Of a stretch of DNA of 24,000 nt, positions 1 through 24,000 are shown in pieces. Origin of the DNA: Gilliamella apicola (GTDB lineage Bacteria > Pseudomonadota > Gammaproteobacteria > Enterobacterales > Orbaceae); the NCBI RefSeq assembly GCF_003202915.1, contig NZ_QGLP01000005.1, forward strand, positions 326,721 through 350,720. The letters run 5' to 3'. Positions within the stretch are counted from its first letter, which is position 1. Each line of letters begins with the position of its first letter. A program made the translations under genes and the position numbers. The notes under the pieces were generated by a model. The model was not told the DNA's origin, made no database searches, and saw nothing but the letters and a program-made list of their open reading frames with translations.

Positions 1-117
1 ACTGGCGACAACGACCATCACCGAATCGAAAGTTTGTTTAAAGCTTTTGCGCGTACACTTAAACAAGCGATTAAAATTGAAAGTGACAGACTACCTAGCT
101 CGAAAGGAGTGTTATAG
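1..117 (+). CDS. hisB: Imidazoleglycerol-phosphate dehydratase/histidinol-phosphatase HisB, 3' end (partial, runs off the left edge)
   Basis: Frame 1 is open from the window edge and reads [38 protein letters not shown]. This is an IGPD-type C-terminus (DHH motif, ...KGVL end). TAG at 115-117 abuts the hisH ATG (TAGATG). Position upstream of hisH-hisA-hisF-hisIE fits his operon order. Confidence 0.8.
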
Positions 118-2211
<2,094 letters not shown>

Positions 2212-2218
<7 letters not shown>

Positions 2219-2838
2219 CTCAACATTCTCAAATACAAATAGATACCAAACAACTTGATTGGCAAAAAGTCGATAATTTAATGCCAGTGATTATTCAGCA
2301 CTATGTATCTGGCGAAGTGCTGATGCTTGGTTATATGAATCAAGAGGCTTTAGCTCAAACCCAAAGCAGCGGAAAAGTCACCTTTTATTCTCGCACCAAA
2401 CAACGTTTATGGACCAAAGGTGAAACCTCGGGTAACTTTTTAAATGTAGTTAGTATCTCATCCGATTGTGATAACGATACCCTGTTAATCTTAGTCAACC
2501 CAATCGGACCGACTTGTCATACCGGAGCAAATAGCTGCTTCACTAACAGTAAAACTGAGTGGGGCTTTCTATATGATTTAGAGCAATTATTGGGAGCTCG
2601 TAAACAAGCCGATCCGCAATCCTCTTATACCGCAAAACTCTACCATGACGGTACTAAACGTATTGCCCAAAAAGTTGGCGAAGAAGGCGTTGAAACGGCG
2701 CTTGCAGCCACGGTACACGATAAAGAAGAGTTAAAAAATGAATCAGCTGATTTAATCTATCACTTACTTGTCTTACTGCAAGATCAAAACCTTGCTCTAC
2801 AAGATGTGATCGGTATTTTAAAAACTAGACATAAATAA
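2212..2838 (+). CDS. hisI: Bifunctional phosphoribosyl-AMP cyclohydrolase / phosphoribosyl-ATP pyrophosphatase HisIE
   Basis: 208 aa. The N-terminal half has HisI motifs ([23 protein letters not shown]). The C-terminal half is HisE-like (SYTAKL...KVGEEGVE...[13 protein letters not shown]). Its ATG overlaps the hisF stop (ATGCTAA). Confidence 0.95.
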
Positions 2839-2843
2839 CCACT

Positions 2844-2876
2844 AAAAAACCAAGCACACCATTCGCTGCTTGGTTT
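2844..2876. terminator. Hairpin terminator between convergent hisIE and cysB (possibly bidirectional)
   Basis: aaccaagca (2848-2856) pairs with tgcttggtt (2867-2875) as a 9-bp stem with a 10-nt loop. An A-run lies on the left and ttt on the right. Located 6 nt after the hisIE stop. Confidence 0.6.
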
Positions 2877-2910
2877 ACTAAACTTTATCAGCCGAAAATG
2901 ACAAATACCT

Positions 2911-3882
2911 TTATCTAACTGGTAACTTAACGCCATTAAACATAGCTTGCACCTCGATATTATTTTCACAAAGACTAAGTTTATCGATGGTTTGTCTATT
3001 TAAATGCGGTGAAAATTGACTAATAAAATCGTACATATAGTTACGCAAAAACAGAGAACGTGCAAATGCGATATAAGTGGTACTGTAGGGGAATATATGG
3101 CCGGCATTAAGTACCACAAACTCACTATCAGAGTTCTCATTAACTGCCATTTTAGCAACAATGCCAACACCAACACCTAACTTAACATAGGTCTTAATCA
3201 AATCAGCATCAGTGGTGCTAAAAACAATATTAGGTACCTGATTAGCCTTAATAAATGCTTGATTTAGGTCGGAACCATCATTAGAAAAGTCGTAACTGAC
3301 TAACGGATAGTTAGATAATTCTTCGATTGTGATTAGACTACTTTTGGCTAAAGGATGATCTTTCATAACAATCACCGCCTGGTTCCAGTGATAACAAGGT
3401 AAAGCAATCATATCATCACTAAGATCTGACAAATCAGTAACAATAGCAAAGTCCGCTTGTCCGGTTTGTGCTTGCAAGAGACATTGAGCGGATGAACCTT
3501 GCTCCATATGAAGGGTAATACTTGGATATTGCAGCATAAATTGTTGGATAACCAATGGTAAAGTATACCGAGCTTGAGTATAAGTGGTGGTAATTGTTAA
3601 TGAGCCTTGATTTGGTTGACTAAACTCTTTAGCTAGAATTTTAATATCTTGTGCTTTATTTAAAATCTCACGGGCTAAAGCAATAATTTGATCACCAACT
3701 GGCGTAACTTCTGAAAGATGTTTACCTACACGGGTAAAGATTTGTACATTGAGCTCGTCTTCCAATAATTTAATCTGCTTACTAATCCCTGGTTGCGAGG
3801 TATACAGTTTTTCAGAGGTAAGAGAGACATTGAGATCGTTATTGACGACCTCAACAATATAACGCAGTTGTTGCAACTTCAT
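2911..3882 (-). CDS. cysB: LysR-family transcriptional regulator CysB (cysteine regulon activator)
   Basis: Track ORF trimmed to MKLQQLRYIVEVVNNDLNVSLTSEKLYTSQPGISKQIKLLEDEL.... This is near-identical in pattern to the E. coli CysB N-terminus as I recall it. ATG at 3880-3882 is preceded by AGGAG. It sits next to topA, as in E. coli. Confidence 0.9.
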   Translation of the reverse strand: MKLQQLRYIVEVVNNDLNVSLTSEKLYTSQPGISKQIKLLEDELNVQIFTRVGKHLSEVTPVGDQIIALAREILNKAQDIKILAKEFSQPNQGSLTITTTYTQARYTLPLVIQQFMLQYPSITLHMEQGSSAQCLLQAQTGQADFAIVTDLSDLSDDMIALPCYHWNQAVIVMKDHPLAKSSLITIEELSNYPLVSYDFSNDGSDLNQAFIKANQVPNIVFSTTDADLIKTYVKLGVGVGIVAKMAVNENSDSEFVVLNAGHIFPYSTTYIAFARSLFLRNYMYDFISQFSPHLNRQTIDKLSLCENNIEVQAMFNGVKLPVR

Positions 3883-4048
3883 GACAAAGGCTCCTTTGAC
3901 CATATACATTTCCCTCTTCTCAACAATAATTTAAGAAAGAGGAAAATTGCAAGGTAATTCCTTTCACACTTTAGCACAAGACAGCTTTTTTATACTAAAA
4001 CGGCTACTTAACCTGATCTATTCTTCAAAAATGACCTGGTGTTCTTAC

Positions 4049-6649
4049 CTATTTTTTACTATTAACCCATTTACCATGAACATATTTCATCACCCAACCG
4101 GTAGATTTGCCGTTCACTTCAGATGTGACATATTGTTCCTTACTTTTACGACTAAAGCGAACAATACTCGGATTACCATTTGGATCATGACTTGGTGCTT
4201 CGGTTAAATAAATGAATTTTTCCGGTAAACGATATTTAAAACGTTGTAACTCTTCAATTAAAGGTGCACGAGTTTCCCTAGATTTAGGAAAATTATGTGC
4301 CGCTAAAAAGATACCTGATGCACCATCTCTTAGCACAAAATGGGCATCTGATTTGCTACATTTTAGTTCAGGTAAATCAACAGGATCTTCTTTAGGTGGA
4401 GCCACATCACCATTTTTTAAGATTTTACGAGTGTTTTTACAATCTTGGTTAGTACATCCCATATACAAACCAAAACGGCCTGACTTAAGATGCATTTCTG
4501 ATCCACATTTTTCACATTCAATAATTGGACCATCGTAACTTTTTACTTTAAATGTACCCTTTTCAACTAATGAGCCATCACAAATTGGGTTATTACCGCA
4601 AATATGCAACTTACGCTCATTATCCAGCAGATAACTATCCATCGCAGTATGACATTTAGGGCAACGTTTAAGTGCTCTTAGAGCATTAGTTTCTGCTGTT
4701 TCCGCTTCTTCCAAAATGTTCAAAGTTTCATGTTCAGGAATTAGGTTAATTGTCTGCTTACAACGCTCTTTCGGTGGCAACGCATAACCAGAACATGCTA
4801 AAAACACACCGGTTCCTGCTGTTTTGATTCCCATTTCACGACTACAGTTAGGACATTTAATTTCTGGTGTTAAAACGAGTGGATTTAATTGCATTCCTCC
4901 ATGATCAGGATCTTGTTCTGCAATTTCAAGATGTTGACTGAAATCTTCAAAGAATTGATCTAAAACTTCGCGCCATTCTTGTTTTTTATTGGCAATCTCA
5001 TCAAGTGCATACTCCATGCGTGCGGTAAAATCATAACTCATAAGATCATTAAAGTTTTCACTTAACCTATCAGTAACAATCTCACCGATTTTTTCCGCAT
5101 AAAAACGACGATTATCTAATCGTACATATCCACGGTCTTGAATGGTTGAAATAATGGTTGCATAAGTAGATGGACGACCAATTTCTCGTTTTTCTAATTC
5201 TTTTACCAATGAAGCTTCATTATAACGAGCAGGAGGTTTAGTAAAGTGTTGATCTGGATTTAAACTCAAAAGTTCTAAAATATCTTTAACCGATACTGCT
5301 GGTAACATCTTATCTTCATTATTTTTACTTAACTGTGATTGTACTTTTGTCCAACCATCAAAACGTAAAGTACGACCTTTGGCTTTTAAAGTAAAATCAC
5401 CCGCTTTAACAGTAACTGTAATAGAGTTATATTCAGCGGATGTCATTTGGCAAGCAACAAATTGACGCCAAATTAATTGATATAATTTAACCGCATCAAC
5501 GTCGACATCACTAAGACTAGTTGCTGAAATATTCACATCTGACGGACGAATTGCTTCATGTGCTTCTTGTGAATTTTTCTTACTTGTATAAACATTCGGT
5601 GACTTCGGTAGATATTTATCACCATAGTTTTTGCCAATATAATCGCGAACCATATTTAATGCATCTTGACTCAAATTTGTTGAATCGGTACGCATATAAG
5701 TGATATAACCGGCTTCATATAAGCGCTGGGCCAACATCATTGTCTTCTTCACTCCAAAACCAAGGCGAGTACTTGCCGCTTGTTGCAAAGTTGAAGTAAT
5801 AAATGGTGCAGTTGGATTACTTTTAGTCGGTTTTTCTTCAATATTGGTAACTTGGTATTGCTTGTTATTTAACTCTGCTAACGCAATATCAATAGAAACT
5901 TGATCTTTTGGTTCAAACGCATCATCTTTATAATGCGTGACTTGCATAGTTAATTTTTCTTGATTAGCAGTTTTTAAATCGGCATAAAGTTCCCAATACT
6001 CTTCAGGAATAAAAGCATGGATTTCACGTTCACGTTCAACAACTAATCGTACCGCAACTGATTGAACACGACCGGCCGATAAACCACGTGCCACTTTCTT
6101 CCAGAGTAACGGCGACACCATAAAACCCACCACACGGTCCATAAATCGGCGTGCTTGCTGAGCATTAACGCGATCCATATCCAACATAGCCGGATGTTTA
6201 AATGCATTTTGAATGGCAGTTTTAGTGATTTCATTAAATACAACGCGGCGATACTTATCATCATCACCACCAATAACATCTTTAAGATGCCAAGCAATGG
6301 CTTCCCCTTCTCTATCCAAGTCGGTTGCCAGATAAATCATATCCGCATCTTTGGCTAATTTTTTAAGTTCATCAACTACCCGCTCTTTGCCTGGCAAAAT
6401 TTCATAATGAGCTTTCCAACCGTTATAAGGATCGACACTCATACGGTCGACTAAGATCTGTTTTTCAGATCGTTTTACTTTCTTCTCAGCTTTATCTTTG
6501 CTGGCTTTATCATTGCGGTGGCTACTACCACTTACTGGAAGATCTCGAATATGCCCCACGCTTGATTTAACCACGAAATCTTTGCCAAGGTATTTATTAA
6601 TCGTTTTTGCTTTTGCTGGTGATTCCACAATAACAAGGGATTTTCCCAT
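4049..6649 (-). CDS. topA: DNA topoisomerase I
   Basis: 866 aa, [22 protein letters not shown] (TOPRIM). Contains the active-site region ITYMRTDST, and C-terminal CxxC zinc ribbons (CPNCS, CPKCH, CEKCG). Confidence 0.97.
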
Positions 6650-6678
6650 AATTAAACCTATTTATCCTGTAGTTTAAG

Positions 6679-7143
6679 TTATTTACCGTCTAGATTATCA
6701 TCGAGTAATGACAGTAAATCATCTTTAATTGTCGATACTTTAGTGGCATATTGCTCTTTTTGTTCTGCATCTTCAATTAATTGCGTAATTGTTTGTGACA
6801 ACGTACATTTTCGGCGTTTAGCTAAATTAGCTAATCTTTGCCATACTAGAAATTCCAAATCAATAGACTTTTTACGTGTATTTTGTTGCTCGGCATTAAA
6901 ATGCCGTTTTCGCCTTGCCCGAATAGTTTGTTTCATGCGATTATCTAAACCGGGATTTAAATGCTGCTTAATCCAATCAACGACAGCTGTCGGTTTGTGT
7001 TCTAATAATAGTAGTTCATTTACGGCTTGCTCTGCTGCACTCCTTTCTATATAACGAGTAATTAGCTCACCTTCTAAATGTCTTTTTACTAGATAGTGCC
7101 ACTTCCAACCGCATTCAAGGTTTTCTAATTGTTGGTATTTCAT
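6679..7143 (-). CDS. matP: Macrodomain Ter protein MatP
   Basis: Track ORF trimmed to [33 protein letters not shown]...[30 protein letters not shown].... This matches the E. coli MatP sequence pattern as I recall it. ATG at 7141-7143 is preceded by AAGGTGAG. Confidence 0.92.
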
Positions 7144-7154
7144 AAGCTCACCTT

Positions 7155-7167
7155 GTGACGCTGTAAC
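7155..7167. promoter_or_regulatory. matS-like 13-mer (12 of 13 match to GTGACRNYGTCAC)
   Basis: The + strand reads GTGACGCTGTAAC, with one mismatch (A for C in the right arm). It lies 11 nt upstream of the matP ATG, abutting its Shine-Dalgarno. Confidence 0.35.
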
Positions 7168-7292
7168 TAAATATAATAGTTGTAGCATAAACTCAACACA
7201 CAATAAAGAAAATTATTGCATTTGACAAATTTTTTATAAATCTGTTATCGTTCACCTTTCACTTCAATCTTCTAATTAAGGAATCACGTATA

Positions 7293-8978
7293 ATGGCAAA
7301 AGCCGATGTTATTTATATTAATGGCCACATCTACACGGCTGACAAACACGATACAGTCTGTGAAGCTATTGCAATTCAAAACGGCTATATTATTGCAACT
7401 GGCACCACACAAGAGATAAATAACACTCAATATGTTGATAATTGTACGATAATTTATGATCTACAAGGTAAAACTATGATGCCCGGCATTATTGATGCCC
7501 ATTTACATACTTTTTGGGGTGGCATGCAACTATCATCATGTAATCTAAATTATCAAAGTTTAACTGTCGATGCCACTCTGGCCATTATTCAACAATATTT
7601 AGATAACGATTCCCTTAGTAACAGCACAAATTGGTTACAAGTTCGTGGCTGGTTGCGTCAAGAAGTATTACCAATCGGTACTGACATTACCCGTTTTGAT
7701 CTTGACAAGCTTAATACCACGCGTCCGGTTATTTTATTCTCAAATGATTGTCATACACTTGTTGCTAACAGTATTGCTTTAGAAAAATTTGGACTCGATC
7801 GTAATACGCCAGAGCCTTCTGATGGTAAAATTGGGCGTACTAAAGATGGCGAATTAAATGGTATATTAGAAGATGCTCCTGCAATGCGTGCATTTGACAG
7901 CATTTCTAAACTTACCGATGAACAAGCGGTAAACATCGCTAAATTATCACAAACAGAATTAAATAAGCAAGGGGTAACTTCAGTAATGGATGCGCGTATT
8001 ACTGAAACCCAAGCCGATGCATTTTTAAAATTACAACAGCAAGATGAGCTTTCAATACGCTTATTTGGAGCTCGTGAGTTACCCCCTGATGATGTCGATT
8101 CGATTGAAGACGTTCCAGCGGTTATTGCTCGGGTAAAACAGTTTGCTAAACGCTATGACGACCAAAATTGGCAACCAAAACCGGGAATAAAAGTATCGCA
8201 TACGAAATTATTCGTTGATGGCGTAATGCAAGCGCCATTAATGACAGCGCGTTTGCTAAAACCCTATCAATTAGAAAATGAAAAAGAGCGCTATGGTGAT
8301 CTCTATTACTCCACAGAAATGCTAGATGCCTTAATCCTTGAATCATCAAAAGCAGGTTTTCACCCTCACATGCACACCGTTGGCGAAGGGGCAATCGAAG
8401 TGGTTCTTAACGCCATTGAAAAAATGCGAAAAGCACTACCTGATGCGGATATTCGCCCAAGTACGGCCCATAATGAACTCAGTGCTATGCATCAATTTGC
8501 CCGTTATAAACAATTAAAAGCCAGTGTGGTATTTTCATTCCAATGGGCTGGCTGTAGCTCGGCAATGGTTGAACAATACCAAACACTGTTTGGTGCTGAA
8601 CGTTATAATGGTTTAGAAGCCCATGGTCAATATATTGATGCCGGTGTAACCTGTGCTTTTGGTAGTGATTGGCCAATTGATCCACTTAATGAATGGTATG
8701 ATTTCCAAATTGCTATGACTCGACAAATTGACACCGAGCATCCACGCTTAAATAGCGACCGCAATTTAACTGCCGTTGAAGTGCTACGTTGTGCAACTAT
8801 TGGTGCGGCTTACATGTTAAAACAAGATGAGTATATCGGCTCTATTGAAAAAGGCAAATTTGCTGATGTAATTATTTTAGATCGCAATCCGTTTACCATT
8901 CCGGCAACAGATATGCAAAACGTCAAAGTACTAACGACAATTGTTGGCGGCAAAACGGTTTATCAACAAGCCTATTAA
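7293..8978 (+). CDS. Metal-dependent amidohydrolase (amidohydrolase-3 / YtcJ-like family)
   Basis: 561 aa. Has N-terminal MPGIIDAHLH (HxH metal motif), later HTVGEGA, AHNEL and FGSDWP (Asp), and a C-terminal GSIEKGKFADVIILD. AAGGAA SD lies 9 nt upstream. Confidence 0.85.
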   Translation: MAKADVIYINGHIYTADKHDTVCEAIAIQNGYIIATGTTQEINNTQYVDNCTIIYDLQGKTMMPGIIDAHLHTFWGGMQLSSCNLNYQSLTVDATLAIIQQYLDNDSLSNSTNWLQVRGWLRQEVLPIGTDITRFDLDKLNTTRPVILFSNDCHTLVANSIALEKFGLDRNTPEPSDGKIGRTKDGELNGILEDAPAMRAFDSISKLTDEQAVNIAKLSQTELNKQGVTSVMDARITETQADAFLKLQQQDELSIRLFGARELPPDDVDSIEDVPAVIARVKQFAKRYDDQNWQPKPGIKVSHTKLFVDGVMQAPLMTARLLKPYQLENEKERYGDLYYSTEMLDALILESSKAGFHPHMHTVGEGAIEVVLNAIEKMRKALPDADIRPSTAHNELSAMHQFARYKQLKASVVFSFQWAGCSSAMVEQYQTLFGAERYNGLEAHGQYIDAGVTCAFGSDWPIDPLNEWYDFQIAMTRQIDTEHPRLNSDRNLTAVEVLRCATIGAAYMLKQDEYIGSIEKGKFADVIILDRNPFTIPATDMQNVKVLTTIVGGKTVYQQAY

Positions 8979-8993
8979 ACTTTAAGTAAATTC

Positions 8994-9025
8994 ACTACCC
9001 CGCCAATGGTTCGGGGTAGTTTTTT
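8994..9025. terminator. Rho-independent terminator after the amidohydrolase gene
   Basis: actaccccg (8994-9002) pairs with cggggtagt (9012-9020), loop ccaatggtt, then tttttt. It also abuts the 3' end of the convergent PTS pseudogene. Confidence 0.75.
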
Positions 9026-10432
9026 ATAACGTGTCAGCATCAACAACATCATCTTCAACTGCTGGTTTTCGGGTAAAGTGAAAAATCGTAGCAATAATAA
9101 ATGCTCCGATGAACATATCAATCACATACCACAATGCACCTTTGGTTACAGCATCAAGTGTAACTAAACCACCAAATGCAACCAAGGAATCAATACTATT
9201 AATCATACCTAGCATACCCACAACTGCTATACCTACAACGATAGCGATAATAACTCGTTACGGATCTTTAATGGCGAATGGAATCGCGACTTCAGTACTA
9301 ACTGCTAAAGATAAAAAGAACGCAGTGATACCAAACTGTTTTTCTTCTTTGGTATTTTTAGAACGTGATACCAGTAAAGAGGATATTGCTAATCCTAAAA
9401 GAGGAATTGCACAGCACATACGGAGCTCGCCATTAGGACCATAAACACTTTCTGCCATAGCTGCTAACGTAAAGACGGTGGCAGCTTTACTACAAGGTCC
9501 ACCCATATCAATCGCAGCAAGCACACTGATTCCTATACCTAAAAATGCCGCATTAACTTCTGACATGACTTTTAAAGTTTTTACCATTACTTTTACAAAC
9601 CAATCAAGGGGATATGACAAATCTTAAATATAAATAGGCGTCATGACCAGTAATGTTACTGTTGGAATAATCATCACCGGCATAACCGAAGCAATAACCG
9701 GATGGAATTTAACGGTTTTAAACCATTTAACAAAATAGCCAATAAGGACACTGAAAATCATTGTACCAATAAAACCAGTAGATACATGATTACTGCCAAT
9801 TGGATTATTTACTACATTTCCCATAATAAACGCTGGTGCCAAGGGGGCATTACCACCAATAGAGTAAGCCATATAAGCCGCAAGCACTGGCACCATCATT
9901 GCGAAGCCGTAGAAAGCCACTTGTTGCAAATTGGCAAAGAATTGATTGCTTGGTAAAATAGCTTTTCCTACCACATGTCCAGTCATTAAAACGATTGAGA
10001 GAAGAATACCGGAAGCAATGATAGCCAGTAAAAATTTACTGATACCAGTATTTAACGATCTAAATATCTCTTTACCAATACTCTCTTTTACTTCTTTTGG
10101 GGATGATAAGGCTTCGGCATTATTAAAAATGTTAGCTGTATTTTTAACCGCTTCACTAGTGCTAACCTTAATCACCTTTTTAAAAGGTTCTAACAGTTCA
10201 GCATTATCGATTGAAATATCTGTCGCTAACAAAATTACATCAGCTCTTTTCAAATCTTTCTCAGTTAATACATTATCAATTCCAGCTGCTCCTTGGGTTT
10301 CAATCTTACAATCCCATCCTCACTGTTTAGCTTCATTTTCAATTTTTTGTTTAGCAATATAAGTATGGCCATTTCGGCAGAACAGGCACATATAGCAACA
10401 ATCTTTTTATTTTTTAAGGATTCTTTACTCAT
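9024..10432 (-). pseudogene. PTS fructose-family EIIBC component, disrupted (1 frameshift + 3 in-frame stops)
   Basis: Four ORF fragments together read as a Fru-type EIIB (KKIVAICACSAEMA/HTYIAKQ...GWDCKIETQGAAGIDNVLTEKDLKRADVILLATD) followed by an EIIC (AIDMGGPCSKAA, EVAIPFAIKDP*RVI...). Lesions are a -1 frameshift near 10367/10368, in-frame TGA at 10320-10322, in-frame TAA at 9624-9626, and in-frame TAA at 9258-9260 (DP*RVI where relatives have DPLRVI). All fragments downstream of the frameshift share one frame. Confidence 0.8.
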
Positions 10433-10862
10433 ATAAACCTCGGATTTTTTCTGCTACAATTTGTTGAATATCACTATTTAAAAGAACCCCAATAAAATTG
10501 TCATCAGCCAAGTTAGACGCCAATTTGGCAATAATTATTAAATGCTCTTTATTGGCATTTTGTGGTGCACCAATCAACACCATTAGCTTCACTTTATTGC
10601 CATTATTCCAGACTATCCCTTGATTATATTTTGCCACGACAATAAATGGTGTTTTCACTGCGTCACTTTTAGAATGCGGTAATGCAATATTGGGCAAAAC
10701 ATCAGTTTCCATCTCTTGCTCATGTTGCATGACATCATCAGAAAATTTATTTAAATCCCTTAAATATACTTTACTCTGTTCAGCCATCAATTTAATCACC
10801 AATGACTTATGTGAAATAACATCATTAGTTAATTCAACAGGTAAAATGGGAATTGGTTCCAT
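10425..10862 (-). CDS. PTS EIIA component, type 2 (fructose/mannitol/Ntr family)
   Basis: 145 aa with an ALPHSKS phosphorylation-site-like His and LMVLIGAP...HL, typical of EIIA-2. Its stop overlaps the EIIB start (ATGAGTAA). Confidence 0.8.
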   Translation of the reverse strand: MEPIPILPVELTNDVISHKSLVIKLMAEQSKVYLRDLNKFSDDVMQHEQEMETDVLPNIALPHSKSDAVKTPFIVVAKYNQGIVWNNGNKVKLMVLIGAPQNANKEHLIIIAKLASNLADDNFIGVLLNSDIQQIVAEKIRGLYE

Positions 10863-11193
10863 AATATGTGCTCTTGATTAATCGCTGTTCTCTGTGTAAT
10901 CTTTATACAATACTTTTAGATAAAAAATATTACTGTTTATAAAAATCGGATAACAATGAGCTGCTGAGAAATTTATCCATCAAACCTGGCAATAACCCTA
11001 ATCAGCTTATCGTAATTGATTTTTTTCTTTCGAAAAAGCTTACAAACCATCCGGATTTATAATCTTTACTAAAAATTAGCTTGCATAATTGTGATAATGT
11101 GGCAGAATTCCCTGCCGCTTTAAGCGGGTAAAAAGGCAAAACTATACTTAGTAGTTTTTTATTGTTTTTTGGGACAGAGGAGCAAAGTAAGTC

Positions 11194-12573
11194 ATGTCCG
11201 CAATAAAAATGAAACGAGTTTTAACCACACCTGCATTGATTGCATTTGGTTTAGCTTATATGGTTCCTTTAGGGATCTTTACCACTTATGGGGAAGTTAC
11301 CGTTGTCAGTAATGGACACTTACCTATAGCCTATATTATCACCCTTGCCATGATCTTTTTCACAGCATTGAGTTATTGTCGAATGGCAAACAAACTCCCT
11401 ATTGCTGGTTCGGCCTACACCTATGTACAACGAACATTTGGTGGAAAAGCCGGTTTCTTAGTTGGGTGGGCGCAAATTCTTGATTACCTATTTTTACCAA
11501 TATTAAATTACTTGGTTTTAGGCATCTATCTACATGAACTTTATGATAGTATTCCGGCTTATGTATATGTATTGGCATCTATTGTAGGTGTAAGTGTATT
11601 AAATTACCTTGGAATCAAGTTAATTAATTGGGCCAATATAACTTTGAATTTATTTCAAGCATTATTCATTGTTCTGTTTATTATTTTAACCTTAACAAAT
11701 GTCCATTTAACACCGGAAACAATGTTAAAACCAATATCAGTAACAAGCGATGATTTTAGTGGTTTATTTTCTGGAGCGGCCATATTATGTTTAGCATTCT
11801 TAGGCTTTGACGCCATTGCGACGCTAGCTGAAGAATCAAACGACGCTAAAAAAACCTTACCAAGAGCAATTATTGGTACCGTATTGATTGCTGGTTGTAT
11901 ATTTTTAGTTGTCTCCTATTGTGCGCATTTAGCCTATCCACAATGGACTGATTTTGCTGATAATAAAGATACTGCAAGTTTGGATGTAATGCGCAAAGTG
12001 GATAACATAAGTCACTTAACCAATGTACTTGGTAAATATGGCAATGATTTTATGTATAACTTCTTCCAAACAGCCTATTTAACTGGTGTCTTTGCCTCAA
12101 CTATGACAGCGCAAACTAGCGTGTCACGAATCTTTTATGCGATGGGGCGTGAAGGTGTGTTGCCAAAAAGGATCTTTTATAAAATTCACCCACGTTTTAG
12201 AACACCCTATTTATCAATTATTTTTGTTTCCTGTTTTTCCCTATTCGCTTTGGTACTTGATTTAAGCTTAGTCGTATCGATGATCAGTTTTGGTGCATTA
12301 GTTGCCTTCACCTTCGTTAATCTATGCGTAATCAAAAGTTACTTAAGTGGTACTAAAAAAACAGTACCAATGCTTTTAAAATATGGATTAATGCCAGCAA
12401 TTGGCGTATCACTTTCGTTATGGCTATGGACCAGTCTTGAAACGACAGCGATGACGGTGGGTTTAATTTGGTTAGCCATTGGATTTTGTTATTTACTTTA
12501 TCTAACTCGAGGTTTTACCAAATTATTGCCTTCAATTGATCATTCAGAATTGAATTCAATTATTAAAGATTAG
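11194..12573 (+). CDS. APC-superfamily amino acid/polyamine permease (PuuP/PlaP putrescine-importer-like)
   Basis: 459 aa with about 12 hydrophobic segments. Motifs resemble E. coli PlaP/PuuP as recalled: GLAYM, ALSYCRMANKLPIAGSAYTYVQ, GFLVGW..ILDYLF, GFDAIATLAEE, FGALVAFTFVNL. GAGGAG lies upstream. An alternative start is at 11209. Confidence 0.88.
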   Translation: MSAIKMKRVLTTPALIAFGLAYMVPLGIFTTYGEVTVVSNGHLPIAYIITLAMIFFTALSYCRMANKLPIAGSAYTYVQRTFGGKAGFLVGWAQILDYLFLPILNYLVLGIYLHELYDSIPAYVYVLASIVGVSVLNYLGIKLINWANITLNLFQALFIVLFIILTLTNVHLTPETMLKPISVTSDDFSGLFSGAAILCLAFLGFDAIATLAEESNDAKKTLPRAIIGTVLIAGCIFLVVSYCAHLAYPQWTDFADNKDTASLDVMRKVDNISHLTNVLGKYGNDFMYNFFQTAYLTGVFASTMTAQTSVSRIFYAMGREGVLPKRIFYKIHPRFRTPYLSIIFVSCFSLFALVLDLSLVVSMISFGALVAFTFVNLCVIKSYLSGTKKTVPMLLKYGLMPAIGVSLSLWLWTSLETTAMTVGLIWLAIGFCYLLYLTRGFTKLLPSIDHSELNSIIKD

Positions 12574-12625
12574 ATTAATCTATTAGGTCTACTTGAAAGT
12601 ATTTAGTTAATGCCCTTTTAAAAAT

Positions 12626-12656
12626 AATCCCGTCGACCTTTGGTCGACGGGATTTT
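12626..12656. terminator. Bidirectional rho-independent terminator between the convergent permease and HPr genes
   Basis: aatcccgtcgacc (12626-12638), ttt loop, ggtcgacgggatt (12642-12654): a perfect 13-bp stem. It is flanked by aaaa on the left and tttt on the right. Confidence 0.85.
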
Positions 12657-12699
12657 CATTTCTAAGTCAATAAAATAAGCTAGATAAAATTGCTTAAAA

Positions 12700-12963
12700 T
12701 TATTCACCAAAGCCAGTAGCAAATAATTCGCGAATTTCATCCATTGCTGCTTGTTCATCTTCACCATCACAGATGATTTCAACAGTTGAACCACCTTTAA
12801 CACCAGCTCCAAGTAATCCCATCATGCTTTTTAATTTAATGGCTTTATCGTTATAAACAAGTTCAATTGATGATTTATAACGGCCAGCTAATTTAACAAG
12901 CGTTGTTACCGGGCGTGCATGTAAACCAGTTGCATTTTTTACTACCATTTGCTCTTTTAACAT
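12700..12963 (-). CDS. HPr-family phosphocarrier protein
   Basis: 87 aa. Has NATGLHARP (His-15 site), KLKSMMGLLGAG (Ser-46 region) and EDEQAAMDEIRELF. AAGGA SD is present. No ptsI or crr gene is adjacent. Confidence 0.9.
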   Translation of the reverse strand: MLKEQMVVKNATGLHARPVTTLVKLAGRYKSSIELVYNDKAIKLKSMMGLLGAGVKGGSTVEIICDGEDEQAAMDEIRELFATGFGE

Positions 12964-13109
12964 ATTATAGTCCTTACTTATATCTAATGTTAATACAATA
13001 CCCGTATTTATATCATAAATTCATTTTTTTTGCTCTTTTTTAGCATTAATTTTTAAAATTTATTCATATCGCACTGTTTTTTAATAACTATCGATTAATA
13101 ATGCTAAAA

Positions 13110-14045
13110 CTAGTCCACCCAAAAATATCTCACTACATGAAAAAATATTGGTGCAGCAAAGCAGATAGAATCGAAGCGATCGAGTATACCACCATGGCCA
13201 TCGATAAGCCTTCCCCAATCTTTTACCCCTCGGTCACGTTTAATGGCTGACATCACTAATCCCCCCAGAAAGCCCAAAAGTGTAATCATTAATGAAATTA
13301 ATCCCGATTGCAGAAAAGTAAAAGGGGTGATCCAACACATGCACGCTCCAATAAAACTGGCAGATAAAAGGCCACCAATGAAACCTTCAATCGTTTTTGA
13401 TGGTGAGATATTCGGACTGATTTTATGTTTACCAAACAATTTACCAAAAACATATTGCAACACATCTGATAATTGAACGATTAACACCAAATAAGCAATT
13501 AACAACAAATTACGACCTTGATAATTTTCGATATCCAACACTAACAACGCCGGTACACATGAAATACAATAAACCGTAATCATCAATCCCCATTGCACAT
13601 CGGCTATTCTTTCTAAAAAATTACGAGTTGAAATCGTGGCGAATATCGCAAGGAACAAAAAGGCATACACTGGAATAAAAATACTGAATAAACCGTACCA
13701 CGCATAGGCGACTAAAATATATTGCGTTGGTAGAGCAATACCAAAAGCAAAAATCAGCACGCAATAATCGTAGCGATTGATCGGCGTTAAAATGAGAAAT
13801 TCACGCAATGCCACACCTGAAATAACAAAAAATAAAAAGATCACTGTCAGTTGCCCAAACCAAAAAGCAACCCCAATAATGGCAACCATTACCCACCATG
13901 CATTTATCCGAGTATTTAAATTATCGATAACACTATTGGGTGATTTACAACGAAATTTTAAAATTTGGCCAATTATTGTTGCGACTAACAAAAACAGGCC
14001 TATGCCCAAAAACAATAAACACGTATCATATTGATATTGGGACAT
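13110..14045 (-). CDS. ynbB: Phosphatidate cytidylyltransferase paralogue (CdsA family, YnbB-like)
   Basis: Track ORF trimmed to MSQYQYDTCLL... (ATG 14043-14045 preceded by AGGAGA). Multi-TM protein with the CDP-diglyceride synthase signature SAIKRDRGVKDWGRLIDGHGGILDRFDS. At 311 aa it compares with about 298 aa recalled for E. coli YnbB. Confidence 0.82.
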   Translation of the reverse strand: MSQYQYDTCLLFLGIGLFLLVATIIGQILKFRCKSPNSVIDNLNTRINAWWVMVAIIGVAFWFGQLTVIFLFFVISGVALREFLILTPINRYDYCVLIFAFGIALPTQYILVAYAWYGLFSIFIPVYAFLFLAIFATISTRNFLERIADVQWGLMITVYCISCVPALLVLDIENYQGRNLLLIAYLVLIVQLSDVLQYVFGKLFGKHKISPNISPSKTIEGFIGGLLSASFIGACMCWITPFTFLQSGLISLMITLLGFLGGLVMSAIKRDRGVKDWGRLIDGHGGILDRFDSICFAAPIFFHVVRYFWVD

Positions 14046-14085
14046 TTTAATTCTCCTAGGTGCAGTATTACTAGTTAATAACGGA

Positions 14086-14559
14086 TTAATTATTGATAAT
14101 AACATTAATAACCGCAAAAATGATTAAACAATTTTGCGCTAAAAATAAGATTATCTGCCTTTTAAACAACGATAAAACCCCTTTTTGGCGATCTGCAATG
14201 GTTCTTGAGGTAAATTGACTAGGCCTAATTAATTTTAAATTGGCTAACGCCCTATCCATCGCTAATAGTTCATCATACAAATGATCCACATGGTTAGTTA
14301 AGTGTTTAAACAATTTTCTATCAAACTCGATTCTTATAGCGTAATACTTACTTATTAAACCGAGAATAAAGATCATCAAACAAATAATGGTTAATGGTAT
14401 TGCCCAAGAACTCAGCAAGGCAACAAAAACAACTAACAACGATAATAGCATTGAAAAAATATCAATCTGTTTACTTAGCGACAAGAAACTACAAAACGTC
14501 ACTAAATCTATTTTAGTCATAGTATTTGTTGATGACCGGTTATTGTTACTACTTAACAT
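14086..14559 (-). CDS. Hypothetical small membrane protein (no family recognised)
   Basis: 157-aa ORF. Its ATG overlaps the ynbD stop (ATGTTAA). Has a hydrophobic hairpin (IFSMLLSLLVVFVALLSSWAIPLTIICLMIFILGLI), a charged helical middle and a hydrophobic C-terminus. The start could instead be the internal MTKIDLV. Confidence 0.55.
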   Translation of the reverse strand: MLSSNNNRSSTNTMTKIDLVTFCSFLSLSKQIDIFSMLLSLLVVFVALLSSWAIPLTIICLMIFILGLISKYYAIRIEFDRKLFKHLTNHVDHLYDELLAMDRALANLKLIRPSQFTSRTIADRQKGVLSLFKRQIILFLAQNCLIIFAVINVIINN

Positions 14560-15869
14560 GTCGTTGTCCCATCTTTAATGTTTGCCAACCAGTTAGCTAA
14601 AATTAGTTGTTGCTGATTAGAAATCACAATAGAATGCCGATGTTTTTTTACTTTATTGATAGCTTGTTGCAAATTGTTGACTTTTTTTGTCCATAACAAC
14701 CAAGCAACAACAGCGGTTGCACTTCTGGAATATCCCAAACCACAACAAACGAGTAATTTACCTTGTTGCCGATATTGTTCAATAATTTGCGCAGCTTGCT
14801 GACACTCCTTTTGCGAAAGTGGTGTCATATCTAAAACTGGAATGAGCGTATAAGTGCCTTTAAAATGACCAATTGGCAACTCGGCACACAAATCAACTAC
14901 TGATATAAAATGATGTTGGTTTAATGCGCTAGTTGACGGAATACGACCTAAATAGACGTCATCGGCTATCAAATCATCGGCTTGATGTCTAATTGTCCAT
15001 ATTCGCGAATTTAGCCACATAATAATAAAATACGGTAAATAAAGCAGATTTACGGCTAACTTAAAACGACCATTTTGCTGTTTTTGAAAACCTGAGGCAC
15101 CAAAAAATAGATAATTAACGGCAACCAATACCAAAGCGCCAGCCAACCATAATAACCAAAGCGCCCATCCAGAGAGATAGATAGCCATAGTAAGGGATAA
15201 CAGAGATAAGACCAGATAGACGATTGTCCAATGATAATTCAATGGCCGATATATTGATGGTGTCAGCCTATTATCAGGCCATAACCAAATGCACAAACAG
15301 CCTACCCATAATCCAGTCGGAATATCAAAAAAATGATGCTGCCATGTAGTTAAAACTGAAAGTGCAATTAAAAAACACCAAAAATGTAATATATAACGCC
15401 CTAATCGCCGAAAATATTGAGCATAAAATTGCCATAAAATAACTAATAATGTGATGTGTAATGAAGGAGCTTGATTGAAAGGCTTATCAAATCCCATTAA
15501 AATATCAAACAGTAAACCTAAAAATCCATTCAAAACGGGACGGTCAAAATAGAATTTAAGCGGAAAAAGTAAGAAGCAAATAATACAAACCATTTGCGCG
15601 GTTAATAGTCGCAAACCAAGAGTTTTTAGAGATTGCCAGGAAGATGTCAATAAAATAGCAAGACCATACATCAGATCGATAGACCAATAAGGCACAATCG
15701 TCCATGGCCAAAGTGGAATAGAATGTTCCCAACTAAAAAATAGACTCGGTACATCCTGACGTTGCGAAGTTAGCCAGTTAGCAAAATTATAACTGGCAAA
15801 AAAGAACAAAGACAAACCGGCTAACCACACACATTTATAAACATTTAGACGGTTGAATAGTTTTGGCAT
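14553..15869 (-). CDS. ynbD: Membrane PAP2-like domain fused to a dual-specificity (CX5R) phosphatase domain, YnbD-like
   Basis: Track ORF trimmed to MPKLFNRL... (ATG 15867-15869, 2 nt after the ynbC TGA). The N-terminal part has about 8 TM segments with PAP2-like motifs (APSLH, WQHHFFDIPTG). The C-terminal part has VCCGLGYSRS (CX5R). At 438 aa it compares with about 430 aa recalled for E. coli YnbD. Confidence 0.8.
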   Translation of the reverse strand: MPKLFNRLNVYKCVWLAGLSLFFFASYNFANWLTSQRQDVPSLFFSWEHSIPLWPWTIVPYWSIDLMYGLAILLTSSWQSLKTLGLRLLTAQMVCIICFLLFPLKFYFDRPVLNGFLGLLFDILMGFDKPFNQAPSLHITLLVILWQFYAQYFRRLGRYILHFWCFLIALSVLTTWQHHFFDIPTGLWVGCLCIWLWPDNRLTPSIYRPLNYHWTIVYLVLSLLSLTMAIYLSGWALWLLWLAGALVLVAVNYLFFGASGFQKQQNGRFKLAVNLLYLPYFIIMWLNSRIWTIRHQADDLIADDVYLGRIPSTSALNQHHFISVVDLCAELPIGHFKGTYTLIPVLDMTPLSQKECQQAAQIIEQYRQQGKLLVCCGLGYSRSATAVVAWLLWTKKVNNLQQAINKVKKHRHSIVISNQQQLILANWLANIKDGTTTC

Positions 15870-15871
15870 AA

Positions 15872-17620
15872 TCAATGCGAATTTCGTTGAGCGACAGAAA
15901 CCGTAAAAATGCCCCACTGATCGACCAACATAGTAACTTTGCTAAATCCCGCTTCCTCAACTAACTGATCCATCTCAAGTTGCGTTCGTCGTCGCATAAT
16001 CCACGGTTGTCCTTGCCGATGTGAAGTTAACGCTCTGGCAATAAATTCTAATTGCGGATGCCAAGGTTGATTAGTATAAATTAGATACCCACCATGTGGA
16101 ATCACATCGGCCAATCCTAATAAAGACTGGCGCAACAATTGATTATCACCAAATAATTCATATAATCCTGATACTACCGCTAAATTAGGTTTAGGTGATA
16201 ATTGTGAAAGCTCTTCACGACTAAAAGCATCGCCTTTTTCAAAACGGACAATATCACTCAACCCTTGTTGCGCAATCAGCGCTTGCCCATCACGGATATT
16301 AATATCACTATAATCTCGTAATAAAACCGAATTGGGTTTATGGGCTATTTGATTAATGGTTTCTAAAATATAGCGACCATGTCCTGCAGCAATATCAACA
16401 ATGTTAACTTGCTCAGATTGCTGTAACTGTTCAATGGTCTGTTTTAATAGTTGCTCTAGATGATTCTTGCGTTGTCGAATTCCTCGCCAACCAATTGATT
16501 GTAAATAGAGATAATCAAAAAAACGCCCAAGTTTAGAGGTTCCAGACGGTTCATTTCGATAGACATAATCAAGCGTACTGCCAGAATCGAAACCAGTTTC
16601 AAAACCCAGCTTAATACCATCCGACATTTTACTAGCATATTTTAAGGTTGATCTAACGAATTTCCAATACCATGGTTTGATCCAACCTGATGGAGGTAAA
16701 GCTAATCTATCGGTTTCCATTCGAGTATAACCAACCCGGTCGGCATTAGTTAACGGCGGAATATTCGGTTGATTCGCAAAACAGCCTTGAATAAACCGTC
16801 GAGCTTTAGCAATAGCCATATTTCGATCTTTCTCACCAAAGGTATCATGATAAAATTTTGGTAAAATATGGAACTCTTTTTGAATTGTTCCTAAATTATC
16901 ATAAAAGGCTTTTTGTGGTTTGCGGCGCACAACAAAATCAGAGCCAGAAACTAATAACTGAGTGGGTACAGTAATAGCATTGGCATCTTTAACAATACGA
17001 TCCGCTACCGCATAGAGGTCAAGTAGTAATCTGACGGAAATTGGTCGCGTAATTAAAGGATCTTTATTAAAAGAATCAGCGCGATTAGCATCATGGGTTA
17101 ACAAATTCGGTTTAACATAACTATTTACAAAGAAATTGCCTTTCAAGTTATACAATAAATTAAGTCCAGGTATTGCTAATGGAACATATAATTTAACGCT
17201 AAATGCTGGCGAACCTAACACTAATGCACGAACATTTGGCACATAATCATGTACCCAAGCGCTGGCAATTACCGCGCCAACACTTTGAGCAATAATGGCA
17301 ATATCTTGCATATTTAATGAATATTCTTCAATGATATGTTCAATAAAGCAATTAGCATCTTTAATTAGCGTAGCAAAATTAGGGGCATCACCGCGTTCAC
17401 CCTCCGATTGACCATTTCCTCTCGCATCCCATGCAAAAATATGAAAATCCGGCAACTCAAGTTCATCGGCTAAATGCGCCACTCGTCCAGAATGCTCATG
17501 ACCTCGATGAAAAAGCACAATTGCTTTTGAAGATGATTGGCTAGTGACGGCAGGCCAATAACGATAAAATAATTGACAACCATCATGGCTAATAAACATT
17601 TTTTGTTGTTCTTCTCGCAT
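15872..17620 (-). CDS. ynbC: Alpha/beta-hydrolase (lysophospholipase-like) fused to a class I SAM-dependent methyltransferase, YnbC-like
   Basis: 582 aa. The N-terminal half has VLFHRGHEHSGR and IIAQSVGA (nucleophile elbow). The C-terminal half has VDIAAGHGRY (SAM motif I) and LLRDYS. Compares with about 585 aa recalled for E. coli YnbC. Confidence 0.83.
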   Translation of the reverse strand: MREEQQKMFISHDGCQLFYRYWPAVTSQSSSKAIVLFHRGHEHSGRVAHLADELELPDFHIFAWDARGNGQSEGERGDAPNFATLIKDANCFIEHIIEEYSLNMQDIAIIAQSVGAVIASAWVHDYVPNVRALVLGSPAFSVKLYVPLAIPGLNLLYNLKGNFFVNSYVKPNLLTHDANRADSFNKDPLITRPISVRLLLDLYAVADRIVKDANAITVPTQLLVSGSDFVVRRKPQKAFYDNLGTIQKEFHILPKFYHDTFGEKDRNMAIAKARRFIQGCFANQPNIPPLTNADRVGYTRMETDRLALPPSGWIKPWYWKFVRSTLKYASKMSDGIKLGFETGFDSGSTLDYVYRNEPSGTSKLGRFFDYLYLQSIGWRGIRQRKNHLEQLLKQTIEQLQQSEQVNIVDIAAGHGRYILETINQIAHKPNSVLLRDYSDINIRDGQALIAQQGLSDIVRFEKGDAFSREELSQLSPKPNLAVVSGLYELFGDNQLLRQSLLGLADVIPHGGYLIYTNQPWHPQLEFIARALTSHRQGQPWIMRRRTQLEMDQLVEEAGFSKVTMLVDQWGIFTVSVAQRNSH

Positions 17621-17642
17621 AGCTTATTCCTTTTATTTCCTT

Positions 17643-18260
17643 TTATTCCTTTTTATTTTTTGATTCTTGTAATCCTTTTTTAACTCTATTAACTACCGTA
17701 ATTAATAGCAAAAAGGTAATAAGCCACAGTAGTGTATTAAGCCAATCAAGTGGCAACAAAGAGGTAGCGATACCTAAACTTATTAGGCTAAAAACAAAAG
17801 CCCGATCGCTTTTACCCATGGGGCCATCATAACGCCGTGAACTACCAATCATCATGCCGAGTACACCTGCATACTCAGTTAAGAATGATAACAAAATGAC
17901 TATAATCACTAGATTAACATGGATCTGATTTAATTGAGTAAAAATTAATAGTAATGCAGAATCTGAAACCACATCACAGATCTCATTTAAATACGCACCA
18001 AGATTCGATTTTTGGTTATATTCTCGGGCTAGCATGCCATCAATAGCATTGAGTGCCATCCGAATAAACATCCAGATCGGTATTAAGCCAAACAACCATT
18101 GATGATCAGCAAAATAGCCAACTAACAAAGCAATTAATATCGAACCTGCACAAGCGGTTAGTGTGACCTGATTCGCGGTAATATGTGATGCATATAACGA
18201 TGTTACATAAGGACGAAGCAGTGCTTGAAAGCGCGATTTTAATTGATAGATTGAAAACAC
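17643..18260 (-). CDS. ynbA: CDP-alcohol phosphatidyltransferase family protein, YnbA-like
   Basis: 205 aa with a GTG start preceded by AAGGAAGGA. The motif NAIDGMLAREYNQKSNLGAYLNEICDVVSD matches the variant CDP-OH-P-transferase motif I recall for E. coli YnbA (NALDGMLARE...GDVISD). Multi-TM. Confidence 0.83.
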   Translation of the reverse strand: MFSIYQLKSRFQALLRPYVTSLYASHITANQVTLTACAGSILIALLVGYFADHQWLFGLIPIWMFIRMALNAIDGMLAREYNQKSNLGAYLNEICDVVSDSALLLIFTQLNQIHVNLVIIVILLSFLTEYAGVLGMMIGSSRRYDGPMGKSDRAFVFSLISLGIATSLLPLDWLNTLLWLITFLLLITVVNRVKKGLQESKNKKE

Positions 18261-18288
18261 GGTCCTTCCTTTTATATGTTATATGCAA

Positions 18289-21200
18289 TTAAACAATACG
18301 TTGTAACTGGGCATACTTTAATGAACTTACCATAAAATGCAAACGGTTGAGAACATTAACCTCACCAGCACCATCATCAAAATCCAAATAGAGCAGATTC
18401 AGTTTTGGATTAAGATCGCGCATGCGCTTCTCCACTCCTTTAGACACAACATGATTAGCAATACAACCAAATGGCTGCAAGCTAATGACATTATTAATGC
18501 CATGCTCAGCAAAGGTCATAATACCTGCAGGTATTAACCAACCTTCACCATATTGATTCGCCAAATTCAGGATTTCTTGTGCTTTTTTCGCCATATCACG
18601 AATATTGTGGAATGGTTGATAATTTTTAAAACCAGACAAAATCTGATTAGTTTGCTCAATATACTTTTGTGCCACCTTCTCAAAAAAATGTACAAAGTAA
18701 GTCACAAAACTTTTGTTAACAATATAATTATCAACATTACTATCATAGTTAACAAAACACTGAGCAAAAAACTCAATCATTGGTGGAATTATTGGCTCAA
18801 TCCCCTGTTCAACAAGCCAGTCAACACTATGTTGATTACCAAAACTGTTATATTTAACGTAAATTTCACCAACAATCCCAATTTGCGGGCAATCCTTATT
18901 TAACGTCTCGATTTGATTAAAATGATCGACCGCTTCTTTTAACAACGCAAAGATCGCCTTTTTGCCTTTGTGTTGATTGATAAGATGTTGTAACTTTCTA
19001 ATATAAAGCTCTTTCAATTGGTTAGCTTGTTGTTTAAATTTGGCTCTAGGCGCAATCGAGTAGAACATCTTCGAAATCGAATCAGCAAATAACATCGCAA
19101 AAAACGTAGTTGGTAAAGTTTTTAGCCAATTAATTTTAAAACCTGGTTGCTCAATTTCATTAATATTACCGGTACTGAGCGACACGATAGGTATATCTTC
19201 GAAACCATTACTAATCATGGCTTTCTTAATCAAAGAAAGATAACTACTCGCTCGACACTGTCCACCCGTTTGAGTAATGCCGATAGCCACCTCATCACGT
19301 TGATATTTACCTGAATTAAGCGCCTTAATTATGTCACCTACAATAATGGTCGCTGGATAGCAAATCTCATTGTTACAATACTTTAATCCCCATTCGACCG
19401 AACTTTTATCTGGTTTTGGCAAAGTCTCAAGCTTATAGCCTGACAAAGCAAAAATTGGCGGTAATAATGGTGAATAAAAATCGGAGATATAAGGTGCTAA
19501 AATAGTCCGTCGCTGTTTATCTTGTTTAGCAAAAATAGCCGTCTTTTTACGCTCAACCACATTTAATGGTAGTTGGTGATTCATACGGATTGACTCAATA
19601 ATCGAACGTAAACGCAAACGCACCGAACCCGTTGCGGTGATCTCATCGACTCGAATTATTGTACAGGTCTTATCTTTTGACTCTAAAATCGCCTTACACT
19701 CATCGGTCACAATCGCATCAGGACCGCAACCAAATGAATTAAGTTGTACGAACTGAATATTTTTGGGTTGCTCAGCAACAAAACTCGCAGCAGCATATAA
19801 ACGGTTTGGATAACTCCATTGCGAACAGATTTGCAACTCAGGGGATAATTGATTAATCACTCCTAATACTGAATCCTCGGTTATCACATCACAACCTAAG
19901 GCATTTAAAATCTCTGGGGTTTTATGATTGATTAAACTATCGCTATGGTAAGGACGACCAGCCAAAATGAACACATATCGCCCCGTCTCTTTAGCATTAT
20001 TCAACACCTCAACTGCCTTGTTGTACAGCGAGTGTTTATATTCAGCTTGAGCAGCTAATGCATCAGAAAATGCTTGATTAGCTATCTTTTCAGTAATACC
20101 AAGCGAAGTTAAATAATTAATACAGCCCTTTTTCAATAATTTCTGATCACTAAAATTGATTACCGGATAATCCAACGGTACATTGTATTTGGTCTGCGGA
20201 TTGATAGCACTATTTACCACCTCAGCATAACTACTCACAATTGGGCAGTTATAACTATTAACGGCATTATCAAAATGGTCAGCCTCAAACACCACCATCG
20301 GCATAAAAATACGATCAACCTTCTGTTCGATCAGTTCCATAATATGCCCATGTACCAGTTTGGCAGGAAAACAGATACTATCCGACATCACCGTACCTGC
20401 CCCTTTCTCGTAGATATCGTGGGTAGAATATGGCGAAAGTGTCACATTAATTCCACTATTGGTTAACAAGGTATGCCAGAACGGAAAATTTTCATATTGA
20501 CCTAAAACACGAGGAATACCGATATTAAGCTTAGATTCAGCATTATGGATATTGGTTCGATCAAATAACAACGCATTTTTATAGTCAAACATATTAAATG
20601 CATTTTTATCTTGATATTGATTATTACTTAAAAAGCGTTCGCATTTATTACCAGAATAATAACGCTGACCATTAGCAAAACGATAAATCATAATATCGCA
20701 TTTATTTTCACATCCCTTACAGCGTGAAGGCTTGGCCTTATTATCTTCGGCTTTTTGTAGATTATCTAAACCAATAAATTGTGATGGAGTTTGATCTTGC
20801 TGATAGTGATTTTTCGCCACTAATGCCGCACCATAAGCACCCATCAACTCAGGAATATTAGAACTGGCAATCTGTGCACCAGTCAACTGCTCTAAAGCTC
20901 GAAATACCGCCGGATTCTTAAAAGTTCCGCCTTGCACCACAATATGATCGCCCAATTTACGCATATCATGTAATTTAAGTACCTTATGAATAGCATTTTT
21001 AATCACCGAAAAAGCTAGACCCGCTGAAATATCGCCCATAGTGGCATTTTCACGCAGAGCCTGTTTCACTTTAGAGTTCATAAACACTGTACAGCGTGTG
21101 CCCAAATCACAAGGATTGTTAGATTTACACGCTGCATCAGCAAAATCGATGGTATTGGAATTAAGGGATTTAGCAAAAGTCTCAATAAACGAACCACAAC

Positions 21201-22563
21201 CCGATGAACAAGCTTCATTTAACTCAATATGATTTACCACGCCATTAGCGATAAAAATAGCCTTCATATCTTGACCGCCAATATCCATGATAAAACTCAC
21301 CTTAGGATCGATATGTTTAGCCGCAGCAAAGTGAGCCATCGTCTCAACTAAACCATCATCGATAGCAAAAGCAGCTTTCAACAACTCCTCACCATAACCG
21401 GTAACTCCACTGCGAGCAATCACAATGTCTTTACCAGATGCCGCAATCTCATCCTTAAGTACGGTTAAACCTTTAATAAGTGCGGTAATTGAGTGACCGT
21501 TATTTGGTGCATAATAAGTAAAAAGCAGTTCATCATCTTCACTAGTCAAGGTAATTTTAGTGGTAGTTGAACCACTGTCGATACCTAAATAAGCATTTTG
21601 CTTTTGATAAGCACTTAAAGCTAAGCGAGGAATTTCAATATATTTGCGTTTTTGTTGCCAATCAGCAAAAGATAACGACTGATTAAATAATGGTTTTAAG
21701 CGAAAAGATTGATTAACTTGAATTTTAGTTGACGCATTTAACCTATCGATAAAATCATTTAGCTTGAGCTCACTACGCTCAATAGCATGAATTGCCGCCC
21801 CCCAAGCTGACAATAAAGTAGGATGCTCGGTGGTAACTATCTGATCTTCATTTAACTTTAGTGTTTCTAAAGCCGCTCTGCCTAACGTTGGAATAAACGA
21901 AAACGGTCCGCCAATCAACATTACTTTGGGAACAATATCATAACCACGCGCTAGCGTATTAACCAATTGAATACAAACCGCATGTAATACAGAATAAGCA
22001 ATATTTTCTTTGGAGACATTACGGCTAATTAAATTTTGCACATCGGTTTTGGCAAACACGCCACAGCGTGAAGCGATTGGATAGAGTTTATCATGTTTAG
22101 TTGCCAGCAGATCAAACTCCTGCACAGGGGTATTAAGCAAGGTTGCCATCTGATCTATAAAGGCACCTGTGCCACCGGCACAACTACCATTCATACGAAT
22201 ATCTGGTGGACGATCAGGAAAAAAGAAGATCATCTTACTATCTTCACCGCCAATATCGATTAACGTTCTAACCTCTGGATATTTGCGCTGCACCACTTCC
22301 GATGCGGCGACCACCTCTTGAATAAAGGCGATATCGGCTTTTTCCGAAATACCCATCCCAGCAGAACCAGTTACTTTCACGGATAACGTAACATCATCAC
22401 CAGTTTGCTGTTTAATTTCATCTAAAAGGGATAAAACGGTAGGTACAATATGGGTGTTATGACGAACATAATTGGTATAAATAAAATTATCCTGTTCGTC
22501 AAGCACGACACACTTAGCTGTCGTAGAACCAACATCCAATCCAAGTCTATACATTTTTGGCAT
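18289..22563 (-). CDS. Giant fusion of two BcrAD/BadFG (HgdC-type) activase ATPase modules with 2-hydroxyacyl-CoA-dehydratase-like/DUF2229-like modules; PlsA-PlsR (anaerobic plasmalogen synthase)-like
   Basis: 1424-aa uninterrupted ORF. Module 1 reads LGLDVGSTTAKCVV...DIGGEDSK...GSCAGGTGAFIDQ...ASRCGVFAKTDV. Module 2 reads LGIDSGSTTTKITL...DIGGQDMK...EACSSGCGSFIE...GTRCTVFMNSKV. A Cys cluster RCKGCENKCD...NKCERF follows (about 20638-20724). Two HAD-like regions come next (IGIPRVLGQYENFPFW...; ...NEICYPATIIVGD...TGGQCRASSY...). ORF confidence is high. The plasmalogen-synthase assignment is only moderate. Confidence 0.9.
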   Translation of the reverse strand: MPKMYRLGLDVGSTTAKCVVLDEQDNFIYTNYVRHNTHIVPTVLSLLDEIKQQTGDDVTLSVKVTGSAGMGISEKADIAFIQEVVAASEVVQRKYPEVRTLIDIGGEDSKMIFFFPDRPPDIRMNGSCAGGTGAFIDQMATLLNTPVQEFDLLATKHDKLYPIASRCGVFAKTDVQNLISRNVSKENIAYSVLHAVCIQLVNTLARGYDIVPKVMLIGGPFSFIPTLGRAALETLKLNEDQIVTTEHPTLLSAWGAAIHAIERSELKLNDFIDRLNASTKIQVNQSFRLKPLFNQSLSFADWQQKRKYIEIPRLALSAYQKQNAYLGIDSGSTTTKITLTSEDDELLFTYYAPNNGHSITALIKGLTVLKDEIAASGKDIVIARSGVTGYGEELLKAAFAIDDGLVETMAHFAAAKHIDPKVSFIMDIGGQDMKAIFIANGVVNHIELNEACSSGCGSFIETFAKSLNSNTIDFADAACKSNNPCDLGTRCTVFMNSKVKQALRENATMGDISAGLAFSVIKNAIHKVLKLHDMRKLGDHIVVQGGTFKNPAVFRALEQLTGAQIASSNIPELMGAYGAALVAKNHYQQDQTPSQFIGLDNLQKAEDNKAKPSRCKGCENKCDIMIYRFANGQRYYSGNKCERFLSNNQYQDKNAFNMFDYKNALLFDRTNIHNAESKLNIGIPRVLGQYENFPFWHTLLTNSGINVTLSPYSTHDIYEKGAGTVMSDSICFPAKLVHGHIMELIEQKVDRIFMPMVVFEADHFDNAVNSYNCPIVSSYAEVVNSAINPQTKYNVPLDYPVINFSDQKLLKKGCINYLTSLGITEKIANQAFSDALAAQAEYKHSLYNKAVEVLNNAKETGRYVFILAGRPYHSDSLINHKTPEILNALGCDVITEDSVLGVINQLSPELQICSQWSYPNRLYAAASFVAEQPKNIQFVQLNSFGCGPDAIVTDECKAILESKDKTCTIIRVDEITATGSVRLRLRSIIESIRMNHQLPLNVVERKKTAIFAKQDKQRRTILAPYISDFYSPLLPPIFALSGYKLETLPKPDKSSVEWGLKYCNNEICYPATIIVGDIIKALNSGKYQRDEVAIGITQTGGQCRASSYLSLIKKAMISNGFEDIPIVSLSTGNINEIEQPGFKINWLKTLPTTFFAMLFADSISKMFYSIAPRAKFKQQANQLKELYIRKLQHLINQHKGKKAIFALLKEAVDHFNQIETLNKDCPQIGIVGEIYVKYNSFGNQHSVDWLVEQGIEPIIPPMIEFFAQCFVNYDSNVDNYIVNKSFVTYFVHFFEKVAQKYIEQTNQILSGFKNYQPFHNIRDMAKKAQEILNLANQYGEGWLIPAGIMTFAEHGINNVISLQPFGCIANHVVSKGVEKRMRDLNPKLNLLYLDFDDGAGEVNVLNRLHFMVSSLKYAQLQRIV

Positions 22564-22647
22564 AACAAACTCACATTTTGCAAATTAGACTTAACCTATA
22601 AAAGGATCACAAAAATATAGAAATAATTATTATTGTTTGATGAAATT

Positions 22648-22653
22648 ATTATA
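22648..22653 (-). promoter_or_regulatory. Candidate -10 box (TATAAT) for the lipid operon
   Basis: The minus strand reads cgcTATAATaa, about 85 nt upstream of ATG 22563. No good -35 hexamer at 16-18 bp spacing (attaaa/gattaa). Confidence 0.3.
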
Positions 22654-22750
22654 GCGAAATCTTTCAAATTTTTAATCAATTTGTTTGGGAAATGACATTT
22701 TTGGATGTTTTTTAACTAACAGAAACTAAAGAAAATAACTCTTATTGGCA

Positions 22751-23467
22751 CTAATCCTGCGCCAAACCATGCTTAGCAATAGCGATCACATTCTTCAAAT
22801 CGACACCTTGGGTTTTTGCCGCAAAAATACAACCGCAATAGCATTGACGATAAACATCGTACTCCTTACAAAGCTCGATAGAACGCTTATAACCGTTATT
22901 CTTCTTAAAATCAGAAGGTAAATAATTAACGGAAAAAATCTCCTGTATCTCAAAACCAAGTTGGTTAATTTTTTGACTATTCTTTTTAGGACTCAGTGTT
23001 AATGCACTGGCAAAATAGTCAAAACCCAACTCCTGCGCCTTAATTGCAGCCAAATCTAAGCGCATCTTATAACAAAGATGACAACGCTCTCCACCTTCTG
23101 GCGCATCACGCAAATGCTCCACCTGCTTAATAAACTCAGCCGGTTGGTAAGGAGCTTCTAAAAACTGTACATGGTTATTGGTCTTTTGATTAAAGTCGGC
23201 AATAAACTTCTGCTGAACCTTACTGCGATATTCATATTCTACACGGGGGTGAATATTGGAATTAGCAAAATAAATCGTAATATCGGCATACTGCGCCAAA
23301 TACTCCAACACATAAGTACTACACGGGGCACAGCAACTATGAATTAACAATTTTGGCCGAGCCGACGCCAACTGCCAATCAGCAATTACCTCTTGCAAAA
23401 TCGAATCATAATTCACTTTATTATGTGGATTTAATTTTTCGAGAATATCTTTGGCATTGATTAACAT
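22751..23467 (-). CDS. queH: Epoxyqueuosine reductase QueH (DUF208 family)
   Basis: 238 aa. Has LLIHSCCAPCSTY, ERCHLCYKMRL and CYCGCIF cysteine motifs characteristic of QueH. Confidence 0.88.
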   Translation of the reverse strand: MLINAKDILEKLNPHNKVNYDSILQEVIADWQLASARPKLLIHSCCAPCSTYVLEYLAQYADITIYFANSNIHPRVEYEYRSKVQQKFIADFNQKTNNHVQFLEAPYQPAEFIKQVEHLRDAPEGGERCHLCYKMRLDLAAIKAQELGFDYFASALTLSPKKNSQKINQLGFEIQEIFSVNYLPSDFKKNNGYKRSIELCKEYDVYRQCYCGCIFAAKTQGVDLKNVIAIAKHGLAQD

Positions 23468-23513
23468 TGGGACTCTTTCAAGTATCAGGCTGATTGATGA
23501 ATTTTAAGGCGCG

Positions 23514-23542
23514 TATAATATAGCTATCTGCTTAAGCGTTCA
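23514..23542 (-). promoter_or_regulatory. Candidate sigma-70 promoter for queH
   Basis: The minus strand has TTGAAC (23537-23542), a 17-nt spacer, then TATTAT (23514-23519), about 45 nt upstream of the queH ATG. Confidence 0.4.
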
Positions 23543-23648
23543 AGTTTAAGTTACAATTTTGTTTTTCCGGATTAACATTTAATTTTTTGCTAAATTTACG
23601 GTGATAAAAAACCCCGTTCCTCAAAATTTTTTGGTTCTTTGAGTTTGG

Positions 23649-23887
23649 GACATTTGCTGTTTTGCGGTTATTTCTATACGGCGATTACGTCCGAGTAAAG
23701 AGGGTTGGCGAGAACCCTCTTTACCATCTCCCGCGACGACCACGCAAGTGGTCTCGATGTGACTGCCTGCCGCCTTCGTTCACTTTTAACGCACCGGCGG
23801 TGATTTGTTCCTGACAAAACACAGCCTTACCAAACATCCCTGTTTGCCATGCTAACCTCACTCAGTTGTCAGCACATTGCGAATGTC
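23649..23887 (+). ncRNA. Unclassified GC-rich structured non-coding element (candidate ncRNA, riboswitch or mobile-element RNA); strand tentative
   Basis: No ORF of 60 aa or more in any frame, with stops in all six frames. Hand-counted 70 G+C in 120 nt for 23681-23800, against about 35% background. A long-range helix pairs 23649-23657 (gacatttgc) with 23879-23887 (gcgaatgtc). It encloses at least five local helices, including a GCAA (GNRA) tetraloop hairpin. G-U pairs are tolerated only on the + strand. Confidence 0.3.
23695..23724. repeat. Perfect 12-bp inverted repeat (hairpin) inside the GC-rich element
   Basis: gtaaagagggtt (23695-23706), loop ggcgag, aaccctctttac (23713-23724). Confidence 0.9.
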
Positions 23888-23939
23888 GCACCACAAAATC
23901 GCTTTTTAACGTCCTAACATTATTTTTCTTATACCTAGC

Positions 23940-23968
23940 TTTTTAGTTCAAGGACGAAGAACTAAGAA
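23940..23968. repeat. 10-bp hairpin near the right window edge
   Basis: tttttagttc (23940-23949) pairs with gaactaagaa (23959-23968), 9-nt loop aaggacgaa, one G-U pair if read on the + strand. No following T-run, so it is not called a terminator. Confidence 0.7.
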
Positions 23969-24000
23969 ATAATAGTTAAGGATAGGTACAGACTCCGGAG

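Follow-up and report, generated by a model that had tools for sequence, protein, structure and literature searches.

A PlsA/Ger-family gene next to a Pseudomonas-type ynb cluster in Gilliamella apicola: two probably separable lipid modules

Organisation and transcription of the locus

The window analysed here, a 24,000-nucleotide stretch of the Gilliamella apicola contig NZ_QGLP01000005.1, harbours six ORFs which run on the minus strand from 22563 to 13110 in the order plsA-like, ynbA-ynbC-ynbD-orf157-ynbB (Table 1). The coordinates and junctions given in the original prediction were all reproduced from the sequence. The plsA-like stop and the ynbA GTG are separated by 28 nt, with AAGGAAGGA re-derived ahead of the GTG, followed by spacers of 22 nt between ynbA and ynbC and 2 nt (TGAttATG) between ynbC and ynbD (ATG at 15869 taken as the ynbD start), a 7-nt overlap of ynbD with orf157 (ATGTTAA) and 40 nt between orf157 and ynbB (ATG at 14045 taken as the ynbB start). 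The longest ynbD ORF, with a GTG at 15917, would run into ynbC. For ynbB, the ATG is preceded by AGGAG and is preferred to the listed TTG at 14117, which is probably not the start. None of the genes displays a compositional anomaly.

Table 1. Features of the plsA-like/ynb locus (positions within the window)
Feature	Position	Strand	Basis or remarks
queH (epoxyqueuosine reductase)	22751..23467	-	PF02677; same-strand upstream neighbour
Promoter-like site TTAAAA-16-TATAAT	22648..22675	-	10/12 consensus match; candidate only
plsA-like gene, putative PlsA/Ger-family glycerolipid sn-1 ester reductase, 1424 aa	18289..22563	-	2x PF01869 + PF09989
ynbA, CDP-alcohol phosphatidyltransferase, 205 aa	17643..18260	-	PF01066; GTG start, SD AAGGAAGGA
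ynbC, alpha/beta hydrolase-SAM methyltransferase fusion, 582 aa	15872..17620	-	Hydrolase_4 + Methyltransf_20 (Pfam)
ynbD, membrane protein, N-terminal PAP2-like + C-terminal dual-specificity phosphatase, 438 aa	14553..15869	-	DSPc 2.7e-13
orf157, small membrane protein	14086..14559	-	hydrophobic segments ~26-77, 133-157 (hydropathy)
ynbB, CdsA-paralogue cytidylyltransferase, 311 aa	13110..14045	-	PF01148 at 9e-66; CdsA signature SAIKRDRGVKDWGRLIDGHGG
HPr-family phosphocarrier gene	12700..12963	-	PF00381 + TIGR01003; same-strand downstream neighbour
Intrinsic-terminator-like hairpin, bidirectional	12626..12654	.	13-bp stem, 8 GC pairs

With all genes on the same strand and the junctions short or overlapping, the operon-like spacing proposed earlier is upheld, as is the AT-rich character of the 187-nt spacer located 5' of the plsA-like gene (22564-22750, 23% GC). 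The -10 box GCTATAAT upstream of this gene is kept in all Gilliamella loci that possess the gene (5/5). Scanning for internal terminators yielded four minus-strand matches with stems of 5-8 bp, all within coding sequence; since terminator-like sites total 8 against 8.3 expected from shuffled sequence, these matches are not above chance, in agreement with the earlier claim that the cluster lacks an internal terminator. The terminator scan of the window detected none directly 3' of ynbB, and the first strong terminator past the cluster is the hairpin at 12654-12626, located after the HPr gene. The latter has a promoter-like site of its own (12993-12964, 11/12 match) and lies 3' of ynbB in all Gilliamella loci. 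Co-transcription of the six genes in Gilliamella is probable because of the 28-nt spacer, the lack of any internal terminator above chance and the -10 box that the Gilliamella loci have kept ahead of the plsA-like gene.

The PlsA/Ger-family protein

The first gene encodes a protein, named 'acyl-CoA dehydratase activase-related protein' by NCBI, with the domain order Act1 (~6-258), Act2 (~326-584), a Cys-rich linker (C615/C618/C622/C641), Red1 (DUF2229, 681-899) and Red2 (~900-1424). PF01869 (BcrAD_BadFG) is matched twice (6-258 and 326-583), while PF09989 (DUF2229) is covered over the whole profile at residues 681-899 (E = 7e-76). In Act2, C452 and C491 align with two conserved HgdC cysteines (1hux chain positions 127 and ~166), which we take to be [4Fe-4S] ligands; C128 and C167 are their counterparts in Act1 by internal repeat, and all four residues are invariant in 16 homologues. 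The Red-region cysteines C731, C773, C946, C1068, C1103 and C1367 are invariant in the homologue alignment as well. Identity amounts to 73-96% with Orbaceae and 52-66% with Bacteroidales homologues, and a 1616-aa homologue from the Bifidobacteriaceae (Parascardovia) is colinear end to end at 33-37% identity. This domain content, the conserved catalytic residues and the homology are direct observations. For the Red region, Foldseek with the AF2 model of residues 600-1424 (pLDDT 78) placed HadB/HadC, BzdNO, MbdON and DCCP at the top (probability 1.00, TMt 0.40-0.49, identity 9-14%); judged from the model, Red2 is a second reductase-like domain of very remote HAD/BCR fold.

Placement of the large ORF in the known PlsA/Ger family is supported indirectly, by its architecture and homologues. 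In organisms proven to make alkyl ethers, Ger homologues share a conserved core of two PF01869 domains and PF09989 ('BBD') (PMC13159169), and PlsA/R homologues have been reported in ~15% of Bacteroidota (PMC10191378). As PlsA and Ger are not separable from sequence (PMC13274423), the predicted product may be of either the vinyl-ether or the alkyl-ether type.

The large protein might instead be an ATP-dependent dehydratase, reductase or double-cubane-type reductase which acts on a soluble CoA ester or small molecule and not on a lipid. Its NCBI name, the sequence matches of its activase domains to HgdC, HadI and BCR subunits and the top-ranking Red folds would all suit such an enzyme, but the Red similarity is as remote as given above, sequence search with the large protein recovered no PDB dehydratase subunit, and PF06050 (HGD-D) gave no match at E <= 10 on residues 600-1424. 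Further, the neighbours are queH, ynb and HPr genes, with no CoA-transferase or fermentation genes nearby, the fused BBD architecture fits PlsA/Ger (PMC13159169), and glycerolipid ester reduction is found in every fused-architecture member with functional data in the literature searched, making a non-lipid function very unlikely. The architecture, invariant cysteines, homologues and absence of PF06050 thus bear out the original assignment to the PlsA/PlsR type, as opposed to the amino-acid-fermentation dehydratases.

The ynb genes and orf157

The earlier identification of ynbA, ynbB, ynbC and ynbD is well founded, the encoded proteins being 48%, 36%, 52% and 38% identical (BLASTP), respectively, to those of E. 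coli over nearly full length, with matching domains. The nearest characterised relatives of YnbA are PIP synthases (NCBIfam; PDB 6h53, 5d92), all under curated cut-offs (family score of 79 vs a cut-off of 180 bits); two of the canonical Asp residues of its motif are Asn, so that even transferase chemistry is not certain. YnbC matches a Gilliamella apicola protein at 100% identity and possesses a nucleophile elbow (AQSVG) at residue 111. YnbD carries a CX5R motif (CGLGYSR at 376) and a PAP2-like H/H/D arrangement (PSLH at 135, QHHFFD at ~177), the match to PAP2/PAP2_C being weak. E. coli YnbB behaves as a CdsA paralogue (PMC6362211), and the present YnbB is 59-68% identical to the cluster copies of Pseudomonas, Labrys and Chitinasiproducens. 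Although orf157 has no Pfam or NCBIfam match, homologues are found at the corresponding point of the clusters from Gilliamella, Orbus and, in many cases, Pseudomonas (27-45% identity; 27-40% for Pseudomonas) and share the motifs KYYALR..FD..LF and R..G.L.L.K.Q.

Two further points call for correction. The gene order is not the E. coli-like A-B-C-D but the Pseudomonas-type A-C-D-X-B, and the earlier claim that every step of a lipid pathway is encoded is an overstatement, as YnbA has no assigned alcohol substrate and neither YnbC nor orf157 an assigned role.

Synteny and phylogenetic distribution

Conservation of the gene neighbourhood, set beforehand as one test of the proposed six-gene pathway, was assessed at 80 ynbC loci, 75 of which are non-Gilliamella (~66 from Pseudomonas and close relatives, plus Labrys, Wohlfahrtiimonas and others). 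A PlsA-like neighbour is present at 4/80 loci, all of them Gilliamella, and no PlsA-like gene was detected in the DNA fetched for the 75 non-Gilliamella loci, three of which had almost no sequence 5' of ynbA. The plsA-like/ynb adjacency occurs in G. apicola, G. apis, wkB308, wkB108 and wkB112 and is retained in three of four deep Gilliamella lineages, between which the Ynb proteins differ by ~25%. The spacer between the plsA-like gene and ynbA varies from 22 to 80 nt across these lineages and, in wkB108 and wkB112 (78-80 nt), carries a 16-bp-stem hairpin. In Gilliamella sp. Pra-s52, an intact ynb cluster is found without the plsA-like gene at this site, 13 nt separating the queH stop from the GTG of ynbA. 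The neighbourhood is therefore conserved in three of the deep Gilliamella lineages, but neither in Pra-s52 nor in any other genus examined; outside the genus, this is the lack of synteny that had been named beforehand as counting against the pathway.

PlsA-like genes without ynb neighbours are found in Orbus, Zophobihabitans, Utexia, a Prevotellaceae MAG and two Bacteroidales metagenome loci; outside Gilliamella, ynb genes did not lie beside a PlsA-like gene at any locus examined. The PlsA-like gene of the other Orbaceae genera surveyed resides in a different, conserved DEAD helicase/AhpC/MiaB-like/MatE context, and in Orbus wheelerorum ynbA-C-D-orfX adjoins nrdAB. In Pseudomonas ynb clusters, orfX is followed by a gene for a PlsC-like acyltransferase (PF01553) and then by ynbB; this acyltransferase is absent from the Gilliamella clusters. 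E. coli possesses ynbABCD and lacks plsA (PMC12838417). No paper linking ynb genes with plsA was found in the literature searched, consistent with the earlier remark that a link between ynb and a plasmalogen enzyme had not been described. Like the gene spacing, this distribution is observed directly: among the loci examined, the PlsA/Ger-ynb pairing is confined to the genus Gilliamella and thus offers no account of ynb function in general.

These observations bear on the proposal of one dedicated pathway, wherein the PlsA/Ger enzyme would specifically convert to a vinyl ether the sn-1 ester of a private phospholipid made by the Ynb proteins, thereby revealing what the ynb operon does. The close same-strand spacing without an internal terminator, the adjacency kept in the five Gilliamella members listed above and the lipid-related domains of every product speak for it, and the missing PlsC-like acyltransferase could represent a swap of one sn-1/sn-2 tailoring enzyme for another. 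Nevertheless, such a pathway is improbable in view of the 75 ynbC loci, mostly from aerobic Pseudomonas, without the plsA-like partner in the DNA fetched, the lack of plsA in E. coli, the intact cluster of Pra-s52, the ynb-free plsA-like genes of other Orbaceae and Bacteroidales, the hairpin between the modules in wkB108 and wkB112, and the action of known PlsA/Ger enzymes on host bulk lipids (PMC12838417, PMC13159169). With 4/80 loci only, Pra-s52 lacking the gene at this site and the non-Gilliamella plsA-like loci examined lacking ynb, the reading of all six genes as a single pathway which gives the ynb operon its function is not sustained.

At the opposite extreme, the arrangement could be a neutral rearrangement of no functional consequence, in which a plsA-like gene came to be inserted, together with a promoter of its own, 3' of queH and 5' of ynbA, or was lost in Pra-s52, and ynb is read through from upstream. 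The position of the Pra-s52 ynbA just past queH suggests that ynb was already dependent on the transcription of an upstream gene; the different conserved context in other Orbaceae, the variable inter-module spacer and the absence of compositional anomaly are also in keeping with such an event. We regard it as unlikely, however, as the arrangement persists despite the ~25% divergence of the Ynb proteins between lineages, and two modules both concerned with membrane glycerolipid would hardly be expected side by side by chance, although in a 2.5-3 Mb genome such a coincidence is not rare.

Proposed model

The explanation that we favour, and hold to be reasonably probable, is that two separable lipid modules have come to lie side by side in the genus Gilliamella, where their co-transcription is probable. 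Their separability is indicated by the 4/80 adjacency, the queH-ynbA junction of Pra-s52, the stand-alone plsA-like genes and the Orbus wheelerorum ynb genes beside nrdAB. Co-transcription, all of the chemistry outlined below and any substrate relation between the modules are inferred.

Module 1 (18289-22563) would be a self-sufficient PlsA/Ger-family enzyme, because single plsA/ger genes yield (vinyl) ether lipids in E. coli unaided: plsA from E. faecalis, L. cremoris or B. longum leads to plasmalogens without accessory genes (PMC12838417), as T. maritima ger alone does to ether lipids (PMC13159169). The two fused HgdC-like ATPase domains are predicted to share one [4Fe-4S] cluster via C128, C167, C452 and C491, with ATP hydrolysis injecting a low-potential electron into the two HAD/BCR-fold reductase domains. 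Under low oxygen, these would reduce the sn-1 acyl ester of bulk PE and PG, yielding either plasmalogens, with a vinyl ether, or alkyl-ether lipids. The literature searched holds no report of a plasmalogen or ether lipid in Gilliamella.

The product of module 2 (13110-18260), the Pseudomonas-type ynb cluster, is most likely a minor lipid derived from CDP-diacylglycerol. YnbB would form CDP-DAG, the PIP-synthase-like YnbA would transfer the phosphatidyl group to a phosphorylated alcohol, the CX5R/PAP2-like YnbD would remove or transfer phosphate, and YnbC may tailor the product by hydrolysis and/or methylation.

As the adjacency is retained in three of the four lineages and all genes are membrane-lipid related, selection for co-expression, or even substrate channelling, may apply. 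A stronger version, in which co-expressed PlsA/Ger and Ynb proteins act on the same molecule to give a (vinyl-)ether version of the Ynb lipid, PlsA/Ger having taken the place of the PlsC-like acyltransferase of Pseudomonas-type clusters, is in our estimate quite improbable; if true, Gilliamella would provide a tractable system, the first of its kind, in which to identify what the widespread orphan ynb cluster makes.

Comparison with known systems

The closest known parallels of module 1 are the single-gene PlsA systems of E. faecalis (EF1327/Q835P9), L. cremoris and B. longum (1415 and 1436 aa calculated from reported gene lengths vs 1424 aa here), with Clostridium perfringens PlsA-PlsR (CPE1194/1195) as the two-gene counterpart. 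The domain order Act1-Act2-Red1-Red2, the BCR/HAD-type cysteines, a facultative or microaerophilic gut bacterium as host (the honey-bee gut for G. apicola) and a gene that usually stands free are common to these systems. The G. apicola gene, however, has ynb 28 nt downstream, and its upstream neighbour is queH, with no TetR-type regulator such as is reported ahead of E. faecalis plsA (PMC9702350). The nearest named relatives of the large protein are those of Bacteroidales, the Bifidobacteriaceae homologue being far more distant. Ger (Thermotoga maritima Tmari_0479, Desulfatibacillum alkenivorans) shares the core of two PF01869 domains and PF09989 and the predicted anaerobic ester-to-ether chemistry on host lipids, but contains interleaved small PF06050/PF09989 segments (BBDHDDH), of which PF06050 is not matched in G. 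apicola, and its product is an alkyl ether, that of PlsA being a vinyl ether. HgdC/HgdAB, HadI/HadBC and class I benzoyl-CoA reductases resemble the G. apicola protein in its predicted ATP-driven electron injection, residue-for-residue activase cysteines and the Red fold; they differ in that the latter is one fused chain, with Red at most 14% identical, outside any fermentation context and with a membrane lipid ester as the predicted substrate instead of a CoA thioester.

Regarding module 2, all four proteins of E. coli K-12 ynbABCD (b1408-b1411) are present with identical domain compositions, yet the order differs (A-B-C-D vs A-C-D-orfX-B), an extra conserved small membrane protein is added, YnbB is far closer to the Pseudomonas type than to E. 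coli, and a PlsA/Ger gene, which E. coli lacks, precedes the cluster. The order A-C-D-orfX-B is common to Pseudomonas, Labrys and Chitinasiproducens loci. The combination of YnbA and YnbD mirrors PIP synthase with PIP phosphatase, and PgsA with PTPMT1, in coupling phosphatidyl transfer to a phosphorylated alcohol with subsequent dephosphorylation, although YnbA lies far under the PIP synthase cut-off, has Asn at two Asp positions and is accompanied by no inositol-phosphate synthase gene in the window. The uncharacterised Pseudomonas-type ynbA-ynbC-ynbD-orfX-acyltransferase-ynbB cluster shares order, orientation and the orfX family (YnbA-D 45-68% identity, orfX 27-40%) and carries the PF01553 acyltransferase but no PlsA/Ger gene, the reverse of Gilliamella.

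Gene arrangement and transcription signals

The window is a chromosomal segment from the honey-bee gut symbiont Gilliamella apicola (Orbaceae); the YnbC it encodes matches an NCBI G. apicola protein at 100% identity. All six minus-strand ORFs of the original prediction were found and their junctions were borne out on re-derivation from the sequence; the operon-like anatomy is real. They form a single PlsA-like gene (module 1) followed by ynbA-ynbC-ynbD-orf157-ynbB (module 2). The AT-rich region claimed upstream is likewise present and contains a promoter-like TTAAAA-16-TATAAT (consensus match), the -10 box of which is kept in all five Gilliamella loci carrying the PlsA-like gene. An FNR-type site (TTGAT-N4-ATCAA, up to two mismatches) was absent from 22564-22750. 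As had also been claimed, the cluster has no convincing internal terminator: its terminator-like matches are short-stemmed, lie within coding sequence and are no more numerous than in shuffled sequence (8 versus 8.3 expected). No terminator was seen 3' of ynbB, where an HPr gene follows in all Gilliamella loci examined. In G. apicola, transcription of both modules probably starts at the conserved promoter that precedes the PlsA-like gene, with read-through from queH, and onward into HPr, being possible. Base composition gave no signal of horizontal transfer, all genes having 30-39% GC against 37% for the window.

Features of the G. apicola locus and of homologous loci (window positions unless a locus is named)
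Feature	Position	Details
PlsA-like gene (module 1)	18289-22563 (-)	1424-aa protein
ynbA-ynbC-ynbD-orf157-ynbB (module 2)	13110-18260 (-)	
Spacer upstream of PlsA-like gene	22564-22750	187 nt, 23% GC
Junction PlsA-like gene to ynbA		28 nt; AAGGAAGGA precedes ynbA GTG
Junction ynbA to ynbC		22 nt
Junction ynbC to ynbD		TGAttATG, with ynbD ATG set at 15869
Junction ynbD to orf157		ATGTTAA, overlap 7 nt
Junction orf157 to ynbB		40 nt; ynbB ATG at 14045 preceded by AGGAG
Spacer ynbB to HPr	12964-13109	146 nt, 20% GC
HPr-family gene	3' of ynbB	own near-consensus promoter, 11/12 match
First strong terminator	12654-12626, past HPr	bidirectional; common to convergent amino-acid permease gene
Surrounding housekeeping genes		hisA/F/IE, LysR regulator, topA, matP, amidohydrolase, PTS EIIA, amino-acid permease, HPr, queH
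Linker cysteine group of 1424-aa protein	20640-20720	RCKGCENKC...NKCE
YnbA motif	17643-18260; E. coli (L008) 3622-4227	residues about 70-105
queH to ynbA, Gilliamella sp. Pra-s52	L011 9364-9382	13 nt from queH stop to ynbA GTG
Spacer hairpin, wkB108/wkB112	L010 about 9320-9365; L012 about 9325-9365	16-bp stem
PlsC-like acyltransferase, Pseudomonas sp. BR20	L047 13499-14119	PF01553, 206 aa
ynbA-C-D-orfX, Orbus wheelerorum	L089 9374-13510	beside nrdAB

The Ynb proteins

The ynb gene identities were upheld by BLASTP against the E. coli K-12 reference locus (L008), with nearly full-length matches to YnbA (48%), YnbB (36%), YnbC (52%) and YnbD (38%). The nearest characterised kin of YnbA are PIP synthases, with scores well under the curated cut-offs. 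Gilliamella and E. coli YnbA share the CDP-alcohol phosphatidyltransferase motif in the form N-x2-D-G-x2-A-R-x8-G-x3-N-x3-D-x3-D, in which Asn replaces the first and third canonical Asp; these substitutions may alter metal binding or chemistry in the family. YnbD combines a PAP2-like H/H/D membrane domain with a CX5R dual-specificity phosphatase domain, YnbC is a Hydrolase_4 serine hydrolase fused to a Methyltransf_20 domain, and YnbB bears the CdsA signature. In E. coli, YnbB is dispensable; this paralogue of CdsA is able to sustain production of the glycolipid MPIase (PMC6362211). Searches with orf157 in Pfam and NCBIfam returned noise only (E > 0.04); it is nonetheless a real, conserved gene, and homologues with shared motifs (orfX) are found at the corresponding place in many Pseudomonas clusters as well as in Gilliamella and Orbus. 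Among the papers searched, none uses the name 'ynbABCD' or a variant of it, and none characterises YnbA, YnbC or YnbD.

From the domains only, we infer that YnbB would make CDP-DAG, the phosphatidyl group of which would be moved by YnbA onto some, probably phosphorylated, alcohol. YnbD would then dephosphorylate or transfer the head group and YnbC would tailor the product, with orf157 as a putative accessory membrane subunit.

Independent distribution of the two modules

The ynb side was surveyed by a YnbC-alignment scan with one genome per species, and the best 80 loci were all searched with the proteins of the window. Of about 66 loci belonging to Pseudomonas and its close relatives, most have the order ynbA-ynbC-ynbD-orfX-ynbB; Labrys and Chitinasiproducens also have the A-C-D-B order, without a detectable orfX. 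In Pseudomonas sp. BR20 (L047), a PlsC-like acyltransferase gene lies between orfX and ynbB, and the other Pseudomonas loci (L017-L088) have a gap of similar size at this position, the domain scan having covered L047 only. The ynb clusters of Gilliamella, Orbus and E. coli lack this acyltransferase. ynbB is optional, since Orbus has none nearby and in Wohlfahrtiimonas it lies upstream on the opposite strand. By these gene orders, the conserved core is ynbA-ynbC-ynbD, to which ynbB, the small membrane protein and the Pseudomonas acyltransferase are optional additions.

A PlsA-like neighbour is present in only four of the best 80 loci (G. apis, wkB308, wkB108 and wkB112), and in none of the 75 non-Gilliamella ynbC loci (DNA up to 10 kb on each side, with almost nothing upstream of ynbA in three). 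The spacer from the PlsA-like gene to ynbA measures 22-28 nt in G. apicola and G. apis, and 78-80 nt in wkB108 and wkB112. The longer spacers hold a hairpin that neither G. apicola nor G. apis has; it was rejected as an inter-module terminator as it lacks a T-run and the terminator scan did not call it. In Gilliamella sp. Pra-s52, queH is followed directly by ynbA with no PlsA-like gene between them. A neighbour-joining tree of YnbA, YnbC and YnbD places this strain as one of four deep Gilliamella lineages, which means that the genus either acquired the PlsA-like gene early or lost it in this lineage. The strain constitutes a natural 'minus' control at this locus.

On the PlsA side, the gene (73-81% identity) stands alone in Orbus mooreae, O. 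wheelerorum, Zophobihabitans entericus and Utexia brackfieldae, where it adjoins a DEAD-box helicase gene, with AhpC, a MiaB-like enzyme and MatE farther out. O. wheelerorum carries ynbA-C-D-orfX at a separate site, with no ynbB within 10 kb, and E. coli has ynbABCD and no plsA. Lipid-gene neighbours were absent in a Prevotellaceae MAG and two Bacteroidales metagenome contexts. Both surveys therefore show that the two modules are distributed independently and that their adjacency arose inside one genus.

The original prediction had joined the six genes into one plasmalogen-type pathway that would give the ynb operon its function. This reading is unsupported, as the synteny is not conserved in relatives outside Gilliamella. 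That the PlsA/Ger-type enzyme acts on a Ynb product within Gilliamella is improbable, though cheap to test given a natural strain without the gene at this locus. Since the ynb cluster is widespread in aerobic Proteobacteria, it must be able to function without an oxygen-sensitive plasmalogen synthase, and the juxtaposition in Gilliamella thus leaves the ynb problem unsolved.

Domains, fold and predicted chemistry of the 1424-aa protein

Pfam assigned two BcrAD_BadFG ATPase domains (Act1 and Act2) and a full-length DUF2229 (Red1) to the 1424-aa protein; a second reductase-like domain is termed Red2. Its sequence matches in the PDB are activators or ATPase subunits only, viz. HgdC (1hux), HadI (4eht), MbdQ/MbdP (9gai) and DCCP-R (7yyl). 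In the HMMER alignment, C452 and C491 pair with the 1hux chain cysteines 127 and about 166, the [4Fe-4S] ligands of HgdC, and C128 and C167 hold equivalent places within the first ATPase domain. Across 16 homologues none of these four cysteines varies, nor do those of a CxxCxxxC...C group (615, 618, 622, 641) or six in the C-terminal 700 residues. The CxxCxxxC...C group falls in the linker that joins the second ATPase domain to DUF2229, in a low-confidence part of the model (pLDDT 44-59), and could form an additional Fe-S cluster or a zinc site.

The AlphaFold2 model covers residues 600-1424 (pLDDT 78). Its best PDB folds are HadB/HadC (3o3m), BzdNO (8s02), MbdON (9g87) and the double-cubane cluster protein, where each half reaches a TM of 0.40-0.49 with 9-14% identity, and PF06050 gave no match at E <= 10. 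Given these remote fold matches, the activator-only PDB matches and the missing PF06050, the protein shares its fold and electron-injection logic with the BCR/HAD superfamily and is not close kin of the amino-acid-fermentation dehydratases.

From homology and published PlsA/Ger work, we infer that ATP hydrolysis by the fused Act1/Act2 pseudo-dimer would drive a low-potential electron from a shared [4Fe-4S] cluster into the Red1/Red2 clusters, which would reduce the carbonyl of the sn-1 ester in membrane glycerophospholipids. Dehydration would yield a vinyl ether, and further reduction an alkyl ether. If the gene is active, plasmalogens or alkyl-ether lipids are expected at low oxygen in Gilliamella and other Orbaceae bee symbionts, where they could affect how the membrane withstands stress and how the bacteria signal to their host in the bee gut. 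No report of a Gilliamella plasmalogen or ether lipid was found in the papers searched, in which one review has both words once and one metabolomics paper names an ether-lipid pathway.

Relatives and comparison with known enzymes

Metagenome proteins match the large protein at 96% identity, and its counterpart in Gilliamella sp. wkB308 does so at 86%. Inside Orbaceae, identity drops with taxonomic distance from 96% to 73%, consistent with vertical descent after transfer. The closest non-Orbaceae kin (18289-22563 versus P0024-P0120) are Bacteroidales proteins (52-66% identity) and not other Gammaproteobacteria, which speaks for an ancient horizontal transfer from one gut-associated lineage to another. 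PlsA/R homologues are reported in about 15% of Bacteroidota (PMC10191378).

The reductase half matched 629 cluster representatives (E <= 1e-30) in two forms, one fused with about 1400 aa and one split with about 830 aa. Two cluster look-ups (20 representatives) returned Parascardovia, Aminobacterium, Opitutales and anaerobic protists, with no Enterococcus or Clostridium perfringens among them. Full-length proteins of PlsA/Ger type are annotated in the anaerobic protists Barthelona sp. (P0343, 1415 aa) and Pelomyxa schiedti (P0387, 1622 aa), with 28-30% identity in the reductase half; this suggests transfer of an anaerobic ether-lipid enzyme into eukaryotes. The Parascardovia protein (1616 aa) is colinear over its full length (33-37% identity), and the verified plsA of B. 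longum (4,920 bp) comes from the same family, Bifidobacteriaceae (PMC12838417).

The single-gene plsA of E. faecalis (4,248 bp) and of L. cremoris (4,311 bp) (PMC12838417), as well as T. maritima ger (PMC13159169), each suffice alone to give E. coli (vinyl) ether lipids. Since PlsA and Ger are reported to be inseparable by primary sequence (PMC13274423), the large protein is filed jointly, in agreement with the identification in the original prediction, as a predicted PlsA/Ger-family glycerolipid sn-1 ester reductase. Plasmalogen synthase PlsA has the architecture Act1-Act2-Red1-Red2 (PMC12838417), and the core of Ger (glycerol ester reductase) comprises two PF01869 and PF09989 (PMC13159169); the architecture of the 1424-aa protein is the same as that described for both. 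The finding is another member of a known enzyme family, in a neighbourhood that is unusual but restricted to one genus.

What the first reader, a model, noticed from the sequence alone, without database searches (positions are those of the whole stretch)
18289..22563. Single-polypeptide double-activase plus dehydratase-like enzyme with both [4Fe-4S] ligand pairs retained
Seen: both ASKHA ATPase modules keep two cysteines spaced exactly 39 residues apart by my count (SCAGGTG...SRCGVF and EACSSGCG...TRCTVF). As I recall, this is the same spacing as the cluster ligands Cys127/Cys166 of Acidaminococcus HgdC. There the [4Fe-4S] cluster bridges a homodimer. Here the tandem fusion could form an intramolecular pseudo-dimer. 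A further CxxCxxxC...C motif (RCKGCENKCD...NKCERF) links to two HAD-like halves. Such oxygen-sensitive machinery sits next to aerobic-type housekeeping genes in an AT-rich gammaproteobacterium. That placement suggests an anaerobic or micro-oxic lifestyle adaptation, or horizontal acquisition.
Basis: partly seen in the sequence, partly recalled or inferred. Interest (0 to 1): 0.65.

Follow-up and report, generated by a model that had tools for sequence, protein, structure and literature searches.

The report
Bee-gut bacterium's plasmalogen synthase gene
The gene is a real, intact, single-chain version of the oxygen-sensitive iron-sulfur enzyme (PlsA) that anaerobic bacteria use to turn ordinary membrane lipids into vinyl-ether lipids (plasmalogens); it is a new member of a known enzyme family, found here in the bee-gut bacterium Gilliamella.

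Summary
ORF 18289-22563 (-) encodes 1,424 aa with two HgdC-like ATPase modules. Each keeps both [4Fe-4S] ligand cysteines, 39 residues apart, and these align without gaps to HgdC Cys127/Cys166. The C-x2-C-x3-C...C motif is present. Two homologous C-terminal halves each carry three invariant Cys.

It is a fused PlsA-PlsR anaerobic plasmalogen synthase. It is 41% identical over 1,423 aligned residues to the E. faecalis-type PlsA. It is 41% and 32% identical, in the same order, to PlsA and PlsR of a C. perfringens relative. All 15 candidate metal-binding Cys are invariant in 123 sequences. dN/dS is about 0.05.

The host is Gilliamella apicola, a gut facultative anaerobe, so the setting is not paradoxical. 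The nearest relatives outside Orbaceae are Bacteroidales-labelled (52-67%). This suggests an old transfer, because codon usage is ordinary.

One unreported feature: in Gilliamella only, the gene lies 28 nt upstream of an E. coli ynbABCD-like phospholipid operon.

Verdict: new member of a known kind, modest interest. The product (vinyl or saturated ether) and the Cys juxtaposition remain untested.

The parts
18289..22563 (-). plsA-type gene: fused PlsA-PlsR anaerobic plasmalogen synthase, 1,424 aa
   Evidence: ORF. 41% identity over 1,423 aa with 3% gaps to the E. faecalis-type PlsA. 41% over residues 5-992 to Clostridium PlsA and 32% over residues 1005-1419 to PlsR. dN/dS 0.047-0.077 against Orbaceae orthologs.
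21790..22548 (-). Act1: first HgdC-like ASKHA ATPase module (residues 6-258), with cluster ligands Cys128 (22180-22182) and Cys167 (22063-22065)
   Evidence: TIGR00241/BcrAD_BadFG hits. Aligns to HgdC 1HUX at E 2.8e-24 with Cys128/167 on Cys127/166. Both Cys are invariant in 123 sequences.
20809..21588 (-). Act2: second HgdC-like ATPase module (residues 326-585), with Cys452 (21208-21210) and Cys491 (21091-21093); Cys456 is also invariant
   Evidence: BcrAD_BadFG residues 326-583. HgdC alignment E 6e-28 with both Cys in register. Act1 and Act2 are 29% identical. Conservation.
20641..20721 (-). Linker Cys4 motif C615-x2-C618-x3-C622-x18-C641: an extra metal site of undetermined type
   Evidence: Motif located. 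All four Cys are invariant, including in the E. faecalis-type and Clostridium PlsA. The AF2 model shows short beta strands here at low confidence (pLDDT 55-64).
19588..20535 (-). Red1: first reductase/dehydratase-like half (residues ~677-992; DUF2229 at 681-899), with invariant Cys731, Cys773, Cys946
   Evidence: Pfam DUF2229, E 7e-76. Colinear with the C-terminal part of Clostridium PlsA. Conservation. Fold matches to HAD/BCR/DCCP.
18307..19551 (-). Red2: second half (residues 1005-1419), equivalent to the separate PlsR protein, with Cys1068 and Cys1103 invariant and Cys1367 99% conserved
   Evidence: 32% identity to PlsR across its whole length. Homologous to Red1 with the three Cys aligned pairwise (hhalign E 1.8e-5). 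Conservation.
22648..22675 (-). Promoter-like site TTAAAA-16-TATAAT in the 187-nt gap between queH and plsA
   Evidence: Consensus scan, 10 of 12 matches; sequence read. This is a consensus match only, and the region holds no more such sites than shuffles do. No FNR-like box lies in the gap.
17643..18260 (-). ynbA-like CDP-alcohol phosphatidyltransferase; starts 28 nt after the plsA stop with its own Shine-Dalgarno (AGGAAGG)
   Evidence: Pfam and NCBIfam hits. 48% identity to E. coli YnbA. Junction sequence read. No terminator-like site on the coding strand at the junction.
13110..17620 (-). Rest of the downstream co-oriented cluster: ynbC-like (15872-17620), ynbD-like (14553-15917), orf157 membrane protein (14086-14559), ynbB/CdsA-like (13110-14117)
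   Evidence: Pfam hits. 52%, 38% and 36% identity to E. coli YnbC, YnbD and YnbB. ORFs overlap or abut. Same order in Gilliamella sp. wkB308.

Best explanation
The ORF encodes the single-chain (PlsA-PlsR fused) form of the anaerobic plasmalogen synthase of Gilliamella apicola. Proposed mechanism follows, with shown and inferred steps marked. Shown: the two N-terminal HgdC-like ATPase modules (Act1, Act2) each keep the two Cys that in HgdC bind the [4Fe-4S] cluster bridging the homodimer. Inferred: within one chain they form a pseudo-dimer around one bridging cluster. That cluster takes an electron from reduced ferredoxin or flavodoxin. ATP hydrolysis then drives the electron at very low potential, possibly through the invariant Cys4 site in the linker, into the C-terminal catalytic part. 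Shown: that part consists of two homologous halves (Red1 = DUF2229 region; Red2 = PlsR equivalent) with a HAD/BCR/double-cubane-protein fold, each with three conserved Cys at equivalent positions. Inferred from the family, as described in PMC8788747, PMC9702350 and PMC10191378: the sn-1 acyl ester of a finished diacyl glycerophospholipid (PE or PG) is reduced in two one-electron steps, protonated and dehydrated to a 1-O-alk-1'-enyl (vinyl ether) bond. The enzyme should be active mainly at low oxygen. The gene is old in Orbaceae and under strong purifying selection. In Gilliamella it has been moved to the head of a ynbA-ynbC-ynbD-orf157-ynbB phospholipid cluster, with which it is probably co-transcribed.
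For: Architecture: 2x BcrAD_BadFG + DUF2229 + PlsR-like tail. This matches the Act1-Act2-Red1-Red2 scheme given for characterised PlsA (PMC12838417), and gene sizes are comparable (4,275 bp here, against 4,248 and 4,311 bp). Reference sequences were recovered with the published cloning primers. The window protein is 41% identical, end to end and colinear, to the E. faecalis-type PlsA and colinear with PlsA then PlsR of a C. perfringens relative. The reference loci fit their descriptions. The spans are 4,248 bp and 4,199 bp. A divergent TetR gene lies upstream, as described for EF1326/EF1327. GC is 37.5% and 27.7%. Cluster ligands align to HgdC Cys127/166 in both modules. Fifteen Cys are conserved across 123 sequences. 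Red1 and Red2 are homologous with Cys in register. Fold matches are to 3O3M, 8S02, 6ENO and 7YZM at probability 1.00. dN/dS is 0.047-0.077. Heterologous expression of fused plsA genes from facultative anaerobes gives plasmalogens in E. coli (PMC12838417). About 15% of sequenced Bacteroidota, the phylum of the nearest relatives, carry PlsA/PlsR homologues, and some Bacteroides make plasmalogens (PMC10191378).
Against: There are no lipid data for Gilliamella or any Orbaceae in the searchable literature. Identity to tested enzymes is only about 40%, and the same family contains Ger, which makes saturated alkyl ethers. No Ger sequence was available for comparison. The Clostridium reference is a relative (Clostridium sp. 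LIBA-8841), not strain HN13: the reverse primer has 4 of 22 mismatches. The E. faecalis-type reference is an unnamed metagenome contig. The Pfam HGD-D model and a PDB profile search do not detect the catalytic halves. No FNR-like site or TetR regulator that would indicate oxygen control lies upstream. Juxtaposition of the four Act Cys was not measured. The AF2 model of residues 1-600 has pTM 0.73, and its dips in confidence lie mostly around the Cys loops.
Confidence: 0.72

Rival explanations
1. It is a Ger-type glycerol ester reductase. The machinery is the same, but the product is a saturated sn-1 alkyl ether rather than a vinyl ether.
For: Ger (Tmari_0479, SHJ90043) is a 'modified PlsA' that shares the conserved BBD core (two BcrAD_BadFG plus DUF2229). 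It works only anaerobically in E. coli, and homologs are reported in Proteobacteria and the FCB group.
Against: The Ger architectures are described with extra small DUF2229/HGD-D segments (BBDHDDH, BBDHDHDH). This protein gives no HGD-D hit even at E<=10 and has the plain layout of the E. faecalis-type PlsA. It is colinear at 41% with plasmalogen-producing enzymes. Plasmalogens are reported in certain gut Bacteroides, and about 15% of sequenced Bacteroidota, the phylum of the nearest relatives, carry PlsA/PlsR homologues. No Ger sequence could be fetched, so the comparison is indirect.
Confidence: 0.12
2. It is a self-activating 2-hydroxyacyl-CoA dehydratase or aryl-CoA reductase-like enzyme acting on a soluble CoA thioester, as the database name 'acyl-CoA dehydratase activase-related protein' implies.
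For: Source annotations. The ATPase modules are closest to the HgdC, HadI and MbdQ/P activators. The catalytic halves share the HAD/BCR fold.
Against: No sequence-level match to any HAD or BCR catalytic subunit, and only 10-14% identity in the fold matches. By contrast, end-to-end colinearity with enzymes shown to act on phospholipids is clear (PMC12838417). No CoA-ligase, CoA-transferase or fermentation genes are nearby. The neighbours are phospholipid genes.
Confidence: 0.04
3. In Gilliamella the enzyme is dedicated to the neighbouring Ynb pathway. The six genes form one operon, and PlsA converts the still-unidentified YnbA/B/C/D lipid product or its precursor into an ether form, rather than acting on bulk PE/PG.
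For: The gap is 28 nt, the genes share a strand, ynbA has its own Shine-Dalgarno, and there is no terminator-like site on the coding strand at the junction. The arrangement is conserved in Gilliamella sp. wkB308, where PlsA is 86% identical. The five downstream genes are a self-contained CDP-diacylglycerol-type head-group pathway.
Against: The linkage is confined to Gilliamella. Orbus, Zophobihabitans, Utexia and two metagenomic Orbaceae keep plsA alone next to a DEAD-helicase/AhpC locus. Orbus keeps ynbA-C-D-orf152 elsewhere. Bacteroidales homologs are stand-alone. The nearest YnbC relatives outside Orbaceae include Pseudomonas, which I know as aerobes. E. coli has ynbABCD, and BL21(DE3) is reported to encode no plsA or plsR. 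Tested PlsA enzymes accept the host's ordinary PE.
Confidence: 0.12

Closest known systems
Single-gene PlsA plasmalogen synthase of facultative anaerobes (E. faecalis EF1327 / plsA K-4, L. cremoris plsA; PMC12838417, PMC9702350)
   Same: Same length class (1,424 against 1,415 aa). Same Act1-Act2-Cys4 linker-Red1-Red2 order. 41% identity over the whole chain with 3% gaps. All 15 conserved Cys are shared.
   Different: The host is a gammaproteobacterium (Orbaceae) rather than a Firmicute. No divergent TetR regulator lies upstream (queH instead). Here the gene is followed at 28 nt by a ynbABCD-like cluster. Activity is untested.
Clostridium perfringens PlsA (CPE1194) + PlsR (CPE1195), the founding two-gene system (Jackson et al. 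2021, as cited in PMC12838417, PMC9702350 and PMC10191378)
   Same: Residues 5-992 match PlsA (41%) and residues 1005-1419 match PlsR (32%), in the same order.
   Different: The two proteins are fused into one chain here. The comparison used the orthologous pair of a close relative (Clostridium sp. LIBA-8841), not strain HN13 or strain 13 itself.
Ger, glycerol ester reductase ('modified PlsA'; T. maritima Tmari_0479, D. alkenivorans SHJ90043; PMC13159169)
   Same: Same BBD core and the same expected ATP-driven low-potential reduction of the sn-1 ester. Active anaerobically only.
   Different: Ger yields saturated alkyl ethers and is described with additional small D/H segments, which were not detected here. 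No sequence comparison was possible.
2-hydroxyacyl-CoA dehydratases with their activators (HgdC/HgdAB, HadI/HadBC), class I benzoyl-CoA reductases (Bzd, Mbd) and the double-cubane cluster protein with its reductase
   Same: The ATPase modules align at E 1e-17 to 1e-28 with cluster Cys in register. The catalytic halves share the fold.
   Different: The catalytic halves have no detectable sequence similarity to these enzymes. All parts are in one polypeptide. The substrate in tested relatives is a membrane phospholipid, not a CoA ester.
E. coli ynbABCD operon (for the downstream genes)
   Same: Orthologous proteins: YnbA 48%, YnbC 52%, YnbD 38%, YnbB 36%.
   Different: The order is A-C-D-orf157-B, with an extra small membrane protein. 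It is preceded by plsA, which BL21(DE3) is reported not to encode. The function of the operon is unsettled. Only YnbB has been studied, as an auxiliary CdsA paralog in MPIase glycolipid synthesis (PMC6362211).

Membership tests
PlsA/PlsR anaerobic plasmalogen synthase | Two tandem BcrAD_BadFG (HgdC-like) activation modules at the N-terminus | tested here: met
   Pfam PF01869 with two stretches; TIGR00241 at residues 6-258 and a second module at 326-585. The modules are 29% identical to each other.
PlsA/PlsR anaerobic plasmalogen synthase | Both modules keep the two [4Fe-4S] ligand cysteines | tested here: met
   Cys128/167 and Cys452/491 align to HgdC Cys127/166. They are invariant in 123 sequences, including the reference PlsA proteins.
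PlsA/PlsR anaerobic plasmalogen synthase | DUF2229-type reduction domain followed by a PlsR-equivalent second half, colinear with a tested enzyme over the full length | tested here: met
   DUF2229 E 7e-76. 41% over 1,423 aa to the E. faecalis-type PlsA. PlsA then PlsR in the same order.
PlsA/PlsR anaerobic plasmalogen synthase | Converts diacyl glycerophospholipid to the 1-alk-1'-enyl form in vivo or on heterologous expression | not testable with these tools
   Needs lipid analysis. No lipid data for Orbaceae were found.
PlsA/PlsR anaerobic plasmalogen synthase | TetR/AcrR regulator directly upstream (reported for facultative anaerobes; an accessory feature, not a defining one) | tested here: not met
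   The upstream gene is queH, co-oriented. The E. faecalis-type locus does have the TetR gene (PMC9702350).
2-hydroxyacyl-CoA dehydratase / benzoyl-CoA reductase catalytic subunits (Pfam HGD-D) | Significant match to the HGD-D model or to solved HAD/BCR subunits by sequence | tested here: not met
   No HGD-D hit at E<=10. A profile search of the PDB gives nothing below E 0.4.
2-hydroxyacyl-CoA dehydratase / benzoyl-CoA reductase catalytic subunits (Pfam HGD-D) | Shared fold of the two catalytic halves, each with three Cys for a cluster | tested here: met
   Foldseek probability 1.00 to 3O3M_B/D, 8S02_B, 6ENO and 7YZM_A, with TM (target-normalised) 0.44-0.48. Three conserved Cys per half at equivalent positions. 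Whether these Cys coincide with the cluster ligands of the solved structures was not checked.
Ger glycerol ester reductase | BBD core plus extra small DUF2229/HGD-D segments (BBDHDDH-type), and closer relation to Tmari_0479/SHJ90043 than to tested PlsA | tested here: inconclusive
   The BBD core is present, with a weak second DUF2229 stretch and no HGD-D segment.
E. coli YnbABCD (downstream genes) | Orthologs of all four proteins in one co-oriented cluster | tested here: met
   BLASTP 48/52/38/36% over nearly full lengths, against the annotated K-12 genes.

The most novel reading that the evidence does not exclude
In Gilliamella a rearrangement placed plsA at the head of the ynbA-ynbC-ynbD-orf157-ynbB cluster. 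A single low-oxygen transcript would then couple ether-bond formation to the still-uncharacterised Ynb phospholipid pathway. The Ynb product or its CDP-diacylglycerol-derived precursor would be made as a plasmalogen. That would give the first functional handle on the ynbABCD operon and the first plasmalogen-producing gammaproteobacterium.
Probability: 0.12. Interest if true: 0.55.

Novelty: new member of a known kind. Interest (0 to 1): 0.3.

Why it matters
If the enzyme is active, Gilliamella and other Orbaceae would be plasmalogen (or alkyl-ether) producers. These are core members of bee and other insect gut communities. Such lipids have not been reported for them in the literature I could search, and they are rare in Gammaproteobacteria. 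They would bear on membrane adaptation to the low-oxygen, acidifying gut and possibly on host-microbe lipid exchange. The Bacteroidales-like affinity of the gene adds a case of old inter-phylum transfer of a large Fe-S enzyme between gut bacteria. The Gilliamella-specific junction with a ynbABCD-like cluster offers a cheap experimental route (one RT-PCR and two knock-outs) to test whether that poorly understood operon has anything to do with ether lipids. None of this changes what is known about the enzyme family itself.

Tried and rejected
1. Pfam HGD-D on the whole protein and on the C-terminal 825 aa at E<=10 gave no hit.
2. A profile of the catalytic halves against all PDB sequences gave nothing below E 0.4. 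The dehydratase likeness therefore rests on the fold search and on internal hhalign.
3. Test for recent HGT by composition: GC (0.381), GC3 (0.321) and RSCU correlation (0.87) of plsA are like topA and the other window genes. Recent transfer is rejected.
4. Oxygen-responsive regulation: no FNR-like box (TTGAT-N4-ATCAA, up to 2 mismatches) in the 187-nt upstream gap. No TetR gene upstream. No Rfam family anywhere in the window.
5. Conserved plsA-ynb linkage was looked for in five other Orbaceae loci and two Bacteroidales loci and found only in Gilliamella. It is not a general operon.
6. Literature: the original Jackson et al. 2021 paper is not held. Searches for Gilliamella/Orbaceae with plasmalogen or DMA gave nothing relevant.
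7. The C. perfringens forward primer matched two other Clostridium genomes in the species-representative collection. The reverse primer shows 4 of 22 mismatches there, and the E. faecalis reverse primer differs by one A in a homopolymer run. The references are close orthologs, not the exact cloned alleles.
8. Cys juxtaposition: the AF2 model of residues 1-600 was obtained (pLDDT 87.9, pTM 0.73), but no coordinates are returned, so distances could not be measured.
9. Relic or pseudogene reading rejected: the ORF is intact, all ligand Cys are conserved, and dN/dS is about 0.05.

Full report
**1. The observation**

All six quoted motifs are present. Cys128/Cys167 and Cys452/Cys491 are each 39 residues apart.

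Searches of the whole protein and of residues 1-300 against PDB sequences give HgdC (1HUX), HadI (4EHT), MbdQ/MbdP (9GAI) and the double-cubane protein reductase (7YYL), at E 1e-16 to 1e-28. In the printed alignments, Cys452/491 and Cys128/167 fall on HgdC Cys127/Cys166 with no intervening gap. The two modules are 29% identical to each other, with the Cys in register. The equal spacing is therefore inherited, not coincidental.

In a MAFFT alignment of 123 sequences (the window protein, its 120 best database relatives and two reference PlsA systems), 14 of the 27 Cys are invariant and one more (Cys1367) is 99% conserved:
- Act1: 128, 167
- Act2: 452, 456, 491
- Linker: 615, 618, 622, 641
- Red1: 731, 773, 946
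- Red2: 1068, 1103, 1367

The remaining 12 Cys vary.

**2. Domain content**

Pfam gives BcrAD_BadFG twice and DUF2229 (residues 681-899). NCBIfam gives the acyl-CoA dehydratase activase domain. It gives only a sub-threshold hit (E 0.012) on the E. faecalis-type PlsA and none on PlsR. A profile of the C-terminal part finds nothing in the PDB by sequence.

The 'two HAD-like halves' are nevertheless real. Profiles of residues ~660-1000 and ~1005-1424 align to each other (hhalign E 1.8e-5, 305 columns), with Cys731/1068, Cys773/1103 and Cys946/1367 paired.

An AlphaFold2 model of residues 600-1424 (51-sequence alignment, pLDDT 84.1, pTM 0.82) was searched against the PDB. Its only probability-1.00 matches are 2-hydroxyisocaproyl-CoA dehydratase (3O3M_B/D), BzdNO (8S02_B) and the double-cubane cluster protein (6ENO, 7YZM_A). 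TM scores are about 0.45-0.48 per target and identity is 10-14%.

**3. What it is**

The literature describes the anaerobic plasmalogen synthase as a BCR/HAD-family enzyme. In C. perfringens it is encoded by plsA-plsR, and in E. faecalis, L. cremoris and B. longum by one gene of 4.2-4.9 kb. Its domains are named Act1, Act2, Red1 and Red2 (PMC12838417; PMC9702350; PMC10191378).

To compare sequences I used the published cloning primers (Table S6) as exact search patterns.
- The C. perfringens forward primer hit two Clostridium genomes. In L010 it starts a 975-aa ORF followed by a 420-aa ORF, spanning 4,199 bp, the length reported for CPE1194/1195.
- The E. faecalis forward primer hit ten metagenome contigs. 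In L011 it starts a 4,248-bp gene, the reported length of plsA K-4.
- The sister locus L015 has a divergent TetR gene upstream, as described for EF1326/EF1327.
- GC contents fit: 37.5% and 27.7%.
- The reverse primers match with a one-base difference (E. faecalis) and with 4 of 22 mismatches (Clostridium). The references are therefore an E. faecalis-type allele and the ortholog of a close C. perfringens relative.

The window protein is 41% identical to the E. faecalis-type PlsA over 1,423 aligned positions with 3% gaps. It is 41% identical to Clostridium PlsA over residues 5-992 and 32% identical to PlsR over residues 1005-1419. It is thus a colinear PlsA-PlsR fusion.

**4. Host, age and origin**

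The best relatives are Gilliamella (86-96%), Orbus (80-81%), Zophobihabitans (79%) and Utexia (73%), all in Orbaceae. The neighbouring YnbC-like protein is 97-100% identical to G. apicola entries. MatP, CysB and TopA in the window fit an Enterobacterales-like gammaproteobacterium.

To my knowledge Gilliamella is a bee-gut facultative anaerobe/microaerophile, so an oxygen-sensitive enzyme there is not paradoxical. Fused plsA genes are already known in facultative anaerobes.

Outside Orbaceae, the next relatives are four sequences at 64-67% identity, one from a MAG labelled Prevotellaceae. After them come 95 sequences at 52-57%; every one of those that carries a name is labelled Bacteroidales, Bacteroidia or Bacteroidetes. 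In a neighbour-joining tree rooted on the Firmicute references, the Orbaceae group is sister to those four sequences. No other gammaproteobacterium appears among the 120 best hits.

This points to an inter-phylum transfer. The sampling (best hits only, few names) does not fix the direction. The transfer is old, for three reasons:
- The gene occupies a conserved DEAD-helicase/AhpC/MiaB/MatE locus in Orbus, Zophobihabitans, Utexia and two metagenomic Orbaceae.
- Its GC, GC3 and codon usage are like those of topA and the other window genes.
- dN/dS against Gilliamella wkB308 and Orbus orthologs is 0.047 and 0.077, with dS near saturation.

**5. Surroundings**

Upstream lies queH, co-oriented, with a 187-nt gap. 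The gap holds a promoter-like TTAAAA-16-TATAAT and no FNR-like box.

Downstream, 28 nt after the stop codon and preceded by AGGAAGG, a run of five co-oriented, abutting or overlapping genes begins:
- A CDP-alcohol phosphatidyltransferase
- A hydrolase/Methyltransf_20 fusion
- A PAP2 + dual-specificity phosphatase
- A 157-aa membrane protein with no family match
- A CdsA-like cytidylyltransferase

Four of these are orthologs of E. coli YnbA, YnbC, YnbD and YnbB (48, 52, 38 and 36% identity). No terminator-like site lies on the coding strand at the plsA-ynbA junction.

The order queH-plsA-ynbA-C-D-orf-B is the same in Gilliamella sp. wkB308. The linkage is nonetheless specific to Gilliamella. 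Other Orbaceae and the Bacteroidales keep plsA alone. Orbus wheelerorum has ynbA-C-D-orf152 next to nrdAB. The nearest YnbC relatives outside Orbaceae include Pseudomonas, which I know as aerobes.

Only YnbB has been studied experimentally, as an auxiliary CdsA paralog in MPIase synthesis (PMC6362211). Co-transcription in Gilliamella is likely. Functional coupling is possible but weakly supported.

**6. Mechanism**

Shown here:
- Two ATPase modules with conserved ASKHA phosphate motifs and both cluster-ligand pairs.
- An invariant Cys4 motif between them and the catalytic part.
- Two homologous catalytic halves with three conserved Cys each and a HAD/BCR/DCCP fold.

Inferred from the families (my own knowledge, except the chemistry of the last step):
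- In HgdC the [4Fe-4S] cluster bridges a homodimer through Cys127/Cys166.
- Class I BCR uses a heterodimeric ATPase pair.
- HAD subunits bind [4Fe-4S] clusters through three Cys each.
- The double-cubane protein binds [8Fe-9S] through six Cys.
- The plasmalogen chemistry is as summarised in PMC8788747: two one-electron reductions, protonation and dehydration of the sn-1 ester.

On this basis the chain folds so that Act1 and Act2 share one cluster. ATP hydrolysis then sends electrons, perhaps through the Cys4 site, to the Red1/Red2 clusters, where the sn-1 ester of a finished phospholipid becomes a vinyl ether.

The spacing C-x2-C-x3-C-x18-C recalls, from memory, the [4Fe-4S] motif of molybdopterin oxidoreductases. 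That is a lead, not a test; a zinc site is equally possible.

The AF2 model of residues 1-600 is confident (pLDDT 87.9, pTM 0.73). Its dips in local confidence lie mostly around residues 121-140, 161-180, 451-470 and 491-510, the Cys loops. That is what one expects where a cofactor is missing. No coordinates are available, so the juxtaposition remains untested.

**7. Rivals**

- The family also contains Ger, which gives saturated alkyl ethers. The plain BBD layout and the colinearity with plasmalogen-forming enzymes favour PlsA. No Ger sequence could be compared, so I leave 0.12 on this rival.
- A CoA-ester dehydratase role, as the database names suggest, is unlikely: there is no sequence match to HAD/BCR catalytic subunits, and the relatives that have been tested act on phospholipids.
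- A relic is excluded by conservation and dN/dS.

**8. Verdict**

The finding is real and was read correctly. The gene is a fused PlsA-PlsR plasmalogen synthase ortholog, a kind described in 2021 and extended to facultative anaerobes since then. It is a new member of a known kind, in a lineage (Orbaceae) for which I found no ether-lipid report.

The points worth keeping are the Bacteroidales-like affinity and the Gilliamella-specific junction with a ynbABCD-like cluster. Interest: 0.3.

Noticed in passing
window 13110-18260 (-): This is a complete ynbABCD-like phospholipid gene cluster in the order ynbA, ynbC, ynbD, orf157, ynbB. Its proteins are 36-52% identical to the E. coli proteins. It starts 28 nt after plsA. 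The function of this operon is still unsettled, even in E. coli.
   Followed up: partly
window 14086-14559 (-); also L006 18030-18515 and L024 12052-12510: A small (152-161 aa) hydrophobic protein with no family match sits after ynbD in Gilliamella and Orbus, but has no counterpart in the E. coli operon. It may be a lineage-specific extra component of the Ynb system.
   Followed up: partly
window 9258-10862 (-): A fructose-type PTS EIIA gene (145 aa) is followed by three short co-oriented ORFs (55, 209 and 120 aa). The 209-aa ORF matches only part of a IIBC subunit. This looks like a fragmented, probably decaying PTS gene. The segment is absent at the same place in Gilliamella sp. wkB308.
   Followed up: no
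window 12626-12963: An HPr-like 87-aa ORF (12700-12963, -) has a near-consensus promoter-like site (12993-12964). It is followed by a strong 13-bp-stem bidirectional terminator (12626-12654), shared with the convergent amino-acid permease gene.
   Followed up: no
window 22751-23467 (-): queH (epoxyqueuosine reductase) lies directly upstream of plsA in both Gilliamella loci examined. From general knowledge it is another Fe-S enzyme. A weak FNR-like half-palindrome (TTGATGAATTTTAA, 23494-23507) lies just upstream of queH, with 2 mismatches. It is not distinguishable from chance.
   Followed up: no
L001 10001-14281 and L002 5251-9531: The closest non-Orbaceae PlsA relatives (64-67% identity) come from a MAG labelled Prevotellaceae and from unnamed metagenome contigs with about 38-40% GC. 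They are closer to the Orbaceae proteins than to the other 95 Bacteroidales-type hits (54-55%). Their true taxonomy and habitat would decide the direction of the transfer.
   Followed up: partly
L005, L007, L008, L022, L023 (upstream of plsA): In the non-Gilliamella Orbaceae, plsA is divergently adjacent to a DEAD-box helicase and an AhpC peroxiredoxin gene. An oxygen-labile enzyme next to a peroxide-detoxifying enzyme may be coincidence or shared regulation.
   Followed up: no

Follow-up and report, generated by a model that had tools for sequence, protein, structure and literature searches.

The far end of the window, the 24-kb stretch of Gilliamella apicola DNA analysed here, carries a GC-rich island flanked on the minus strand by the end of an adhesin-like gene on one side and by queH on the other. 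The adhesin-like gene enters from beyond the window and ends ...S-G-V-C-T-Y-P-stop (23976..24000, minus strand; stop codon TAA, 23978..23976). It belongs to a paralogous family, termed P here, of predicted secreted, invasin/intimin-like proteins of ~465 aa, in which the ends are conserved (C-terminus ...GxCVYP*) and the C-terminal domains are variable. The family forms ~1400 sequence clusters, and every named match was from Gilliamella. Window positions 24000..23905 align to the 3' ends of P genes of Gilliamella apis together with their downstream linkers. The initial annotation had supposed that an RNA in the island might have its partner gene beyond 24000; the gene found there is this minus-strand invasin-like paralogue, and not a reverse transcriptase (RT), IscB/TnpB, integrase or transporter gene.

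Between the P stop codon and the island lies a linker (23890..23975, minus strand) that contains the inverted repeat TTAGTTC-N9-GAACTAA (23965..23943) and in which a scan detected neither a T-run terminator nor a promoter. Linkers of this type also follow P genes in three other loci (L013, L021 and L024), and the P promoter, as seen in relatives, agrees with the consensus at 12/12 positions. On the other side of the island, queH has a promoter (TTGAAC-17-TATTAT, 23515..23543, minus strand) that lies outside the repeat unit E described below. In L010, an orthologous locus with 87% identity across 7.3 kb, a P gene (512-1894) is followed by an array of E copies and then by queH (P-E-E-E...queH); between the E array and queH lie a CRISPR array and two ORFs, and a remnant of the terminator-like end of E abuts the queH upstream region (~4983-5010). 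P and E precede queH in both the window and L010, and are absent from the queH locus of a close relative (L001, QueH 93% identical); the Orbus queH locus (L003) is also without E. Similarity between the window and the E-less locus L001 starts at the queH promoter region (23515..23543).

The island stands out by its composition. The window as a whole has 37.3% G+C, and its G+C peak is the 240 nt starting at 23641 (0.508, against a 99th percentile of 0.459). The value of about 58% originally given for the island holds for 23681-23800 (70/120, 58.3%) but not for 23640-23910, which reaches only 49%. All reading frames are closed, as had been reported, the longest ORFs being 40-50 aa. A protein-database search with the six-frame pseudo-protein of the island gave no match, indicating that no spurious ORFs have been called over its relatives, and the same pseudo-protein had no match in viral contigs. 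Searches for tRNA and tmRNA found none, blastn with the island as query had no match among plasmids, phages or E. coli genomes, an exact 21-mer of the island (a 20-mer for the viral set) had 0 matches in genome, metagenome and viral collections, and there is no second copy within the window. A small ORF with an SD-like GAGG (23859..23856) and an ATG (23850..23848), 32 aa long in G. apis copies, was considered and rejected as a gene; in the window version a stop follows after 7 codons, and a 31-nt indel shifts the frame. Both strands of the island fold better than dinucleotide shuffles (minus strand z = -2.5, plus strand z = -3.55). The initial annotation was right to see here a structured non-coding element, probably acting at the RNA level, rather than a decayed gene.

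The repeat unit E and its parts

By sequence comparison, the island is one copy of a predicted structured module of ~283 nt, which we call E, read from the minus strand (23889..23606). The unit begins GCGACAUUCGC and finishes GGGGUUUUUU. Other copies of the island do exist elsewhere: it belongs to a multicopy family in relatives, of which G. apis NO3 has 71 or more distinct copies, 78-94% identical over exactly the 23889..23606 span and often in tandem with a period of ~390 nt. Many of the G. apis copies stand directly 3' of P genes in the same orientation; some arrays have no upstream P gene (L012:9251, L018:9622). Additional copies were found in Gilliamella sp. M0320 and Gilliamella sp. W8128. 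The copies are ~90% alike, variants assort freely among them and linkage between sites is low. No terminal inverted repeats were found in E, the best end-to-end alignment scoring 8 against a shuffled mean of 7.2. The leader of tandem copies holds a promoter-like sequence (TTGGCA-17-TAATTT) that falls short of what the promoter scan accepts.

Read 5' to 3' on the minus strand, E opens with a hairpin, SL-A (GCUGAC...GUUAGC, 23851..23873), placed by RNAalifold at columns 73-81/93-101. Its pairs 74-100 and 79-95 are G-U in 72/72 copies, impossible on the plus strand, and its pair 73-101 alternates between U-G and C-G among the 72 copies. Hairpin 1 (GCAAAC-AGGGAU-GUUUG, 23831..23847) is unchanged in the 72 copies save for the loop variants AUGGAU, AAGGAU and AGGAAU. 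Hairpin 2 (GGCUGUG-U-UUUGU-CAGGA-ACAAA-U-CACCGCC, 23796..23826) is an optional module, which a 31-nt deletion excises exactly in 23 of the 72 copies; at its fourth pair L005 has U-A and L008 has G-C (both G. apis), and the window copy has a U.C mismatch. Hairpin 3 (CGUU-loop-AACG, 23777..23791) combines an invariant stem with a variable 7-nt loop. It is followed by the composite stem 4 (GGCGG...GUCAC-loop-GUGAC...UCGCC, 23733..23774), in which 55 copies have C-G and 17 have U-G at pair 184-204, the window copy has G-U at pair 176-213, and the inner loop varies between AUC, GCA, GUA and AUA. A single A.A mismatch interrupts this stem in the window copy, which, being mismatched in both hairpin 2 and stem 4, could be decaying.

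Beyond stem 4, a single-stranded linker, GGGAGAUG (23725..23732), in which GGA is invariant in 72/72 copies, leads to a 12-bp hairpin (GUAAAGAGGGUU-CUCGCC-AACCCUCUUUAC, 23695..23724) with an invariant stem and a variable loop; its third pair is A.A in G. apis and A-U in the window. Then comes a long-range helix between GGACGU (23692..23687) and AUGUCC (23653..23648), formed by columns 255-262/309-316 in 71-72 of the 72 copies. It surrounds an A/C-rich stretch that is apparently unpaired, and has a G-U pair in the window where G. apis has G-C, a change consistent with the minus strand only. Nearly every copy of E is closed by a terminator-like end (23606..23649), composed of an interrupted stem (CCC/GGG and CUCAAA/UUUGAG) followed by UUUUUU and too irregular to be picked up by a simple terminator scan. 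This end matches an earlier remark that a minus-strand RNA could stop at an interrupted hairpin and T-run near 23607-23655.

The helices drawn by eye in the initial annotation can be judged against this family. The hairpin at 23831-23846 is real and, through compensatory changes, the best-supported helix of the unit; the perfect 12-bp hairpin at 23695-23724 is likewise real, being kept in 72/72 copies while its loop varies. The GCAA-tetraloop hairpin survives in part, as GCAA/UUGC is present only as an alternative fold inside composite stem 4. Pairing of 23768-74 with 23796-802 would need a window-specific substitution, and across the family 23796-23826 pairs within itself to form hairpin 2. 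Pairing of 23811-17 with 23866-72 has no partner left in the 23 copies with the 31-nt deletion. The outer helix P1 (23649-57/23879-87) is not kept: relatives pair 23648-23653 with 23687-23692 instead (GGACGU/ACGUCC, 72/72).

The TwoAYGGAY core and the probable transcribed strand

A search of the whole window against Rfam at the gathering threshold returned nothing. Below the threshold, the core of E (23786..23854, minus strand) matched the TwoAYGGAY model (RF01731) on the minus strand only, with 29.6 bits (E = 0.014) against a gathering score of 43 bits. Copies of E from the G. apis locus L009 scored 43.0 and 41.1 bits, the best of them reaching the gathering score, and the matches in the window and L009 copies cover model positions 43-118/120 only. 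Bona fide TwoAYGGAY RNAs score 65-76 bits, have the same junction sequences and also occur in multiple, including tandem, copies. The motif was described by Weinberg et al. (2010; PMC2864571) as a candidate RNA without an explained function. As in its members, the core of E combines two adjacent GGA-loop hairpins with a short closing stem and the conserved junctions UUAGCA, AAG and GGUGCGUUAA, which recur in Psychromonas and metagenome TwoAYGGAY RNAs. Both are found in Gammaproteobacteria, in multiple copies per genome and in tandem pairs (Psychromonas NC_008709; L047, with a 374-nt period). The hairpin 1 loop reads AGGGAU in the window and AUGGAU in some G. apis copies, the hairpin 2 loop is a degenerate CAGGA, and the two-hairpin AYGGAY arrangement is found in E. 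Moreover, an alignment of 10 sequences from Gilliamella, Psychromonas and metagenomes has compensatory changes in 4/9 pairs of hairpin 1, and other lineages build the same two-part fold of hairpin 2 from unrelated stem sequences.

E also departs from TwoAYGGAY. Its closing stem P1 is ~4 bp long, namely the short AGCA/UGCG stem of the Rfam alignment, whereas many members reach up to 24 bp and some have a very small one; the outer helix that RNAalifold predicts for E contains 16 G.G mismatches. The hairpin 2 loop is CAGGA and not AYGGAY, and the hairpin is absent in a third of the copies. E adds a conserved 3' domain of ~190 nt (hairpins 3 and 4, the 12-bp hairpin, the long-range helix and the terminator) that has no Rfam match, and it reaches at least 70 copies per genome, tied to one gene family. 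The neighbours of metagenome TwoAYGGAY RNAs are diverse (RT, tyrosine recombinase, UbiA and unknowns), and none is a P homologue. An nhmmer profile of the entire E had no match in marine TwoAYGGAY contigs, which suggests that the 3' domain is, as far as seen, specific to Gilliamella. The island had been presented as an RNA of unknown class: this no longer applies to the 5' third, which is of the TwoAYGGAY class, but stands for the 3' two-thirds, which match no described family. Its novelty is thereby lowered, yet kept, because the function of TwoAYGGAY is unexplained and the 3' two-thirds are without a described relative.

Copy-to-copy variation avoids the predicted stems and concentrates in the loops: 10/156 paired columns are variable versus 38/127 unpaired ones (Fisher p = 1.5e-7). 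Non-canonical cells make up 1.5% on the minus strand and 2.2% on the plus strand. Two pairs that changed from G-C to G-U in the window copy alone favour the minus strand, and two pairs of E alternate between U-G and C-G when read on that strand; counting against it, the frequent G-to-A change in alignment column 208 would leave a wobble pair if read on the plus strand. Mutual information detected no covarying pairs among the 72 copies, which are too alike, and no double compensatory change was seen among the Gilliamella copies, so that the 3' two-thirds of E have support from conservation and not from covariation. The Rfam match, the wobble substitutions, the terminator-like end and the gene context all contradict the original plus-strand call, which was made from the GCAA loop.

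Proposed function and alternative explanations

On balance, we lean towards E being a minus-strand RNA module that lies 3' of P genes and is transcribed with them, putative binding of a CsrA-type protein being its most likely action. In the window, the mRNA of the P gene ending at 23976 would carry E at its 3' end, since no terminator intervenes and the P promoter has a perfect consensus in relatives. The transcript would end at the interrupted hairpin and U6 (23649..23606), and this stop would insulate queH with its separate promoter. Thereafter E may survive as a stable 3'-UTR-derived RNA, and tandem copies may be made via read-through or from weak promoters of their own. A dimeric CsrA/RsmA-type protein would be bound jointly by the two GGA hairpins and the single-stranded GGGAGA, and E would either titrate it in trans or recruit it in cis to the adhesin mRNAs.

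That E binds a CsrA-type protein is our best guess. Its GGA hairpins are 28 nt apart, and the first is a near-perfect predicted CsrA site: ten consecutive bases of hairpin 1 (ACAGGGAUGU) fit the CsrA SELEX consensus, RUACARGGAUGU. Rfam clan CL00106 holds both TwoAYGGAY and CsrB, and according to the RMfam paper (PMC4333381) TwoAYGGAY contains strong matches to CsrA sites. Like the CsrB/RsmZ sRNAs of this clan, E is non-coding, has a terminator end and carries GGA both in the loops of hairpins and in a single-stranded linker, and its hairpin 1 fits a predicted high-affinity CsrA site. It is unlike CsrB or RsmZ, however, in that GGA is not enriched: the window copy has 5 against 5.2 expected from 1000 dinucleotide shuffles (P = 0.67), the L009 copy has 6 against ~5 (1000 shuffles, P = 0.38), and the opposite strand has only 1. 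The CsrB/RsmZ RNAs also have 1-5 copies, where E has tens, in the 3' UTRs of adhesin-like genes. No GacA/UvrY box (TGTAAG-N6-CTTACA) was found with up to 2 mismatches on either strand of 23560-24000; L009 and L010 have one site each (reported on both strands, hence four hits), all away from the E leaders. csrA had no match in the 361 kb of loci examined, which is uninformative as to the genome, and literature searches combining Gilliamella with CsrA, sRNA or repeats gave no relevant paper.

Other known systems offer partial parallels. The 3'-UTR-derived sRNAs CpxQ and SroC are single-copy, short, base-pairing and Hfq-dependent. E resembles this type in sharing the terminator of the upstream gene, with none between the stop codon and the RNA, but it is long, multicopy and tandem, and its complementarity to a P 5' UTR is no better than that of shuffles (RNAduplex, -73.7 kcal/mol; shuffle mean, -75.5), giving no antisense target there. 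ERIC, Correia and VCR/attC elements are high-copy structured intergenic repeats. E is likewise high-copy and structured, breaks assemblies and forms co-oriented arrays alternating with genes, but it lacks terminal inverted repeats, is not a single imperfect palindrome and has no R'/R'' boxes by eye. Whereas integron attC cassettes carry diverse promoterless genes, E accompanies paralogues with strong promoters of their own, and its arrays, unlike attC arrays, are dispersed among housekeeping genes. A MITE or attC identity was rejected on the lack of terminal inverted repeats and on a fold of several hairpins rather than a single palindrome.

An alternative that we consider unlikely, but take seriously, is that E acts purely in cis as a 3'-UTR module, whose compact GC-rich fold and terminator would guard adhesin mRNAs from 3' exonucleases and insulate genes downstream, queH among them, with no protein partner in trans. 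Such a role would suit the location of E straight after P stop codons without a terminator between, the hairpin and T-run that end just upstream of the promoter of queH, the perfect-consensus P promoters (very strong transcription being assumed) and the tandem copies without a convincing promoter of their own. Yet a conserved 283-nt unit with a TwoAYGGAY core far exceeds the needs of stabilisation or termination, the same core stands in unrelated gene contexts in other bacteria, and the arrays at L012:9251 and L018:9622 have no upstream P gene. In addition, the ACAGGGAUGU and GGGAGA loop sequences are invariant, which argues for sequence recognition and not for stability alone. It also seems improbable that E matters at the DNA level, as a selfish or segmentally amplified repeat or as a conserved 3' homology block that, with the conserved 5' region of the P genes as its counterpart, would let recombination and gene conversion shuffle the hypervariable adhesin tips, with the RNA motif as a passenger. 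The very high copy number, tandem arrays and assembly breaks would fit such an element, as would P genes with conserved ends and variable C-terminal domains, and the presence of P and E upstream of queH in the window and L010 and their absence from L001; ~90% alike copies with freely assorting variants and low linkage are what gene conversion would produce. In neutral repeats, however, variation would not be expected to be so scarce in stems and to gather in loops, E lacks terminal inverted repeats, its orientation relative to P is fixed, and distant bacteria share the core next to different genes.

The remaining explanations tie the island to one neighbouring gene. That the island encodes a plus-strand RNA (riboswitch or leader, retron msr/msd, or IscB/TnpB guide RNA) whose partner gene lies beyond 24000 is largely refuted and, to us, very improbable, even though the plus strand folds well (z = -3.55), has a GCAA tetraloop and would turn the column-208 variant into a wobble. 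The neighbour is a minus-strand adhesin-like paralogue, with no RT, IscB, TnpB or integrase; the Rfam match and the G-U evidence lie on the minus strand; the Rfam search matched no HEARO, retron msr or riboswitch model; and at least 71 tandemly arrayed copies do not fit a single riboswitch, retron or guide RNA. A retron msr/msd was rejected in its own right, the neighbours being P and queH with no RT, no retron msr being matched in Rfam and the originally proposed P1 being unconserved. A leader or riboswitch of queH, downstream on the minus strand, is scarcely credible: E is indeed upstream of queH and co-oriented with it, and the terminator-like hairpin could serve as an expression platform, but a conserved queH promoter lies downstream of the E terminator, the queH loci of L001 and Orbus (L003) lack E, no copy found other than that of L010 adjoins queH, and even there a CRISPR array and two ORFs intervene.

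Adhesin variation as a possible context

The physical linkage of E to P genes provides TwoAYGGAY with a testable context, be it host colonisation, adhesin regulation or adhesin variation. A bolder and rather doubtful extension is that E/TwoAYGGAY RNAs are the shared RNA part of an adhesin-variation system with dozens of invasin-like genes, in which consensus promoters, 5' UTRs carrying 9-nt repeats and hypervariable lectin-like tips would be combined with 1-4 protein-binding RNA copies per gene. E would then couple the whole adhesin family to a global RNA-binding regulator, through titration or mutually exclusive expression, or would be a recombination handle for tip shuffling, and TwoAYGGAY would have its first functional context since 2010. 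The motif is now found in a culturable bee-gut symbiont, inside a larger unit present in at least 70 copies per genome and physically linked to invasin-like surface proteins that form a very large family without annotation, and the Gilliamella E offers an experimental system for asking whether TwoAYGGAY binds CsrA. Assemblies break at copies of E, whose arrays account for contig breaks in Gilliamella and amount, in each genome, to tens of kilobases of unannotated sequence.

Composition of the island and identity of its core

In agreement with the initial annotation, 70 of the 120 nucleotides at 23681-23800 are G or C (58.3%), and all reading frames across the island are closed, the longest ORFs reaching only 40-50 aa. 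The G+C content of 23606-23910 is 49-51%, that of the whole window 37%, and the highest-G+C 240-nt stretch of the 24 kb starts at 23641. Folding of the island beats dinucleotide shuffles on both strands. No tRNA or tmRNA was found in the window, and no Rfam family reached its gathering score anywhere in it. At permissive thresholds, the sole notable Rfam match of the window was TwoAYGGAY (RF01731, clan CL00106, of which CsrB is a fellow member), at 23854..23786 on the minus strand (29.6 bits, E-value 0.014, model positions 43-118). The matched span consists of two GGA-loop hairpins (hairpins 1 and 2) and a short closing stem, and it lies within a repeated structured RNA unit, hereafter E. Copies of E from Gilliamella apis score 43.0 and 41.1 bits to RF01731 (E-value about 1e-5), 43.0 being the gathering score, on the strand corresponding to the window minus strand. 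The island had initially been left in an unknown class; for the core of E this no longer applies, as Rfam places it in the described TwoAYGGAY class.

The Psychromonas members in the alignment of the original TwoAYGGAY description are multicopy and have the junctions UUAGCA, AAG and GGUGCGUUAA in common with E. When metagenomes were scanned with a pattern built from the blocks common to E and these members, 25 contigs were returned; 14 TwoAYGGAY matches were present among 20 metagenome loci scanned with Rfam, 12 of them full-length (65-76 bits). These RNAs are likewise multicopy, one tandem pair lying 374 nt apart. When the Gilliamella, Psychromonas and metagenome sequences are compared, four of the nine pairs of hairpin 1 are changed on both sides with pairing kept, and hairpin 2 keeps its two-part fold although the stem sequences are unrelated. 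The remaining ~190 nt of E (hairpins 3 and 4, a single-stranded GGGAGA, a 12-bp hairpin, a long-range GGACGU/ACGUCC helix around an A/C-rich stretch, and a terminator-like end) matched no Rfam family, and an HMM of the whole unit had no match in the marine TwoAYGGAY contigs. Overall, E falls in a class already described, as an extended and massively amplified variant of that candidate RNA family.

Several neighbours of the marine RNAs were also recorded. In two samples, a full-length TwoAYGGAY RNA is preceded, at a distance of 201 nt, by the end of a gene for a 529-aa reverse transcriptase (RVT_1; L034 1823-3412, minus strand; L037), and on another contig a tyrosine recombinase gene (Phage_integrase and SAM_4; L033 268-1266) ends 199 nt upstream of one. 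A t44 RNA (RF00127, 73.8 bits; L046 2073-2178, minus strand) lies ~500 nt from a TwoAYGGAY copy on a marine contig, probably in an ordinary ribosomal-protein operon context.

Copies of E and the functional strand

Direct DNA searches with the island (plasmids, phages, E. coli genomes, and exact-word scans of genome, metagenome and viral collections) retrieved no relatives, nor did a six-frame pseudo-protein of the island searched against the protein database. The successful query was one minus-strand frame, translated with stops as X and used in a degenerate back-translated scan of species-representative genomes: it returned 23 loci, all in one genome, Gilliamella apis NO3, and an additional decayed fragment in Gilliamella sp. 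N-G2. BLAST within the NO3 loci identified 71 distinct full-length copies with 78-94% identity to the window copy (23889..23606, minus strand), all spanning the equivalent of window 23889..23607. Most measure about 283 nt; a shorter class (about 252 nt) is missing exactly the 31 nt of hairpin 2, and further classes have 16 nt inserted in the terminator loop. Many of the copies are close to the end of a contig or on contigs of 1-3 kb, indicating that the repeats break assembly. E is also present, together with the P genes described below, in Gilliamella sp. M0320 and W8128. The N-G2 fragment (L028 3163-3340) is a solitary 3' half of E flanked by two unrelated genes on the minus strand and no longer has an intact 12-bp hairpin, showing that copies can decay in place. 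In the G. apis copies, an SD-like GAGG followed by an ATG within E (window 23859..23827, minus strand) opens a 32-aa arginine-rich ORF. This small ORF was rejected as a gene because in the window copy it ends after 7 codons (TGG TAA) and the common 31-nt indel shifts the frame.

No double compensatory changes were seen among the Gilliamella copies, which are too alike to show them. On the strand of E, variable columns nevertheless amount to 10 of 156 when paired versus 38 of 127 when unpaired (Fisher p = 1.5e-7); the same comparison gives a weaker depletion in stems for the opposite strand (p = 1.3e-3), where non-canonical cells are more numerous. Two polymorphic pairs are C-G in some copies and U-G in others, several pairs are G-U throughout, and two of the differences between the window copy and G. 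apis convert G-C into G-U; read on the plus strand, these wobble pairs would all be A.C mismatches. One common variant, at column 208, favours the plus strand instead. Together, the variation and wobble pattern, the strand of the Rfam match, the T-run and the orientation relative to the P genes establish that the functional strand of E is the minus strand, reversing the plus-strand call of the initial annotation.

Genomic arrangement of E and the P genes

In G. apis, E copies are found 3' of paralogous genes encoding secreted invasin/intimin-like proteins of ~465 aa (P), on the same strand and about 90 nt past the stop codon, as a single copy or as a tandem array of 2-4 with ~105-nt spacers; a few arrays have no upstream P gene. 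In the window, 24000..23976 (minus strand, stop codon at 23978..23976) encodes the characteristic P C-terminus (...SGVCTYP*), and the linker 23975..23890 matches the linkers downstream of P genes. The orthologous G. apis locus (L010, 87% identity over 7.3 kb) shows the order P-E-E-E, CRISPR array, two ORFs, E-terminator remnant and queH. The C-terminus, the linker and this locus assign the window to a Gilliamella species and identify the gene beyond 24000, previously suggested as a possible partner of a plus-strand RNA, as a minus-strand P paralogue. E is a conserved, structured, multicopy module with a TwoAYGGAY core, co-oriented with and directly 3' of adhesin-like genes. About half of the P-E linkers carry an optional ~45-nt insert with a hairpin CATTGCC-CTGCCAAG-GGCAATG (L005 about 440-500, L007 about 9950-10000, L013 about 12180-12225, and others); the window copy is without it. 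The CRISPR array of L010 (3170-3617; 28-nt repeat GTTCACTACCGTATAGGTAGCTTAGAAA, 32-nt spacers) lies between the E array and queH, and no such array is present in the window. In Gilliamella sp. M0320, a P/E module has cas3 and csy1-3 within a few kb of it (L029 14776-21353).

The NO3 loci analysed contain at least 30 P paralogues (L007 8475-19112, L009 214-7257 and L010 512-1894). The P protein had no match in Pfam, NCBIfam or PDB sequences; a profile search of the protein database gave 1396 clusters (90% identity), and the 120 matches listed were all Gilliamella hypothetical proteins or unnamed metagenome sequences. The best structural matches of the AlphaFold model (pLDDT 75, pTM 0.72) were the ectodomains of invasin (1cwv, E-value 4e-6) and intimin (1f00), with Ig-like domains and a lectin-like tip. 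Variability within the family is concentrated in the lectin-like C-terminal domain, which is hypervariable. P genes have a perfect TTGACA-18-TATAAT promoter and a 5' UTR of about 230 nt (L009 5672-5887; L007 12700-12942 and 17470-17712) in which a CA-rich heptamer (CAACACA, CACCAAA or CAACATC) occurs three times and 9-nt repeats are present in varying number, for example five copies of GACAATTTC at L007:17712; no obvious Shine-Dalgarno is visible in these UTRs. These regions look like a contingency or phase-variation locus.

Past the island on the minus strand, an interrupted hairpin with T6 (23649..23606) is followed by the queH promoter, TTGAAC-17-TATTAT (23543..23515). The QueH sequence assigns the window to the Orbaceae. 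A metagenomic relative (L001, QueH 93% identical) has no island upstream of queH, similarity starting only at the queH promoter, and Orbus hercynius has a different neighbour gene 140 nt upstream of queH. The reading of the island as a queH leader was therefore rejected, on neighbouring genes, strand and distribution. In L001, a divergent MatE gene replaces the P-E block (L001 3165-3568 versus window 23468-23560), with the breakpoint just upstream of the queH promoter; presence of the P/E module thus differs between close lineages. Directly downstream of queH is a 1424-aa ORF (18289..22563, minus strand), found at the same position in L010 (6039-10325).

Possible function of E

No terminator was found between the P stop codon and E in the window, which suggests that the P mRNA would carry E at its 3' end. 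This transcript would stop at 23649..23606, before the separate promoter of queH is reached, and E might afterwards build up as a stable RNA. Tandem copies have a leader similar to a weak promoter (TTGGCA-17-TAATTT), which failed the scan criteria, so read-through from the strong P promoter is an equally good source of these copies. Our best functional guess is that E would be bound by a dimeric CsrA/RsmA-type protein. The sequence displayed by hairpin 1, ACAGGGAUGU, matches ten consecutive bases of the CsrA SELEX consensus; hairpin 2 presents CAGGA 28 nt away, and the linker with GGGAGA is single-stranded. The TwoAYGGAY motif is linked to CsrA both by Rfam and by the RMfam paper (PMC4333381). 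Unlike in a classical CsrA sponge, GGA is not enriched in E and no GacA box was found with it; the lack of hairpin 2 in a third of the copies also counts against a classical sponge. Our confidence is high for the identity of the element and modest for this mechanism.

A purely cis-acting module, contributing 3'-UTR stabilisation and transcription termination, is plausible; however, it would leave unexplained both the invariant loop sequences and the arrays without an upstream P gene. The copy number and mosaic variation of E would suit a DNA-level repeat or recombination handle, but neither the stem-versus-loop pattern of variation nor a core common to distant bacteria agrees with it. MITEs and attC sites were rejected because E has no terminal inverted repeats and no palindromic architecture, and the plus-strand riboswitch, retron and omega RNA initially favoured were rejected on neighbouring genes, strand and distribution. 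We conclude that E is real and probably functional; the new, testable part is its linkage to a huge orphan invasin-like gene family in a bee-gut symbiont.

At the 5' end of E, the tandem copies scanned in L009 also have a promoter-like site on the antisense strand (TTGTCA-18-TAAATT, matching at 9 of 12 positions; 4295-4324, 4682-4711 and 5076-5105, corresponding approximately to window 23866..23895 on the plus strand), which points away from E and is partly formed by the invariant GCUGACAA.
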